Positions 1 through 64,000 of a stretch of 64,000 nucleotides of DNA are shown here, in pieces. Within the stretch, counting starts at the first letter, position 1, and each line of letters begins with the position of its first letter. Under the pieces are notes generated by a model that saw only the letters and a list, made by a program, of their open reading frames with translations, did no database searches and was not told the origin of the DNA. This stretch comes from Spirochaetia bacterium (lineage in GTDB: Bacteria > Spirochaetota > Spirochaetia > DSM-2461), in contig CAXXIA010000002.1 in NCBI GenBank assembly GCA_963666985.2, positions 2,208,001 through 2,272,000 of the forward strand. Direction: 5' to 3'. The position numbers and the translations under genes are program-made.

Positions 1-1
1 T

Positions 2-673
2 TGCGGTCGCAGGAGCGCGGCGGATGTGGATGAATCCCTGGACCCTCTTCGAAAGGCCGGCGGGGAGGTTCTCTATATGAGGGCGGATATCGGTTCGGGC
101 AATGACAGAGCTTCTCTGCTGGATGCGGTTTGGGAGCGATTCGGCCGGCTGGATGTTCTGGTGAACAATGCCGGAATGGCGCCGCGGGAGAGACGGGACA
201 TTCTGGAGGCAACCGAAGAGAGTTTCGATGAGGTGATGGGAACGAATCTTCGGGGTCCGTATTTTCTCACTCAGGCGGCGGCCCGCCGTATGGTGGAGGC
301 ATCCAAAGAGGGGCTTCGGGGGTCAATCGTTTTTATAACATCGGTTTCATCAACGGTTGCCTCGGTGAGCCGGGGAGAATACTGTCTCTCGAAGGCCGCT
401 TTAAGCATGGCCGCGCGTCTTTGGGCGGTTCGTCTGGCCGAGTTCGGAATCAACGTGTACGAAGTCCGTCCCGGAGTGATTTCCACGGACATGACCTCCG
501 GCGTGAAGGAAAAGTACGACAGCCTTTTTTCCGATGGGCTGGCACTCCAGCAAAGATGGGGAACTCCGGAGGATGTCGGCCGGGCGGTGGCGGCTCTTGT
601 TCGGGGTGACTTCCCTTATTCCACGGGTCAGGCTATCAATGTCGACGGGGGCATGACGGTCGGGCGATTGTGA
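2..673 (+). CDS. Short-chain dehydrogenase/reductase (3-ketoacyl-ACP-reductase-like), 5'-truncated by window edge
   Basis: LVNNAG, catalytic YCLSK (YxxxK) and C-terminal VDGG motifs. The frame is open back to base 2 and the TGxxxGIG motif is absent, so the true start lies upstream of the window. Confidence 0.9.
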   Translation, partial: CGRRSAADVDESLDPLRKAGGEVLYMRADIGSGNDRASLLDAVWERFGRLDVLVNNAGMAPRERRDILEATEESFDEVMGTNLRGPYFLTQAAARRMVEASKEGLRGSIVFITSVSSTVASVSRGEYCLSKAALSMAARLWAVRLAEFGINVYEVRPGVISTDMTSGVKEKYDSLFSDGLALQQRWGTPEDVGRAVAALVRGDFPYSTGQAINVDGGMTVGRL

Positions 674-846
674 TTATCAGCGCCGCGCGATACGAAGCTG
701 TCGGCCGTCTCTGATAATCGGCGGCTTGCGAAACGAGTCCGGCGTTTTTTATATGTGTCCGAAGCCGGAGCCGACTGCGGGGGATAACCTCAGCCGGAGT
801 ATGACTTCGGCCGTCTGGAATATCGGCGGGAAGGAGGCGTTGCGGA

Positions 847-2925
847 ATGGCGAATAAAGAAAATCGCGAGTGTTTATCGCTTCGTCGGCATCGTTCCAAG
901 GTTCTCATCATCGGTTCCGGCGCGGCCGGGCTGAACGCGGCTCTTCAGCTTCACGTTCGGGGCATCGAAGACATCATCATCATCACCGAGTCCCTGGACG
1001 GGGGAACCTCCATCAATACCGGATCGGATAAACAGACCTACTATAAAATCGGAATGAACGGTTCGGCCGGGGATTCACCCCGTGCCATGGCGGCTCAGTA
1101 TCTGAAAGCCGGTTCCATGCACGGAGATTTGGCTCTGGTGGAAGCCGCCGTTTCCGCTCGGGCTTTCCTGAATCTGGTGAATCTGGGCGTGGATTTCCCC
1201 ACCGACGAGTACGGGCAGTTCATCGGCTATCAAACCGATCATGACGAGGTGGGGCGGGGCAGTTCCGTGGGACCTTATACCTCGCGGGATATGTGCCGCG
1301 CCCTGATTGCCGAGGTTCTCCGCCGGGGAATCCGCATTGATGAAAACCGCCACGCAGCCCGTCTTGTTTGGGTGAATGAAGGGGAAGAGCGCCGGGTTGT
1401 CGGAGCTTTGGCTCCGGACGAGTCGGGGAATCTTCACGCCTATCGGGCGGATCATACGGTTTTCGCCGTGGGCGGTCCGGGAGGACTCTATGCTCGGAGC
1501 GTGTATCCGGCGGTGCATATCGGCGCCATCGGTTTGGCTCTGGAAGCCGGAGCTCTGGCTCGAGGCTTGCCGGAGTGCCAGTACGGTTTGGCTTCGACGA
1601 AGTTTCGCTGGAATGTTTCGGGAACCTTTATGCAGGTTATTCCGCGGTTCGTTTCCACCGATGCCGACGGAGTGAGCGGTGAGCGGGAGTTTTTAAACGG
1701 CTACTTTCCCCGGCCTGAAAACGCCCATTCGATGGTGTTCCTCAAGGGCTACCAATGGCCCTTCGATGCGGCGAAACTGCCCGAAGGATCATCCCTTATC
1801 GACATTTTGGTTTATATCGAAACGGTGGAAAAGGGACGGCGGGTCTTTTTGGATTTCCGGAGCAATCCGGAGGGATTCGACTTTTCCTCTCTGAGTCCGG
1901 AGGCCCGTGAATACCTGGAAAAATCCGGTGCGCTGCAGGAGAGTCCTTTGGAGCGGCTGACTCATATGAATCCCGGCGCCGTCGAACTGTACGCGGCGCA
2001 TCATATCGATCTTTCATCCGAAATGCTGGAAATCGCCGTCTGCGCGCAGCACAACAACGGCGGGCTGGCCGCCGATCTTTGGTGGCGGTCGGAGAATCTG
2101 AAGGGCTTTTATCCGGTGGGTGAGGTGAACGGATCCCACGGCGTGGCCCGGCCGGGAGGTTCGGCCTTGAACGCGGGGCAGGTGGGCGGATTTCGGATTG
2201 CCGAGATTCTCAGCCGATGCGGCGGCGATGGCGGTTTTGGCGGCGTGATTCCGGATTCGGTTGATGAGGGTGACGGCGTTTTCGCGGAGGCTGCCGAGCG
2301 GCCGAATCCCGCAGGTACGGAAGCCGCTTTCGCCGAAGCCGCAGATACAGAGCTGCCGAATTCCTCCGTCATAGACAGCGTCTTTGAGGAGGCTGCGGCG
2401 GATCTTGAAGGCTTTCTCGGTCGCTGCCGAAAGGCATCCGTTTCCTGGAAGGATGTTCGTTCTGAAATTCAGGGCCGCATGACCCGGTTCGGGGCGCATA
2501 TCCGTTCCGAGCAGGGGTTAAAAGAAGCCGTGGAAGAGGCCCGGCGCCTCAAGAAGTTTTTGGACGAGTCTGGCTGCCGGGCTGAAACGCCTCGGGATGC
2601 GGTACAGGCCCTGCGAAACCGCCATCTCTGCCTGGCGCATCTGGTGTATCTGGAAGCGATGCTCTTTCAGCTTCGCGGCGGAGTCGGGTCCCGGGGTTCG
2701 GCCATGGTCCGCGGAAGCGGCGGCCGCCGAATTCATCCTGATTTGGATGAAGTTTCGTGGTCTTTCAGAGAAGAGAATCCCGCTTTTCGGGATTTTGTTC
2801 TGGAGACTCTCTGGAAGGATGATGGCGTTCAGAATATCTGGGTGCCGGTACGCCCGCTGCCTCAAACCGACGATTGGTTTGAAACCGCCTGGGCGCGGTA
2901 TCGGAACGGGGAAATTTACTGCTGA
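847..2925 (+). CDS. FAD-binding oxidoreductase, succinate dehydrogenase/fumarate reductase flavoprotein-like
   Basis: IIGSGAAG dinucleotide fold, QHNNGG, GEVNGSHG and RPGGSAL motifs; SD AAGGAGG upstream; no Fe-S or anchor subunit genes adjacent. Confidence 0.8.
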   Translation: MANKENRECLSLRRHRSKVLIIGSGAAGLNAALQLHVRGIEDIIIITESLDGGTSINTGSDKQTYYKIGMNGSAGDSPRAMAAQYLKAGSMHGDLALVEAAVSARAFLNLVNLGVDFPTDEYGQFIGYQTDHDEVGRGSSVGPYTSRDMCRALIAEVLRRGIRIDENRHAARLVWVNEGEERRVVGALAPDESGNLHAYRADHTVFAVGGPGGLYARSVYPAVHIGAIGLALEAGALARGLPECQYGLASTKFRWNVSGTFMQVIPRFVSTDADGVSGEREFLNGYFPRPENAHSMVFLKGYQWPFDAAKLPEGSSLIDILVYIETVEKGRRVFLDFRSNPEGFDFSSLSPEAREYLEKSGALQESPLERLTHMNPGAVELYAAHHIDLSSEMLEIAVCAQHNNGGLAADLWWRSENLKGFYPVGEVNGSHGVARPGGSALNAGQVGGFRIAEILSRCGGDGGFGGVIPDSVDEGDGVFAEAAERPNPAGTEAAFAEAADTELPNSSVIDSVFEEAAADLEGFLGRCRKASVSWKDVRSEIQGRMTRFGAHIRSEQGLKEAVEEARRLKKFLDESGCRAETPRDAVQALRNRHLCLAHLVYLEAMLFQLRGGVGSRGSAMVRGSGGRRIHPDLDEVSWSFREENPAFRDFVLETLWKDDGVQNIWVPVRPLPQTDDWFETAWARYRNGEIYC

Positions 2926-3109
2926 AGAGACTGTGGTGACGGCGGGAATTACTCGATTTCAGGAACAGCGGTAACGTTCTCGGATGGAAATCTTGATGCG
3001 AATTCCGATGATTTCAGCGACAATTCCATTACCGATAAATGGGGAACCTCGTATACAAAGCAGTAGAAAAAGAAGCGGATTCAAAATGATATAAACGGTT
3101 TCTTACGTG

Positions 3110-3137
3110 AAAAGGCGGCCCACAGCGGCCGCCTTTT
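3110..3137. terminator. Bidirectional intrinsic terminator
   Basis: AAAAGGCGGCC-cacagc-GGCCGCCTTTT perfect stem with A and T tails. Confidence 0.8.
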
Positions 3138-3162
3138 ACATATCCTTAATACAATTAATAAC

Positions 3163-3191
3163 TTGACTGTATATATGGACGGCAGTACAAT
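3163..3191 (+). promoter_or_regulatory. Sigma70-type promoter for the epimerase operon
   Basis: TTGACT-N17-TACAAT, about 50 bp upstream of ATG 3242. Confidence 0.7.
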
Positions 3192-3241
3192 TTAACAATA
3201 CCAACTATATTTTTGCTTTTTTGGTTGTGTAGGAGTCGTTT

Positions 3242-4279
3242 ATGAAGTTGTGGCCGGATGTGATTGAAACTGAAGAAGAACTTGATGAATTTATCAGTGA
3301 ACCTCCGCAAAAAATTGTGGACTCCGTCGGTAAATGGAAGGGAACGACTGTTGTTTTAGGCGTCGGCGGAAAGATGGGCGGGCATTTGGCCCGTATGATT
3401 GTTCGGGCCGGAGATGCCGCGGGCGGTTCGGGACGCGTTGTCGGTGTTTCCCGTTTCTCCGATTCCTCCGTCCGTGAATCCCTCGAGTCCTTCGGTATTG
3501 AAACGGTCTCCGCCGATCTTCTGGATGATTCATCCCTGAGAGCTCTCCCCGATGCCGACCGTGTGATTTATATGGCGGGCCGGAAATTCGGAACGCAAGG
3601 TTCCGAGGGACTGACATGGGCCATGAATACTCTTGCTCCCGCGGCCGCCGTCCGCCGTTATGCGGGTGTTCCCATGGTGGCCTATTCCACGGGGGCTGTT
3701 TACGATCGTGTTCCTGTTGAAAGCGGCGGCGCCGTTGAAGATTCGCCGTTAACGCCCCTGGGAGAATACGCCAACGCTGCGGTGGGCCGTGAACGCGTTC
3801 TGGAGTATGTCGGTTCCGAGACGAAAACGCCGATTTGCCTTTTTCGGCTGTTTTACTCCATCGATCTCCGCTACGGGGTTTTAAGAGATATCGGAGACAA
3901 AGTTGCCGCCGGTGAGGTTGTCGATTTGAATATGGGATATGTGAATGTCATTTGGCAGAGGGACGCCGTTGCCGCTTCCCTGCTTTGTTTTGATCTGTGT
4001 GGAATCCCGGCACGTCCGGTGAACGTGACCGGAAATGAAACCGTCGCCGTTCAAGATATTGCCCGGCGGTTCGGTGAACTTTTTGGACGTCCTCCGGTGT
4101 TCTCCGGAAAAAGCGCACCCGATGCCTTATTGGGAAATACAAGCCTGGCGAACAAATTAATCGGTTCTCCCGAGGTTCCTCTGGAAATGATGATTCGATG
4201 GACGGCCGCCTGGATTCAGTCCGGAGGATCCAACTTGGGTAAGCCGACTCATTTTGAAGTTCGCGACGGCCAATATTAA
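3242..4279 (+). CDS. NAD-dependent epimerase/dehydratase family protein
   Basis: VLGVGGKMG Rossmann motif, AGRKFG, STGAVY; SD AGGAG. Confidence 0.85.
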   Translation: MKLWPDVIETEEELDEFISEPPQKIVDSVGKWKGTTVVLGVGGKMGGHLARMIVRAGDAAGGSGRVVGVSRFSDSSVRESLESFGIETVSADLLDDSSLRALPDADRVIYMAGRKFGTQGSEGLTWAMNTLAPAAAVRRYAGVPMVAYSTGAVYDRVPVESGGAVEDSPLTPLGEYANAAVGRERVLEYVGSETKTPICLFRLFYSIDLRYGVLRDIGDKVAAGEVVDLNMGYVNVIWQRDAVAASLLCFDLCGIPARPVNVTGNETVAVQDIARRFGELFGRPPVFSGKSAPDALLGNTSLANKLIGSPEVPLEMMIRWTAAWIQSGGSNLGKPTHFEVRDGQY

Positions 4280-4314
4280 CCTTTTGAATACGGCGGAGCA
4301 TTAAGGAGACCTTC

Positions 4315-5388
4315 ATGGAAATAGACAACATACCTTCCGATGTGCTGGACCGGTTTCGAACCGGATGTGTTATTCCCGCCATGCCTTTGGCTTTAAAGGC
4401 GGATGGAAGTTTCGATGAAATCAGCCAAAGGGCCCTTTTACGTTATTATTCGGATTCCGGCGCCGGCGGTTTGGCCGTCGGCGTGCATTCCACTCAATTC
4501 GCCGTGCGTGAGAGACCGGGATTTTTACAGGAATTGCTCACGTTCGCTTCAAAAAATCTGGACGAATGGAATCGGCCCAAAGCCGTTCCCTTTATGAAAA
4601 TCGCCGGCATTTGCGGAAGCCGGGATCAGGCTTTATCGGAAGCGGCCCTTGCCGCCGATGCCGGATTCCATGCGGGACTTTTAAGTTTGAAGGATTTGAA
4701 GGGACGCAGCGAAAGGGAACTTCTGGACCATGCCCGGGCCGTCGCGGAGGTTCTCCCGCTTATCGGTTTTTACCTTCAGCCGACAATCGGCGGTATGAGA
4801 CTCTCATATTCCTTTTGGAAAGGTTTTGCGTCTCTGGAGAACGTCATCGGCGTTAAGGCGGCTCCGTTCAATCGGTATGCCACCTTGGATGTGATCAGAG
4901 GCGTCGCCGATTCCGAACGGGCCGATTTGGTAAGTCTCTACACCGGAAACGACGACAGTATCGTGTCTGATTTCATATCGCCGTTTTCCGTGAAGAAAGC
5001 GGACGGAAGCGTTGTTGAAATGTCTTTTGTCGGAGGACTTTTGGGGCATTGGGGGGTGTGGACTTCCGCGGCCGTTCGGCTGTTCGAAACGCTTCGTAAA
5101 GTGATGGATAGCGGAGAATCCGTTTCTCAAGATATCTTAAGACTGGCAGCGGAGGTTACCGATATGAATTCCGCGGTTTTCGATGCGGCCAACGGCTTTG
5201 CCGGATGCATTCCGGGAATCCATGAAGTTCTCTATCGTCAGGGGCTGACCGAATCTCCGCGATGCCTGAATTCGGAAGAAATCCTTTCTCCCGGACAAGC
5301 CGATGAGATTTCTCGTGTTTGCGTTTCATATCCGCATCTTATAGATAATGACTTTGTTGCCGAACATTTAAGCAAATGGCGAAGTTAA
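4315..5388 (+). CDS. Dihydrodipicolinate synthase (class I aldolase) family protein
   Basis: IPAMPLAL, GVHSTQF, FYLQP, GVKAAPF (Schiff-base Lys) and LYTGNDD; SD AAGGAG. Confidence 0.85.
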   Translation: MEIDNIPSDVLDRFRTGCVIPAMPLALKADGSFDEISQRALLRYYSDSGAGGLAVGVHSTQFAVRERPGFLQELLTFASKNLDEWNRPKAVPFMKIAGICGSRDQALSEAALAADAGFHAGLLSLKDLKGRSERELLDHARAVAEVLPLIGFYLQPTIGGMRLSYSFWKGFASLENVIGVKAAPFNRYATLDVIRGVADSERADLVSLYTGNDDSIVSDFISPFSVKKADGSVVEMSFVGGLLGHWGVWTSAAVRLFETLRKVMDSGESVSQDILRLAAEVTDMNSAVFDAANGFAGCIPGIHEVLYRQGLTESPRCLNSEEILSPGQADEISRVCVSYPHLIDNDFVAEHLSKWRS

Positions 5389-6014
5389 AAACTAAACGAG
5401 AAGGTATTGAAGCTTCTTCGGTAAGAGGCCGTGCGACACGGGACCGAATCTTTCGGGTCGCTACCGCCGAGTTTGCCGCCAAGGGGTATGACGGAGCCCG
5501 CATCGATGTTATTGCCGAAAAAGCGGGAATCAACAAGCAGCGGATTTATGCCTATTTCGGTGATAAAGACGGTCTGTTCACGGAAGTTTGGAAACATACT
5601 CTGGATCTTCTTTACGAAGAAGACAGTCAGTTCGGTGATTTGGGAGAACAGGATGTTCCGAATCTGGGAAGGATTATTCTGAAAAGTTATATGGACTTCC
5701 ATGATTCGCATCCCGAATTCTGGCGGATATTCGTTATCGAAAATCTTGTCGGCGGAAGACACGGCCGTCCGAGCCGCCGGAGAAAAGGTCAGCCCTACGG
5801 TCATCTTCGGGAACTTTATGCCATGGGTCAGAAGAAAGAATTTTACGACAAGAATGTTTCCTTTGAAGCGTTCATTTTCGTTTTAACCGGCATCAGTTCT
5901 TTTTATACTTCCAATAAGAAAACCATGACCGACACCTTGGGAATCAATCTTCTGGATTCGTCGGTTAAGGAACGTCTTATCGAAGAAATGGACCGAATGC
6001 TTTTTGGAAAGTAG
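5376..6014 (+). CDS. TetR/AcrR family transcriptional regulator
   Basis: EFAAKGYDGARIDVIAEKAGINKQRIYAYFGDK helix-turn-helix. Confidence 0.93.
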   Translation: MAKLKTKREGIEASSVRGRATRDRIFRVATAEFAAKGYDGARIDVIAEKAGINKQRIYAYFGDKDGLFTEVWKHTLDLLYEEDSQFGDLGEQDVPNLGRIILKSYMDFHDSHPEFWRIFVIENLVGGRHGRPSRRRKGQPYGHLRELYAMGQKKEFYDKNVSFEAFIFVLTGISSFYTSNKKTMTDTLGINLLDSSVKERLIEEMDRMLFGK

Positions 6015-6023
6015 TCATCATAA

Positions 6024-7286
6024 ATGAATGTTTATTTGCCTGAGAACGCTGTTGAAGCCGTTCTCGGCCGTGCCGCTGAATTCCGTCATGCCCTGCACGC
6101 AGCACCGGAAACCGCATTGGAAGAACAGGAAACCAGAAATCTCCTGCTGGAGTATTTGGGAGAAGGATTCCGGTATAAAGAGCCTCTTCTCGGCACCGAT
6201 CTTATTGTTGAATGGCCCGGACGGGATGATTCGGTTTGTATCGCCTTGCGTGCCGATATGGACGCTTTGGCCCTGGAAGAAGAGACCGGCCGAAGCTGGT
6301 CTTCACGGAATCCGGGCAAGATGCATGCCTGCGGACACGACGGCCATATGGCGATTCTGGCTTCCGCGGCCTTAATGCTCAAAGAAAACAAGTGTCTTCC
6401 TCCCGTGACGGTTCGTTTTGTTTTTCAGCCGGGTGAGGAGGTGGTTGGAGCCGGAAGAACTCTGGCCGCCCGAGGGGCTTATTCCGGTGCCCGGGCCGCC
6501 TTCGCGCTGCATGGGTGGCCCGATGTGCCGCTGGGATCCATAGCCTTTAGGGAAGGAATCTTTTTCGGAGCCAGTCACCATTTTTCCGCATTGTTCCGGG
6601 GAAAGGGGGGACATGGAGCCCATCCCGAACGTTCGAAGAATCCGCTGCCTGTTGCGGCCGAGGCCTTATTGAAGCTCAATGCCCTGGGCGATTCCCTGGA
6701 TTACCGGATGGGTGAGGTGGTTTCGGTCTGCTCCCTCCAGGGCGGCCGTGCGTCCAATGTTATTCCGGAGGCGGCCCGCCTTATGGGAACGGTCCGGTAT
6801 CGGGAGGCTTGCAGAGGCGAAGCTTTGGAGAAGGAAGTTCGCCGCATTATTACGGAAGCCGCCGAGAAGGGCGGTATTTCCGCGGATTTGGATTACGACC
6901 GGGCTTACGAGGTTCCCGTGGTGAATCATCCGTCAGGATGCGCGGCTCTTAAGAGGGCCGCGGCCGGTTCGCATATAGCTGCTCCACTGACTTGCGGTTC
7001 GTCGGAAACCGGTTCACCCGCGGCCTATTCGTCTCATTCTGATTTGCGGGAAAGCGTCGGTTGTTCATTATCATTCAGGCCCATCCCGGTTATTGAGACA
7101 ACCGAGATTGAACGCGGTTCGGAAGATTTCGCCTACGCTCTGGAGTTGGTGCCCGGCGCTCTTTTTAAGCTGGGACTGGGTGATGTCGCGCCGCTGCATT
7201 CCCCCCATTTCGATTTTCCCGACGAGGCTTTGGGTTTCGGGATTGCGATGATGGGACGTTTGGCCATGAACGGAGGCTCTTCATGA
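6024..7286 (+). CDS. M20D amidohydrolase (hippurate/N-acyl-amino-acid hydrolase family)
   Basis: LRADMDAL, MHACGHDGH, FQPGEE, GGHGAHP, SEDF and LHSP motifs. Confidence 0.92.
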   Translation: MNVYLPENAVEAVLGRAAEFRHALHAAPETALEEQETRNLLLEYLGEGFRYKEPLLGTDLIVEWPGRDDSVCIALRADMDALALEEETGRSWSSRNPGKMHACGHDGHMAILASAALMLKENKCLPPVTVRFVFQPGEEVVGAGRTLAARGAYSGARAAFALHGWPDVPLGSIAFREGIFFGASHHFSALFRGKGGHGAHPERSKNPLPVAAEALLKLNALGDSLDYRMGEVVSVCSLQGGRASNVIPEAARLMGTVRYREACRGEALEKEVRRIITEAAEKGGISADLDYDRAYEVPVVNHPSGCAALKRAAAGSHIAAPLTCGSSETGSPAAYSSHSDLRESVGCSLSFRPIPVIETTEIERGSEDFAYALELVPGALFKLGLGDVAPLHSPHFDFPDEALGFGIAMMGRLAMNGGSS

Positions 7287-8437
7287 CTTTGGTTGGAAAA
7301 GATGTTTTCACCGGCGAGGCCATAGAACTTGAATTCGGTGAGGGGCGTATCCTTCGAAGGAAAAGCCTTTCTGAAACCGAGATTGATTTAGGGGGTCTTC
7401 CCTGGATTTCTCCCGGCTGGATCGATCTTCAGGTAAACGGCTGGATGGGCTTCAACTACAACGAAAAGATTGCGGATGCGGCCGAACTGGAATCCATCTG
7501 CGCTCTTTTGGCCGAGAGGGGAACGACACGGCATTTGCCGACAATCATCACCGCTTCTCCTGAAGATATTCTTCGCCGTCTTAAAAGTCTTACCGTTTTT
7601 CGGAGGGAATCACCCGAATTGCGGCGGAGGATTCCCGGATTTCACGTTGAGGGTCCCTTTATTTCGGAAGTTGACGGATTCAGGGGAGCGCATGAACGCC
7701 GATGGATTCGCGATCCTTCCCAAACCGAATTCGAGGACTGGATGGATGCCGCCGACGGACTGATAAAAATCGTCACACTGGCTCCCGAGCGCTCCGGTTC
7801 CCTGGATTTCATCGAGTTTTGTGTCTCCCGTGGAGTTGTTGTTTCACTGGGGCATACAAACGCCGATTCCGGCATTATCCGGGAAGCGGTCGCCGCCGGG
7901 GCACGGATGTCCACGCATTTCGGAAACGGCATGGCGGGAACGGTTCCCCGGCATGAGAATCCGCTTTGGCCGCAGCTGGCCGCCGATGCTCTGTGTCCTT
8001 CACTTATCGCGGATTCTCATCATCTGCCGGATGATTTCATGAAGTCTGTTTTCCTGGCGAAGGGACCGGGCCGGTTCGTTCTTGTCAGCGATGCCGCGCC
8101 TCCCGGAGGATTGCCCCCGGGGAGGGCCTTTTGGGGCGGTAGCGAGGTCGAGGTGGAACAAAGCGGCCGGGTTTCTTTGGCCGGTACGCCCTATCTGGCC
8201 GGAGCCGGTCATCTTTTGGATTCCGATGTGGCCCGGTTCATTTCGGCAACCGGATGTTCCGTGATGGAGGCCGTATCGGCGGTAACCATCACGCCGGCCG
8301 CCATGATCGGTATGGAGGATTCGTCAGCCTCCCTGAGTCCCGGATCCCAAGGGGATGCCGTGGCTTTCCGTTTGGAACCGGGCGCCGGATGGGTATCCAT
8401 TGAAACCGTTGTTGTTGACGGCCGCTCCGTTGAATAA
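7283..8437 (+). CDS. N-acetylglucosamine-6-phosphate deacetylase-like amidohydrolase
   Basis: PGWIDLQVNG, HVEGPF, TLAPE, GHT, THFGNGM, IAD and LVSD motifs; ATGA overlap with the upstream gene. Confidence 0.85.
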   Translation: MTLVGKDVFTGEAIELEFGEGRILRRKSLSETEIDLGGLPWISPGWIDLQVNGWMGFNYNEKIADAAELESICALLAERGTTRHLPTIITASPEDILRRLKSLTVFRRESPELRRRIPGFHVEGPFISEVDGFRGAHERRWIRDPSQTEFEDWMDAADGLIKIVTLAPERSGSLDFIEFCVSRGVVVSLGHTNADSGIIREAVAAGARMSTHFGNGMAGTVPRHENPLWPQLAADALCPSLIADSHHLPDDFMKSVFLAKGPGRFVLVSDAAPPGGLPPGRAFWGGSEVEVEQSGRVSLAGTPYLAGAGHLLDSDVARFISATGCSVMEAVSAVTITPAAMIGMEDSSASLSPGSQGDAVAFRLEPGAGWVSIETVVVDGRSVE

Positions 8438-8497
8438 TTTTACGGAATGGGAGTTTTTACATAGGGGCAAGAATAAACATTGTGCTGCTTTTTGCTC

Positions 8498-9391
8498 TTA
8501 TGTACTCAATGAATATCCGCTTTCTTTCAGCATCCCCATGAGCCTTTGTCCGTATTCGATGTAATTGGCCGCCCGTGCATCCGCATCGGCCGCGACCGAA
8601 GCATCATGATAAACAACTTTCATATGCGGCTCGATGGAAAAGCCCCCGTTGTATCCCCGGGCGGCAAGATCGGTCAGGATCAGCCCCACCTCTCCGCCTC
8701 CTTCTCCGGGCCAGTGATACTCTTCTCCTTTGATCTCCTGCACATAGCATGAGTCTTTGATATGGATGTGGGCAATGTGGTCCTTCACCTTTTCGTAAAA
8801 AGCAAGGGAGGACTGCATGGGGTAGGGAAAGTCCTTGTTGAAATCCGCGGTAACAGGAGGATTGCCGGTATCGAAAACCAGTTTCAGTCCCGGGACTTCC
8901 CGAATCATTTTGAGCGTGTGCTCCGGGCTCATGCCGCCCCAGGTGGCGCAATTTTCATGAACGGGGGTAATCTCGGCTTCCCGGAAGAGCCGGACAATGT
9001 GTTTCAGTCGACCGATCCGTTCTTCCGCCTTCTGGTCGTTTTTCGCCCGGCCGTCGGGTTCATAGAGGACTTTCCAGCTCATAATCCGCACGAACCGGCC
9101 CCCGAGAGCCTTCATCCGCCCGACGGCCCGCTCGACGGTGGCCAGAACGGCGTCGAAGTCTTCATTCCAATCATGGCCCCAATTGGCGATATTCGATCCC
9201 ATGGCCGTTGTTTTAATGCCGGCCTTTTCCAAGGCCTCCCGGGTCTTTTCGAAATCCTCATCGCTCAAGTCGTGCCAATTCGTCCCGTTAACGGCTCTCA
9301 GTTCGATTTCCGACCAGCCCAGTTTCTTCGTTATCGCAATCTGAGCGGCGATACCGTCGGCGGCTTCATCGGCGAATCCTGTTAAGAACAT
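8498..9391 (-). CDS. Sugar phosphate isomerase/epimerase (xylose-isomerase-like TIM barrel)
   Basis: GFADE, HEN, FDTGN, HIHIKD and SIEPH metal-binding motifs. Confidence 0.88.
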   Translation of the reverse strand: MFLTGFADEAADGIAAQIAITKKLGWSEIELRAVNGTNWHDLSDEDFEKTREALEKAGIKTTAMGSNIANWGHDWNEDFDAVLATVERAVGRMKALGGRFVRIMSWKVLYEPDGRAKNDQKAEERIGRLKHIVRLFREAEITPVHENCATWGGMSPEHTLKMIREVPGLKLVFDTGNPPVTADFNKDFPYPMQSSLAFYEKVKDHIAHIHIKDSCYVQEIKGEEYHWPGEGGGEVGLILTDLAARGYNGGFSIEPHMKVVYHDASVAADADARAANYIEYGQRLMGMLKESGYSLST

Positions 9392-9404
9392 GTTTTTCCC
9401 CTTT

Positions 9405-9565
9405 GAGGCTCTTTTAAAATATGTCTTTGATCCGTATACGGTGTTCGGCGGTGCTCGAAATGCTCATGCAGCCTCATTCCATTGCGCTTTCCGCGCTCCG
9501 GCGGCATCGAGCTGCGCGTCTCGTTCGCTATCTACGAACCAAATTCATTATTTTAAAAGAGCCTC
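9405..9565. repeat. Palindromic MITE-like element (RPE/ERIC-like), copy 1
   Basis: Perfect 17-bp terminal inverted repeats GAGGCTCTTTTAAAATA...TATTTTAAAAGAGCCTC; core TGCTCGAAATGCTCA...GCGCTTTC shared with the element at 26415. Confidence 0.8.
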
Positions 9566-9598
9566 TCTCGTTATGTTTTTTGTCGGCGGATTTAACGT

Positions 9599-10411
9599 TT
9601 ATCTCTCCGCTTCGTTTAAGAACTCATTAACCTGTTTCAGAAGGGCGGCGGGATTTTCCGGTTCGGTGAAAATCTCCAGGGAAATCCAATCCTTGTAGCC
9701 GATTTCCTTGAGAGCCGTGAAGGAATTTTTGAATTCCGGGCGCATCACCGTCGGTGCGGCGCCGCCTTTATCATTTATGTGGACATGGAATATATGGGAG
9801 GCATGGGCTCGGATGAGTGCGGGCCAATCATCCGTTTCATCGTCCGTGTTGTGGAAATCAAACATTCCGCCGATACCGGGCCGATTGATGCCGTCGATAA
9901 CGCTTCTGGCCTCTTCGAGAGTATTCACGACATCGGTGAACTCGGAAGGAAGAGCTTCCACGAGAAGGCGGCATCCCGAGGCATCAACATCATCCGCGAC
10001 CGATTCGAGTCCCTTGATAAAAAGTTTAAGAGCTTCGCTCGAATCCATACCGTCACGTCCGGCGCGCTGGGAGGGCGAGCCGAGGGTTAAGGGGCCTCCT
10101 CCCAATTCTCCGGCCATATCGGCCAGTCTTCGGATATGATCCCAGGAACGCATGCGCAATTTCTCATCGGCGGCCGTAACATGAAGACCTTCGGGGCCGA
10201 CCAGGAGCCAGTGAAGTCCGGCGAATGAAACGCCTTCTCCGTTCAGAACACGGCGAACTTCGGCCAGGGGAGCGGAGAGATTCCCGGAGAAATCGCCGAA
10301 TATGGTGTGAGGAGCCAGTTCGACTCCTGAAAAACCGGAAGACTTGATTGTTTTTATTGATTCGGAGAAAGATCTGTTTCCAAAAAGTTCGTTGCATATT
10401 GCTTTGTTCAT
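9599..10411 (-). CDS. Sugar phosphate isomerase/epimerase (D-tagatose/psicose 3-epimerase-like)
   Basis: GVELAP, GSP, VEAL, FDFHN, HVHIND and SLEIF motifs. Confidence 0.85.
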   Translation of the reverse strand: MNKAICNELFGNRSFSESIKTIKSSGFSGVELAPHTIFGDFSGNLSAPLAEVRRVLNGEGVSFAGLHWLLVGPEGLHVTAADEKLRMRSWDHIRRLADMAGELGGGPLTLGSPSQRAGRDGMDSSEALKLFIKGLESVADDVDASGCRLLVEALPSEFTDVVNTLEEARSVIDGINRPGIGGMFDFHNTDDETDDWPALIRAHASHIFHVHINDKGGAAPTVMRPEFKNSFTALKEIGYKDWISLEIFTEPENPAALLKQVNEFLNEAER

Positions 10412-10535
10412 CTTTGTCTTCTCGTCCCTATTTTGAATATTCTTGGCGAATTCCGTTATATTATTGCCGGATATTCAATAAGAACAACCGGTTCTTCGAT
10501 TGAAGAGCGGGAAAAGATAAGCCTTTGGAGGAATC

Positions 10536-11732
10536 ATGGCGAAACATAATGCGGTAATAGGTCAATCCGGCGGTCCGACGAGCGTTATTAACGCAAGTCT
10601 TGCGGGCGTGATGGAGGCCGTGGCCGGCCATGATGAAATCGGGACTCTTTTCGGAATGCGCGGCGCCATTGAGGGACTTCTCCATGAGGATTTCCATAAT
10701 CTTTCTTCGGAATCCGATCGGACGATTCGGGGGCTTCTTGCAACGCCTTCCTCCGCGCTCGGTTCCTCCCGCCATAAACTGACCGATGATGAGCTGCCCC
10801 AAATCAAAGAGATTCTTGAGCGGCACGATATCCGCTATTTCTTTTTGATCGGCGGAAACGACACCATGGATACCATTCACCGTGTTGAGAAGTATTGCCG
10901 TGAGAACGGATATGAGCTCTTTGCCGTCGGGATTCCCAAGACGGTGGACAACGATTTGTACGGAACGGATCATACGCCGGGCTTTCCTTCGGCGGCCCGC
11001 AACAATATGCTCTCGGTTCAGCAGGCGGGGCGTCTTGCGCGGGATATGCGGAACGTGGATAAGTTTACGATTTATCAGACAATCGGCAGGGATGCCGGCT
11101 GGCTGGCCGCTTCAACGGCCGCCGCGAGAAGGAGCGAGGCTGATCCTCCGCATCTCATTTACTGTCCGGAGCGAGTATTCAATAAGATTGAGTTCCTTGA
11201 AGACGCGAAGAACCGGATTGATGAAATCGGGTATGTGAGCATCGTCGTCAGTGAAGGAATCAAATACGGGAACGGAATGCCGGTGAGCGCCGCAACGGAT
11301 ACGGACAGCTTTAAAAACGTCGAGTACGGAGCCATGGGCGGCGCCAGTGTCGGTATGCGGATTCACCGGATGCTTGCCGATGAGACCGGCTTTCGGGGAG
11401 AGTTCCAGGTAACAGAATCCCTGCCCATGTGCGCGATTGACCGGGCGGTGAGAGCGGATATTCAGCGTGCGCGGGAAGCGGGCGCGGCCGCGGTAGACAT
11501 GGTCTGTTCCGGGGAATCCGGATGGATGGTGAGTATCGAGCGATCATCGGATTCTCAGCCGATCTTCACGTTCGGGCGCACCGAACTGGAGCAGGTGGCG
11601 ATTAGGGCAAAGGCCATGCCGGATGAGTACTTCAATTCCCGCGGCAATCATGTAACCGAATTATTCCTGGACTATGTTAAGCCGCTGATCGGTCCCGTGC
11701 CGGAATACGTCAGTTTGGGCGAAGAGTCATAA
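10536..11732 (+). CDS. pfp: 6-phosphofructokinase family protein, PPi-dependent signature
   Basis: GQSGGP, GGND and PKTVDND (Asp/Lys at the PPi-specificity positions); SD GGAGG. Confidence 0.85.
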   Translation: MAKHNAVIGQSGGPTSVINASLAGVMEAVAGHDEIGTLFGMRGAIEGLLHEDFHNLSSESDRTIRGLLATPSSALGSSRHKLTDDELPQIKEILERHDIRYFFLIGGNDTMDTIHRVEKYCRENGYELFAVGIPKTVDNDLYGTDHTPGFPSAARNNMLSVQQAGRLARDMRNVDKFTIYQTIGRDAGWLAASTAAARRSEADPPHLIYCPERVFNKIEFLEDAKNRIDEIGYVSIVVSEGIKYGNGMPVSAATDTDSFKNVEYGAMGGASVGMRIHRMLADETGFRGEFQVTESLPMCAIDRAVRADIQRAREAGAAAVDMVCSGESGWMVSIERSSDSQPIFTFGRTELEQVAIRAKAMPDEYFNSRGNHVTELFLDYVKPLIGPVPEYVSLGEES

Positions 11733-11785
11733 GCGCAGTTCAACGGCGAAGGAGATTCCTTCCATCTTGGACCGCCGCTACTGAT

Positions 11786-11842
11786 ATCTAACGGAAACTT
11801 ATCTTTTCTCTAACCGCTTCTTCATGGAATCCGTGCGATCGT
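11786..11842 (+). repeat. Direct repeat copy 1 (orphan copy of the phnG upstream region)
   Basis: 48/57 identity to 21500-21556 by manual alignment, including an identical 26-bp core CTTCTTCATGGAATCCGTGCGATCGT. Confidence 0.9.
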
Positions 11843-11946
11843 CAATCCAAGAACAGCCGGGTGAATTAGTGTTGATTTGATTGCTGCATACCGCACTGTA
11901 AAAAGCTGTCCGGACTAAAGTCTTGATTTCACTGATTGTGCATCTT

Positions 11947-12996
11947 TTATCGATTATAGTCGTTCAGAGAAGACGCCAATTCCCTCATTTCATCAACATC
12001 GTAACGCTGATCAATTTGGATAGAACATATATGGCTATAAATCTCTTTTGCCCCCGGATATGCTTCAATATCATCAATCATTGGAGGAACCGGCCAGTAC
12101 ACGGTACTTCCGATGCCGGCGGATTCCAGGTGATGGCGAAAGTCTTCTCTGTTGTCGGCATAAACACTGAGATGACTAGGGGTTGCTTGGCCGATTAAAT
12201 CCGGGAAAATGAGTTTCCATCCTTCCTGGCGCTCCAAATGGGTTAATATGCACCGGTAGTTTTCTCTTCTTTTGGCTATCATTCGATCATATGGAAAGTA
12301 TTCCAGGATGGATCGGGACAATTGGTCGCTGCCGAATGAATCAAATTTTCTTCGCAGCTCCAGTTCGTTTTCCCAGAACAATGTCCGCGATTTATCATCA
12401 TCCGTCTGATCTGCTCCGTGCGCGTTTTCTTCAACAGAGTTCAGGAAGTTATATCGTCCTTCCAAATATTCCATGTCGGCGGGGATAAGTGCTATGGAAA
12501 AGGACGCGGATCGTTTTACCGCGATTCCTCCACAAGCTACCCCCATCCATTTTCGGAGGCTTCCAGCCAGATAATCCGACATAGGATTCGGTTCGAAAGG
12601 CGTATGTGTTATATCCTGAAGGATTAAAATATTGCGGTCTTTGCAGATCTTTAAAAAACCTGAATCATAGGTTGAAAAACCATAATAACCGCATAAAGAA
12701 AATACGGAAACACCGTCAAGATTCTCTTCTATAAATCGGGGTTTTAGTCCCTCGGGATCGATATCATAAAAACGACATTTGTAGCCGGCTTTCTTATAAC
12801 AATCCAGAACGGTTTCACAAGTGTAAGCAGGAACATATGCTACTCTTCTATTATCATTGGGGCGTATATCAAGCAAGCATGAGTAAATTGCACATCGCCC
12901 GGACATGGAGAAAAGAACATCTGCTCCAAGTGAATTAGGATATGTTTGTTTCTTAATCCCTACTTTCTCCAAAGGAAACATTTTTCCGATAATCAT
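11947..12996 (-). CDS. PLP-dependent DegT/DnrJ/EryC1-like fold-type-I protein
   Basis: SGRCAI, VPAYTCETV, QDITH, SLRKW (probable PLP Lys), RRENY, VYWP and IDQRY motifs. Confidence 0.7.
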   Translation of the reverse strand: MIIGKMFPLEKVGIKKQTYPNSLGADVLFSMSGRCAIYSCLLDIRPNDNRRVAYVPAYTCETVLDCYKKAGYKCRFYDIDPEGLKPRFIEENLDGVSVFSLCGYYGFSTYDSGFLKICKDRNILILQDITHTPFEPNPMSDYLAGSLRKWMGVACGGIAVKRSASFSIALIPADMEYLEGRYNFLNSVEENAHGADQTDDDKSRTLFWENELELRRKFDSFGSDQLSRSILEYFPYDRMIAKRRENYRCILTHLERQEGWKLIFPDLIGQATPSHLSVYADNREDFRHHLESAGIGSTVYWPVPPMIDDIEAYPGAKEIYSHICSIQIDQRYDVDEMRELASSLNDYNR

Positions 12997-13001
12997 ATTT
13001 C

Positions 13002-14078
13002 TTAAAACGAAGCTATTATTTCAGGTGTTATTGTCTTTAAAATATTCACAGCCAAGTCAACAGCTCCTTTGTAGTCACTGTACGAAGAAATGCCGTAATG
13101 CGTATGAGCATATCTAACCGGAACACCGATTACAATTGAAGGAACACCCATATTGGAAATATGAATAGGTGCGCCATTGGTGGCACCTCCGGTTCTGACC
13201 GCGGTTTGTACCGATATATCCGATTTTTTTGCCAGATCAATTGCATAACGCTGAAACCGAGGATTCGTTATCATTCTGGCATCTATATGGCGGAGCATAG
13301 GTCCTTTTTTCAAAACCGTTTGCGCTCTATACTCAGGAACCACCGTGTCGTCGGCCGGACATCCTTCAAAAATAATCGCTAAATCTGGCGATATCCTGTT
13401 TGTGCAGACATATTCGCCTCGAGTTCCGACTTCTTCTTGTGCGGCGAAAACTCCTACAAGATTAATCTGAAGATCATTTTCGGACAGTTCTTCGAGTGTT
13501 GATAAAACAGCCGCACAACCGAGACGGTTATCAAAGGCTTTGCCCATCAAAATGTCATTTTTTTCATCATATGAGCAAATTGCTTCCGGCGTAATAGGAG
13601 CTCCAATATCAATATTATAGACGTTTTCAATTTCTTCGGCGGAACGGGCGCCGACATCAATAACCATCGAATCGATGGATAAAGGTTTCTTTTGTTCTTC
13701 TTCCGAAAGAAAATGCGGAGGCTTACTTGCCACGATACCGGATAAATAATCGCCCTTACGATTTTTAATACGGACCATATGTGCGGGAATATTAAACGGC
13801 ACCCAGCCGCCTATGGGAATAAACTCAATCATTCCATCGGGACGTACGGCCTTAACCATGAAACCCACTTCATCGGAATGTGCGTCAAGCTGTACTTTTA
13901 AGCGACCTTCCTTATTCCGCTTGCGTTCAAGATAGAGATTTCGAAGACTGTCTTCGCTAAAGGAACCAAGTCCCTCGCCCTCTTTTCTGAGAAGTGAAAG
14001 GACGCTATCCTCAAAACCTGAAATCCCATTTTCATTGCTGAGCCGTTTGATTCTCTGAATATTTTTTTCTTTATCCAT
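13002..14078 (-). CDS. M42 family metallo-aminopeptidase
   Basis: DAHSDEVG, KAFDNRLG, QEEVG and RYAHT motifs. Confidence 0.92.
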   Translation of the reverse strand: MDKEKNIQRIKRLSNENGISGFEDSVLSLLRKEGEGLGSFSEDSLRNLYLERKRNKEGRLKVQLDAHSDEVGFMVKAVRPDGMIEFIPIGGWVPFNIPAHMVRIKNRKGDYLSGIVASKPPHFLSEEEQKKPLSIDSMVIDVGARSAEEIENVYNIDIGAPITPEAICSYDEKNDILMGKAFDNRLGCAAVLSTLEELSENDLQINLVGVFAAQEEVGTRGEYVCTNRISPDLAIIFEGCPADDTVVPEYRAQTVLKKGPMLRHIDARMITNPRFQRYAIDLAKKSDISVQTAVRTGGATNGAPIHISNMGVPSIVIGVPVRYAHTHYGISSYSDYKGAVDLAVNILKTITPEIIASF

Positions 14079-14084
14079 CTATTT

Positions 14085-14846
14085 CTACAATTTAACTGTC
14101 TTAAATTCTTTTAAAAATGACACCATAAAATCAGCGAAAGTCTGAAGCATTTCCGTTCCCCATTCCTCCGTAGCATATTTGGGATGGTCCGGCCCTATCC
14201 ATCCGTTGGTTGTCACATGGTTTGTAAGCCTGGGAACCGTTACGGTGATATTGTTATATTCGACGGTATTAAATCCCGATCCTTTTATGTTTTCTGAAAG
14301 ATTGGTAACCTCAAGAGGCAGATTAATATAATCGGCATCAATTAAATTCGGATTTACAGCCATAACACCCGCAGTTTCTTCCGCTCCGCCATGGCCGCCT
14401 TTCCATTCCTGTTTCATCTCCCAGACATTAAGCCACCAATTCAGAATCGCCATGAGACATCCGTCGGAATCAAGTTCGTATCCTATTCGCTCAAGAGATT
14501 TAATATTCCCTCCGTGACCATTAAGGATTATGAACTTGCGAGCTCCATGACGTTTGAAATTCTCAACGATTTTTTTTACCAGCTCATAGAGAAGATCCGT
14601 TCCCAGATTGATGGTTCCCGGGAACTGATAAAGGCTTTCACATGCACCGTAGGGAATGGTTGGGGCAATGAGGATTTCATCATTCTGACGGCGCACCAAT
14701 TCAATTATTTTATCGGGGATGAGCGTATCCGTTCCCAGCGGGAGGTGTTTCCCATGACATTCAATGCTGCCGATGGGAATAATAACCATATCAGATTTTT
14801 TGAAATATTCTTCAGCCTTTAGCCAGGTTATTTCAGATAATAACAT
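14085..14846 (-). CDS. Creatininase/creatinine amidohydrolase family protein
   Basis: GSIECHGKHLPLGTD, NGHGGN and HGGAEET motifs; start placed at 14846 behind SD GGAGG. Confidence 0.92.
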   Translation of the reverse strand: MLLSEITWLKAEEYFKKSDMVIIPIGSIECHGKHLPLGTDTLIPDKIIELVRRQNDEILIAPTIPYGACESLYQFPGTINLGTDLLYELVKKIVENFKRHGARKFIILNGHGGNIKSLERIGYELDSDGCLMAILNWWLNVWEMKQEWKGGHGGAEETAGVMAVNPNLIDADYINLPLEVTNLSENIKGSGFNTVEYNNITVTVPRLTNHVTTNGWIGPDHPKYATEEWGTEMLQTFADFMVSFLKEFKTVKL

Positions 14847-14858
14847 GTTACCTCCATA

Positions 14859-14895
14859 GCGGCGAAAAAGAGCCATTATCCCTCTTTTTCGCCGC
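14859..14895. other. Intercistronic stem-loop after the solute-binding protein gene
   Basis: GCGGCGAAAAAGAG-N9-CTCTTTTTCGCCGC perfect 14-bp stem; likely an mRNA stabiliser or attenuator. Confidence 0.7.
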
Positions 14896-14907
14896 GTATC
14901 GCCTTTT

Positions 14908-16440
14908 CTAATTGCGAACAGCTACATTCTGAAGCTTGTGATAACCAATGGGATCAAGAATAAAATCTTCAACATCGGCATTAGCACCCGCAGTAATGGC
15001 GGTGAAAATTATCGGAGCGTTATTCGCGATGTCTTTTAAGAGAATCGCAAGATCTTTGTAAGCTTGAAGCCGAACATCATTATCGGTGTTGGTTCTGGCA
15101 AGCTCAATCAATCTGTCAACTTCCGGATCATTGATGAAAGTTCTGTTTCCAGCCGCTCCCTGCTGAGAGGAATGCTCAAGAGAATAGTATGTATAATCCG
15201 CATCCTTTGAAGATGTTACCCAACCGAAGTACCCCATGTCATGTTCTCCGTTTGTCGAGCGCTGAATAAAAGTGCCGAATTCCATAACTTCAATTTTGCA
15301 TGTAATGCCGATTTCCCGGAGCATCTCCTGGATGGCTTGGCACATTTCCACCCGAATCTGGTTATTGTTTACCCAGAGACTGCATGAAAAACCATTGGGA
15401 TAACCGGCTTCAGCCAAAAGCGCCTTTGCCTTTTCAGGATTATATTCATACAATCCCGCGGAATAGTAACCGTAAACTGCCGGGGCGATGATGGCGTCGG
15501 CGGGAGAGCCGGTACCGCTGTTAACCGTATCAACCAGAAGCTGACGATCGATTGCATAATTTATCGCTTGGCGGACCAATTTGTTGTCAAACGGAGCTTT
15601 CTTCATGTTCATGGAAATGTAAAAACAGGTAAGTGAAGGAGCTTCGTAAAGAACTAAATCATCGTTTTCTTTGATTCGTTCAAGATCGGAAGTAAGAGGA
15701 TCATAACAAAGATCAACTTCTCCGGTTTCAAGAGCAATGGTTCTTTGAGCCGCTTCGGGTATAACTTTCATAACCAGATACTTGGTCTTTGGTGTTCCGG
15801 CATAGTAATCCTCAAACGCTTCAAGTTTGCAGTAATCACTTTGCTCCCAGGTAACGAATTTATAGGGACCTGATCCGACCGGCTGAGTTTTGAGGATATC
15901 CGGATTGGCTTCCACATAATCCTTGGGGACAATACCGGCAAAGGGAACGGCCAAGTTTCGTAAAGCCGGGGCATAGGGTGCCTTGGTTGTTACGATAATG
16001 GTATATTCATCTTCAATTTTTACTTCGCTGATGAAATCTACAATATAAGAAACCGCGGCGCTGGCAATAGCTCTGTCCAGAGAAAATTTAACATCTTCCG
16101 CCGTCAGATCTTCACCATTGTGAAATTTCATGCCCTTCCGGATGAAAAAGCGATAAGAAACATCTGAAATTTGTTTCCATCTTTCGGCAATTTGAGGTAC
16201 CACTTCGCCGGAAGCGGAGTCGACATCTACCAGGGTATCGTAGATATGATTCGTTACCGCGACCGCCGGTGTTTCTTTGCCGATATGGGGATCGAACGAG
16301 GTTACATCCGCGCCTTGGGCAAAGACGATAGTGTCTTTATAGCCGTTGGAAGATGCGGACGTACCGTCATTTGATCCGTTTGCACAAACCATTGATGCAG
16401 CCATCAATAGAAACAGTAAAACCGAAAGAACTTTTTTCAT
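14908..16440 (-). CDS. Peptide/nickel-type ABC transporter substrate-binding protein (family 5)
   Basis: Signal peptide; IYDTLV, FHNGEDLTAEDVKFS, PVGSGPY and VRQAINYAID motifs. Confidence 0.93.
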   Translation of the reverse strand: MKKVLSVLLFLLMAASMVCANGSNDGTSASSNGYKDTIVFAQGADVTSFDPHIGKETPAVAVTNHIYDTLVDVDSASGEVVPQIAERWKQISDVSYRFFIRKGMKFHNGEDLTAEDVKFSLDRAIASAAVSYIVDFISEVKIEDEYTIIVTTKAPYAPALRNLAVPFAGIVPKDYVEANPDILKTQPVGSGPYKFVTWEQSDYCKLEAFEDYYAGTPKTKYLVMKVIPEAAQRTIALETGEVDLCYDPLTSDLERIKENDDLVLYEAPSLTCFYISMNMKKAPFDNKLVRQAINYAIDRQLLVDTVNSGTGSPADAIIAPAVYGYYSAGLYEYNPEKAKALLAEAGYPNGFSCSLWVNNNQIRVEMCQAIQEMLREIGITCKIEVMEFGTFIQRSTNGEHDMGYFGWVTSSKDADYTYYSLEHSSQQGAAGNRTFINDPEVDRLIELARTNTDNDVRLQAYKDLAILLKDIANNAPIIFTAITAGANADVEDFILDPIGYHKLQNVAVRN

Positions 16441-16491
16441 TCTTTTCTCCTTTTAAAATTGATAACTATAATCTCCCGTTCCACAGGAGTA

Positions 16492-17460
16492 TTAAATCTT
16501 TGCTAATTTAAGACATGCGACAAAATGCTTAGGTTTAATTTCCACCAGCGGTATCTCCTCGCGGCGGCAGGCTTCATCGGCCATTGGACAGCGCTGTGCG
16601 AAACGACATCCCGGTTTCGGATTTATGGGACTGATTAATTCACCCTCCAAAAGAACTCTTTTTACTTGAAAATCAGGATCGGGAACCGGTATTGCGGAAA
16701 GAAGGGCTTGGGTGTATGGATGAAGAGGATTTTCAAACAGACTGTCCGCGGGAGCCTTTTCAACCATTTTCCCTAAATACATAACGAGAATATCAGTGGA
16801 AAGGTGTTTAACCACTGATAAATCATGGGTAATAAAAAGATAAGTAAATCCAAATTTTTCCTGCAAATCCTGCATTAAATTCAGGACTTGTGCCTGAATG
16901 GAAACATCCAAAGCCGATACGGGTTCGTCACAAACAATAAATTGAGGATTTAATGCAATAACTCGGGCAATACCAACCCGCTGACGCCTTCCTCCATCCA
17001 GTTCATGGGGATAACTGTTTATCAATCTGGGAGCAATCCCGACCATTTCCATTAAATCTGAAATTCGTTTCTCAAGATTTTTTTTATCACGAGGCTTATA
17101 TAACTTTTGAATCAGCAGGCTTTCCGCAATTGTCTGTCCGACAGTCATCCTGGGATTAAGGGACGCAAACGGATCTTGAAATATAATCTGCATTTTTCTT
17201 CGCAGATTTTTCATTTCCGTCTTTCCGACTTGTCCCAAATCCAGACCGTCAAACCAAACATTACCGTCGGTCGGTTCATGCAGACGAAGAATGGTTCTGC
17301 CCAGGGTCGATTTTCCGCAGCCGGATTCTCCCACAACACCGAGAGTTTCACCTTTTTTGATGGAAAAAGAGACATCATCCACCGCATGAAGATTCCCTGA
17401 AGGGGTATCAAAATACTTTTTTAAACGTTCCACCTTTATCAGTGTCTTTTTATCCGTCAT
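16492..17460 (-). CDS. Oligopeptide ABC transporter ATPase (OppF/DppF-like)
   Basis: GESGCGKS, YPHELDGGRRQR, CDEPVSALD and C-terminal GCRF..RC motif. Confidence 0.93.
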   Translation of the reverse strand: MTDKKTLIKVERLKKYFDTPSGNLHAVDDVSFSIKKGETLGVVGESGCGKSTLGRTILRLHEPTDGNVWFDGLDLGQVGKTEMKNLRRKMQIIFQDPFASLNPRMTVGQTIAESLLIQKLYKPRDKKNLEKRISDLMEMVGIAPRLINSYPHELDGGRRQRVGIARVIALNPQFIVCDEPVSALDVSIQAQVLNLMQDLQEKFGFTYLFITHDLSVVKHLSTDILVMYLGKMVEKAPADSLFENPLHPYTQALLSAIPVPDPDFQVKRVLLEGELISPINPKPGCRFAQRCPMADEACRREEIPLVEIKPKHFVACLKLAKI

Positions 17461-17461
17461 A

Positions 17462-18433
17462 TCAGTCCTTATCCCGGAGAAAACATCTTACGGCATGTCC
17501 GTTTCCCAGATCCTTCAGGGGCGGTATTCGCTGAAAGCATGATTCAACAGAAAGCTTGCACCGAGGATTGAATTTGCATCCTACCGGAAGATCCGTCGGA
17601 TCCGGCATCATACCGGCGATGGGATTGAGCCGTTTAACCTTTTTCGCTAAAGAAGGAATCGATTCCAGTAAACCTATGGTATAGGGATGCTGAGGATTCT
17701 TGAAAATTTGCTGAATAGTTCCGGTTTCAACGATTTCTCCGGCATAAATTACAGCGACCCTATCACAGTTTTGTGCCACCACTCCCAGATCATGAGTAAT
17801 AAGAAGCATGGCCGCGTTTGTTTGTTCTTTCAGCTTTCCAATCATTTCCAGAATTTGAGCCTGAATGGTAACGTCGAGTGCCGTTGTCGGTTCGTCGGCG
17901 ATGAGAAGTTTTGGATTACATGCCAGAGATATGGCAATAATTACCCGTTGTTTCATGCCGCCGGAGAATTGATGCGGGTATTCATTAATACGATCCGAAG
18001 AGATGCCGACCAGTTCCAGCATTTCCCGGGCTTTGTTTTTTAATTGATCTTTTGAAAGCTGCGGGTTATGAACGGAAATAACTTCTTCAATTTGATCTCC
18101 CACAGTCAGTATGGGATTAAGACTTGTCATGGGATCCTGAAAAATCATGGAAACGGATTTTCCTCGGACCTTCAGCATTTCCAATTCATTCAACCGGAGT
18201 AAATCTCGGTTTTCAAGAAATACGGATCCCTCAACAATCTTTCCGGGCGGAGAGGGAATAAGACGCATAATAGAGCGGGCAAGGGTTGTTTTCCCCGCGC
18301 CGGTTTCACCCACCAGGCCAAGTGTTTCTCCTTCCCGCACTTCTAGAGACACTTGGTTTAATGCCTGAACCGTACCGTCATCCGTTTTATAGTGAACCGT
18401 AAGATTCCGTACTCTTAAAAAAGCTTCATCCAT
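17462..18433 (-). CDS. Oligopeptide ABC transporter ATPase (OppD/DppD-like)
   Basis: [20 protein letters not shown] and ADEPTTALD; start at 18433 behind SD GGAG. Confidence 0.93.
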
Positions 18434-18444
18434 GACGCATCTCC

Positions 18445-19329
18445 TCAATTCTTCAGGTGAGGATCAAGGGCGTCGCGAAGACCGTCACCCATAACATTCA
18501 GCGCCAGAATATTCAGCATGATGCCAAGACCCGGTATTACCGTAATATGCCATCCCTGACGAATATATGTTCGGGCATTTGAGAGCATGGATCCCCACTC
18601 CGGCGTAGGCGGCTGAATACCGAGTCCCAGAAAGGAAAGTCCGGCAATTGAAAGAATAGCCCCGGCTACGCCAAGAGTCGCCTGAACAATAAGCGGAGCC
18701 AGAGAATTGGGGATGATGTATTTGAATATAATTCTCCCGTCTCCGGCCCCCAGAGCCCGGGCCGCCTCAATAAACTCCTGATCTTTAATAGTGAGAACCG
18801 ACGCGCGGACGGTTCGAGCGAATGTCGGTATATAACTGATGGCAATCGCAATCAGCAGATTTACTAAGCTCGTACCCAAAGCCGCAACAATGGCGGTGGC
18901 GAGCAGCATCGATGGAATTGCAAGAAGGATATCCATAAAGCGCATAATGAAATTATCCGTAATCTTGCCGTGGTATCCCGACAAAGCCCCCAGTACACCG
19001 CCGATTACCGCGGACATTGCGATTGCGATTGTTCCCATAAAGAGGGAATAACGAATCCCCCAAATCATGCGGAGAAGAATATCGCGGCCGAATTCGTCCA
19101 GACCAAAAATATGTTCCCTGCTGGGCCCTTTGAGTCTTAGGCGCAAATTCTGTTTGATAACGTGGTTATTATAGAAACTGTTGTGTGTCGTAATATCTAT
19201 TGCAATGGTGATAAGTGCTGTCAGTATCATGATGAGAAGGAACACCATACCGATGAGCGCCAATCGGTTTTTCTTAAACCGCCGCCATGTTTCCCCCCCC
19301 AGGGAACGAACTTTCGTTGTCTCGCTCAT
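18445..19329 (-). CDS. Oligopeptide ABC transporter permease (OppC/DppC-like)
   Basis: FGLDEFGRD, EAA loop (FIEAARALGA), PPTPEWG and GDGLRDALDP. Confidence 0.93.
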   Translation of the reverse strand: MSETTKVRSLGGETWRRFKKNRLALIGMVFLLIMILTALITIAIDITTHNSFYNNHVIKQNLRLRLKGPSREHIFGLDEFGRDILLRMIWGIRYSLFMGTIAIAMSAVIGGVLGALSGYHGKITDNFIMRFMDILLAIPSMLLATAIVAALGTSLVNLLIAIAISYIPTFARTVRASVLTIKDQEFIEAARALGAGDGRIIFKYIIPNSLAPLIVQATLGVAGAILSIAGLSFLGLGIQPPTPEWGSMLSNARTYIRQGWHITVIPGLGIMLNILALNVMGDGLRDALDPHLKN

Positions 19330-20300
19330 AGCGCCGTTCCTCTCTTTTTAAGGCCGGCGGCTTTGTATTGACTCTTTATACGCGGATCGATAAACGCATA
19401 CAGAATATCTACAATCATGTTTACAAACGAAAACATAACCGCCATGAAAATTACCGATCCGAGAACCATCGGTATGTCTTTACTGGTAATGGAATCCACC
19501 ATCAGCCGACCGAGTCCCGGCCAGGAAAAAACAGTCTCCGTAAGCATGGCTCCTCCAAGGAGCAGACCGAACTGGAGTCCCACGGCGGTAATAATCGGGA
19601 TCATGGCGTTTTTAAGCATGTGATGGCGGGTAACGATTTTTTCGGATATTCCTTTGGCGCGTGCGGTTGAAATATAATCCTGACGGATAACTTCAAGCAT
19701 GGATGACCGGGTCATCCGCACCACGGTGGCCGCCGCTCCCGTTCCGAGCGTAACGGCAGGAAGAATCAGACTTTTCAGCATAGGAATTAATCCCTCTCCC
19801 ATCCCCTGAGAGGGCAGTAATCGCAGCTTAAGGGCGAATAAAAGTGATAATAGGAGACCGAGCCAGAAATTCGGCATTGATACACCTATAAGCGACAGAA
19901 TCATTGCCGAGTTATCGACAACGGTATATTGTTTCTTCGCGGATAAGATTCCAACCGGAATGCCAATCAGGAGTGCTACAAAAATTCCCGCAACCGCAAG
20001 GATGGCCGTATTGGGGAATTTGTCCCAAACCTGCTGAGCGACACTGATTTGATTTTTATAAGATGTACCCAGATCTCCATGAAGCATATTTTTCATGTAG
20101 TTGAAATAACGAACCACTATCGGGTCATTCAATCCCAGTTCTATTCGCTTAAGAGCCAGCGCTTCTGCACTGGCCTGATCACCGAGGATGATGGCGGCAG
20201 GATCGCCTGGGGTTAATGCCATTATAAAAAAGACAATAAAGGTTACGCCTAAGAGAACGGGGATCATTAAAAGAAGTCGTTTGAGGATATATTTCCACAT
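19326..20300 (-). CDS. Oligopeptide ABC transporter permease (OppB/DppB-like)
   Basis: YILKRLL, PGDPA, TRSSMLEVIRQDYISTARAKG and IDPRI; start at 20300 behind GGAG. Confidence 0.93.
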   Translation of the reverse strand: MWKYILKRLLLMIPVLLGVTFIVFFIMALTPGDPAAIILGDQASAEALALKRIELGLNDPIVVRYFNYMKNMLHGDLGTSYKNQISVAQQVWDKFPNTAILAVAGIFVALLIGIPVGILSAKKQYTVVDNSAMILSLIGVSMPNFWLGLLLSLLFALKLRLLPSQGMGEGLIPMLKSLILPAVTLGTGAAATVVRMTRSSMLEVIRQDYISTARAKGISEKIVTRHHMLKNAMIPIITAVGLQFGLLLGGAMLTETVFSWPGLGRLMVDSITSKDIPMVLGSVIFMAVMFSFVNMIVDILYAFIDPRIKSQYKAAGLKKRGTAL

Positions 20301-20328
20301 CGAAAGCTCCCGTGGACAAGTCCAGGGC

Positions 20329-20387
20329 ATAATATCGGAAAGAGGCTATATCGTCAATTAATACTATAATTTATAGTAATTACTACA
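20329..20387 (-). promoter_or_regulatory. Opp operon promoter with adjacent palindromic operator(s), candidate RpiR site
   Basis: Minus strand TTGACG-N17-TATTAT (20357-20329); overlapping palindromes TACTATAA-T-TTATAGTA (20362-20378) and TATAGTAATTACTACA (20372-20387). Confidence 0.65.
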
Positions 20388-20411
20388 TTTTTTTATGACT
20401 GAAAGCGGAAC

Positions 20412-21278
20412 TCAATCCGTTTTTGTCGTAAACAGACGCAGGTATTCTTCATACTGATCGGCGGCGGTTTTTTGCTGCTGACTTTCAATTTCTTTTTGAT
20501 CGGCCATGAAGAGTATGGCGATTACATCAATCATGGCCATGATTGATGTTGGAGAATTGGTCATTCCCATTAATTCGGTAGGACAGATGAGACTGGCTTC
20601 CGCCATGGAAGCCAAAGGAGAGAAAGGGCTGTCGGTGATGGCCGCCACAGGTATTTTTCGGGATAGACACATACGGGCTGTGGCTAAAGTATTTTTGCCG
20701 TATGGAGGAGTGGATATGGCAATAAGAAGATTATCTTCCGGGACACAGCCCAGAAGCCGGAATATTGTTTTTTGCGGATTATCCATATCCAGGGAATTGA
20801 TATCCACCCCGAGTAGAGTAAGTCTGTGGCAAATCGCTATTGAGAACAATCGGCTGATACCATGAGCGGCAACAAATACCCGTTTTGCTTTTCGGATCAG
20901 ATTGATAAAATCCCGTATCTGTTCCGGACCGTTATGTTCAAAGGTCTGTTTGAGCGCTTTCATTTCCGATTTGACGATTTCTTTGATTAACTCATCCCAA
21001 TTCCCGTTTTGTCTGCCTAATTCTTTCATTCGGTCCACGGGGCGGGTCCATTTCAGCATGTGAGACTGAAGAGCTTTTCTGAATTCGATATATCTTTCTT
21101 GTCCCAGAAACCGGCAGAAATTGAGAACCGTTACTTCGGTGGACTGAGTTTCCCGAGCGAATTCATGAAGAGTCAGAAAACAGCATTTCGTCGGATTATC
21201 CAGAATATAGGACGCAATACGCTTTCTGGTTTTATTATAGGTTGAGAAATCTGTTTTAATTTGTTCAATGATATCCAC
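20412..21278 (-). CDS. MurR/RpiR family transcriptional regulator (HTH + SIS)
   Basis: RIASYIL...STEVTVLNFCRFLG..YIEFRKAL HTH and AITDSPFSPLA SIS motif; GTG start. Confidence 0.9.
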   Translation of the reverse strand: MDIIEQIKTDFSTYNKTRKRIASYILDNPTKCCFLTLHEFARETQSTEVTVLNFCRFLGQERYIEFRKALQSHMLKWTRPVDRMKELGRQNGNWDELIKEIVKSEMKALKQTFEHNGPEQIRDFINLIRKAKRVFVAAHGISRLFSIAICHRLTLLGVDINSLDMDNPQKTIFRLLGCVPEDNLLIAISTPPYGKNTLATARMCLSRKIPVAAITDSPFSPLASMAEASLICPTELMGMTNSPTSIMAMIDVIAILFMADQKEIESQQQKTAADQYEEYLRLFTTKTD

Positions 21279-21499
21279 CGCAATCTCCGTTACAACACCT
21301 CATTTGAATGTGACTTATATTATCAATAATAATTGATGTGGAAAGGTTTCATGTATTTCAAAGCCGCATTCAAACAATGAAGAAATACTTTCTTTAGGAC
21401 AAGTTGTCAGTTTCCTATTCAATTTTTCGAGCAATGAATTTTTCTGAAATGAAATATCCTTTTCAGATTTCATGAGCTCCGGCCGTTTTCTTCGGCATG

Positions 21500-21556
21500 A
21501 TCTAACCGAAACCTGCCCGTTTCCTAACCACTTCTTCATGGAATCCGTGCGATCGT
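21500..21556 (+). promoter_or_regulatory. Candidate Pho-box promoter of the phn operon (direct repeat copy 2)
   Basis: 7-mers at 11-bp pitch: TCTAACC/CCTGCCC/CCTAACC/CTTCATG, then 10 nt and a possible extended -10 (TG-c-GATCGT); same layout upstream of phnD. Confidence 0.55.
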
Positions 21557-21562
21557 GCCGTA

Positions 21563-21988
21563 ATGAAGCGCCGACTCCGTACGCGAATTCTTATTGATGG
21601 TTCTCCCGATCTCCTCCGTCGGCTTTCGGCGGAAGCGGAGTCCTCCCACGATGTCAGGGATGTTGATGATCCCTCCGGCGGACTCGTGATGATGCGGCTC
21701 CGGGATACGGCACGGAAAGATGCCTTTTATCTCGGTGAGATTCTTGTAACCGAAGCCAAGGTCCGCATCGGCGGAACTTTGGGACTCGGACTGATCCGCG
21801 GCGACCGGCCGGAAGAGGCCAGGAGGCTCGCCGTCGTGGACGCAGCGTTCAATGCGAATTCTCCGCTGATTGCCGACTGGATTCCCCTTCTGGAAGAAGA
21901 AGATCTCCGAATAGTCCGAGAAAAGAGCCGCGAAGCGGCGGAGATCCTCAAAACCCGGGTGGATTTCTCCACGATGGAGTCGTTCTGA
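21563..21988 (+). CDS. phnG: C-P lyase subunit PhnG
   Basis: GLVMMR, FYLGEILVTEA, AVVDA and TRVDFSTM motifs; first gene of the phn cluster. Confidence 0.93.
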   Translation: MKRRLRTRILIDGSPDLLRRLSAEAESSHDVRDVDDPSGGLVMMRLRDTARKDAFYLGEILVTEAKVRIGGTLGLGLIRGDRPEEARRLAVVDAAFNANSPLIADWIPLLEEEDLRIVREKSREAAEILKTRVDFSTMESF

Positions 21989-22767
21989 TGAAGCTGGATA
22001 GAGTGCACGATTTGCAGGACGTTTTTCGGAAAATGGTTACGGCTCACAGTTTTCCGGGACGCATCCTGTCCATTGAATCGGTTATGAGCGGTATTGATAA
22101 AGATTTGCCGCTTCCGGCTCATCTGTGCGTGATTGCGTTAACGCTGCTGGATGCCGAAACAGGATTTGCCGTTGTATCGGCCCGGTCCGACGAACAGGTG
22201 CGCTTGATCAGTCAGCTGACTTATGCGCGTTCGGTTCCTTTGGACGAGGCAGATTTTCTTTTTGCAAAATCCGGTGATGAATACGTTCTTTCCGCTCTGG
22301 ACGCCGCGAAGGAAGGAACCCTGGAAGATCCCCATAAAGGCGCCACGGTGATTATGGAAGTGGCGGGAATGTGTTCCGACGATCCGGCTAATTATGATGA
22401 AGCGAGTGGTGCCGATGAAGCGGCGGCGCTCGCCGATGTTTCCGGTACTCCCGGGAACCGGCCGTTTAATGGCGATTCATTATCCGGCGGCGAAAGTTCA
22501 GAAAGTTTCCAAAGCGCCGAGGGAAGGGCTACGGCACTCGGGAGCACGGTAAGCACTGATTGGCCCGAGTGGATTCTCACCGGCCCCGGCATCGAGACGG
22601 AGAAGAGACTGCGTGTGGCCGGTTCTCCCAAGTGGGCTGAAATCCGTGCCGTGAGGAATAAAGAATTTCCTTTGGGTGTGGATTGTATTCTGATTGATCC
22701 GACGGGCCGGATGGCCGCGCTGCCTCGAACAACGAAGATGAAGCGCGTTGAAGAGGGGGCCGCCTGA
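21988..22767 (+). CDS. phnH: C-P lyase subunit PhnH (with about 65-aa insertion)
   Basis: QDVFR..PG, LTLLDAET, GTLEDPHKGATV, LTGPGI, FPLGVD and LPRTT motifs. Confidence 0.92.
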   Translation: MKLDRVHDLQDVFRKMVTAHSFPGRILSIESVMSGIDKDLPLPAHLCVIALTLLDAETGFAVVSARSDEQVRLISQLTYARSVPLDEADFLFAKSGDEYVLSALDAAKEGTLEDPHKGATVIMEVAGMCSDDPANYDEASGADEAAALADVSGTPGNRPFNGDSLSGGESSESFQSAEGRATALGSTVSTDWPEWILTGPGIETEKRLRVAGSPKWAEIRAVRNKEFPLGVDCILIDPTGRMAALPRTTKMKRVEEGAA

Positions 22768-24407
22768 TGGGATATGTTGCGGTTAAGGGCGGTTCCGAGG
22801 CGATAGAGGCCTCATTGCAGCGGCTGAAAAGACAGCGCTTGGAAGAGGGCGTTCTTCTGGATGCGGCGGCCGTTCGCGGGGGAATGAAGGTTCTGATTGA
22901 TCAGGTGATGGCCGAGGCCAGTCTGTATGATGAAACAACCGCTTCGGTGGCGATAAAACAGGCCGAGGGGAGTCCCGAGGAGGCCGTTTTTCTGCTCCGG
23001 GCCTTTCGGTCCACTCTGCCGAGGCTGCACTACAGCCGGGAGACTCTCACTGAAGGGATGTGGGTGGAACGCCGCATCTCGGCCAGCTTCAAGGACATCC
23101 CCGGCGGCCAGATTTTGGGAACGAGTCCCGACTACAGTCATCGGCTTCTTGATTTTGACTTGATGGATGAAACCGAGGAGGATGTCCGCCGGTTTCTGGA
23201 GGAAGCACGGGAAGCCTTGGCCGCCGAGTCGGCGGAATCTGTTAAGGGAGATTTGTCTGGGGGCGGCCTTTCCTATGCTGGTTGTGCCGGTTCGGAAGCC
23301 GCCGAATACGCTCCCGGTACCATCGGCGGCCGTGCCTTTGCCGACGAACGCACCTCAGTGGATCTTTCCAAACTTCCAAAGGTTATTGACTACCTGCGGC
23401 GCGAAGGCTTGATGGCCGAACCTCCCCTCTCGAATAAGGAACCAAAAGACATTACCCAGGAAACTCTCACTTTCCCCACCCATCGCGCCGAGCGGCTTCA
23501 AATTCTTGCTCGGGGACAGACCGGTGCGGTAACGGCCTTCGGTTATGCCGCTCTGCGCGGCTACGGCGCGGTTCTGCATCCCACGGTCGGGGAGCTTCGA
23601 GTGGGTCGTCTGCCGCTGACCATCCCCGATCCTTATGCCGTCCGAAGTGGAGCGGCGGCTGAGGCTTCCGGTGCGAAAGACGTCAAGGCTAACACCGATT
23701 CCAGCGACGAATCGGGACAAGCCGTCTCAAACTCCGCCGACTTCGCACATTCCGGCGGCGCGCCTGCCGGGGCCGCTTCCACCCCCGCCTCCGCGATTCC
23801 CGTGCCTTCCGCAGCCGACGATCCGGAAGACGACTACTACATCGGAGAAATCCTCGTTACGGAAGTGGAGAGTCTTATCCCCGTTCCGGTGAAGAGGCCG
23901 CACGGCCGAACGGAAATCGAGTTTGCCCTGGGCTACGGCATCTGTTTCGGCCGGAATGAAACCAAGGCCATCGCCATGAGTATTCTGGATTTTAATCTGA
24001 CCGACGGCGACAAGGAATCGGCCGTAGGCGATGAAGAACTCATCCTGCTTCATGTGGATTCGGTGGAAGCAACCGGATTCATCAGTCACTTGAAACTGCC
24101 TCACTACGTCACCTTCCAGTCCAAACTCGACAGCGTCAGAAAGGCCCGCTCGGAAGGAGGCTCCAAGGATTCCGCTTCGGCCGATTCCAAGAGCGGCGGC
24201 AGTGCCGGCAGTGCTTCCGGCGGAGCAGGGAGCTCGGAAGGCTCGGAGGGCGCTGCCTCCGGCGCCGCTTCAAACGAATCCGGCACGGCGGCTGAACAGC
24301 AGGGGCCAAACCAGGCCGCCGCTGCAGGCAAGTCTTCCGCCGCCTTTGCCGCACCCAAGGTTGGGGGTGCCCGAAACGGCGGATTTCCGGAAGGAGGCCG
24401 GGCGTGA
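22767..24407 (+). CDS. phnI: C-P lyase subunit PhnI (with low-complexity insertions and tail)
   Basis: YVAVKGG, RRISASFKDIPGGQILG, HPTVGELRVG and GFISHLKLPHYVTFQS motifs. Confidence 0.95.
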   Translation: MGYVAVKGGSEAIEASLQRLKRQRLEEGVLLDAAAVRGGMKVLIDQVMAEASLYDETTASVAIKQAEGSPEEAVFLLRAFRSTLPRLHYSRETLTEGMWVERRISASFKDIPGGQILGTSPDYSHRLLDFDLMDETEEDVRRFLEEAREALAAESAESVKGDLSGGGLSYAGCAGSEAAEYAPGTIGGRAFADERTSVDLSKLPKVIDYLRREGLMAEPPLSNKEPKDITQETLTFPTHRAERLQILARGQTGAVTAFGYAALRGYGAVLHPTVGELRVGRLPLTIPDPYAVRSGAAAEASGAKDVKANTDSSDESGQAVSNSADFAHSGGAPAGAASTPASAIPVPSAADDPEDDYYIGEILVTEVESLIPVPVKRPHGRTEIEFALGYGICFGRNETKAIAMSILDFNLTDGDKESAVGDEELILLHVDSVEATGFISHLKLPHYVTFQSKLDSVRKARSEGGSKDSASADSKSGGSAGSASGGAGSSEGSEGAASGAASNESGTAAEQQGPNQAAAAGKSSAAFAAPKVGGARNGGFPEGGRA

Positions 24408-25246
24408 AACAGCATTATAACTTTGCTTACTTCGACGAAGGATCGAAACGGGAAATCCGGCGGGCTCTCCTCAAAGGCATCTGCATTCCCGGATACCAGG
24501 TTCCCTTCGCCTCCCGCGAAATGCCCATTGCCCGCGGCTGGGGAACCGGCGGCCTGCAGATTACCCTGTCGCTTATCGGCCGGAACGATGTCTTGAAAGT
24601 CATCGACCAGGGCGACGATGAATCGGTGAACGCGGTGAATATCAAGAGATTGGTGACCGGGGTCACCAATGTGAAAACCACCGACGCAACCGAAGAGGCG
24701 AACCTCATCCAGTCACGGCATCGAATCCCCGAGAAACCTCTCAGGGAAGATCAGATCATGATTCTTCAGGTTCCTCTTCCCGAGCCGCTTCGCTGGGTGG
24801 AGCCTTCCGAAGCCGTAACCAAGCGGCTTCATGCCGAAAAGGACTATACGGGCGCGTATCTGATTCTCTTCGAGGAAATCATGCGATACGGTCGGGTCAG
24901 CACCGGCGCCGATCATCCGGTGATGGTGGAAGACCGCTACGTGATGGCGCCCAGTCCCATCCCCCGTTTCGACAATCCCAAGCTGCACTCATCGCGTGCC
25001 CTCATCCTGCTCGGGGCGGGCCGCGAGAAGAAAATCTATGCCGTACCGCCTTACACCAAGGTTGTTTCGCTGGCCTTCGAGGATCATCCCTTTGAAACCG
25101 AGGTTGACGATTCCAAGGTCTGTGAGCTTTGCGGGGCCGTCGGAGTCTTTATGGATGAACTTGTTGACCCCGCCGGCGGCCCGACGAAGTACCGCTGCAA
25201 CGATACGAGCCATTGTCTTGATCGCCGCAACAGGGAGGCGGTATGA
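24404..25246 (+). CDS. phnJ: Alpha-D-ribose 1-methylphosphonate 5-phosphate C-P lyase PhnJ
   Basis: PGYQVPFASREMP, GWGTGG, PSPIPRFDNPK, GAGREK and intact Cx2Cx21Cx5C. Confidence 0.97.
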   Translation: MKQHYNFAYFDEGSKREIRRALLKGICIPGYQVPFASREMPIARGWGTGGLQITLSLIGRNDVLKVIDQGDDESVNAVNIKRLVTGVTNVKTTDATEEANLIQSRHRIPEKPLREDQIMILQVPLPEPLRWVEPSEAVTKRLHAEKDYTGAYLILFEEIMRYGRVSTGADHPVMVEDRYVMAPSPIPRFDNPKLHSSRALILLGAGREKKIYAVPPYTKVVSLAFEDHPFETEVDDSKVCELCGAVGVFMDELVDPAGGPTKYRCNDTSHCLDRRNREAV

Positions 25247-26415
25247 GCGCCGTGAATACTCTTGAGCAAACAAAAGCCGCCGCCATCGCCGCCGAAGATG
25301 CGCCTATCCTCCGCGTGGAGGGGCTTTCACGTATGTACGGTTCCGGCTGCAAGTACTGTCTTCCTGCCGGCGGCCGGGGACCGCGGGTATCAGCAGGCGG
25401 CGGCACATCGGACGCTTCTAAAGCGGCCGCGGCCCAATCCGCTCACGCCGCCGCCGACACCGGGTCCGCCGCACATCCCGGCATAGCTGCCGGCTCTGGC
25501 GCAACCGGCAATGCGACAAGCTCCGCCGCACGCGAATCCGGCGGCCCCCCGCCGTTTTCTTCCGCCGGCGGCCAGGAATCGCACGAATCGCTAAGAGGCG
25601 GAACGGGTGTTAACGGAATGGCCGCTGATAACAATACCTCAGAATCCCAAACCCCGCCGTCCGTCCTGGAAAAAAACTGGTGCCCTCACTGCGGAACCGT
25701 TCATGCGGCCTCCGACGTTTCGTTTTCCGTGTACCCCGGAGAAGTCCTGGGCATCGTCGGCGAATCCGGCAGCGGCAAGTCCACGGTGATGAACTGCCTC
25801 TACTTCGACGACGAGCCTACCTCGGGCGCGGCCTATTTAACCAATTGGGATGAAGGACTCACCGACATCTTCTCCGTCTCCGGCCAGGCCAAACGGCGAA
25901 TCCGGAACGAGATGATGGGCAAGGTCTACCAGAATCCTCTTATGGGCCTGAAAATGCGGTTTTCCGCCATGGCCAACATCGCCGAGAAACTCATCGCCGC
26001 CGGAGATCGGAATGTCGGCCGCATGGAAACCCGAGCCTTTGAGCTTCTGGAACATGTGAACATTCCCTCTTTCCGCATGAAGGACGCTCCGGTCAATTTT
26101 TCCGGCGGGATGCAGCAGCGGGTTCAGATCGCCAAGGCCCTTTCCAACAATCCGCCCCTTCTTCTGCTGGACGAGGTCACCACGGGGCTGGACGTTTCCG
26201 TGCAGGCCAAAGTGCTCGATCTCATCAAGGCCATTCAGCGGGAACTCGGCGTGAGCATGCTTCTGGTGTCGCACGATTTGGGCATTATCCGGATGCTCGC
26301 CGACCGGACTCTTGTGATGCTCAACGGCCGCGTTATCGAGCGCGGTCTGACCGACCAGATCCTGGAAGATCCGCAGGAACCGTATACGCAGGAACTGGTC
26401 CAGTCCTTACTGTAG
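25243..26415 (+). CDS. phnK: C-P lyase ABC-type ATPase PhnK (with about 100-aa insertion)
   Basis: GIVGESGSGKS, FSGGMQQRVQIA, DEVTTGLDVSVQA and GLTDQILEDPQEPYTQ motifs. Confidence 0.93.
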   Translation: MSAVNTLEQTKAAAIAAEDAPILRVEGLSRMYGSGCKYCLPAGGRGPRVSAGGGTSDASKAAAAQSAHAAADTGSAAHPGIAAGSGATGNATSSAARESGGPPPFSSAGGQESHESLRGGTGVNGMAADNNTSESQTPPSVLEKNWCPHCGTVHAASDVSFSVYPGEVLGIVGESGSGKSTVMNCLYFDDEPTSGAAYLTNWDEGLTDIFSVSGQAKRRIRNEMMGKVYQNPLMGLKMRFSAMANIAEKLIAAGDRNVGRMETRAFELLEHVNIPSFRMKDAPVNFSGGMQQRVQIAKALSNNPPLLLLDEVTTGLDVSVQAKVLDLIKAIQRELGVSMLLVSHDLGIIRMLADRTLVMLNGRVIERGLTDQILEDPQEPYTQELVQSLL

Positions 26416-26554
26416 GAGGCTACTGAAAATGACCTTTGGCTTGGATACTGCGTTGAATCAATGCTCGAAATGCTCACGTACTTCCAGTACGCAGCGCTTT
26501 CTGTGCTTGATTCTGTCTTATCTCCAAGCCAAATCTCTATTTCCAGTAGTCTCC
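26415..26554. repeat. Palindromic MITE-like element (RPE/ERIC-like), copy 2
   Basis: Arms GGAGGCTACTGAAAAT..TTTGGCTTGGA and TCCAAGCCAAA..ATTTCCAGTAGTCTCC; inner GAATCAA/TTGATTC; core GCTCGAAATGCTCACGTAC-ttcca-GTACGCAGCGCTTTC. Confidence 0.82.
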
Positions 26555-26580
26555 TTGGGATTTCAAAGGAGATGCGATTT

Positions 26581-27792
26581 ATGCGCACAATCATAAAAAA
26601 CGGCCATGTGGTGACCCCCGCGGCGGTTCTGGAAGGGTTCGATGTCGTTCTGGAGGACGACCGGATTGCCGCGATTCTTCCCGGCGGGACGGCACAGAAT
26701 CAGCGGGACGGCAGCTCCGATCAGCCGGAGATTATCGACGCCTCCGATGCCGTCGTTATGCCCGGTCTCATCGACATTCACGCGGATTTCATCGAGAGCA
26801 TGGTCGCACCCAGACCCACCAGCGTGATGAACATGGATCTGGCCTTCCGCGAAGCCGAACGGGTTCTGGCCGTCAACGGCATCACCACGATGTTCCATTC
26901 CATCTCCTTCATCAGTAATCTTCACGCCTTTTCCACCCCCGTGCGGGCGCCGGAACTGACCAAAACCCTGCTGGATGTTATTGCCGCTTCTCACGGGAAA
27001 CCGCACCTGATTCATCACCGTTTTCACGCGCGTTTTGAACTGGACAGCGTGGACAGAATCGAGGAAGTCCAAAATTTCATCCGGGAAGGGAAAATCCACC
27101 TTCTTTCCATCATGGATCACACTCCCGGACAGGGGCAGTACAGCGACATGGCCATCTACAAGGACACCATGAAGAAGTGGAAGAACCTGGATGACGAGAG
27201 CGTGGAGAAGCTTGTCACCCTGGTACAGAACCGGAGCATGCTGAGTCTGGACGAGGTTAAGTGTCTGACCGACATGGCCCACGAATACGGCATCGCCGTG
27301 GCCAGTCATGATGATGATACCATTGAGAAACTTGATTTGGTGCAGAGTTTCGGCTCGGATATCAGCGAGTTTCCCATCACCATTGAAGTGGCCCGCGAGG
27401 CCCGAAAACGGGGCATGCATACCGTCGCCGGTGCGGCCAACGTTCTTTTGGGCGGATCCCACTCCGGAAATCTTTCGGCCGCCGAGGCGGTGAAAGAAGG
27501 CGTGGTGGACATCCTTTGCAGCGACTATTATCCGGCGGGCCTCCTTCATTCGATCTTCAAGCTTCGCGATCTTTTGGGAAAACCTCTTCATGAAATGGTG
27601 AATCTTGTCACGCGGAATCCCGCCCTGGCGGTCGGTATCGGAGATGAGACCGGCTCACTGGAAACCGGAATGCGGGCCGATGTGATTATCGTGCGGGACA
27701 TTGCCCCCGAATCAGGCGGCTATCCGACGGTGAGCGATGTCTTCGCGGCCGGTCGGCATATCCTTTCGGCCAGGTACCGGAGAGATTCATGA
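26581..27792 (+). CDS. phnM: Alpha-D-ribose 1-methylphosphonate 5-triphosphate diphosphatase PhnM
   Basis: PGLIDIHAD, GITTMFH, MDHTPGQGQ, ASHDD, SEFP, GGSHSGN and SDYYP; start at 26581 behind SD AAGGAG. Confidence 0.95.
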   Translation: MRTIIKNGHVVTPAAVLEGFDVVLEDDRIAAILPGGTAQNQRDGSSDQPEIIDASDAVVMPGLIDIHADFIESMVAPRPTSVMNMDLAFREAERVLAVNGITTMFHSISFISNLHAFSTPVRAPELTKTLLDVIAASHGKPHLIHHRFHARFELDSVDRIEEVQNFIREGKIHLLSIMDHTPGQGQYSDMAIYKDTMKKWKNLDDESVEKLVTLVQNRSMLSLDEVKCLTDMAHEYGIAVASHDDDTIEKLDLVQSFGSDISEFPITIEVAREARKRGMHTVAGAANVLLGGSHSGNLSAAEAVKEGVVDILCSDYYPAGLLHSIFKLRDLLGKPLHEMVNLVTRNPALAVGIGDETGSLETGMRADVIIVRDIAPESGGYPTVSDVFAAGRHILSARYRRDS

Positions 27793-28394
27793 AGTATTCC
27801 GAAGAACCGAGCATCGGAAAAGACTGCGAGCTGGTCAATGTCGAACTCGGTATGTGGACGGAAGTAGGGGAGAAGAACTGGCTTCAGAACACGGAGCTTG
27901 GGGATTGGTCCTACACCGGACAGATGTGCATCGTTCAGAATACAGTCATCGGCAAGTTCTCCAACATCGCCGCCATGGTTCGTCTCGGTCCCACCGATCA
28001 TCCGATGGAACGGCCCACGATGCATCATTTTACCTACCGGTGCCGAGCCTTTGGGCTTTCGGATACTGACGACGAAGAGTTCTTTGCCAAGCGGGTATCC
28101 CGGAAAACGTTCATCGGCCATGATACCTGGCTGGGCCATGGGGTGATTGTCATGCCCGAGGTGACTATCGGAGTCGGCGCGGTTATCGGAAGCGGAGCTT
28201 TGGTTACCAAAGATATCGGCGATTACGAGGTGGCCGTGGGAATCCCTGCGAAAACGGTGAAGCGGCGATTTCCGGATGATATCGCCAAAAGGCTGAAGGC
28301 GACCGCTTGGTGGGATTGGGATTATGAAACAATCAAGGACCGCCTGGATGATTTTCGCCTGCCGGTTGAAGAGTTTTTGGAGAAATACGGCTGA
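27789..28394 (+). CDS. Phosphonate-cluster hexapeptide-repeat (CAT/Vat-like) acetyltransferase
   Basis: IGKFSNIA, HPMER..HHFTYR, IGHDTWLGHG, GAVIGSGALVTKD and WWDW motifs. Confidence 0.9.
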   Translation: MKYSEEPSIGKDCELVNVELGMWTEVGEKNWLQNTELGDWSYTGQMCIVQNTVIGKFSNIAAMVRLGPTDHPMERPTMHHFTYRCRAFGLSDTDDEEFFAKRVSRKTFIGHDTWLGHGVIVMPEVTIGVGAVIGSGALVTKDIGDYEVAVGIPAKTVKRRFPDDIAKRLKATAWWDWDYETIKDRLDDFRLPVEEFLEKYG

Positions 28395-28513
28395 GAGGCG
28401 CCCGAAGATCAGGAGGCGTACCGCGGCCGCCGAACGAACCGAATGAGCATGCCGCGAGACTTGCCTCCCCTACGAAGTTTCGTATCAGGCGAGAAACGCC
28501 CAAGGAGATCATA

Positions 28514-29218
28514 TTGAACAACATTCTTGAAATATCGGGTCTGTCCAAGACCTTTCGCATTCACCGTTTGGAAAAGGATATTCCCGCCTGTCGGGACGTA
28601 TCCATTGCCGTGGCTCCGGGGGAGTTCGTAGGCATTACCGGGAAGTCGGGCAGCGGAAAGTCCACTATCCTGAAACTGGCTTACAGAACCTACAGACCCC
28701 AGACCGGCAGCATTATGTACGATTCGAAGGCCTATGGTCCGGTGGATATGCTGAGCATCGACGAGCGAAAGGTTATCCATCTCAGGCAATGGGAAATCGG
28801 TTATGTCAGTCAGTTTCTGAACGTGGTTCCCCGCACCAGCGCACTGCAGATCGTCGAGACAGGCGCCTTGGAAACCGGGGCCGAGCCTGAGGAGGCCGGG
28901 AAAAAGGCCGAGGAAATGCTTCGCCATTTTGAATTGGACGAAGGACTCTGGGACACCTATCCGCAAACTTTTTCCGGCGGTGAAAAGCTCCGGCTGAACA
29001 TCGCCCGCGCCATGGTTAAAGCCCCCCGGCTCCTCTTGCTGGATGAACCCACGGCCAGTCTGGACAATCACAGCAAGAAGCGCGTGGCCGAGGTTCTGCA
29101 TCAGTTGAAGAACGACGGCACCACCATTCTGGGGATTTTTCACGATCTGGATTTCATGGAAGGTTTGTGCGATAAGGAGTACAACATGGATTCCGGCCGT
29201 TTCGTCGGTGCCGCTTAA
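28514..29218 (+). CDS. phnL: C-P lyase system ATPase PhnL
   Basis: GKSGSGKS, IGYVSQFL.VVPR, TFSGGEK.RLNIAR and GIFHD; TTG start behind AAGGAG. Confidence 0.94.
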   Translation: MNNILEISGLSKTFRIHRLEKDIPACRDVSIAVAPGEFVGITGKSGSGKSTILKLAYRTYRPQTGSIMYDSKAYGPVDMLSIDERKVIHLRQWEIGYVSQFLNVVPRTSALQIVETGALETGAEPEEAGKKAEEMLRHFELDEGLWDTYPQTFSGGEKLRLNIARAMVKAPRLLLLDEPTASLDNHSKKRVAEVLHQLKNDGTTILGIFHDLDFMEGLCDKEYNMDSGRFVGAA

Positions 29219-29229
29219 GAGTCGCGGCC

Positions 29230-30225
29230 ATGTTGGGCGATCTTCACGTTCATACACGCTTCTCCGACGGATCTTATGAGATCCGCGAAGCTCTCGCGGA
29301 AGCTTCCCGCCGGGGGCTGGATTACATTTCTTTTGTCGATCACGACACCGTTGAGCAGACATCGGCGGCGCTGAAAATCGCTGCCGCCGGAACAGCAATC
29401 GGACCGCGTACTGACGGCGAAGCGGAACCGGAGTCCGCGGCGGCTGAAATCGCGGCGGCATCCCCACCATGCGACGGCGCGGAACCGGGAGGGGAGGACA
29501 ATTTGCGGGCCGCCGCTTCAGATTCAATGTCCGCCATGCCTTTAATTATTCCCGGAGTGGAAATCTCGGCGTACGACTTCAGCCGTGGCCGCAAGGTTCA
29601 TATCCTGGGCTACGGTTACGATGCAAAGGCCTCATCCATCCGCGGTCTCTGCGATCCGCTCATTCGCAGACGTCATGAAAACACATTGATGCAGGCCGAA
29701 AAGCTTCGCGAAGCCGGATATTCCGTGGATGAAGAGGCGCTCAAAGCCGTCGCGTTCGGTGAAGGCGGAGCCGGGAAGTGGTTCTACAAGCAGCACATCA
29801 TGCTGGTTCTGATGGCCGCCGGTTCGGCCGACGCGGTGTACGGCCCCCTCTACAAATCGCTGTTCAAGGGAGAGGGAATCTGCTCTCGGGACATTACCTA
29901 TGTCGATGCCCGCGATGCGGTGAAAGCCGTCGTCGAGGACGGAGGCCTTGCCGTTCTGGCTCATCCCGGACAAACCGATTCCTGGGACTTCATCCCGGAT
30001 CTGGTGGAAGCGGGACTTTCGGGCATTGAACTCTACCATGAAGACCACGGTAAAGCGGAGCATAGGAAGGTTCGCGCGGCGGCCAAGCGGTACGGACTTT
30101 TCTTTTCCGGCGGATCGGACGATCACGGGGATTGGGGCAGTGAGTACCGGATGGGTGAGATTCGAACACCGTTCGGCGCATTGGATGAAATGAAGAAACG
30201 CGGCGCCGCGCGTATTGTTCTTTAA
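29230..30225 (+). CDS. PHP-domain phosphoesterase (PhnPP-type cyclic phosphate dihydrolase candidate)
   Basis: DLHVHTRFSDG, DHDT, GVEIS, HILGY, LAHP and GGSDDHG; position at the end of the phn operon. Confidence 0.85.
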   Translation: MLGDLHVHTRFSDGSYEIREALAEASRRGLDYISFVDHDTVEQTSAALKIAAAGTAIGPRTDGEAEPESAAAEIAAASPPCDGAEPGGEDNLRAAASDSMSAMPLIIPGVEISAYDFSRGRKVHILGYGYDAKASSIRGLCDPLIRRRHENTLMQAEKLREAGYSVDEEALKAVAFGEGGAGKWFYKQHIMLVLMAAGSADAVYGPLYKSLFKGEGICSRDITYVDARDAVKAVVEDGGLAVLAHPGQTDSWDFIPDLVEAGLSGIELYHEDHGKAEHRKVRAAAKRYGLFFSGGSDDHGDWGSEYRMGEIRTPFGALDEMKKRGAARIVL

Positions 30226-30283
30226 AGAAAGCTTTGCCGCTTCGATTCTTATTGTTTTTTAAGTCCCTGATGAGTCCGATTGT

Positions 30284-30361
30284 CCTGACGCTTTCTTAAC
30301 CGATTTTTATTTCAATAGAAACGGCCGATTCACCGTATCCTCATGGTTCGGCTCGTAATGT
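30284..30361 (+). promoter_or_regulatory. Candidate Pho-box promoter of phnDCEE
   Basis: 7-mers at 11-bp pitch CCTGACG/CTTAACC/.../ATTCACC/CCTCATG, then 10 nt and TAATGT (-10-like). Confidence 0.5.
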
Positions 30362-30428
30362 GTGGAAAGAATGCCGAATGATCAATTTTTCGTTCGGAAA
30401 AACTTTAAATAAAAAGGAAGTGTTTACA

Positions 30429-31439
30429 ATGAAGAAGATTCTTTTTGTTCTCCTCCTCGCCCTCATGGCCTGTGCGTTCGTCTTCGCGAACGGCGGCAAG
30501 GAAGATTCCGAGAAGTCCCTTGTCTGGGTTTGGTATCCCAATGAATCGGCTCCCGAATATGCCGAGTCCCGCGCGGAAATCATCCGGATTGCCTCCGAAA
30601 CTCTCGGTAAGGAAATTACCGAACAGCTGACGACGGATTATGCCGTTGCGATTGAGGCTCTTGTGTCGGGAAACGCCGCCTTTTCCTGGTTCGGCGGTGA
30701 AGGTTATGTTCAGGCTCACGCCAAGAACGCCGCCGTTCTTCCTCTGGTCACCAACTCTCCCAGCGACACTCTGGCCAACGCCAAGTACTACAGCATGCTC
30801 GGCTGTCTGCTTGAAAATGCCGGTCAGTACAAAGTCGGCGGAAAGTTCGATCTGTCCACCCTGAAAGGCAAAAGGTTTTCTTTCGTCTCCAACTCTTCCA
30901 CTTCCGGTTTCCGGGTGCCCTCCAGCGTTATCAGTAAGCAATTCAACGTTGGTTCCGAAGATCTTCTGGAATCCGGTCCGGTGTTCTCCGAAGTGATGTT
31001 CGGCGGTTCCCACCAGGGTTCGTTCTTCAACGTTCTTACCGGCAAGGCCGATATCGGCGCCTTCTGTAACGAGTGTATCTATAACTACGTCGACTGGAGC
31101 CAGGCCAACTACGAAGATCCCGTACCCGGCGATATCATCACCGTTCTTCCCGCCTCTCGGAACGAGGCTCCTTTCGATCAGGTTCCCGGCGTGAAAGTTC
31201 AGCTCGTGGCGACCGTTCCGGTTCTCAACGCGCCTTTCGTTATCAACACCGATCTGCTGACCGACGAAGAAATCAAGGCTCTTGAGGCCGTGTACTGCTC
31301 TGATGAGACCATGAACAACAAACTCATCTTCGCCCCGAAAGAAGGCGGAGTGAAGTCTCCCTTCCGCGAAGGAGCTCGGTTCCTTCCCGTTACCGACGAT
31401 TGGTACGATCCGATCCGGAAACTCAGCGGATTGAAGTAG
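30429..31439 (+). CDS. phnD: Phosphonate ABC transporter substrate-binding protein
   Basis: Signal peptide MKKIL...FANG; DYAVAIEAL, FVSNSSTSGFRVP and GGSHQGS; start behind AAGGAAG. Confidence 0.9.
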   Translation: MKKILFVLLLALMACAFVFANGGKEDSEKSLVWVWYPNESAPEYAESRAEIIRIASETLGKEITEQLTTDYAVAIEALVSGNAAFSWFGGEGYVQAHAKNAAVLPLVTNSPSDTLANAKYYSMLGCLLENAGQYKVGGKFDLSTLKGKRFSFVSNSSTSGFRVPSSVISKQFNVGSEDLLESGPVFSEVMFGGSHQGSFFNVLTGKADIGAFCNECIYNYVDWSQANYEDPVPGDIITVLPASRNEAPFDQVPGVKVQLVATVPVLNAPFVINTDLLTDEEIKALEAVYCSDETMNNKLIFAPKEGGVKSPFREGARFLPVTDDWYDPIRKLSGLK

Positions 31440-31557
31440 TCGGTTCCGGCGGCATTCTTCGGGAGGCCGTCCGGTTGCGACATTCCCATACCGCAGGCTT
31501 TCTTCCGTGAAAGCGGAGAGCCTGCGGTTCATTTTGTTTCAGCGAGGAGACCTTCTC

Positions 31558-32319
31558 ATGGCCCTTCTTGAGGTGATGAACCTCACCAAATTCTACAAAG
31601 ATGTTCCGGCTCTGACCGGTGTGAATTTCAGCATAAAAAAAGGTGAATTCGTTTCCGTTATCGGTCCGTCGGGATCGGGAAAAACGACATTAATCCGATG
31701 CATCAACCGCCTGATCGACGCCAGCGACGGCTCCATCAATTATGAAGGAACCGATTTGCTTTCCCTTAAAGGCAAAGACCTCCGGCACGCCCGGGCGAAA
31801 ATCGGAATGATTTTTCAGCATTATAATCTGGTAACCCGGCTGACTGTTATTGAAAACGTGCTTCATGGCCGTTTGGGATATAAATCCAGCGTCGCCGGAG
31901 TTCTCGGTCTGTACAGCAGCGAGGAAAAAGAGAAAGCCGTCGAGGTACTCAGGCTTCTCGGACTGGAAGATTATGTTTACCGCCGCTGCGATCAGCTTTC
32001 AGGCGGTCAGATGCAGCGGGTGGGAATCGCCCGGGCTCTGGTTCAAGATCCGGCGCTTATCCTTTGCGACGAGCCCATCAGTTCTCTGGATCCGAGTTCC
32101 GCGAAAATCATTATGGATTACCTGAAAAAGGTTCAGGAGGAATTGGGAATCACCATCCTTGTAAATCTTCATCAGGTGGATGTTGCCAAGAAATACGCGA
32201 AAAGAATTCTTGGCTTTAATTCGGGAAAACTGGTTTTCGATAATCGGCCGTCGGAGCTGACGGCGGAAACCATTCATGATATTTACGGGACGGAAGCCGG
32301 TGAACTCATCATTGACTGA
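31558..32319 (+). CDS. phnC: Phosphonate ABC transporter ATPase
   Basis: GPSGSGKT, IGMIFQHYNLV, VLHGRLG, LSGGQMQRV and NLHQVD. Confidence 0.94.
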   Translation: MALLEVMNLTKFYKDVPALTGVNFSIKKGEFVSVIGPSGSGKTTLIRCINRLIDASDGSINYEGTDLLSLKGKDLRHARAKIGMIFQHYNLVTRLTVIENVLHGRLGYKSSVAGVLGLYSSEEKEKAVEVLRLLGLEDYVYRRCDQLSGGQMQRVGIARALVQDPALILCDEPISSLDPSSAKIIMDYLKKVQEELGITILVNLHQVDVAKKYAKRILGFNSGKLVFDNRPSELTAETIHDIYGTEAGELIID

Positions 32320-33097
32320 CACCTTTTTTCGCAAGCAGAAGTTCAAGCTGACGCTGTTTATTCTGCTTTTCGCCCTCGTAACCTGGGGAGCCGCCAATCT
32401 CACCGGATTTAACCTGATTCGGGCCTTTACCGCCATTCCCAAGGTTGTTCATTGGTTTTTTCATAATCTGATTCCCGATGCCAAGGCCTTCACCCGGTTT
32501 CATAAAATTCTGGACAAGCTGATCGATACGATTTTCATGTCCATCATGGCCACGGTGAGTGCGGCGGTTTTTTCGTTTATTTTCGCGCTGATGGGTTCCA
32601 CCACCACGCGAAGTACGGCGTTCACGGGAGCGGTTTCCCGATTCACGGCTTCCGTCGGCAGAAACATCCCCGTAGCCGTCTGGGCCATGATTTTTCTGCT
32701 TTCGTTCGGACAGAGCGACTTCACCGGATTTCTGGCTTTGTTCTTCTATACGTTCGGCTTTCTGACCAGAGCATTCATCGAAACAATCGATGAAGCTTCC
32801 GCTTCTTCGGTGGAAGCCTTAAAGGCCGTCGGAGCCGATTATCCCCAGATTATAACCCAGGCTGTCGTGCCCGCTTCCCTGCCGCAGATGATCAGCTGGA
32901 TTCTTTATATGATTGAAACCAATATCCGGAGCGCAACGCTCGTGGGGCTGCTGACCGGCTCGGGAATAGGTTTCATGTTCGATATCTACTACAAGAGTCT
33001 TCAGTTCGGCAGCGCCGGACTGGTGATTTTGATGCTGGTAGTCGTGGTATTGGGCATTGAACTGATTTCCAATGCGCTGAGGAGGCTGATTCTATGA
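32300..33097 (+). CDS. phnE: Phosphonate ABC transporter permease
   Basis: RNIP..VWA, VEALKAVGA and ETNIRSATLVGL..G.GIG motifs; GTG start assumed. Confidence 0.9.
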   Translation: MNSSLTDTFFRKQKFKLTLFILLFALVTWGAANLTGFNLIRAFTAIPKVVHWFFHNLIPDAKAFTRFHKILDKLIDTIFMSIMATVSAAVFSFIFALMGSTTTRSTAFTGAVSRFTASVGRNIPVAVWAMIFLLSFGQSDFTGFLALFFYTFGFLTRAFIETIDEASASSVEALKAVGADYPQIITQAVVPASLPQMISWILYMIETNIRSATLVGLLTGSGIGFMFDIYYKSLQFGSAGLVILMLVVVVLGIELISNALRRLIL

Positions 33098-33960
33098 GCA
33101 GCGTGAAAAGAACAAAATCCGGTAAAATCATTTTAAAGCGGCCGGGATTGGCGAAATATTCCGTAAACGGCGTTCTTCTTGTTCTGATTCTGTTAACCTT
33201 ATGGGGTTTTTTAACCATTGATACCAAGGGTATCGATTTGGGAGAGGCCGCACGGCAGACAATCCGCTATTTCGGCGTTATGTTCGGAAAGCCGGCGGCG
33301 GTTGCCAGGCATTGGAGTCTGCCGACCGATGCGAATTCCCGGATGGTGTTTCTTACCGCCTGCAGGCAGGTTTTGATAACCCTGGCGTTGGCCTTTCTCA
33401 CGACATTGGTGGGCGGTATCACGGCTCTTATTTTGGGACTGTTCGCCGCTCGGAATCTGACGAACGAGAAAGTCAGCAATGTCATTAAAGGGATTATTGC
33501 CGTAATCCGTGCCATTCCGACGGTTATCTGGGTTCTGATTTTCGCCATCGGCGCGGGGCTGGGCGCCGTTGCCGCCGTTATCGGCATGAGCTTCCATACG
33601 GTGGGGCATTTACTGAAAGCCTATTCGGAATCCTTTGAGGAGCTGGACGAAGGGGTGATTGAAGCGTTAAGGGCTTCCGGGGCGACATGGATGCAGATCG
33701 TCTTTCAGGCCGTTCTTCCTTCGTCCATCACCTACATTCTTTCCTGGACCTTCATCCGTTTTGAAATTAATTTCGCGGTGGCCGTAGCCATGGGTGCGGC
33801 GGCCGGAGCCGGCGGAATCGGATACGAACTGTATATGTCTTCCGGATATTTTTACGACATGCGGGAACTGGGATATATCACATATCTGATTATCGGCGTT
33901 GCTCTGGTTATGGAAGTCATCGCGACCCGGCTGAAAAATCGGTATCACATTCATGAATAA
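33094..33960 (+). CDS. phnE: Phosphonate ABC transporter permease, second copy
   Basis: RAIPTVIW, IEALRASGA and RFEINF...GAGGIG motifs. Confidence 0.9.
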   Translation: MSSVKRTKSGKIILKRPGLAKYSVNGVLLVLILLTLWGFLTIDTKGIDLGEAARQTIRYFGVMFGKPAAVARHWSLPTDANSRMVFLTACRQVLITLALAFLTTLVGGITALILGLFAARNLTNEKVSNVIKGIIAVIRAIPTVIWVLIFAIGAGLGAVAAVIGMSFHTVGHLLKAYSESFEELDEGVIEALRASGATWMQIVFQAVLPSSITYILSWTFIRFEINFAVAVAMGAAAGAGGIGYELYMSSGYFYDMRELGYITYLIIGVALVMEVIATRLKNRYHIHE

Positions 33961-34137
33961 TCTCTGGGCGGCGGCCGGATTAGGATGCGGGTATCTCTCG
34001 GAAGAGGTTTCTTCTCCGATTCGGCGTTTGTTCGGGACATCGGTAAGTGCCGCGGAGGCCTGCCGCCTTCGTTTTGCACGGTTGTGAATCAATTTATAGG
34101 GGTCGTCAGTCTCGGCTCAACATGTTAGCCTGAACCA

Positions 34138-35064
34138 ATGGATTCCGGAATCGCCAGAGGAAACGTCTTCGAGCCTATAGGCAGGGCCTTCGCCGACACA
34201 TGGCTGCAGGTCCGTGCCAAGCCGGTGGTGTATATTTTGATCTGGCTGACCCTTGTTCTGCTTCCCTACGTTGTTTTTGGATTGGCGTTTTCCAGCCCCA
34301 TCTGGACGGCTGTCGGGGAAATGAGTTCCGTGGAACCGCCTCCTTTGGATCAGGTAGCCCTCGACAGCGGCCTTCAAAAGGAGTTCCTTTCCAAGCTGGC
34401 CGCTCCGATGGCCCGTTTCCTCGGCTGGTATGGACTTTTTACGATTCTTAACGCCCTTATGGCCATTTTCACGGCGTCGGTTCTTTCGGGAACCGTGAGA
34501 AAGTTTCGGGATAGGACGTTCCCGAAATACGCGGAGGCCCTGACCGACGGGGCACGGCGGTTCTGGGGATTTCTGAAAGCCGTTCTGTACAGTGCCTGGA
34601 TTATTTTATGGCGTCCGGTGGCGGTGAACCTGATCGGCGGCATCCTCGGATATACTCTGAAGCAGCCGTTCTTGTCGACCGCGGGATTCTTTATCGGCTT
34701 TTTCATGTTTTTCACAAGGCTTTACCGATACGGTCTGGGTCCCTTTATTCACTTGAGCCGGGATGTTCCCGGCCGTGAATCGGTTCGGATCAGCCTGAAT
34801 TATTACATGTCGCGCCGACCTATTGTTTCAATGCTGTTTATGTCGGCCGTCGTGGCGCCGTTTCTTTTATTCATGGTGCTCTTTACAGCCGTGTTTTCTT
34901 CTTTCGGAGGGGCCGGCGGGATTGCCGGAATCGGTTTGTTTCTCGTATGGGTTCTCTGGAGCGTTCTGCAATTCGTCATCATCATGACGCTGCTTAATTT
35001 TTCCATGAATGAAATTGCGGAGGAAACTCCGGTTCGGAACGGGAACGACATTATCAAATCATAA
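34138..35064 (+). CDS. Polytopic membrane protein of unknown function
   Basis: 308-aa ORF with about 6 hydrophobic segments; no recognised motif. Confidence 0.7.
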   Translation: MDSGIARGNVFEPIGRAFADTWLQVRAKPVVYILIWLTLVLLPYVVFGLAFSSPIWTAVGEMSSVEPPPLDQVALDSGLQKEFLSKLAAPMARFLGWYGLFTILNALMAIFTASVLSGTVRKFRDRTFPKYAEALTDGARRFWGFLKAVLYSAWIILWRPVAVNLIGGILGYTLKQPFLSTAGFFIGFFMFFTRLYRYGLGPFIHLSRDVPGRESVRISLNYYMSRRPIVSMLFMSAVVAPFLLFMVLFTAVFSSFGGAGGIAGIGLFLVWVLWSVLQFVIIMTLLNFSMNEIAEETPVRNGNDIIKS

Positions 35065-35208
35065 AAAAGGAAAATCGGACCGATCTTTTCTATTGATCGG
35101 GATCTCTTGACATCTCCTATATGTTATATTATCTATATAAAAAGAGTGTAATGAACTGTCCGGTATCGGAAATCGGTGCAATCGAACCGGGCGGTAGAGG
35201 AGATTTTT

Positions 35209-37218
35209 GTGAAGAAGATCCTTATCGTCGGCGGCGTTGCCGCCGGAGCAACCGCCGCCGCCAGAGCCCGGCGTCTTTCAGGGGATGCCGAGATTACCAT
35301 TCTGGAAGCCGGTCCGGATGTCAGTTTTGCCAACTGCGGACTGCCGTATTACATCGGCGGAGATATTCAAAACAGGTCTCAATTGATCCTTCAGAGCCCC
35401 GAAAGCTTTAAAAACCAATATAACGTAACGGTGAAAACCATGACGGAGGTTGTGTCTGTTGATAAGGACGCAAAACTCGTTACGGCTCGGGATAAAGCAA
35501 CCGGAGAAACCGTCGAATATTCTTATGATTCACTTATCTTGGCGCAGGGCGGTAAACCCATCGTTCCCCCTTTGCCCGGTGTTGATAAAGGCCATGTTTT
35601 TTCCCTCTGGACGCTCGAGGATATGGATGCCATTTCTTCCTATCTCGAAGAAGCACAGCCGACGAACGCCGTGGTTGTCGGAGGCGGATTCATCGGCTTG
35701 GAGATGGTTGAGGCGCTGAAAAAGCGGGGCTTGGGAGTAACCGTCGTGGAAAGACTCCCGCAGATTATGCCGAATCTGGAAGGGGAAATCGCCGGTTTCC
35801 TTACCCAAGAACTTGTTTCTTACGGCGTGGATGTCCTTACGGGGCGTTCGGTAACCGAAGTAAAAGATTCTTCGGTAATATTGGACGACGGCCGCGAACT
35901 TCCGGCCGATATGGTCCTGATGTCGGTGGGAGTTCGGCCTACGCTGAAGCTGGCGGAACAGGCCGGCTTAGCCGTCGGTGAGGCCGGCGGACTTCTGGTT
36001 GATGAATATTTGAGAACCGGCGACGCATCCATCTGGGCGGCGGGAGATATGGTGGAGATCGAACACCGCAGTCACGGCGCCAAGGTTCGGATTCCTCTCG
36101 CAGGTCCCGCGAACAGGCAGGGACGGATTGCCGCCACGAACGCACTCGGCGGAAAGAAACCCTATTCGGGATCTTTGGGTACTTCCATTGTTCGGGTTTT
36201 TGAAGCGGTGGCCGGTTCCACGGGTTTGAGTTTGAGCCGGGCCCGTGACGCGGGTCTTCCCGCTGATGCCGTGGTTATTCATAAAGAGAATCATACCTCC
36301 TATTATCCCGGCTCCGAGCAGGTAACCGTCATGGTTGTGTATAATCGGGAGACCGGCGTGATTCTCGGCGGACAAACCGCCGGATACGCCGGTGCCGACA
36401 GGCGCTTGGATGTCTTGGCCACGGCCGCTTCAGCGAAGATGACCGTGGGAGATTTGGCTGATCTCGATTTGGCCTATTCTCCGCCTCTGGGCACCGCCAA
36501 TGATCCGATCAACATGGCGGCCTTTGCGGCCGAGAACCGCCTCAGCGGTTACAGTCCGGCACTTACCGCCGGGGAATTGGACGCCTGGACGGCAAAGAAA
36601 CAGCCTCTGGTTATCGATATTCGGGATACCTTTGCCCGGGAAAAAGCTCATATCGCCGGTTCGGAGCATGTTCCGCTTTCCTATCTGGATGAACATATCA
36701 CGAAGTTTCGCAAAGACAGATCCGTTTTGATTGTGAGCGAGAACGGGAAAAAAGGACATCAGGCGCTTCGCCGTCTGGTACAGGCCGGTTTCACGGAGGC
36801 GGTGAATGCCTCCGGCGGTTATGTCAGTCTGGAACGGCACGCAAGAGCGGTCGGATTCGAGCATCTCGAGGTAGGGCTGCCGTCTCTCGAAGTGAAATCC
36901 TTAGAAACCGGCAGCAGCGGAAAAGTCGAAGACTCGGTTGAAGACGAGGTTACCAATCCCCTTGCCGGCAGCGGTCCCATCGTCCTTGACGTCCGTACTC
37001 CCGAAGAATTCGTTACCGGCGCTTATCAGGGTGCCGTTAATCTGCCGCTGGATGAGTTGGTTCATCGAATTGAAGAACTGGGCGATAAAGAACGCCATAT
37101 AACCGTTTATTGCGCCTCGGGCGCCCGAAGCGCTTATGCACAGCGTCTCCTGATGAAAGTCGGTTATACCCATGTGGAAAACGGCGGCGGCGTAATGGAT
37201 ATGATGTATCGACGATGA
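35209..37218 (+). CDS. CoA-disulfide/persulfide reductase with two C-terminal rhodanese domains
   Basis: GGVAAG, SFANCGLPY (redox Cys), GGGFIGLE and LAYSPP; rhodanese YCASGARS; GTG start behind GAGGAG. Confidence 0.92.
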   Translation: MKKILIVGGVAAGATAAARARRLSGDAEITILEAGPDVSFANCGLPYYIGGDIQNRSQLILQSPESFKNQYNVTVKTMTEVVSVDKDAKLVTARDKATGETVEYSYDSLILAQGGKPIVPPLPGVDKGHVFSLWTLEDMDAISSYLEEAQPTNAVVVGGGFIGLEMVEALKKRGLGVTVVERLPQIMPNLEGEIAGFLTQELVSYGVDVLTGRSVTEVKDSSVILDDGRELPADMVLMSVGVRPTLKLAEQAGLAVGEAGGLLVDEYLRTGDASIWAAGDMVEIEHRSHGAKVRIPLAGPANRQGRIAATNALGGKKPYSGSLGTSIVRVFEAVAGSTGLSLSRARDAGLPADAVVIHKENHTSYYPGSEQVTVMVVYNRETGVILGGQTAGYAGADRRLDVLATAASAKMTVGDLADLDLAYSPPLGTANDPINMAAFAAENRLSGYSPALTAGELDAWTAKKQPLVIDIRDTFAREKAHIAGSEHVPLSYLDEHITKFRKDRSVLIVSENGKKGHQALRRLVQAGFTEAVNASGGYVSLERHARAVGFEHLEVGLPSLEVKSLETGSSGKVEDSVEDEVTNPLAGSGPIVLDVRTPEEFVTGAYQGAVNLPLDELVHRIEELGDKERHITVYCASGARSAYAQRLLMKVGYTHVENGGGVMDMMYRR

Positions 37219-37289
37219 GAGCGAGGGGAGCGGCTGCGCCGGCGCAGACGGTCCCGAGCCGAAGAAGTCGGCATTTTTCCGCGGATCGG

Positions 37290-38939
37290 CTATTCCCCTG
37301 TTTTCCTACTTTCCTCAACTGTCCTGAGGACTTCGGGCAAGAGCTGTTTTTTCCGCGAAAGGATTCCGGGAAGGCTGAGCACCCCGTTCTGCTGACGTTC
37401 ATAGGGCAGATCGGCAAGCACTTCTTCAAGCCCGTCCATAAGGAGAACACTGTTTTCATTCATTACATCGGTAATCAGAAGCATTGTTCCGTCCAGTGAC
37501 TTTGTTTCTTTGGCTTTCAGGAGTTCCGCTTTCAGCCCCGCCATGGCTTCATCAAGATCCGAGAGTGTCTGGACTTCCACCTGTCCTATTCCGAATCGGA
37601 CGCCGTTTGTATCGTATGTTTTGAAATCTCCGTTAACCGCCGCGGAGGGATCGACATCCGTCAGCCGTGCGCCGGAAGCGAACATCTCGCCTCCCCATTC
37701 AAGCCAATCCACTCCGGCATGCTTGGCCAAACCTTCGGCAGTCTGTCGGTCTTCCTCCGTTGTTGTCGGTGATTTGAGAAGAACGGTATCCGAGAGGATT
37801 GCCGAAAGCATCAGCTTCGCGATTTCCGTAGGAACGGCTATACCATACTGGCGATAGAGCTGGCGCAGTATGGTGCAGGTGCAGCCGACCGGCCGTGTGT
37901 AAAGACTGAAAGGTTCCCGCGACATCACCGAACCGACACGGTGATGGTCGATAATCTCCAGAATCTCCGCGTCGCGGGCGCCGGGTATGCTCTGGTCCAG
38001 TTCGTTATGATCCACAAGGACGAGTTTTTTTCGGGGGCGCTCCAGAAACGATCCCCGGGAAACGATCCCGGCGAACTGATCGGCTTCAAAAACGGGAAGA
38101 CCGCGTAGACCGGAATTGGCGAGTTTCTTCTTCGCATCGTCGAAATCTTCGGCCGTATCAAGCCGTTCCGCGTCTTTATCGATGATGCCGTCAAGAGGAG
38201 TGCTGAAGCGCAGAAGCCGTATGGTCTCGGCCGTATCCACATCCGAAAGGTAAACAGAACCGTCGTAGCGGGAGAAATCGAGTTCCCGTGCTTCCGCTTC
38301 CGTGGCGCCCGTCAGGATAACCGCCGGAAAGCCATGGGTAATGGCGTAGTCCACAAGGTCCCGCCTGAGACCGACGATAAGCATCGGCCGGTTGCTTTCC
38401 AAAGCGGTGATGCGTTCCACGCTGCGTTCAAAGGGCATCGCGCCGATCATAATCGGGGCCGTAAACTCTTCGGAGGTCCCTTTGGCGAGAATTCGGCCCG
38501 GCAGTACTTTCGACAGATTATCGATACGGAACCGGTAGGTGGGGCGGACTCCGAAAGTCTCCCGCATTAAAAAATGACTGACTTCCACGCTGCTGATCGT
38601 TCCTTGGAATTCGCCGTTTTCATCGAAGACCGGAAGAAGGCTCAAACCTGTTTCGTCCAGCATGCTGATGGCCGTCTGCAGGGGAGCTTTGGTCTCAAGC
38701 CTGGGGACATCGCGGTTCACGACGTCGCCGACGATGGTCTTGATGTCTTTCATGTAGCGCGGCGGCTCAAGACCGATTTTTTCAAAGACGATGCGTGTTT
38801 GCTGATTCAGATTGCCGCATCGTACGGCGATATACTTATTATCCTGATCAACGCGGCTTTTAAGATGTGCGTAAACATAAGCCGATGCCACGGAATCGAA
38901 GTCGGGATTACGGTGTCCGGTAACGTAAACGGTGCTCAT
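37290..38939 (-). CDS. ppaC: Mn-dependent family II inorganic pyrophosphatase with CBS and DRTGG domains
   Basis: GHRNPDFDS, LVDHNE, IIDHH, ILSDT, DFK and SRKKQ motifs, with a central CBS-DRTGG-CBS insert. Confidence 0.92.
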   Translation of the reverse strand: MSTVYVTGHRNPDFDSVASAYVYAHLKSRVDQDNKYIAVRCGNLNQQTRIVFEKIGLEPPRYMKDIKTIVGDVVNRDVPRLETKAPLQTAISMLDETGLSLLPVFDENGEFQGTISSVEVSHFLMRETFGVRPTYRFRIDNLSKVLPGRILAKGTSEEFTAPIMIGAMPFERSVERITALESNRPMLIVGLRRDLVDYAITHGFPAVILTGATEAEARELDFSRYDGSVYLSDVDTAETIRLLRFSTPLDGIIDKDAERLDTAEDFDDAKKKLANSGLRGLPVFEADQFAGIVSRGSFLERPRKKLVLVDHNELDQSIPGARDAEILEIIDHHRVGSVMSREPFSLYTRPVGCTCTILRQLYRQYGIAVPTEIAKLMLSAILSDTVLLKSPTTTEEDRQTAEGLAKHAGVDWLEWGGEMFASGARLTDVDPSAAVNGDFKTYDTNGVRFGIGQVEVQTLSDLDEAMAGLKAELLKAKETKSLDGTMLLITDVMNENSVLLMDGLEEVLADLPYERQQNGVLSLPGILSRKKQLLPEVLRTVEESRKTGE

Positions 38940-39322
38940 GAAAAGAATCCTAGCAGAAGCGGCGAATTACGGACACGTACGGAAAAGCACTTTGTACGGA
39001 CAAAATTATATTTGGGCTGATTCCCGCAAACGGATTAGGCGAGATTATTCGCCGGCATTTTATCGTTAGTTTCATTTTTTAAAGGAGTTATCAAAAAACG
39101 GCGATTTTGAAACAAAGCCCTTCCAAATCGGATCCGGAGGGTTCCGGCCATCGGTATAAACCATATTCTTGAAGAATGAAATTGCCTCTCTCTGTATGTT
39201 TTTTCTCTATTTTTCCGGAACCGGCGGCAATATAGCGATTAAAATCGTATTAAACTCCTCTTCATTGAATATAATTCAGCCTGCGATTAATCAAACTTAA
39301 AAAAGTCTTAAGGAGACCACTC

Positions 39323-41197
39323 ATGGCTTCTGATTCTCCTGATCTGCGGCGAAATGCGGTGTTCAATTCGATGATCTGTACGGCGCTTCTGCCTGTTTCT
39401 TTATTGATACTTATGGGACCCTTCGGTTATCTGGCCGGATTGATGACATGGGATGAATTGGTAAGGCTCTTTGTCAGCCCTTGGTCGATCGGGACGATAC
39501 TCATCATGATGAGCTTCGGCGCCGTCCTTCAGCTTTCGAGCTGGAAGAAATTCCACCGGCGCTTCAAAGCGGCGAAAGATGATTTCAACAGGGAACAAAC
39601 CATAAAAAAGCGGACTCGATCCGTAATCCTTATTCCCCTTGCCGTGATGTTCGTACATCTATTGATTCTTTTATTGTTTTTCGGAGTCGTTTTTCCCCGC
39701 GATTTCGAGACCTGGTTTATTTATACAACGATGCTCGCTCTGGCATTCGACGCCATGATCGGAAGTATCGCGATCAGTTTTATTATAACAGGAACGGAAA
39801 GGTACATCCGGTCGATTTTCAGCGACCCAAAACCGTTTTATCCCTTGGTCGTGAAGATGTCCTTTATCGTCGCATCGTTTACCGCGGGAGCCGTCGCGAT
39901 GTTCATTACCGTCAACAGCCTGGCCGACGCCGTCGCCGCCACCGGCCGAATCCTTCCGGCATCGTCAATTGTCGCCAATATCCTCGCCGGAGCGGCGGCC
40001 TACGGCTTGATGATCGTTATTCTCGCCAGACTGCGAAATGTCATCATCAAACCTATCCGCAACTTGGTGGATGCGTTTAAAGTTGCCGCGGAAGGGGATT
40101 TCAGAGTTTCCATATCCGTTCCCGCCGGTGACGAGGTTTCGGAGATGGCGGCCATTGCGAATTCCTTTTTTGCCGGGATGAAGGAAAACATCAGGAGTCT
40201 GGGATCCGTCGTCGGGAATCTCACTGAGAATAAAGAAGTCCTGAACGAAAAGGTCCAGGATCTCCTGGCGGCCGTTGAAGAGATCAACGCCAACATCGAG
40301 CAGACAAATAAGCAGATGGAAAACCATAGTACGAACGTCACCGAAACCTCCGCCGCGGTTGAGGAGCTCGCGAGGAATATCGACGCTTTGGGAGAGAACA
40401 TCGCCAGCCAGAACGAGAACGTCGATGAGAGTGATGCTTCGGTAAAGGAAATGCTCGATGCAAGCGCCGATCTCGGATCGTTGACCGGTCAGAGTAAAGA
40501 ACGCGTGAAAGAACTCGTTAAAGCGTCCGAAGGCAACACGAAGGTAATGAAGCAGATGACCGGGCGTATTGAAGAAATCATGGAAAGCTCCGTTATGCTT
40601 CAGGACGCGAATAAACTTATCGCCAATGTCGCGTCCCGAACCAACCTTTTAGCCATGAACGCCGCCATCGAAGCCGCGCATGCCGGAGATGCGGGCCGTG
40701 GATTCTCCGTTGTGGCGGATGAAATCCGGAAACTCGCCGAAACGTCCAGCGAACAATCCAAGTCGATAGGAGAGAGGTTGGACGCCATCGGCCGGTCGAT
40801 CGACAGCTTAGGCGGAGATTCCGCCGATGTACGGGAAGGTTTCGAGACCATGCTTTCCGATATCGGGGATGTGAGCGATTTGAACAACAGACTGTTCGAT
40901 TTCATGATGACGCTGGAATCTTTGGGCAAGGCCGTCTCTTCCTCGCTTTCGACGATGAAGGATATTGCCGGCAACGTCCTTTCGGGCAGCAATGAAATGC
41001 GGGCCGGGAATCGGGAAATAATTACGGCGATTACGAATCTTAACGATATAAGCAGAAACGTAGCCGATGCCGTCGGTGAGATTGCTCAGGGTACGAAAAC
41101 TATGAACTCTTTCACGGCCGAGGTGCGGAATCAGAACAACAGGACCGATAAGGCTTTGCAAACGCTTGAAGCCATTGTAAGTCGGTTCAAGATTTAG
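39323..41197 (+). CDS. Methyl-accepting chemotaxis protein with polytopic membrane N-terminus
   Basis: HAMP (GDF..DEVSEMA) and [35 protein letters not shown] signalling hairpin. Confidence 0.95.
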
Positions 41198-41365
41198 CCA
41201 CAATAATGTGAACCGAGTGCCCCCGCCCGCTAGCGACGGCGCTTTTGCGGGGTAAGCGGCGGCAGGGTAATGGAAGAGGGTGAATACGTTTTATCGGTTT
41301 CGTCCGGTACGGCCGCCGAAATCACCCGTTGGGAATCTCCGGAGAATTCGAAGGAGGCGTGTTCG

Positions 41366-41929
41366 ATGCGCATTTTAGTAACGATAGATCACCCGTGGAA
41401 CGGAAGCTTTAATCATGCCGTTCTCGAAAGGGTTGTTCGAACTCTTGAGTCGGAAGGACATGAGGTTGATATTCTCGATCTGCACAAGGACGGCTTTAAT
41501 CCTGTTTTAAGCGAAAAGGAACTTTCTCTCTACACCGCCGGGAAATATCTCGATCCCAAGGTCGGCGAGTATCAGGATCGAATCGGACGGGCGAGTTATC
41601 TTGTTTTTATTTTCCCTGTCTGGTGGGAGGTGATGCCCGCATTGCTTAAGGGTTTTTTCGACAAGGTCTTTCTCCCCGGTTGGGCTTTTCGGGAAGATGA
41701 CGCCTCGCCTTTGCTGTTCTCCGTCGGCGGAGCCACGGTGATAACCACGATGGGAGCGCCGGAATCTCCCCATACTTCCGTGGAACCGGTTCTCTGTCGG
41801 GGTATTCTCGAATTTTGCGGAATAAAAAATAATAAATTGTTCGGCATAAGAGATATAGCGAACAAGCTTCCCGAAGAACGGGCGGCATATCTCGACGATA
41901 TCGAGGCGCATCTGCGGGAATTGGCATAG
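41366..41929 (+). CDS. Flavodoxin-fold NAD(P)H:quinone oxidoreductase (KefF/NQO-like)
   Basis: HPWNGSFN, DLH..GFNPV and FPVWW..MPALLKGFFDKV; start behind AAGGAGG. Confidence 0.92.
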   Translation: MRILVTIDHPWNGSFNHAVLERVVRTLESEGHEVDILDLHKDGFNPVLSEKELSLYTAGKYLDPKVGEYQDRIGRASYLVFIFPVWWEVMPALLKGFFDKVFLPGWAFREDDASPLLFSVGGATVITTMGAPESPHTSVEPVLCRGILEFCGIKNNKLFGIRDIANKLPEERAAYLDDIEAHLRELA

Positions 41930-42006
41930 GAGTTCTTGACCGCCGGATTTGGAAGAATTACGGTTTTTAATAAGCATTAGTAATTTTTCCACCTGAGGAG
42001 ACGGTC

Positions 42007-43881
42007 GTGTCGCCAAAAAACGAAGACAAGCGAAAGAAAGCAGTTGTTCATACCACGGCATTAAGCGCATTGTTTGTAATTTTTGTTTTATTTCTTCTTG
42101 CTCCTTTTTCATACATAACAGGCTTATTTTCGAAAAAGGAGTTTCTCGGTCTCTTTACAGATGTCAGAGTTCTCGGACTTACCGTCTTCCTGAGTTTGTT
42201 GGGTTTGATTTTTCAATTAGGTAATTGGAGACGATTTCATCGGCGATGTAGAAATTTTTCCGAAGGTTCCATCCCCTTTGAATTGATTCGTAATCAGTCT
42301 CGGACTGTTCTCTGGAGTTTCTTTGCCGCCGTATTGGCGCAATTTGTTTTTGTCATATTGCTTTTTTCTTTTGTTTATCCTCTGGAATTGGAATACTGGC
42401 TGGTCTATAACATCTTCGTTAACCTTTCTTTCTGCGCCATGGTCGGAAGCTTTCTTCTCAGTTTTATCATAAGCAGCACCGAGGGTTACCTTCGGACACT
42501 CTATAACGATTCACGGCATCTGTATCCTCTGGTTATGAAAATGTCGGTTCCGCTGGCGACGCTGGTAGCGGGAACCGCGTTAATGTTTATTTCGATCAAC
42601 GCTCTTGCCAAGGCCGCGGGAGATATGGGGCGTGAACTGCCGTTTTCTCCTTTTGTCTTCAACCTTATTGCCGGTATCACGGCTAATGTTTTTAATTATC
42701 TTCTTATCGGTCGAGTGAGAACTGTCATAATTAAGCCGCTCGGTTCTCTGGTTAAAGCGTTCAAAATCGCCGCGAGCGGGGATTTTAGGGTGTCCATTCC
42801 CGTTCCCGGCACCGATGAAGTCTCGGAAATGGCTTTTGTCGCCGCATCCTATTTCGACGGTATGAAGGATATGGTGCGGCGGCTTTCCGCACTTGTCGGG
42901 GATCTGGCCGAAAACAAAAGATCCCTGAACGCTAATGTTCAAGATCTTTTAGCGGCCGTTGAAGAGATAAACGCCAATATCCTTGAAACCAATAAACAGA
43001 TGGATAATCACAACGTTAATGTTACCGAGACAACCGCCGCGGTTGAACAGCTGGCGAGAAACATTGACGCTTTAGGCGGGAATATCAGCAGCCAGAATGA
43101 GAATGTCGATGAAAGTGATTATGCGGTTAATCAGATGCTGAACGCCAGTGAGGACTTGGGAAAATTGACGAACCAAAACAAAGAAAAGGTCGTGGAACTT
43201 GTTTCTGTTTCCGACGGCAACAGAGCGGTGATGGGGCGGATGACCGAACGCATCGAGGAGATTATGAAAAGTTCCGCCATGCTTCAGGATGCCAATAAAC
43301 TTATTGCCAATGTTGCCTCCCGGACCAACCTCTTAGCCATGAACGCGGCCATCGAGGCGGCTCACGCCGGGGAGGCGGGCCGGGGATTCTCCGTCGTGGC
43401 GGATGAAATCCGAAAACTTGCCGAAACATCGAGCGGACAATCAAAAACCATCGGCGAGAGACTGGACGCCATCAGCCGGTCCATCGACAGCCTGGGAGGG
43501 GATTCTGCCGGTGTTCAAGACGGTTTCGAAGAAATGACGAAAGACATTGAGGCCGTGAGTGTGATGAACCGGCAGCTTTCCGAGTTCATGACGACCTTAT
43601 CGAATCTCGGCTCGTCGGTATCGTCTTCACTGATCAAGATGAAAGACATTTCCGGTAACGTGCTCGACGGAAGTAATGAAATGAGGATAGGCAATCAGGA
43701 GATTGTTACGGCCGTTACAAACATGAACGAAATCAGCCATAAGGTTGCCGATGCCATCGGTGAAATCGCCGAGGGGACTAAAGTCATGAACGGCTTTTCT
43801 GTTGAAGTACGCAACCAGAACGACAAAACGGATGAGGCCCTTGAAACGCTCAGGGATATAGTCGGGCGGTTTCAGCTCTGA
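42007..43881 (+). CDS. Methyl-accepting chemotaxis protein, paralogue of 39323
   Basis: Same 624-aa length and architecture; near-identical signalling hairpin; GTG start behind GAGGAG. Confidence 0.95.
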
Positions 43882-43980
43882 CGTCTTGTTCGGCGGGCGG
43901 ATGGGAAACAATTGTAAACACCTGAATCCCGACCGCCGTAAAGTTGGTTCCCGTCGTTAAAAAATCATGTTCGAGGGAAC

Positions 43981-44718
43981 TTAATAATTCCCTTCCGCCG
44001 TTTCTCCGGCCATGACTTTGATGCTTGACCCTATTCCCAGGCGGTCGGCCCCGGCACGGATCATGGATACAGCCGCATCCCAGGTCCGAATCCCGCCGGA
44101 GGCTTTCACGCCCATTTCCGGTCCCACGGTTCGCCGCATCAGGGCGACGTCTTCAACGGTGGCACCGCCGGTGGAGAAGCCGGTGGATGTTTTCACGAAA
44201 TCGGCTCCCGCCTTTTTTGAGAGTTCACAGGCGATAACTTTTTCTTCGTCGGAGAGCATGCAGGTTTCCAGAATCACCTTCAGCACCGTGTTTGTCTTTG
44301 CGGCGCGTCTCACCGTCCGGATGTCTTCTTCTACGGCCGCGTAATCACCCGAACGGAGGGCGCCGACATTGATGACCATATCGATTTCAGTGGCCCCGGC
44401 GGATACGGCGTCACCGGCTTCGAAGGCTTTGCTTTCAGAGGTCATGGCGCCCAGAGGGAATCCCACTACCGAGCACACTTCGATGCCGGAACCTTGGAGT
44501 TTTCGAGCAACGTAGGAGACCCAGTATGAATTGACGCAGATGGACTTGAAATTGTACTGAATGCATTCATTGACGATTTGGTCGTATTGTTCCCGTGTTG
44601 ATTCAGGTTTAAGCAGGGTGTGATCTATGTAGCGGGCCATTTCGGCACGGGAGATGGTTCCCTCCGGTCCGTGGGATTGGTGAGAGGCCGCGTTTATCTC
44701 CGGTTTATTCGTATTCAT
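43981..44718 (-). CDS. deoC: Deoxyribose-phosphate aldolase
   Basis: IDHTLLKP, VGFPLG, EIDMVIN, KVILET, FVKTSTG and VKASGGIR. Confidence 0.96.
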   Translation of the reverse strand: MNTNKPEINAASHQSHGPEGTISRAEMARYIDHTLLKPESTREQYDQIVNECIQYNFKSICVNSYWVSYVARKLQGSGIEVCSVVGFPLGAMTSESKAFEAGDAVSAGATEIDMVINVGALRSGDYAAVEEDIRTVRRAAKTNTVLKVILETCMLSDEEKVIACELSKKAGADFVKTSTGFSTGGATVEDVALMRRTVGPEMGVKASGGIRTWDAAVSMIRAGADRLGIGSSIKVMAGETAEGNY

Positions 44719-44914
44719 GTTAATCTCCTTGTGGATTTACAGCTTCTTATATAATAAACCGAACGCGGATGGAGTTTCAGAATAATTTTTGCCCTCGGCA
44801 TTCATGAAGAGACATCATAGAGGTAACATTGAGCATGAAGCGCCCCGCCGCAATCGGCGGAATTAAGATTAAAGCTCATCGACTTCAGCGCTGTCCGCTG
44901 TATAAAATCCATGC

Positions 44915-45712
44915 ATGTGCGTCCGTGCATTCGAGCCTGCCGATTTAGTCCCTCTGGCGGAACTCCAGCCCGAGGGGTGGACCGACATCGTGCCCATGTT
45001 CAAGTATTATCTTCGTTCCGCTTTCTGCCGCCCGATGAAAATCGAAAAGGACAGCATTCTTGTCGGTGTGTGCGCGGCCATCGTGTTCCCCGGAACCGGC
45101 TGGCTGGCCCACGTTATCGTGCGGGAAAGCTTTCGCGGCGGCGGCTTCGGCCGGCGGCTTATAAAAAAAGCACTATCCGATATGAATTCCATGGGATGCG
45201 GTACGGTGTCTCTGATTGCCACCGACGCGGGACACCCCTTGTATCTTCGGGCCGGTTTTCGGGATCAGATGGAATATATCGTATATCAAGGATCCAGAAT
45301 CCCCCTCTCGGCCGCCTCGGAAGGTGTTCGTCCGCTGACTTTCATCGATATTCCGGAGCTGGAACGACTTGACCGGATTGTTTCGGGAGAACGGCGCCGG
45401 GCTTTAATTCGGGGTTCGGCGGCCGACGCTTCCGTGTACGAGAAAGACGGGCGGATTAAGGGAGCTTATTTACCGGCCCTTGGCGAAGGTTCCGTTATTG
45501 CTGTGAACGCATCTTCGGGTACGGCCCTACTGCGGGAGAAAATCGTCAGAGACGATAAGGTCGTTATTCCGGAGGGGAACGAAACGGCGCGGCGAATCCT
45601 GGGCGGCTGGGGATTTCGGGAAACTTCCCGAATGATAAGGATGGTTCTCGGCCCGGAATTCGCCTGGAAGCCGGATTGCCTTTTCGGCAGGGCGGGAGGC
45701 AATCTCGGATGA
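44915..45712 (+). CDS. GNAT family N-acetyltransferase (tandem-GNAT type)
   Basis: VRESFRGGGFG acetyl-CoA motif and LIATDAGHPLYLRAGF. Confidence 0.85.
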   Translation: MCVRAFEPADLVPLAELQPEGWTDIVPMFKYYLRSAFCRPMKIEKDSILVGVCAAIVFPGTGWLAHVIVRESFRGGGFGRRLIKKALSDMNSMGCGTVSLIATDAGHPLYLRAGFRDQMEYIVYQGSRIPLSAASEGVRPLTFIDIPELERLDRIVSGERRRALIRGSAADASVYEKDGRIKGAYLPALGEGSVIAVNASSGTALLREKIVRDDKVVIPEGNETARRILGGWGFRETSRMIRMVLGPEFAWKPDCLFGRAGGNLG

Positions 45713-45932
45713 GGGCCGGCTGAAAGCCCGTACTCCCGCCGTAAGGCAGACGGTCCTCATGCTGCCGACTGAACGCCGAACGCGAACGTAACGAACGTCG
45801 ATACGGAGTTTGAACCGTCTGCAATCCGGAATTTTGTATAACTTTTTTCTTTTTACAACTTGAGTAAGAAGAACGAGAATTGATTATGGAAGGAGAACTT
45901 CAGGACAATTCGGTTCTCGCTTTGAGTATATT

Positions 45933-47828
45933 GTGACTTTTCGAAGACTGCTGTTTATTATTTTTGTATTGATCTCATTCACGCTTACTTCCTGCAGGGA
46001 ACGAGGAACTCAGCCGCTGGCGAAGAACGGCATTCTGGATCTTCGGGATTGGGATTTCAAGGAAAAGGGAGTTATCCGGCTTAATGGGGAGTGGAATTTT
46101 TATTGGAAAAACTTCATCGATCCCGCGGCGGATTTTTCATCGGAAAGTTCCGGGAAGAATCTTATTTCCGTACCCTCTTTTTGGAACGGCTTCAACGATG
46201 GAAAGGGAAAGGTCGGGGGAAAGGGATATGCCTGTTATCACCTGCGAATCCTTTTGCCGCCGAATCCTCCCCGAATGGCGTTTACAGCGAAAGATATTCA
46301 TTCGGCGTTTAATCTTTATGCCAATGGAGAACTTCTTATTTCAACCGGTACCGTGGGTACGGATCAAGATTCTTCCATTACGAGTTTTTCTCCCTCCTTC
46401 ATCGGCTACACACCGAAATCGGAGATCGTCGATATCGTTGTTCATGTGTCGAATTTTGATTTTCTTCACGGCGGTATGTGGATTCCCATTCATTTTGGTG
46501 AGACGAATCAGCTTCGTGTAAGAGAAGAATCCGACATCATAATAGATTTTCTCATATTGGGTTTTATTCTCACCATGGGCTTTTACCATATGATGCGATT
46601 TATCACCGTTAAGTTTGAATGGATGTCTTTTCATTTCGGGATGATCTGCATATCCGTTGGGTTGTTAACATTTATTCTCGATGATTTGCATGCCTATCGA
46701 TTATTTCCAAACTCGAGTTTCCCGCTTCTCTTTCGAATCGGATTATGGTCCTTCACAACCGCGCTTTCCGCCTTCTTTTCCTTCACTCGGAGTTTGTATA
46801 AAGATCTGATAAATAGGCATGTATTTAACTTTGTTATTCTTGTAAGCGCTTTTTTCTCTCTGATTATTCTTGTTTCACCGTTAAGACTTATTGCATGGGC
46901 TTTAATGGTTTATCAGTTGATTACATTTACGGCCTTCGGCTACATGTGCTTCATTTATATTCGAGCCGTACGCTTGAAGCTTTTCGGTTCCCGAATACTT
47001 ATCGTGGGATTTGCAATTCTCTTCATTGCTTCGGTGAACGATATGCTCTATATGAATCATTTCATTGAAACCGGCTATATATTCAAATGGTCTTTTATTT
47101 TTGTCCTTATTCTTCAGACCTATTTGATTACCCGTATGGTTCTGGAAGATTATCAGAAAATGGCCATACAGAATCGGGATCTTACCGAAACCCGATTGGG
47201 AGTTATCATCGGATTAGCCAAACTGGCCGAATACAGAGACGGAGAAACGGGGGCCCATCTGGATCGCATTCGGGATTACTGTTTCATCTTAGCTGAAGAA
47301 CTGATTCTGCTTCCTCGATTTAAAGACTATATTGACGCAAAGTATGTGGACGATCTTTGCTATTCCTCCATCCTTCATGATATTGGGAAGGTTGGCGTAT
47401 CGGATTCAATCCTGCTGAAACCGGGACGACTGACGGAAGAAGAATTCAGCCAAATAAAAAAGCATACGACGATCGGCGGTGATTCCATAAAAAATGTGGA
47501 AAAAGGTTTGAGCGACCGAACCTTTCTCTCCCTCGGTAAAGAAATCGCCTACTATCATCATGAGAAATGGGACGGAAGCGGTTATCCCGAAGGGAAAAAG
47601 GGAAAAGAAATTCCGTTATCCGCCAGAATCGTTGCTCTTGCGGACGTTTACGACGCATTGACGTCCAAACGTCCCTATAAAGAAGCGTTTTCTCATGAAA
47701 AGGCCCGCAAAATCATTATTGAAGGCCGGGGAATTCATTTTGATCCGGATATTGTTGATGCGTTTTTGTCCAGAGAGAAAGACTTTAAAATTCTCAGAAT
47801 GCGGCTGATTGATGAGCCGGCGGATTAA
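45933..47828 (+). CDS. 7TM-DISM sensor fused to HD-GYP c-di-GMP phosphodiesterase
   Basis: GILDLRDWDF..LNGEWNFYW extracellular domain, about 7 TM segments, ETGAHLDR, HDIGK, HHEKWDGSGYP and ADVYDAL. Confidence 0.92.
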   Translation: MTFRRLLFIIFVLISFTLTSCRERGTQPLAKNGILDLRDWDFKEKGVIRLNGEWNFYWKNFIDPAADFSSESSGKNLISVPSFWNGFNDGKGKVGGKGYACYHLRILLPPNPPRMAFTAKDIHSAFNLYANGELLISTGTVGTDQDSSITSFSPSFIGYTPKSEIVDIVVHVSNFDFLHGGMWIPIHFGETNQLRVREESDIIIDFLILGFILTMGFYHMMRFITVKFEWMSFHFGMICISVGLLTFILDDLHAYRLFPNSSFPLLFRIGLWSFTTALSAFFSFTRSLYKDLINRHVFNFVILVSAFFSLIILVSPLRLIAWALMVYQLITFTAFGYMCFIYIRAVRLKLFGSRILIVGFAILFIASVNDMLYMNHFIETGYIFKWSFIFVLILQTYLITRMVLEDYQKMAIQNRDLTETRLGVIIGLAKLAEYRDGETGAHLDRIRDYCFILAEELILLPRFKDYIDAKYVDDLCYSSILHDIGKVGVSDSILLKPGRLTEEEFSQIKKHTTIGGDSIKNVEKGLSDRTFLSLGKEIAYYHHEKWDGSGYPEGKKGKEIPLSARIVALADVYDALTSKRPYKEAFSHEKARKIIIEGRGIHFDPDIVDAFLSREKDFKILRMRLIDEPAD

Positions 47829-47918
47829 GAATCGGGGTTCCCGGCATCGAAAGAAACATCGGTGCCGTTTTCACGAATCCGCAGTTTCTAAGCGGATTGT
47901 TCCGAACCCCCCGCGTAC

Positions 47919-50900
47919 TTAAATCACATCCTGTTCCCGGAAGCTGGCGATATATTTCATCATTAATTTTTCATCGATTCCGGGGCATTCGATTCCCAGA
48001 GGCCGAAGATTCGCTTCGGTATGAGGAGCAAGCACTTTAGCCTGTCGTTTGGAATACCGGTCGAAGAAGGAAAGTCCTGCGGTATCCTTCCCGCCGATTA
48101 AGTCTTTGAAGTAGTAAAGGATGTTGTCTTCTCCCTGTTTTTCGAAGGCGGACCGCCATGCGTCGAAGGGAACGCGTTTCACATCGATTCCGGCCTTTGA
48201 AAAGAATTCGGTAAGATCGGCGACGGTCTGCTCCTCGGTGTTGAGCAGATGGTAGTTCGTCACGTTCCCGCTTTCCTGGAGCATCAGGGCGACGACGGCT
48301 TTGCCGATATAATCCACCGGAGTCATCGGGACGAATACATCCAAATCAGGAACCATGCCGAGCTGGATACTGGAAATGAGGAATTGGCTTGCGAAATCGG
48401 CGGCTTTCCATATTCCGTTTTCGGTATCGCCGGTGATTTGACCGGGCCGGAAAACCAGGGCGTCCAAACCTTTTTCCCGAGCCGAAGCGATGCATTTTTC
48501 GGCGACCCATTTCGTTTGAGAATAGCCGAGAAGAAAGCCTTCGGAAACGGAAGCTTCGGAGGTTTCATCGACGATTTTTTCGAAGTAGGAGGGAGAATCG
48601 AAGATGCTGTAGGAGGAAATATAGGCAAGGCGTTTGGGCTTTCCCGCCGCGCAGAGACGGATCGCCTCTATGACGGACCCGACATTGGTTTCTTTCATCA
48701 TCTGGTAGGGATAAAGGAAATTCAAATGCGCGCCGTTATGGAGAACGATATCCGCCTCTTCGGCGATTCGTGAGAAATCCTTCGCGGACATTCCGAGGGA
48801 CGGCCGTGACAAATCGCCGAGAATGGGAATAATCCGGTTCCGCATGGATTCGTCCCATGAACGGTAACTTAGGAGATTATTTCGGATGCGCTGCATCCCG
48901 GATTCGGCATCGGCGGCCCTGACATGGCAGAAAAGAACGGAATCCGTTTCCCGAATCAATTCCCGGATGAGATAGGCGCCGAGGAAACCGGTGGCTCCGG
49001 TCAGGAAGATCGCGGACGGTTTGGTGATGTTCGGCCTGCCGGGTGATGCAAAGCGAAGATCATCGGGCAGAACGGCTTCCTTTTTCAGGTCGATACCGCC
49101 GCCGGCCGAGTTTGCCGCTTCACCGTCAAGGAGCGCCCCGATTCGAACCGCGAGGCGCCGCGCCGTCGGACGGCCGATAAACTCGGAAAAGGGAATTTTC
49201 ACGCCGAACATTGCTTCCAGCGCGAAGACGAGCCGCGTAACGGCAAGGGAATCCATACCCGCCGCAAGAAGGTTGTCTTCCGGTCCGGGATTTTTTTTCA
49301 GGTTGAATTTTTCCGTCAGTTCTCGAAGGATGCGTGCTTCAATTTCGTCCGTGGGCGCTTTATGAAGCGCCGATGCTGCGGCGGAAGAACCCGATGCCGG
49401 TCCGGCCTTGGAAGGTCCGGCGGCGCCCTCCGCGGCTTTATCGGCAGGCTTGCCGTTATTCGGCGCCGATGAAGGAATCCTTTCAAGTTTGTCTTTCAGA
49501 TAAAGATCTTTTACGGCGATTCTTCTGATTTTTCTGTTGTCCGTTCGCGGCAGGGAAGCCGAAGTTACGAAGACGATGTCATGGGGAGAAAGGCCGAATT
49601 TCTCCAGAAGTACCGCGGCGATGGCTTCCGACGCGTTCTGCCGATTAATACCGGCGGCGGCTTCAACGCAAAGCACGAACTCTTCTTTTCGATTGTTCGT
49701 TACGGAAAAAGCGGCGAAGTCGCAGTCTTTCATTCCCGGAATTCCGGCGGCCGCCAATTCGAAATCCTGAGGATAGTAGTTTTTACCGGCGACGATTATT
49801 AGCTCCTTGATTCTGCCGGTAACGTAAAGATGTCCTTCGTGGAGAATGCCGAGGTCGCCCGTGCGGAGAAAAAATCCATCTTCGCCGCTTAGCGTGTTAC
49901 GGAAGGTTTTCTGAGTTTCCGCTTCGTTATTCCAGTAACCCTTGGCAACGGCGGGTCCCTGAACCCAAATCTCACCGATTTCTCCCGGCCCGCAGAGCTT
50001 TTCGGTTTCGGGATTAACGATGCGGACCGTAAAGCTGTCCATCACTTCCCCGCAGGACACGAAGGTTCGTTTATCGCGTGAATCGGCGGCGGCTTCTTCA
50101 AAGAAGTTTTCGGCAACTCTTGAAGCCTCCACGACGGCGGTGCGAATCGGCGCGGGCTTTTTCTGGCAGGAAACCAGGATGGTTGTTTCGGACATGCCGT
50201 AACCGGGAGTGAAGCTGTCGATGGAGAAACCGGTGCCGTCCATCAATTCGGCGAAGGCTTCCAGGGTTTCGATATCAATGGCTTCCGATCCGTTTCCCGC
50301 GGCTTTAATGGCCGAAAGATCGAGATCTTTTACCTTTTCTTTGTCCAAAACATCGGCGCAGAGCCTGTAAATGGAATTGGGTGCGGCAATGAGGAACGCG
50401 CCGTATCGGGAGGCGATGTCGAAGAGCCGGAAGGGATCTTCCATGAACGCCGGAGGAGTCATATTAATGCTGTTGTAGCCGACATACACACTGAAAAGGC
50501 CGTGATACACAAGGCCTATGCTATGGAAGAACGGTGCGAATCCCACCGAAGGTTCTCTCATGGGATAGGCCGCTGTTTTCGCGATGTCGCGGATATTGGA
50601 AAGGATGTTCCGATGGCTCAGCATGATGCCCTTGGGCTGGGAGACGGATCCCGAAGTGTACTGCAGAACGGCCGTATCGTTCGGATCGATCGCTTCGGGA
50701 ACATAGTCGTCCGGTTTGCAGCGGCCATTGTCGATGTTGAACAGGGAAAACCCCTTGGCCAATCTGATAAGTCCCTTCATCAGGAATGTGGGAACGGCCT
50801 TCGGATACATCGCTTTTTCAAGGATGGGGGCCAGAAATTTATTGCAGAGTATAAATCGCGGCTTTGCGGATTTTAATACCGATTTGAAGCGGAGTTTTTT

Positions 50901-51206
50901 CTGTGCGTCCACCGGGGGCGGAATGATGACGATGATTCCGCCGGCGTAGAGGGTGCCGAAGAGGGAAAGGATGTTGTCATGGGTTTGCGAGGAGAACACC
51001 AGGACCCTCTGCCCTCTTTTTAATCCCATCCTTTTCAGGTCCGCCGCGATGCGTCGGGCCTCATCATAGACTTCTTTAAAGGTGAACTCGTAGATGTTCT
51101 CTTTGCCGTCCCGGTGATAAATGAACGTGTAGGCTGTTTCGTTCGGGGTGAGTCGTGCTTTTTCTTCGAGCAGTTCGGTTAATGTCCAAGCGCTGCTGTA
51201 TTCCAT
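47919..51206 (-). CDS. Fatty acyl-AMP ligase + acyl carrier + thioester reductase (FAAL-ACP-R) multidomain enzyme
   Basis: LQYTSGS..PKG, YGMSE, RTGDLG and GRIKELIIVAGKNYYPQDFE (FAAL-type); GMDSL phosphopantetheine Ser; TGATGFLG and YSQTK reductase. Start 51206 behind GAGGA; alternative start 51275. Confidence 0.9.
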   Translation of the reverse strand: MEYSSAWTLTELLEEKARLTPNETAYTFIYHRDGKENIYEFTFKEVYDEARRIAADLKRMGLKRGQRVLVFSSQTHDNILSLFGTLYAGGIIVIIPPPVDAQKKLRFKSVLKSAKPRFILCNKFLAPILEKAMYPKAVPTFLMKGLIRLAKGFSLFNIDNGRCKPDDYVPEAIDPNDTAVLQYTSGSVSQPKGIMLSHRNILSNIRDIAKTAAYPMREPSVGFAPFFHSIGLVYHGLFSVYVGYNSINMTPPAFMEDPFRLFDIASRYGAFLIAAPNSIYRLCADVLDKEKVKDLDLSAIKAAGNGSEAIDIETLEAFAELMDGTGFSIDSFTPGYGMSETTILVSCQKKPAPIRTAVVEASRVAENFFEEAAADSRDKRTFVSCGEVMDSFTVRIVNPETEKLCGPGEIGEIWVQGPAVAKGYWNNEAETQKTFRNTLSGEDGFFLRTGDLGILHEGHLYVTGRIKELIIVAGKNYYPQDFELAAAGIPGMKDCDFAAFSVTNNRKEEFVLCVEAAAGINRQNASEAIAAVLLEKFGLSPHDIVFVTSASLPRTDNRKIRRIAVKDLYLKDKLERIPSSAPNNGKPADKAAEGAAGPSKAGPASGSSAAASALHKAPTDEIEARILRELTEKFNLKKNPGPEDNLLAAGMDSLAVTRLVFALEAMFGVKIPFSEFIGRPTARRLAVRIGALLDGEAANSAGGGIDLKKEAVLPDDLRFASPGRPNITKPSAIFLTGATGFLGAYLIRELIRETDSVLFCHVRAADAESGMQRIRNNLLSYRSWDESMRNRIIPILGDLSRPSLGMSAKDFSRIAEEADIVLHNGAHLNFLYPYQMMKETNVGSVIEAIRLCAAGKPKRLAYISSYSIFDSPSYFEKIVDETSEASVSEGFLLGYSQTKWVAEKCIASAREKGLDALVFRPGQITGDTENGIWKAADFASQFLISSIQLGMVPDLDVFVPMTPVDYIGKAVVALMLQESGNVTNYHLLNTEEQTVADLTEFFSKAGIDVKRVPFDAWRSAFEKQGEDNILYYFKDLIGGKDTAGLSFFDRYSKRQAKVLAPHTEANLRPLGIECPGIDEKLMMKYIASFREQDVI

Positions 51207-51231
51207 GGCATCCTCGTGAATTGGGGCTATT

Positions 51232-51271
51232 CGCCTTCCGTCCGGGAAGAGACGGGCGGAAGGCGTTTTTT
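51232..51271. terminator. GC-rich hairpin between acyltransferase and FAAL genes
   Basis: CGCCTTCCG...CGGAAGGCG followed by a T-run on the + strand (antisense to the operon). Confidence 0.55.
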
Positions 51272-51274
51272 GCA

Positions 51275-52024
51275 TTATGAGCTGTGGCGGTTCTTTTTAT
51301 CGGTCTTTTTCGGCGGAGTCTGTCCGCCGGGCAGATTGCAATCGCCGCCGTTTTCATCGATGACATTCTGCATTTCCGCGTGAACCGCCTCCGAGAAGGC
51401 TTTCATCGCTTCTTTTCTGCTTTGTGAGTTTTTAAGATAAGATTCGGGATACAGGGGTTTCCCGATGATGTACTCCACTCGAGGCGGAAGCCAGGGGAAA
51501 ATACGCCAGGCTTTTCGTTCATGGAGAACTTCGGTCATGGGAAGAACCGGAACATCGGCCGCAAGGGCGAAATGGAAAGCACCCGGGAAAAAAGGGGCGA
51601 TATTCTGATTCCTATGATACAAAACCCCTTCGGGATAGATATGGACAACATGTTTTTTCTTCAGGGCTTTCAGAATCGGGGTGGTAACGGATAAAGGCCT
51701 GTCTTCCGGAATTCCGAAAGCGCCCATGATTCTGCACAGCCAGCCGATATACGTTCGTTCCACGTTCTTTTGCTCTGCACAGTACCAGAGACGCCTTGGC
51801 CAGACGGTCATGCCTGCAAAAATTGGTTCACCATAGAGGCAGTGGTTGGAGACGGTTATGAATCCCCGGCGTCCGATTGAACGGAGGTTTTTTCCGCCTT
51901 TAATCCGCATGGCGTAAAGAACGCGGACGACCGGGCAGACCAGGACTTTGGCCAGAAAGGTCATGATGCCGGTAGCGACTGTCCGCGGAAAAGAAAAATT
52001 GATGATGGGGTGATCGGATGCCAT
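51275..52024 (-). CDS. PlsC/lysophospholipid acyltransferase family protein
   Basis: VSNHCLYGE (HX4E variant of HX4D), YPEG and AFHFAL..VPVLP; 1-nt overlap with the GT2 gene. Confidence 0.85.
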   Translation of the reverse strand: MASDHPIINFSFPRTVATGIMTFLAKVLVCPVVRVLYAMRIKGGKNLRSIGRRGFITVSNHCLYGEPIFAGMTVWPRRLWYCAEQKNVERTYIGWLCRIMGAFGIPEDRPLSVTTPILKALKKKHVVHIYPEGVLYHRNQNIAPFFPGAFHFALAADVPVLPMTEVLHERKAWRIFPWLPPRVEYIIGKPLYPESYLKNSQSRKEAMKAFSEAVHAEMQNVIDENGGDCNLPGGQTPPKKTDKKNRHSS

Positions 52025-53175
52025 CAGCCGTCACCCGTGCGGGAGTAGGTTACCACGCGTCCTTTCCAGGAATATCCCCGACCGGAAAATCCGTTGATGA
52101 TGGAACTCAGGCATACCCATGCCATAACGGCGAACTGGACCGGATAAAGGAACGGGACATACCATTTCTGCCTTCTATCCCAAAGAACCGCCGCCCAGGC
52201 GGTCAGGAAGGTTGCCATTCCAATCCAGATTCCGAGGGGCAACGTATGTCCCCGCAGCAGATCGGCGGCCGCGATAAGGGGCGGAGAAAGGATTAATCCG
52301 CCCAACAGGATGATTATCAGGCCGAGCGTCAGGGCGCTGCCGTCGAAGTATTCCAGCTGAATCCGTCGAAGGCCTTTAAAAGCCTCGCCGAAAGAACCGT
52401 AGAGTTCTCCGGAAAGAACGTCTTTTGCGTCCAGGAAGGCATGCCGGAAACCTTTTTCTTTCATACGCCGGGCCATGCAGACATCTTCGTTGATTCTGTT
52501 TTTCACGGCATCGTATCCGCCGGCTTCGTCATAGGCTTTTCGGGTGTAGGCGAAAATTTGGCCTATGGCGTGGCTGTCTTTTGGATTTGTGTTTTCCATA
52601 ACCTTCCAGAGGCGAACGATGTTCATGGTCGGCATGTAGAATACGGGAGCCAGCAGTGCTTCACCGAAGTTCCTCATGGGGTGGCGGGCATAGCCCGAAA
52701 GGGAATCCGCTTCGTGGACCGTCAGATTGGTTGCCGCCCAGGCGATGAGATCGGTTTGAGGAGCCATGTCGGCATCCAGAAAAAGAAGGATATCGCCGCT
52801 TGCGTGTCCGGCCAGCTGCGAGAGGGCCCAGGGTTTGCCGTTCCACCCTTCGGGGATCGGGCCGCCTTCGATAATTTTAAACCGCGAATCACCCTCGGCG
52901 GCTTGGTCCATAAGGGCGCGGGTTCCGTCGGTGGAATGGTCATCCAGAAGGATAACCTCATAATTCGCATAATTTTGGCGCTTCAGGCCTTCCAGACAAG
53001 GACCGATTCGTCTTTCTTCGTTTCGCGCCGGAACCAGGATGGAAACTTTGGGGCCTTCGAAAATCTCAGGTTTTTGAGTTGCCTTTCGCATGAAAAGGAC
53101 ATTCCTGATACCCATCCATAAGAAAAACATGCCCATCCCGATGATGAGGGCGGAGTACAGAGTGATGAAATCCAA
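52024..53175 (-). CDS. Membrane-bound GT2 glycosyltransferase (CrtQ/HpnB-like)
   Basis: VSILVPARNEE, DDHSTDGT, GWNGKPWA, FLDAD, EDV and C-terminal WKGR; N- and C-terminal TMs; TTG start. Confidence 0.9.
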   Translation of the reverse strand: MDFITLYSALIIGMGMFFLWMGIRNVLFMRKATQKPEIFEGPKVSILVPARNEERRIGPCLEGLKRQNYANYEVILLDDHSTDGTRALMDQAAEGDSRFKIIEGGPIPEGWNGKPWALSQLAGHASGDILLFLDADMAPQTDLIAWAATNLTVHEADSLSGYARHPMRNFGEALLAPVFYMPTMNIVRLWKVMENTNPKDSHAIGQIFAYTRKAYDEAGGYDAVKNRINEDVCMARRMKEKGFRHAFLDAKDVLSGELYGSFGEAFKGLRRIQLEYFDGSALTLGLIIILLGGLILSPPLIAAADLLRGHTLPLGIWIGMATFLTAWAAVLWDRRQKWYVPFLYPVQFAVMAWVCLSSIINGFSGRGYSWKGRVVTYSRTGDG

Positions 53176-53420
53176 GCAAACCTCCGGGGCTGAGGGATTA
53201 TAGTCTTAACGCATCGTAACACCGATTAACCGGCCGTCACAGCCTTATCTCGGCCCTGTTTATGGATTTGACTTCTTATTTTGTTATGTTAGGAAATTGT
53301 TAAATTTTATCTTTTTTGTAGATTGACTATCAACATTATATTTTTCGCACTTTTTTTCTTGCGCCGCCATCGAAAGCGCCATAGCGTTTGAGTGAAATCG
53401 ATAACCGCCAGGAGGCCACA

Positions 53421-54413
53421 ATGATTAGAGCCAATTATGAATCGGATGCCGGCAAACGCAAGTTTGTTCCCCACGAACAATTGGGGACCATTCCGCACAT
53501 GCCTTTCGAAGAGTATTCCGAGAAACTGAAGCACTGCTTAATGATGAAAAGAGAAAATGGAATCCTCGAAGCACGGCTTCATACCGACGGCGACTCCATG
53601 CGATGGGGCGCTCCCGCGCATCAGGGACTTCATTACTTCTTCGACTGGGCCGGCAGAGACCCGGAAAATGAAATCATTATTCTCGGAGGCACGGGAAAGG
53701 ATTTCATCAAATCCATGGGCAGACCCAAGGATGAAGACGCCGAACCCGAAGCAGAAGAGTTCAGTTCCAAGGAAAACGAAGCCTGGAAGATGTACGAATA
53801 TCAGTATTACGACGGTATCAACGATATCGAAGGTCAGATTTTCGACATTGAGGTTCCCACCATCGGTGTCTGGAACGGTGCGGCGTTCCACACGGATCTT
53901 GTTCTCTACAACGATATTACCCTTTGTACCGAAGATGCCTGGACCACCGAAATGCATTTCAGGGTGAACATGGTTCCCGGCGACGGAATCCAGCTTGCAT
54001 GGAGAGAATTGATGGGCATGAAGAGATTCTCTTATGCGGAACTCACCGGCGAGATTATCACCGCCCGCAAAGCCCTGGAGCTGGGCATGGTGAACGAAAT
54101 CTGCACCGATACCGAAGCCGCCTATAAAAGAGCCTGGGAAATCGCCGAATTGATTATGCGAACCGGTTCCCGGGTTACCCGCCGCATAACAACTCAGCAG
54201 CTTCGGGCAAAATGGAAAAGCATTATTGCGAATGAAGCACGGAACGCCTTCTCCACCGAGATGTTCGTTACCGCAACCGAGCATTCTCCGCATGACAATT
54301 ATTTCTGGGACTGGGCTCACGAAGAGGCGGAACTGGTGAAGAAAGCCGAGAAGATGGGCAAAGTGGTTCGTCCGCGCGTGAACGGCGGTCAGATGGAAGA
54401 CGAAATCAAGTAA
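53421..54413 (+). CDS. Crotonase-fold protein resembling 6-oxocamphor (beta-diketone) hydrolase
   Basis: DPENEIIILGGTG, EVPTIGVWNG, HTD, HF....PGDG and TARKALELGMVNE; start behind AGGAGG. Confidence 0.75.
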   Translation: MIRANYESDAGKRKFVPHEQLGTIPHMPFEEYSEKLKHCLMMKRENGILEARLHTDGDSMRWGAPAHQGLHYFFDWAGRDPENEIIILGGTGKDFIKSMGRPKDEDAEPEAEEFSSKENEAWKMYEYQYYDGINDIEGQIFDIEVPTIGVWNGAAFHTDLVLYNDITLCTEDAWTTEMHFRVNMVPGDGIQLAWRELMGMKRFSYAELTGEIITARKALELGMVNEICTDTEAAYKRAWEIAELIMRTGSRVTRRITTQQLRAKWKSIIANEARNAFSTEMFVTATEHSPHDNYFWDWAHEEAELVKKAEKMGKVVRPRVNGGQMEDEIK

Positions 54414-54435
54414 TTTCAGCCCTAATTTCTTAAGC

Positions 54436-54461
54436 AAAGCCCGGGCTTCTCCGGGCTTTTT
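54436..54461. terminator. Bidirectional intrinsic terminator between convergent genes
   Basis: AAAGCCCGG-gcttct-CCGGGCTTTTT. Confidence 0.85.
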
Positions 54462-54463
54462 AA

Positions 54464-56011
54464 TTAACGGTGAAACTTCGGCTGTGAAGATGACATTCTG
54501 GAGACCGCATCGACGATAACCGGTCTGATGCGCCGAACCGCTCCGTCCATCTCTTCATCATCGAGCGCCGTTATTCCAAAGAGCAGTCCTCCATATTTGG
54601 GTTTTACCAAGGCATAAGAGGAGAGGGCGGGCACTTCGTATCCGCGTGTTCGCAGGGCCAGCGATACGATGTTGTCGTCGACTCCTTCGGGCAGCCGGAC
54701 GACGATGTGCAGACCGGCGCCGCAGTCGTTAATACCGATGATATTGCCGAGGTGACCTCGAAGCGCCTTGAGCAGCGCTTCTCTTTTATTCGTGTATATC
54801 TTGCGCATTCGGCGGATATGGCGGGTGAAGTGTCCTTCGCGAATATAATCGTTCAGAACGATTTGTTCGAATGAAGGAGACCCCCTGTCGGCATGAGCTC
54901 TGAGGGCGTGTATGGGTTCCACCAGATTCATGGGAACCACCATGTATCCGAGGCGCAAACCCGGAAAAAGAACCTTGCTGAACGTACCCACGTAAATAAC
55001 GCGTTCCGCCCTGTCTATGCCCTGAAGGGACATCACCGGATCGCCGCTGTAGCGGAACTCGCTGTCGTAGTCGTCTTCGATAATCCAGGACTTGTTTTCT
55101 TCGGCCCACCGCAGGAGCTGAAGGCGGCGATTGAAATCCATGGTAACACCCATCGGGTACTGGTTGGACGGCGAAATGTATGCGGCCCGGCTTGACGGAT
55201 CGGCTTTCAGGGCCGCTTCGACATTAAAGCCTTCTTCATCCACGGGAACGGGAACCAGGCGGGCGGGAACGTTCCGAAACGCCGCCTTGGCACCGTCGTA
55301 GCTGGGATCTTCGATCCAGACGGATTCTCCGGGATTCAGCAGGAGCTGCGAGGTGAGGTTGAGCGCCTGCTGGGCGCCGTCGGTGATGATGACCTGACGG
55401 CTGACGCAGGAAACGCCGCGGGAGGTTCTTAAATAAGATGCGAGGGCTTCGCGAAGCGGGTGGTATCCGAGGGCCGAGGGATATCCGAATTGGTTTCGGG
55501 GCATGCGTCTCCAGGCGCGGTTCATCAGCGTTCCCCAGATGGTGACGAATCGTTCGTCGATATACGGAAACGCCGGAGTGAAGGGCACCAGGCGGGACTG
55601 TTCCATGTAGGGAACGTTCTGGAGGGCTATGGCTCTGTCCGAGATTTTCGGATTTCGTTCTTTCGTTCCCGGACTTCTCCCTCGAGCCGCCGCCTGAAGG
55701 CTTCCTTCGCCGTCGATTCCGTCTCTGAGCAGTTCTTCCGGAAGCGAAGAACTTACGACGGTGCCCGAGCCGATGGAACTTTCAAGGAGACCTTCGGCCA
55801 AAAGCTGGTTGTAGGCGTTCACGACGGTATTGCGGCCGATTCCCGCCTCCTCGGACAAGGCCCGGGTGGAAGGCATGCGGTCGCCGGGAAGCAGATGTCC
55901 CGTTATGATTTTATCCCGGATGGTTCTGTAGAGCTGTCTGTGGAGCGGCGCGGATGCGTTCCGATCCAAATTGATGATTCCGAGAGAGACTTGAGGCGCG
56001 ACTCTGGGCAT
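54464..56011 (-). CDS. MocR/GabR family regulator (GntR HTH + PLP aminotransferase-like domain)
   Basis: PSTRALS..IGRNTVVNAYNQL.AEG, PSNQYPMG, IIEDDYDSEF and GTFSKVLFPGLRLG. Confidence 0.95.
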   Translation of the reverse strand: MPRVAPQVSLGIINLDRNASAPLHRQLYRTIRDKIITGHLLPGDRMPSTRALSEEAGIGRNTVVNAYNQLLAEGLLESSIGSGTVVSSSLPEELLRDGIDGEGSLQAAARGRSPGTKERNPKISDRAIALQNVPYMEQSRLVPFTPAFPYIDERFVTIWGTLMNRAWRRMPRNQFGYPSALGYHPLREALASYLRTSRGVSCVSRQVIITDGAQQALNLTSQLLLNPGESVWIEDPSYDGAKAAFRNVPARLVPVPVDEEGFNVEAALKADPSSRAAYISPSNQYPMGVTMDFNRRLQLLRWAEENKSWIIEDDYDSEFRYSGDPVMSLQGIDRAERVIYVGTFSKVLFPGLRLGYMVVPMNLVEPIHALRAHADRGSPSFEQIVLNDYIREGHFTRHIRRMRKIYTNKREALLKALRGHLGNIIGINDCGAGLHIVVRLPEGVDDNIVSLALRTRGYEVPALSSYALVKPKYGGLLFGITALDDEEMDGAVRRIRPVIVDAVSRMSSSQPKFHR

Positions 56012-56568
56012 AAGTGGTTCCTTTACCAGCTTAATTTCTGAATCTTGTTTGGTCCAAATGTAAAGCCGCATATCGTTAATGTCTATTGAGTACCGGTATG
56101 ACGAAAAGATTATGTCATTCGCGGCGGCGGGAGAATGAACACAATCCGGAATTTGAACGGAATTGAAAAGATTTTCTCAGGCTGATTTCAAGGGATATCG
56201 TTTCATCGATTTCCCGCTGATCCGTTTTGTGGGAAAATTCTCAAGGAGTATCTCGGAGGCATCTCATTGGAATCTCCTTATTGAGGCTAAGTAACGGGTG
56301 CCCATTCTTCTTCTTGGAGTGATAAAACCGAACCATCCGAAATTTCGCGACCGACAAGATGAAAGCTCCGGAAAAAAGAGCCGAGGAGTATCGGATCACA
56401 CGTTTTCAACATAAGTGTCTTTTTTCGCGAAATGATTCGAAAAAAAGTCCACAAGATAGAAGAAAAGTCGCGTTGTCGTCCCCGATATTGCATTCCTAAA
56501 ATTATGGCTATGGCATGTTTCGGAATACTTTCGAACGCTTGAACATAGATTCCAGGAGGGATTAAGAC

Positions 56569-57732
56569 ATGAAGAAAATGCAAGCCGTCATGTTGTTATG
56601 CGCCGCCGTTGTGTTGTCCTTTACAGGCTGTAAAGGAAAGGATACGGCCGACGCTTCGTCGGGAACCGAGCCGCTCAAGATCGGCGTTGCGGCTCCGATT
56701 ACCGGGAACTACGCCGAGTACGGTTTGGGCTTCCAGGTTGCAACGGCTATGGCCGCCGAGAAAATTAACGCTGAGGGAGGAATCAACGGCCGGCCCATCG
56801 AGCTGGTGGTTATGGACTCCAAGGGAGACGCCAAGGAAGCGACGGCCATTGCTCGGCAATTCGCCGATGATGACGACATCATGGCCGTCGTGGGAGACTT
56901 CTCCAGTACCTGCTGCATGGCTACGGCTCCTATTTATGAAGAAGCCGAGCTCGTTCAGCTTTCACCGACCGCTTCGAACCCGGATTACGCAGGTCTTAAT
57001 AAGTACATGTTCGGCGTCATGGGAGTCCAAAGCGCCGAAGGTCCTTTTGTCGCGGAGTACCTGCTCGGCAAGTACCTCGGTTCCAAGAAAGTTGCCGTTA
57101 TTTACTTGAATAACGACTGGGGAGTCTCGGCGAGTACTTACCTGATTGAGAAGGCAAAGGAAGTCGGCATCGACATTGTCGCCGAGGAAAACCATGTTGA
57201 TGGCGAGAAGGATTTTACCGCTCTCCTCACGAAGGTACAGCAGACTAATCCGGATACTCTGTGTCTGATCACTTTCTATAACGAATGCGCCATCATTGCG
57301 AACCAGGTGGCTCAGATGGGCTGGGACGTCCAGCTCGCCGCGCTGGGACCGGGCGCTTCGGAACAGATTATCGATCTCGGAGGCGCTAATGTCGAAGGCT
57401 TCTTAACCAGTACTCCGTTCTTCGCTCCGAACGAAGGTGATTCTTTGGCCACTCAATTTAAGAAAGCCTTCGAACCCAAAGCGGGATTCACACTGAATGT
57501 CCATTCGGCCTGTGCTTACGATGCTTTGTCTATGGTTGCCGATGCGATGAAAAACTGCGACGAGATCAACAGGAACAACATTCGTGACGAATTGGCGTCC
57601 ATGAAGGGATTTGTCGGAGTAACCGGACCTATCGAGTTTCAACCGGCCGGCGACATTGTGAGGAAGTATCTCATCGTTGGTATTGAAAAAGGCGAGTGGG
57701 TTATTAAGACAAACTACGATTACTCCGACTGA
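56569..57732 (+). CDS. Liv-type (branched-chain amino acid family) ABC substrate-binding lipoprotein
   Basis: Lipobox FTGC; IGVAAPITG, INAEGGINGRPIEL, DFTALLTK and AYDA. Confidence 0.92.
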   Translation: MKKMQAVMLLCAAVVLSFTGCKGKDTADASSGTEPLKIGVAAPITGNYAEYGLGFQVATAMAAEKINAEGGINGRPIELVVMDSKGDAKEATAIARQFADDDDIMAVVGDFSSTCCMATAPIYEEAELVQLSPTASNPDYAGLNKYMFGVMGVQSAEGPFVAEYLLGKYLGSKKVAVIYLNNDWGVSASTYLIEKAKEVGIDIVAEENHVDGEKDFTALLTKVQQTNPDTLCLITFYNECAIIANQVAQMGWDVQLAALGPGASEQIIDLGGANVEGFLTSTPFFAPNEGDSLATQFKKAFEPKAGFTLNVHSACAYDALSMVADAMKNCDEINRNNIRDELASMKGFVGVTGPIEFQPAGDIVRKYLIVGIEKGEWVIKTNYDYSD

Positions 57733-57775
57733 CTTTGATTCCGCCTGAGAATTGGAAAGGCTTTGTGATGCAATA

Positions 57776-57830
57776 CGGCGGATCCGGGGAAAAGGAACGA
57801 AGCGAGACGCTTTCGTTCCGGGATCCGCTG
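57776..57830. other. Intercistronic stem-loop after the Liv SBP gene
   Basis: CGGCGGATCC..GGAACGAAGCG-aga-CGCTTTCGTTCC..GGATCCGCTG nested inverted repeat. Confidence 0.6.
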
Positions 57831-57856
57831 AAGATCTGAGAATGTGAGGAGCAGCT

Positions 57857-58354
57857 ATGAGTGAGATTAAAAATACACCGAAGATTACAGACGATGAAAT
57901 CGTCAACAAGGTCCGGGATGCCATAGAGCATCGGGCGACGTGGATGGGATTGATGTTCGACGAAGCCAAGAAGGCAGGTGTCGACTTCGAACCCATCGGA
58001 AGGGCGGCCATCAGCCGCTGCGGTCATTTCCACGGTATTAATTTCAACAGTTTGAAATCCGCCGATACCGTACCGGCTTTCAAAGAAGCCTTTCTGAACG
58101 AACTTGGACAGAAGCTTTTCGAGATGGAAATCACCAAGTGCGATGATGAGGAACTGAAGGTGGAGTTCCATTATTGCGCTTTGGTCAACGCCTGGGTTAA
58201 ACAGGGATTCGATCCGAAGAATATCGAAGTTCTGTGTGACATGGCCATGGACGGCGACAGGGGAATCGCGGCGGAGAACAACCTCGATTTCACCCTCGGC
58301 GACACTATCGCCGCCGGCTGCCCCACCTGCAGTCTGACGTTCAAAAGGAAATAG
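57857..58354 (+). CDS. L-2-amino-thiazoline-4-carboxylic acid hydrolase family protein
   Basis: HRATW, FHYCALVNAW, LCDMAMDGDRG and TIAAGCPTC Cys pattern typical of this family. Confidence 0.75.
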   Translation: MSEIKNTPKITDDEIVNKVRDAIEHRATWMGLMFDEAKKAGVDFEPIGRAAISRCGHFHGINFNSLKSADTVPAFKEAFLNELGQKLFEMEITKCDDEELKVEFHYCALVNAWVKQGFDPKNIEVLCDMAMDGDRGIAAENNLDFTLGDTIAAGCPTCSLTFKRK

Positions 58355-58572
58355 GGCTATCGGGGAATAGTGAAAGCTTCCTCCCCGAGACACGGTTTCT
58401 TCCCCTGCGGAATCCTGCGGTTCAAGGAACCGTGTCGATTCGGCCCGCAACCGGATCGAAGCCTCTTTCAATCCGGATTTTTAAATTGTATCGCAAGTTT
58501 TGAAGCGAATAATCGGAACATGGCGCCGCCGTCGTTCGTCGGCGCTTCTCGGAACATTCTGCTCATGGGAGT

Positions 58573-59481
58573 GTGCAAGTGTACATTGTTCAACAGCTGA
58601 TTAACGGTATCTGCCAAGGCTCTATATATGCGCTCATGGCGATCGGCTACGCAATGATATATGGAATCGTCGGCCTTGTAACGTTCACTTATGGTGAAAT
58701 TATCATGATGGGGTCGTTTTCCGCTTTTTACTATTTTATCGTTTTCGGCGACAACCTCGTCATTTCTTTGATTTTCGGTTTCTTCGCCGCCGGTCTGGTG
58801 GGAGTGTTCGTCCACAAGATTTGTTATCAAAGGTTCCTTAACGCTCCCAGGCATATCTCTCTGATATGCACCATCGGAATGAGTATGTTCCTGAAGAATC
58901 TTGCGATTATCGTGTTTGGGAGCACCATGAAAGGACTGCCGATTTTTTTCGAGGGCAAGACTCTTGTTCTTTTCGAGCGGACCACCGAGGGTTTTCGGCA
59001 GCAGCTTTCGCTCACATATCTTCAGCTTATGGTCATAATTACCGTCGTCGTACTTTCACTGGCCCTGTCTCTGTTTCTGAATCAGACACGGGTGGGTATG
59101 CGGCTGAGGGCGGTCAGCCAGGACCGGAAAGCCGCGGCCTTGGTGGGGGTTAACGTTAAAAACACGACGCTGCTTGGCAACAGCATCGGATGCGGACTCG
59201 GCGGTGTTGCCGGTATCCTGCTGGGACTTTATTACAACTCGGTCATTCCGACCATGGGCGGGATGGCGGGAATGAAAGCATTTTCCTCGGTGGTTATCGG
59301 GGGACTTTCGAACATCACCGGCGCGGCATTGGGCGGCGTAAGCATCGGCATTATCGAGAACCTCGGCATCGCATTCATACCCAATGGTTCCGGGTACAGG
59401 GATGTTTTTGCGTTCCTGTTCCTGATTATCGCGCTGCTGATTAAGCCGGAAGGCCTCTTCGTCAGGAAAGGAAGAATCTGA
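58573..59481 (+). CDS. livH: Liv-type ABC permease (LivH-like)
   Basis: QQLING...GSIYALMAIG, GMRLRAVSQD..AALVGVN and KAF..VIGG. Confidence 0.9.
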   Translation: MQVYIVQQLINGICQGSIYALMAIGYAMIYGIVGLVTFTYGEIIMMGSFSAFYYFIVFGDNLVISLIFGFFAAGLVGVFVHKICYQRFLNAPRHISLICTIGMSMFLKNLAIIVFGSTMKGLPIFFEGKTLVLFERTTEGFRQQLSLTYLQLMVIITVVVLSLALSLFLNQTRVGMRLRAVSQDRKAAALVGVNVKNTTLLGNSIGCGLGGVAGILLGLYYNSVIPTMGGMAGMKAFSSVVIGGLSNITGAALGGVSIGIIENLGIAFIPNGSGYRDVFAFLFLIIALLIKPEGLFVRKGRI

Positions 59482-60518
59482 TGAGAGAACGGATCAAGCT
59501 TTTTTTCGCAGAGCATAAGAAAATGATCTACATCGGACTGGGAATTCTGTTCGCAGTGGCTCCTCTGATTGTCGGTCGGACCGTTAATAAATCGAACTAC
59601 GTTATCGATATCATGGTTCGGATTCTCTTCTATGTAATCTTCGCGACTTCACTGAACACCATTAATGGGTATTCGGGCCAGTTTAATATCGGTCACGCGG
59701 GATTCATGCTTATCGGGTCCTACACCGGTGCGATTCTGGCAACGAAACTGGGTATGGGCGGTGCCTGGTATTGGGCCGTTATACCTATCGCCGGGATTTT
59801 CACCGCAATCGTCGGACTCCTCGTTTCACTGCCGACTTTGAAGCTTAAAGGGATTTACCTGGCTATTGTTACGCTTGGATTCAGCGAAATCGTCAGAATC
59901 GTGGCTCTCAACTGGACTGCGGTTACCAACGGTGCTCTGGGGGTGAAGAACATTCCCAAGCTTTGGCTTTTCGGCCTGAAGAAAACCTCCTCGCCGATGG
60001 TGATGTACTATATTGCGTTTTTCTTCGTTATCCTTTGCCTTTACTGTACCTATAAAGTAATAAACTCTCGAATCGGGCGGGCATGGATGAGCATTCGCGA
60101 GGATGCGACGGCGTCGATGTCCTTAGGCGTGGAAGCCCGGAAATATAAGGCCATCAACTTCATGTACGGCGCATTCTGGGCGGGAATCGGCGGTGCCCTC
60201 ATGGCTGTTTACTATCGATTCATTTCTTCGGATATGTTCGTTACCGACGAAGGCTTCAACGTTCTGGCCATGGTTATCGTCGGCGGCCAAGGAACACTGA
60301 TAGGGCCGATTCTCGGTGCAATCATTGTCAACGCCATTACCGAGGTGTTTCGATTCGCGTCGGAATACCGTCTGGTCGTTTACGGCTTGCTGATAATTGT
60401 CATGATGTGGATTCGTCCCCAAGGACTCGCCGGTGCATCCAATTCAATCCTCGCCGGCAAAGGGATCCGGAAAAAGAAAAAGGCCTCGAAAACCGGCCGC
60501 GGGGAGGTTCTCTCGTGA
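59481..60518 (+). CDS. livM: Liv-type ABC permease (LivM-like)
   Basis: GQFNIGHAGF, YLAIVTLGFSEI, SRIGRAW.SIRED and RPQGL. Confidence 0.9.
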   Translation: MRERIKLFFAEHKKMIYIGLGILFAVAPLIVGRTVNKSNYVIDIMVRILFYVIFATSLNTINGYSGQFNIGHAGFMLIGSYTGAILATKLGMGGAWYWAVIPIAGIFTAIVGLLVSLPTLKLKGIYLAIVTLGFSEIVRIVALNWTAVTNGALGVKNIPKLWLFGLKKTSSPMVMYYIAFFFVILCLYCTYKVINSRIGRAWMSIREDATASMSLGVEARKYKAINFMYGAFWAGIGGALMAVYYRFISSDMFVTDEGFNVLAMVIVGGQGTLIGPILGAIIVNAITEVFRFASEYRLVVYGLLIIVMMWIRPQGLAGASNSILAGKGIRKKKKASKTGRGEVLS

Positions 60519-61285
60519 GCGTGATACTTGAAACCAGGAACGTCTCCAAACACTTCGGCGGCGTCAAAGCGGTGAACCATGTCGACATGAGGATCGACGA
60601 GGGCGATATTTTCGGCATCATTGGACCGAACGGCGCAGGAAAGACGACGTTTTTCAACGTTTGCAGCGGGACCATACCGGCTACTGAAGGTGAAGTATTT
60701 CTCGGCGGCGAATGCGTTTCGGGCATGACTTCTCCCCAGATCGCCCGCCGGGGCATGGCCCGAACGTTCCAGAATATCAAGCTCTTTAATTACATGACGG
60801 TTCTCGAGAATGTGAAAATCGGTTTTCACATGCATACCAAGACGAATATTTTTGATGCCGTTTTCAACACGAAGCGTTTCAAGCGCGACGAAGAATTTTC
60901 CCGGGAAGAAGGAAAGAAGATTATAGAGCGTGTGGGACTGACTAAGTTCATGGATGTGCAGGCCGGGAACCTCGCCTACGGTGTTCAGCGGCGGGTTGAG
61001 ATAGCACGGGCTCTGGCTTTGAATCCAAGGATATTGCTTCTGGACGAACCCGCCGCGGGTATGAATCCGAAAGAAACCCGTGAATTGCTTGAGTTCGTGA
61101 AAATGCTTAATGCCGACGGTTACACCGTTGCCGTTATTGAGCACGACATGAAGTTCGTAATGAGTCTCTGCCACAAGATTCTGGTTTTGAACTTCGGCAC
61201 GAAGATCTGCGAAGGCGACGCCGAGCATGTCAAGAATGATCCCTTGGTTCATGAGGCTTACTTCGGCAAGGGAACGACTCTCTAG
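60515..61285 (+). CDS. livG: Liv-type ABC ATPase (LivG-like)
   Basis: FGGVKAV, GPNGAGKTT, ARTFQN, LLDEPAAG, IEHDM and EAYFG; GTG start. Confidence 0.92.
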   Translation: MSVILETRNVSKHFGGVKAVNHVDMRIDEGDIFGIIGPNGAGKTTFFNVCSGTIPATEGEVFLGGECVSGMTSPQIARRGMARTFQNIKLFNYMTVLENVKIGFHMHTKTNIFDAVFNTKRFKRDEEFSREEGKKIIERVGLTKFMDVQAGNLAYGVQRRVEIARALALNPRILLLDEPAAGMNPKETRELLEFVKMLNADGYTVAVIEHDMKFVMSLCHKILVLNFGTKICEGDAEHVKNDPLVHEAYFGKGTTL

Positions 61286-61298
61286 AGGACAAGCAGCG

Positions 61299-62015
61299 AT
61301 GGTAATCAAGATAGATGATTTAGTTGTGAATTACGGATACATCTCGGCATTAAGGGGAATCAGCCTTGAAGTCGAGGCAGGAGAGGTCGTAACTCTGATC
61401 GGCGGTAACGGAGCCGGTAAAACGACGACGCTGATGTCCATCTCCGGCCTTGTAGCCAAAGACTCGGGAACCATTCACTATCGGGAGAAGGACATCACCG
61501 GCGTTGATTCGGACAAAATCGTGAAAATGGGAATCGCCCATGTCCCGGAAGGCCGAAATATTTTCCCCAAACTTTCGGTGGAAGAGAACCTCAAGATGGG
61601 CTGCGCTATGCAGAGGAAGATTTCCAAGGATCAGATCCACAAGAGACTGGAAGAGCAGTACGAGCTGTTCCCGCGGCTCCGGGAACGCCAAAGACAGGCC
61701 GGCGGTACACTTTCCGGCGGTGAGCAGCAGATGCTTGCCATCGGCCGGGGACTCATGTCGGATCCCGATTTGCTGATGCTGGACGAGCCGTCTCTCGGAT
61801 TGGCACCCATCATCATCGAGGAAATCTTCGAGTTGATCGCCCGAATCAAAGAAGAGACGAACAAGACGGTCTTGCTGATCGAACAGAACGCCATGCTGGC
61901 ATTGGGCGTCGCGGACCGGGGATACGTGCTGCAGAACGGAGAGATTGTTTTAACCGGAACCGGCGACGAACTGCTGCACAATAAGGACGTCCGAAAAGCG
62001 TACTTGGGCGAGTAG
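61299..62015 (+). CDS. livF: Liv-type ABC ATPase (LivF-like)
   Basis: GGNGAGKTT, VPEGR, LSGGEQQMLAIGR, DEPSLGLAP and AYLG. Confidence 0.93.
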   Translation: MVIKIDDLVVNYGYISALRGISLEVEAGEVVTLIGGNGAGKTTTLMSISGLVAKDSGTIHYREKDITGVDSDKIVKMGIAHVPEGRNIFPKLSVEENLKMGCAMQRKISKDQIHKRLEEQYELFPRLRERQRQAGGTLSGGEQQMLAIGRGLMSDPDLLMLDEPSLGLAPIIIEEIFELIARIKEETNKTVLLIEQNAMLALGVADRGYVLQNGEIVLTGTGDELLHNKDVRKAYLGE

Positions 62016-62104
62016 CGCCGGCGTCTTTCGGATTCCGGGATGTTAAGGCTCCCTGCGGGATTAACGCCCGGCGCGAATTTTTTCGGGAAAGTAGATGGGA
62101 AAGG

Positions 62105-63127
62105 ATGGTTGATATGGTAATGAAGAAGATCATGAACAGCGCCGATTCGTTCTGCGATGAGATGCTGGAGGGTATTTATCTTGCCCATGGCGATAAGGTG
62201 AAAGCCTTGGACGGTGATTTGAGGGTTTTGGTCCGGGCCGGATCCCCGCGGGCCGGAAAGGTTGGAATCGTAACCGCGGGCGGCAGCGGTCATCTTCCTG
62301 TTTTCCTGGGTTACGTGGGTGAGGGCATGCTGGATGCCTGTGCCGTCGGGAATGTCTTCGCGTCGCCGTCGGCCAGTAAGATGCAGAAGATGATAGAACA
62401 TGCGGATCAGGGTTCCGGCGTTTTGTGCCTCTATGGAAATTACGGCGGCGACAACATGAATTTCGACATGGCATGTGAGTTCGCAGACATTCAAGGCATT
62501 AAGACTGCACAGATTCGAGTCTGCGACGACGTCGCCAGCGCCCCGTTGGAGAATGCGGAGAAGCGCCGCGGCGTTGCGGGAATGATATACGCCTGGAAGA
62601 TCGCGGCGGCGGCGGCGGATAAGATGATGTCTCTGGATGAAGTTACCGCCGTTACCCGGCGGGCACTCGGGAATATCCGATCCATGGGAATCGCCTTATC
62701 TCCCTGCATTGTCCCTCAAGCCGGAAAGCCGACCTTTGAAATTGCCGCCGACGAGATGGAAATTGGGATGGGAATTCACGGCGAGGTGGGAATTGAAGTC
62801 AGCAAGATGAAAAGCGCCGATGAGATTGTAACGCTGATGATGGATAAGATCGTCGGCGACATGCCCCTCTCCGAAGGGGATAGAATCGCCGTCCTGGTCA
62901 ACGGACTCGGCGGAACACCCATGGAAGAACTGTATATCTGCTACAAGGCGATTACGGAGTATGTCGAAGACATCGGTGCCGTCATCGATTCCCGGTACGT
63001 CGGCGAATACGCGACGTCTATGGAAATGGCGGGGATGTCCATAACAGTCATGAAGCTCGATGACGAACTGAGTGAACTTTTGGATCATCCCGCGAGCACT
63101 CCGTTTTTTACCAATCTCAACATGTAG
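62105..63127 (+). CDS. dhaK: Dihydroxyacetone kinase family, substrate-binding DhaK subunit
   Basis: GGSGHLP, GNVFASP, NYGGD, RRGVAG, GMGIHGE and TSMEMAG; exact start among 62105/62114/62120 uncertain. Confidence 0.9.
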   Translation: MVDMVMKKIMNSADSFCDEMLEGIYLAHGDKVKALDGDLRVLVRAGSPRAGKVGIVTAGGSGHLPVFLGYVGEGMLDACAVGNVFASPSASKMQKMIEHADQGSGVLCLYGNYGGDNMNFDMACEFADIQGIKTAQIRVCDDVASAPLENAEKRRGVAGMIYAWKIAAAAADKMMSLDEVTAVTRRALGNIRSMGIALSPCIVPQAGKPTFEIAADEMEIGMGIHGEVGIEVSKMKSADEIVTLMMDKIVGDMPLSEGDRIAVLVNGLGGTPMEELYICYKAITEYVEDIGAVIDSRYVGEYATSMEMAGMSITVMKLDDELSELLDHPASTPFFTNLNM

Positions 63128-63781
63128 GTGCGATTCATGAATCGAATGACGGGTAATGACATCCTGGAAATATTCAAGTTTATCGAGGTGGAAATGCGGG
63201 AAAACAGCAGCCACCTCATCCACCTCGATTCTTTCGGCGGCGACGGCGATCTTGGTATCAGCATGTGCCAGGGGTTCCGCGGTATCATCGAGGAGCTTTC
63301 GAATCTCGATCTTTCGGATATGGAGTTAAAGGACGTGTTCTTGAAAGCCGCGATGGCCATAAACGAGTATTCTCCTTCCTCTTTGGGCACAATTCTCTGC
63401 GCCGGCATGATAGGGGGTGCCAAGATGATAGGCACCGAGTCGGAGAGTTTTTCAGTCCGGTATCGGAACTTCGTCGCGGGGGCTCTGGACGGCATTATGC
63501 AGCGGGCCGGATCGAAGCGGGGGGAGAAAACAATCCTCGACGCCATCGGCGGTGCCCTTGATGCCCTTGAAAAGAGCATCGCTTCGGGAGATTCTCCGGA
63601 GGATGCCGTTCAAGCCGCCTCCTCCGGCGCTCGAGATGGAATGGAGGCAACCAAGGACATGATAGCGGTTCACGGCCGCGCCGCTTACCGGAAAGAGAAC
63701 TCGCGGGGGTATGTCGACGGCGGCGCCACGGTCGGTATGCTCATTTTTAAGGCCGTCAGTGAGTATGTCGTCGGGAACTGA
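63128..63781 (+). CDS. dhaL: Dihydroxyacetone kinase family, DhaL subunit
   Basis: LD..GDGDLG, GEKTILDA, HGRAAY and DGGA. Confidence 0.9.
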   Translation: MRFMNRMTGNDILEIFKFIEVEMRENSSHLIHLDSFGGDGDLGISMCQGFRGIIEELSNLDLSDMELKDVFLKAAMAINEYSPSSLGTILCAGMIGGAKMIGTESESFSVRYRNFVAGALDGIMQRAGSKRGEKTILDAIGGALDALEKSIASGDSPEDAVQAASSGARDGMEATKDMIAVHGRAAYRKENSRGYVDGGATVGMLIFKAVSEYVVGN

Positions 63782-63855
63782 ATGTCCCTGTGTTTTTTAC
63801 TTCCGGCCGGAAAAGCGGCCGGAGGCCGGCTCATAAGATTTCATTTGGAGTATTC

Positions 63856-64000
63856 ATGATCGATAAGAGGATCTACCGGAAATACGTGAACGTACTTCGC
63901 AAGGAACTCGTTCCCGCCCTCGGCTGCACTGAGCCGATTGCAATCGCATACGCGAGCGCGAAGGCGAGGGAAACCCTCGGCCGTTTCCCCGAAGAAATCG
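63856..64000 (+). CDS. L-cysteine desulfidase / serine-dehydratase-alpha-like protein (YhaM/CdsB family), 3'-truncated by window edge
   Basis: Not in the ORF track. Manual translation MIDKRIYRKYVNVLRKELVPALGCTEPIAIAYASAKARETLG contains the PALGCTEP signature; SD GGAG upstream. Confidence 0.85.
   Translation, partial: MIDKRIYRKYVNVLRKELVPALGCTEPIAIAYASAKARETLGRFPEEI

What the first reader, a model, noticed from the sequence alone, without database searches (positions are those of the whole stretch)
47919..53175. Compact GT2 - acyltransferase - FAAL/ACP/thioester-reductase operon: candidate new glyco- or ether-lipid pathway
Seen: three co-oriented, tightly linked genes; the large one has FAAL-type adenylation, a GMDSL carrier and a terminal reductase, with no KS or condensation domain. 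Established: FAAL-ACP-R enzymes release fatty aldehydes or alcohols; myxobacterial ElbD combines similar domains with an acyltransferase for ether lipids; CrtQ/HpnB-like GT2s glycosylate lipophilic acceptors. Inference: fatty alcohol formation followed by glycosylation and acylation (acylated alkyl glycoside), or alkyl-glycerolipid synthesis. I know of no described pathway like this in spirochaetes.
Basis: partly seen in the sequence, partly recalled or inferred. Interest (0 to 1): 0.7.

Follow-up and report, generated by a model that had tools for sequence, protein, structure and literature searches.

The report
Spirochaete glycolipid genes plus fatty-acid reductase
A spirochaete operon joins a membrane sugar-transferase and an acyl-transferase, a gene pair that many relatives carry, to a fatty-acid-activating and -reducing enzyme seen only here and in one sister strain; it likely builds a glycolipid with a fatty-alcohol-derived chain, which would be a new lipid route but is untested.

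Summary
Three co-oriented genes on the minus strand encode a membrane GT2 glycosyltransferase (52024-53175), a PlsC-family acyltransferase (51275-52024) and a 1118-aa FAAL / carrier / thioester-reductase protein (47919-51275). The last has no KS or condensation domain.

The trio is not an old unit. The GT2-acyltransferase pair is a conserved spirochaete module. This genome holds three copies, and the other two follow a secreted TPR protein. This acyltransferase type is also repeatedly fused to glycosyltransferases in other organisms.

The reductase gene is an add-on. It was found with the pair only in this genome and in a sister organism about 94% identical. A congener has the same pair type without it. 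It was not found in 40 relatives or next to any of 158 loci holding FAAL or reductase relatives.

The reductase domain is closest to the MxaA reductase domain, and it is the only strong FAR-type domain in the genome. The genome lacks phytoene/squalene synthase, so carotenoids are unlikely acceptors. It does encode an unlinked alkyl-DHAP synthase homologue.

Best reading, about 0.3: fatty acid to fatty alcohol to acylated alkyl glycoside. Rivals are an alkyl-glycerol glycolipid made via the AGPS homologue, or mere co-location of unrelated functions. This is a new combination of known parts, and its function is untested.

The parts
53304..53333 (-). promoter-like site (TTGATA-18-TAAAAT, 10 of 12) about 130 nt upstream of the GT2 start, in the 212-nt AT-rich divergent intergenic region
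   Evidence: consensus scan: 5 sites found against 4.0 expected, so weak evidence on its own; sequence
52024..53175 (-). GT2 lipid-type glycosyltransferase, 383 aa, with a TTG start 5 nt after GGAGG, one N-terminal and several C-terminal hydrophobic segments, and a conserved D79/D83, D134-x-D136, D231 and C-terminal W370-K-x-R373
   Evidence: The NCBIfam best hits are CruG (152 bits, cut-off 600) and HpnB (142 bits, cut-off 379), both below cut-off.
51275..52024 (-). PlsC-superfamily acyltransferase, 249 aa, with an N-terminal hydrophobic anchor, N60-H61-x4-E66 (the HX4D/E motif) and P131-E132-G133
   Evidence: The start overlaps the GT2 stop (TGATG).
51232..51265 (-). GC-rich hairpin in the spacer between the acyltransferase stop and the probable start of the reductase gene. 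It has no U-run after it on the mRNA strand.
   Evidence: 13-pair stem; -26.1 kcal/mol, z -2.33, 5 of 200 shuffles fold as well
47919..51275 (-). FAAL - carrier - thioester reductase gene. The longest ORF is 1118 aa and the probable true start is ATG at 51206 (M24).
49476..51170 (-). FAAL-type adenylation domain (residues about 36-600), with a roughly 27-residue insertion relative to the genome's own acyl-CoA-ligase paralogues
   Evidence: (best solved relatives are FAALs: 7r7g 293 bits, 3kxw 270 bits, FadD23, FadD32)
49149..49331 (-). carrier (phosphopantetheine attachment) domain, GMDSL with S676
47925..49010 (-). terminal thioester reductase domain (TGATGFLG, Y918-x3-K922)
   Evidence: TIGR01746 295.9 bits, cut-off 213.35; best solved relative is MxaA 4u7w at 240 bits; CAR 92 bits

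Best explanation
The operon couples a spirochaete lipid glycosyltransferase-acyltransferase pair to a fatty-acid reductase, and it likely makes an acylated alkyl glycoside. Shown by sequence: the large protein has a FAAL-type adenylation domain, a carrier domain with its serine, and a thioester reductase with intact NAD(P)H and Tyr/Lys motifs. The GT2 and the acyltransferase keep their catalytic motifs and membrane anchors. The three genes are arranged for co-expression. Inferred steps follow. (1) The FAAL would adenylate a free long-chain fatty acid and load it on its own carrier domain. That domain would have to be primed by the genome's single AcpS-type PPTase. (2) The reductase domain would release the acyl chain reductively as a fatty aldehyde and probably as the primary alcohol. 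(3) The GT2 would transfer a hexose from a nucleotide sugar to that hydroxyl at the cytoplasmic face of the membrane. (4) The acyltransferase would esterify the sugar, or another hydroxyl of the product, using acyl-ACP or acyl-CoA. On this reading the reductase supplies the hydroxyl acceptor, as CruF does for the related GT2 in carotenoid clusters.
For: Domain content and motifs. FAAL type: the best NCBIfam and PDB hits are FAALs, and there is a roughly 27-aa insertion relative to the genome's own FACL paralogues. Reductase: TIGR01746 scores above its cut-off. The nearest solved structure is MxaA (240 bits, against 92 for CAR). That MxaA forms alcohols is recalled, not shown by any search. Operon: overlapping or closely spaced genes, one upstream promoter-like site, divergent and convergent neighbours. 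GT2 and AT belong together. They are adjacent in 13 of 29 GT2 loci in the first set and in most genus loci. They are fused in L141. Among 30 long proteins taken from the best 150 representatives, 4 are GT2-AT fusions, 10 are full GT4-AT fusions and 8 are partial GT4+AT fusions, and none carries a FAAL, carrier or reductase domain. Related GT2s act on lipid hydroxyls: L139 and L140 have crtI-like - AT - GT2 - cruF-like clusters. Carotenoids or hopanoids are unlikely acceptors here, because no PF00494 match was found in the 93%-complete genome. The window gene is the only strong FAR-type domain in the genome (217 bits, next best 36). Chemical precedents from papers: in heterocyte glycolipids a thioester reductase and a GT act on a fatty-alcohol aglycone (PMC11804610, passages). 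In Borrelia, cholesteryl 6-O-acyl-galactoside is started by the GT2 BB0572 (PMC8168883, passages). The three genes stay intact and in frame in the sister organism.
Against: The same type of GT2-AT pair (68% and 61% identical) exists in congener G007 with no reductase gene after it. Two paralogous pairs in this genome also lack a reductase. The pair's usual acceptor therefore does not need this enzyme. The trio was not found beyond the sister organism: 0 of 40 relatives have the large protein, and 0 of 158 loci with FAAL or reductase relatives have a GT2-AT pair beside them. If M24 is the true start, the reductase gene has its own ribosome-binding site behind a hairpin. That would fit an appended gene as well as a coupled one. 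The many GT4-AT fusions hint at glycerolipid acceptors rather than free alcohols (inference). Whether the reductase stops at the aldehyde cannot be read from sequence. No RNA or lipid data exist.
Confidence: 0.3

Rival explanations
1. Ether glycoglycerolipid route. The reductase would supply fatty alcohol to the genome's unlinked alkyl-DHAP synthase (AGPS) homologue. The acyltransferase would act as DHAP or 1-alkyl-glycerol-3-phosphate acyltransferase. The GT2 would add the sugar head group to alkyl-acyl-glycerol. This is the FAR + GNPAT + AGPS logic of aerobic ether-lipid synthesis, finished by a glycosyltransferase.
For: G000 encodes a 587-aa protein at C2:618834-620594. Its best solved relatives are alkyl-DHAP synthases (2uuu 212 bits, 4bby 176 bits), against 69 bits for glycolate oxidase. 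It carries an SHHHGVG stretch; that HHH is an AGPS hallmark is recalled. It sits beside an FGGY kinase and GlpA-like dehydrogenases that could supply DHAP. The window gene is the genome's only strong FAR-type domain. Reductase + PF01553 acyltransferase + AGPS-like genes cluster in L028 and L040. P0013 is a FAAL-ACP-R-AT fusion from the same clade as the window protein. Papers describe FAR/GNPAT fusions and the AGPS triad (PMC13012113 and PMC9131029, passages). This reading also explains why GT2-AT pairs work elsewhere without the reductase: they could use ordinary diacylglycerol.
Against: AGPS orthologues (47-84% identity) occur in 11 of 60 relatives, none of which has the FAAL-ACP-R. The FAR-like hits in G007 and G448 are generic epimerase-type SDRs, and G006, G447 and G025 had no hit. 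The genomes of the three nearest full-length relatives of the reductase (L013, L014, L016) have no AGPS at E <= 1e-20. The AGPS gene lies about 1.6 Mb from the operon. The acyltransferase is only remotely like the ElbD-type or fused acyltransferases (30% over 109 aa), and its own subfamily partners with glycosyltransferases. The alkyl-DHAP reductase and phosphatase steps are unassigned.
Confidence: 0.25
2. Co-location without a shared pathway. The GT2-AT pair does here what its orthologues and paralogues do without a reductase, namely make an acylated glycolipid on a common membrane lipid. The FAAL-ACP-R would be a self-sufficient fatty-acid reductase that landed at the operon's 3' end and is merely co-transcribed.
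For: The pair exists without the reductase in G007 and in two paralogous loci. Full-length relatives of the reductase stand in unrelated contexts. L013 and L161/L162 have no lipid genes nearby, L014 has a PPTase, L016 and L170 have a condensation-domain protein, and L169 has dehydratase-activase genes. The 65% homologue P0004 lies on a contig whose length (7332) matches no GT2 or AT hit. A possible own start with a ribosome-binding site follows a hairpin.
Against: There is very tight spacing and no promoter-like site or minus-strand terminator-like site in the spacer. The arrangement is kept intact in the sister organism. Codon usage of all three genes is ordinary for the genome, so the insertion is not recent. 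Reductase-acyltransferase linkage recurs in other lineages.
Confidence: 0.25
3. Dedicated acyl donor. The FAAL would load an exogenous fatty acid on its own carrier domain, and the acyltransferase would take the acyl group from that carrier, as in Aas and FAAL-ACP-AT fusions. The reductase domain would serve as a side route or for editing.
For: The best NCBIfam hit of the acyltransferase is the acyl-ACP-dependent Aas family (48 bits, far below cut-off). Five FAAL-ACP-AT fusions were seen among the 158 loci screened: L028, L193, L227, L228 and L237.
Against: The reductase domain is fully intact and conserved at 94% and at 65% identity, which argues that reductive release is its main job. The acyltransferase subfamily works in fusions that have no carrier domain.
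Confidence: 0.1

Closest known systems
ElbD and the elb ether-lipid operon of Myxococcus xanthus
   Same: The same four activities are present: fatty-acid activation, carrier, FAR-type reductase and a PF01553 acyltransferase. In M. xanthus they are genetically tied to alkyl ether lipids (PMC9131029, passages read).
   Different: ElbD is one chain ordered reductase - ligase - ACP - acyltransferase. Here the order is ligase - carrier - reductase with a separate upstream acyltransferase. That acyltransferase belongs to a subfamily that pairs with glycosyltransferases. There are no elbB or elbE-like neighbours, and a GT2 is present instead.
FAR / GNPAT (FARAT) / AGPS pathway of aerobic ether-lipid synthesis
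   Same: A FAR-type reductase sits next to a PF01553 acyltransferase, and an AGPS homologue is present in the same genome. Similar triads are clustered in L028 and L040.
   Different: The AGPS gene is unlinked. It also occurs in 11 relatives that lack the reductase. The reductase is carrier-dependent (FAAL-ACP-R), not an acyl-CoA reductase.
CruC/CruG-type carotenoid glycosyltransferases with CruD-type acyltransferases
   Same: The GT2 belongs to the same broad family. The best NCBIfam hits are CruG and HpnB, and JGI names relatives 'chlorobactene glucosyltransferase'. Spirochaete loci L139 and L140 show crtI-like - AT - GT2 - cruF-like clusters. The logic is the same: a lipid hydroxyl is glycosylated and then acylated (PMC7414004, passages).
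   Different: Scores are far below the family cut-offs. The genome has no phytoene/squalene synthase. The window GT2 lies in a genus-level clade remote from the carotenoid-context ones (quick tree). The acyltransferase is not specifically related to the one in L139 (E 0.01).
Heterocyte glycolipid (hgl) pathway of cyanobacteria
   Same: A carrier-bound acyl chain is released by a thioester reductase as a fatty alcohol, which a glycosyltransferase then glycosylates (PMC11804610, passages). ACP-TR proteins of heterocystous cyanobacteria are among the best matches to residues 640-1110.
   Different: There the chain is built by a PKS and no FAAL loads a free fatty acid. HglT was not compared here. 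No sugar acylation is described in the passages read.
Borrelia cholesteryl 6-O-acyl-beta-galactoside (ACGal) and GT2 BB0572
   Same: It is a spirochaete glycolipid that is an acylated glycoside of a lipid alcohol, started by a GT2. Its acyltransferase is still unknown (PMC8168883, passages).
   Different: The acceptor is host cholesterol. BB0572 was not compared by sequence here. No P0003 match at E <= 1e-30 was found in most spirochaete families searched.
Carboxylic acid reductases (CAR) and the MxaA terminal reductase
   Same: The A - carrier - R architecture matches CARs. The reductase domain is most like MxaA.
   Different: The A domain is FAAL type, not CAR type. CAR structures match only the carrier-reductase part, at 92 bits.

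Membership tests
Fatty acyl-AMP ligase (FAAL) | ANL-superfamily adenylation fold with its core motifs | tested here: met
   PF00501 210 bits. YTSGS, TGD and K582 are invariant in 17 relatives.
Fatty acyl-AMP ligase (FAAL) | FAAL-specific insertion absent from acyl-CoA ligases | tested here: met
   A roughly 27-residue insertion after GYGxSE relative to three acyl-CoA-ligase paralogues of the same genome, shared with P0004 and P0010.
Fatty acyl-AMP ligase (FAAL) | closest characterised relatives are FAALs, not amino-acid A domains | tested here: met
   PDB: 7r7g 293 bits, 3kxw 270, FadD23 232, FadD32 213. NCBIfam: FAAL models 298-323 bits against 131 for TIGR01733.
Fatty acyl-AMP ligase (FAAL) | score above a curated NCBIfam FAAL cut-off | tested here: not met
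   PRK05850 scores 323 bits against a cut-off of 775, and the other FAAL models are likewise below cut-off. It is a distant member with no equivalog.
Fatty acyl-AMP ligase (FAAL) | activates fatty acids and transfers them to a carrier, not to CoA | not testable with these tools
   Needs an enzyme assay.
Thioester reductase domain (TIGR01746) | curated score cut-off, Rossmann TGxxGxxG and catalytic Y-x3-K | tested here: met
   295.9 bits against a cut-off of 213.35. T759-G760-x-T762-G763-F764-x-G766, Y918 and K922 are invariant.
Thioester reductase domain (TIGR01746) | four-electron release to the alcohol rather than to the aldehyde | not testable with these tools
   Only similarity to MxaA is available. 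That MxaA yields alcohols is recalled.
Carboxylic acid reductase (CAR) | A - carrier - R architecture | tested here: met
Carboxylic acid reductase (CAR) | sequence kinship with CAR over the whole length | tested here: not met
   CAR chains 5msc and 5msp match only residues 665-1046, at 89-92 bits.
ElbD (myxobacterial ether-lipid enzyme) | one polypeptide ordered reductase - ligase - ACP - AGPAT | tested here: not met
   The order here is ligase - carrier - reductase with the acyltransferase as a separate gene upstream. The ElbD order is taken from PMC9131029 passages.
ElbD (myxobacterial ether-lipid enzyme) | elbB (HAD) and elbE (NAD epimerase-type) neighbours | tested here: not met
   The flanking genes are HD-GYP, a crotonase-family gene and a PdxR-like regulator.
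CruC/CruG/HpnB-type lipid GT2 | curated NCBIfam cut-off | tested here: not met
   CruG 152 bits against 600; HpnB 142 bits against 379.
CruC/CruG/HpnB-type lipid GT2 | carotenoid or hopanoid backbone genes in the genome or locus | tested here: not met
   No PF00494 match in G000, which is 93% complete; 8 of 14 control genomes gave a match. No crt or cru genes flank the operon.
CruC/CruG/HpnB-type lipid GT2 | GT2 catalytic motifs (DxD, acidic base) and membrane topology | tested here: met
   D79, D83, D134-x-D136 and D231 are conserved in at least 90% of 54 family members. Hydrophobic termini are visible in the sequence.
FAR + GNPAT + AGPS ether-lipid pathway | AGPS homologue in the same genome | tested here: met
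   L240:6832-8595 has best PDB hits 2uuu at 212 bits and 4bby at 176 bits.
FAR + GNPAT + AGPS ether-lipid pathway | co-occurrence of the reductase with AGPS across genomes | tested here: not met
   AGPS orthologues occur in 11 of 60 relatives, none of which has the FAAL-ACP-R. 0 of 3 genomes of the nearest reductase relatives have AGPS.
PlsC/LPLAT acyltransferase superfamily | HX4D/E and PEG motifs | tested here: met
   N60-H61 occur in 34 of 34 members. Position 66 is D in 27 and E in 7. E132 occurs in 34 of 34. PF01553 scores 45 bits against a cut-off of 23.

The most novel reading that the evidence does not exclude
A spirochaete makes glycerol-free glycolipids, acylated long-chain alkyl glycosides, from free fatty acids with just three genes: a FAAL-carrier-reductase makes the alcohol and a GT2-acyltransferase pair decorates it. 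This would be a compact natural route to alkyl-glycoside surfactant-like membrane lipids. It would also give a first assigned function for the widespread GT-acyltransferase modules and fusions.
Probability: 0.3. Interest if true: 0.65.

Novelty: new variant of a known kind. Interest (0 to 1): 0.5.

Why it matters
If the three enzymes work together, the operon is a minimal route from a free fatty acid to an alkyl-chain glycolipid. The product would be either a glycerol-free alkyl glycoside or an ether glycoglycerolipid. I found no paper describing such a cassette in four full-text searches: FAAL + thioester reductase + glycosyltransferase + glycolipid gave 0 papers, and searches gave none either.

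The work also uncovered three things of wider use. First, a TPR - GT2 - acyltransferase module is present in up to three copies in these spirochaetes. Second, this acyltransferase type is repeatedly fused to both GT2 and GT4 enzymes in other organisms. Third, alkyl-DHAP-synthase homologues sit beside glycerol-to-DHAP genes in several spirochaete relatives. All of these point to glycolipid and ether-lipid chemistry in the group that has not been assigned to genes.

The limits are clear. The trio is confined to one narrow lineage, and nothing about its product has been measured.

Tried and rejected
RNA evidence: no RNA holder was listed for the stretch, so co-transcription could not be checked.

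Earlier findings of this scan: nothing near the place or like the GT2.

Literature: the first search was useless because word-start matching caught 'crude' and 'cruciate'. The search for FAAL + thioester reductase + glycosyltransferase + glycolipid returned 0 papers. PMC5193443 was read for GT-acyltransferase fusions and held nothing relevant.

ESM Atlas look-up of the acyltransferase gave only generic 'AGPAT family' clusters.

Foreign origin by composition: GC3 and codon usage of the three genes fall at the 39th to 71st percentile of 1375 long ORFs, so there is no signal.

FAR-like proteins in AGPS-positive relatives: the PF07993 hits in G007 and G448 score higher for the generic Epimerase family and are 22-24% identical to the window reductase domain. 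I rejected them as FARs.

Context of the 65% homologue P0004 and of the 80% and 70% GT2/AT homologues could only be inferred from equal contig lengths, because the tool that fetches those contigs is closed.

The careful tree search did not finish, so a quick IQ-TREE tree was used.

Two Pfam calls failed on mistyped coordinates and were corrected (then 46).

Structure prediction, fold search and complex prediction were not run. I judged that they could not tell the acceptors apart.

The roughly 1420-aa ORFs in relatives G015, G019, G020 and G040 that match the carrier-reductase part at 23-30% identity were not followed up (searches showed only partial loci).

Full report
OBSERVATION

The window holds three co-oriented minus-strand ORFs at 52024-53175 (383 aa), 51275-52024 (249 aa) and 47919-51275 (1118 aa).
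- Pfam assigns the first to GT2/GT21.
- It assigns the second to PF01553 Acyltransferase.
- It assigns the third to AMP-binding (36-448, with a DIP2-like C-terminal subdomain at 491-599), PP-binding (649-709) and NAD_binding_4 (758-993). No ketosynthase or condensation domain was found.

NCBIfam ranks FAAL models first for the large protein, at 298-323 bits. All are below their cut-offs. It places the reductase domain above the TIGR01746 cut-off (295.9 against 213.35). For the GT2 the best hits are CruG (152 bits, cut-off 600) and HpnB (142 bits, cut-off 379). For the acyltransferase the best hit is the Aas-type acyl-ACP acyltransferase, which is weak.

OPERON ANATOMY

The GT2 starts at a TTG five bases after GGAGG. 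The GT2 stop overlaps the acyltransferase start (TGATG). The acyltransferase stop overlaps the first ATG of the long ORF (TAATG).

That first ATG is probably not the real start, for four reasons:
- M24 is invariant in 17 of 17 aligned relatives.
- The 65%-identical homologue P0004 begins at M24.
- GAGGA precedes the ATG at 51206.
- The 66 nt in between form a 13-pair GC-rich hairpin at 51232-51265. It folds at -26.1 kcal/mol with z = -2.33 and has no U-run after it on the mRNA strand.

A promoter-like site (10 of 12 matches) lies about 130 nt upstream of the GT2. The scan as a whole found no more sites than shuffled sequence gives. The unit is bounded by a convergent 7TM-HD-GYP gene and a divergent crotonase-family gene. 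Next to the latter is a PdxR-like regulator. None of these is an obvious partner.

THE LARGE PROTEIN

Its nearest solved A domains are FAALs: 7r7g at 293 bits, 3kxw at 270, then FadD23, FadD32, 3pbk and FadD28. Its nearest solved reductase is MxaA (4u7w, 240 bits). Carboxylic acid reductases match only the carrier-reductase part, at 89-92 bits.

Compared with three acyl-CoA-ligase paralogues of the same genome, it carries a roughly 27-residue insertion after GYGxSE, where FAALs have their hallmark insertion. The carrier serine (S676), the TGATGFLG motif and Y918/K922 are invariant in 17 relatives.

The shown part is a FAAL-type loader, a carrier and an intact thioester reductase. The substrate chain, and whether release stops at the aldehyde or goes to the alcohol, are inferred. 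That MxaA makes alcohols is recalled.

The genome has one ACPS-family PPTase, in a 167-aa frame. It also has a free ACP, a FabF-like KS and a 2324-aa PKS-like ORF.

IS THE TRIO CONSERVED? ONLY VERY NARROWLY.

In 40 relatives, the best non-self match to the large protein covers residues 637-1021 at E 1e-27. No orthologue was found.

In the 5.8-billion-protein collection the next hits are a 65% homologue (P0004) and then proteins at 30-36% identity. These come from Clostridia, Bacteroidales, an archaeal MAG, cyanobacteria and mycobacteria.

An exact look-up shows that each of the three proteins has a roughly 93-94% identical partner on a contig of the same length, 64557 bases. Contigs of a second organism (runs X3 and X4) lie collinear on window 43976-55957. 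They show 401 differences in 6733 bases over 46010-52742 and an in-frame 3-base insertion. So the trio, with the same neighbours, is intact in one sister organism.

Beyond that there is no sign of it:
- tblastn of the GT2 and the acyltransferase on the 91 loci then held found only the window itself and two weak GT2 hits.
- My own HMMs run on ORFs of 158 loci with FAAL or reductase relatives found no GT2-acyltransferase pair. They did find five FAAL-ACP-AT fusions, one reductase + AT + AGPS-like cluster (L040), and one hgl-like island with a related GT2 4.8 kb away (L164).

THE GT2-ACYLTRANSFERASE PAIR IS THE CONSERVED UNIT

The GT2 has matches at E <= 1e-30 in 27 of 401 genomes of the phylum, and in 17 of 61 relatives, including 8 of 13 congeners.

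The window's own genome has three GT2-AT pairs. The two others, at C2:316732-318554 and C2:1237994-1239895, are each preceded by a roughly 280-aa TPR protein whose N-terminus looks like a signal peptide (my reading of the translations; no predictor was run). Neither has a reductase.

- GT2 and AT are adjacent in 13 of 29 loci of the first set.
- The TPR gene sits next to the GT2 in 13 of 23 extended loci.
- The TPR gene is also present in most congener loci.

A quick tree places all genus GT2s in one clade with three paralogue subclades. The window's GT2 groups with P0124-P0126. GT2s from carotenoid contexts lie on the other deep branch (quick search only).

In congener G007, a window-type pair (68% and 61% identical) is followed by unrelated genes, not by a reductase.

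The acyltransferase type is a habitual partner of glycosyltransferases. I scanned 30 long proteins taken from the best 150 representatives. Of these, 4 are GT2-AT fusions, 10 are full GT4-AT fusions, 8 carry part of a GT4 plus the AT, 1 has two AT domains and 7 show the AT only. None has a FAAL, carrier or reductase domain. L141 is such a GT2-AT fusion in a spirochaete.

Both enzymes keep their catalytic motifs.

WHAT THE GT2 FAMILY ACTS ON

In two more distant spirochaete genomes (L139, L140) the family member sits in a crtI-like - AT - GT2 - cruF-like cluster. That is a carotenoid glycoside-ester arrangement (CruF/CruC/CruD roles from PMC7414004 passages).

The window's genome, 93% complete, has no phytoene/squalene synthase match, while 8 of 14 control genomes do. 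Its three GT2s must therefore use another lipid acceptor. Other contexts hint at glycerolipids: PlsY-GT2-GDSL lipase in L138, and lysophospholipase and HAD genes in L137.

The acyltransferase is only remotely like the one in L139 (E 0.01) and like ElbD-type fused ones (30% over 109 aa).

GENOME CONTEXT RELEVANT TO THE FATTY ALCOHOL

The window gene is the only strong FAR-type domain in the genome (217 bits; the next is 36).

Unexpectedly, the genome encodes an alkyl-DHAP-synthase homologue at C2:618834-620594. Its best solved relatives are 2uuu (212 bits) and 4bby (176 bits), against 69 bits for glycolate oxidase. It has an SHHHGVG stretch. It sits beside an FGGY kinase and GlpA-like dehydrogenases.

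Orthologues at 47-84% identity occur in 11 of 60 relatives, none of which has the FAAL-ACP-R. Their FAR-like hits are generic epimerases or absent. The genomes of the three nearest full-length reductase relatives have no AGPS.

MECHANISM

All readings share two parts.
- Shown: an intact fatty-acid loader and reductase is placed for co-expression with an intact membrane GT2 and acyltransferase that belong together.
- Inferred: the reductase yields a fatty aldehyde or alcohol.

I commit, at about 0.3, to the direct route. The alcohol is the hydroxyl acceptor of the GT2, and the acyltransferase then esterifies the glycoside. In this route the reductase plays the part that CruF plays in carotenoid clusters. 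The chemistry has precedents in heterocyte glycolipids and in Borrelia's acylated cholesteryl galactoside.

Against it stands the fact that orthologous and paralogous pairs work without any reductase.

The main rivals are:
- an ether glycoglycerolipid route through the AGPS homologue (0.25)
- simple co-location of a portable fatty-acid reductase with a glycolipid pair (0.25)
- a dedicated acyl-donor role (0.1)

COMPARISON AND NOVELTY

The large protein is a distant FAAL plus a bona fide thioester reductase. It is CAR-like in architecture but not in sequence. It is not an ElbD, because both the domain order and the separate acyltransferase fail that test.

The GT2 works like CruC/CruG/HpnB-type lipid glycosyltransferases, but it fails their cut-offs and lacks their substrates.

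No paper describing a GT2 - acyltransferase - FAAL/ACP/reductase cassette turned up. These searches cover only the open-access library. Supplements were not consulted.

I rate the finding a new variant of a known kind. The parts and the chemistry are familiar. The combination is new, narrow in distribution and untested.

Noticed in passing
G000 C2:315872-318554 (L119) and C2:1237994-1240772 (L120), outside the window: Two further copies of the GT2-acyltransferase pair are present, each preceded by a roughly 280-aa TPR protein whose N-terminus looks like a signal peptide (my reading; no predictor run). The TPR - GT2 - AT module recurs in 13 of 23 extended spirochaete loci and in most congeners. 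Its lipid product is unknown.
   Followed up: partly
G000 C2:618834-620594 (L240:6832-8595, minus strand), outside the window: An alkyl-DHAP synthase homologue (best PDB hits 2uuu at 212 bits and 4bby at 176 bits; SHHHGVG stretch) lies next to an FGGY kinase and GlpA-like dehydrogenases. Orthologues at 47-84% identity occur in 11 of 60 relatives. This suggests an AGPS-type ether-lipid step in these spirochaetes.
   Followed up: partly
window 51232-51265: A 13-pair GC-rich hairpin lies between the acyltransferase stop and the probable start of the reductase gene (-26.1 kcal/mol, z -2.33). The two changes that the sister's protein shows in this stretch (D12A, R14G) map by codon position to the hairpin's 8-nt loop. 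On the opposite strand it reads as a terminator-like site with a T-run.
   Followed up: partly
proteins P0261, P0285, P0313, P0347 (GT2-AT); P0273, P0296, P0297, P0321, P0329, P0350, P0351, P0373, P0388, P0400 (GT4-AT); L141:474-2363: The same acyltransferase type is fused to two unrelated glycosyltransferase folds, GT2 and GT4, in many organisms. This looks like a widespread bifunctional glycolipid enzyme class for which I know of no assigned product.
   Followed up: partly
L139:2476-6368 (G382) and L140:6665-10576 (G147): Spirochaete genomes carry a crtI-like - acyltransferase - GT2 - cruF-like cluster. This is a likely carotenoid glycoside-ester pathway in the phylum.
   Followed up: no
L028:4228-16305 (Dulcicalothrix desertica PCC 7102): This cluster holds HAD, an AGPS-like FAD oxidase, FAAL-ACP-R, FAAL-ACP-acyltransferase, a Zn-ADH, a fatty-acid desaturase and a CruF-like protein. 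It looks like a cyanobacterial ether-lipid gene set.
   Followed up: no
L040:8-11758 (Oleiharenicola MAG): A very large ORF ending in carrier-thioester reductase is followed by a PlsC-like acyltransferase, an AGPS-like FAD oxidase and efflux genes.
   Followed up: no
G000 C2:about 1635700-1642700, outside the window: A 2324-aa open frame has a ketosynthase and two carrier domains (PKS-like), in a genome with only one detected ACPS-type PPTase.
   Followed up: no
window 46010-52742 compared with 52811-55957 and 44403-45572: Against the sister organism's contig, the stretch with the HD-GYP gene and the trio differs at 6.0% of bases (401 of 6733). The flanks differ at 2.8% (88 of 3147) and 2.5% (29 of 1170). 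Protein identity of the three genes is only 93-94%. The region is evolving faster than its surroundings.
   Followed up: no
L016:5713-7005 and L170:4590-5885: In Bacteroidales-type contigs the FAAL-ACP-R relative is preceded by a stand-alone condensation-domain protein. That is a different use of the same reductase module.
   Followed up: no
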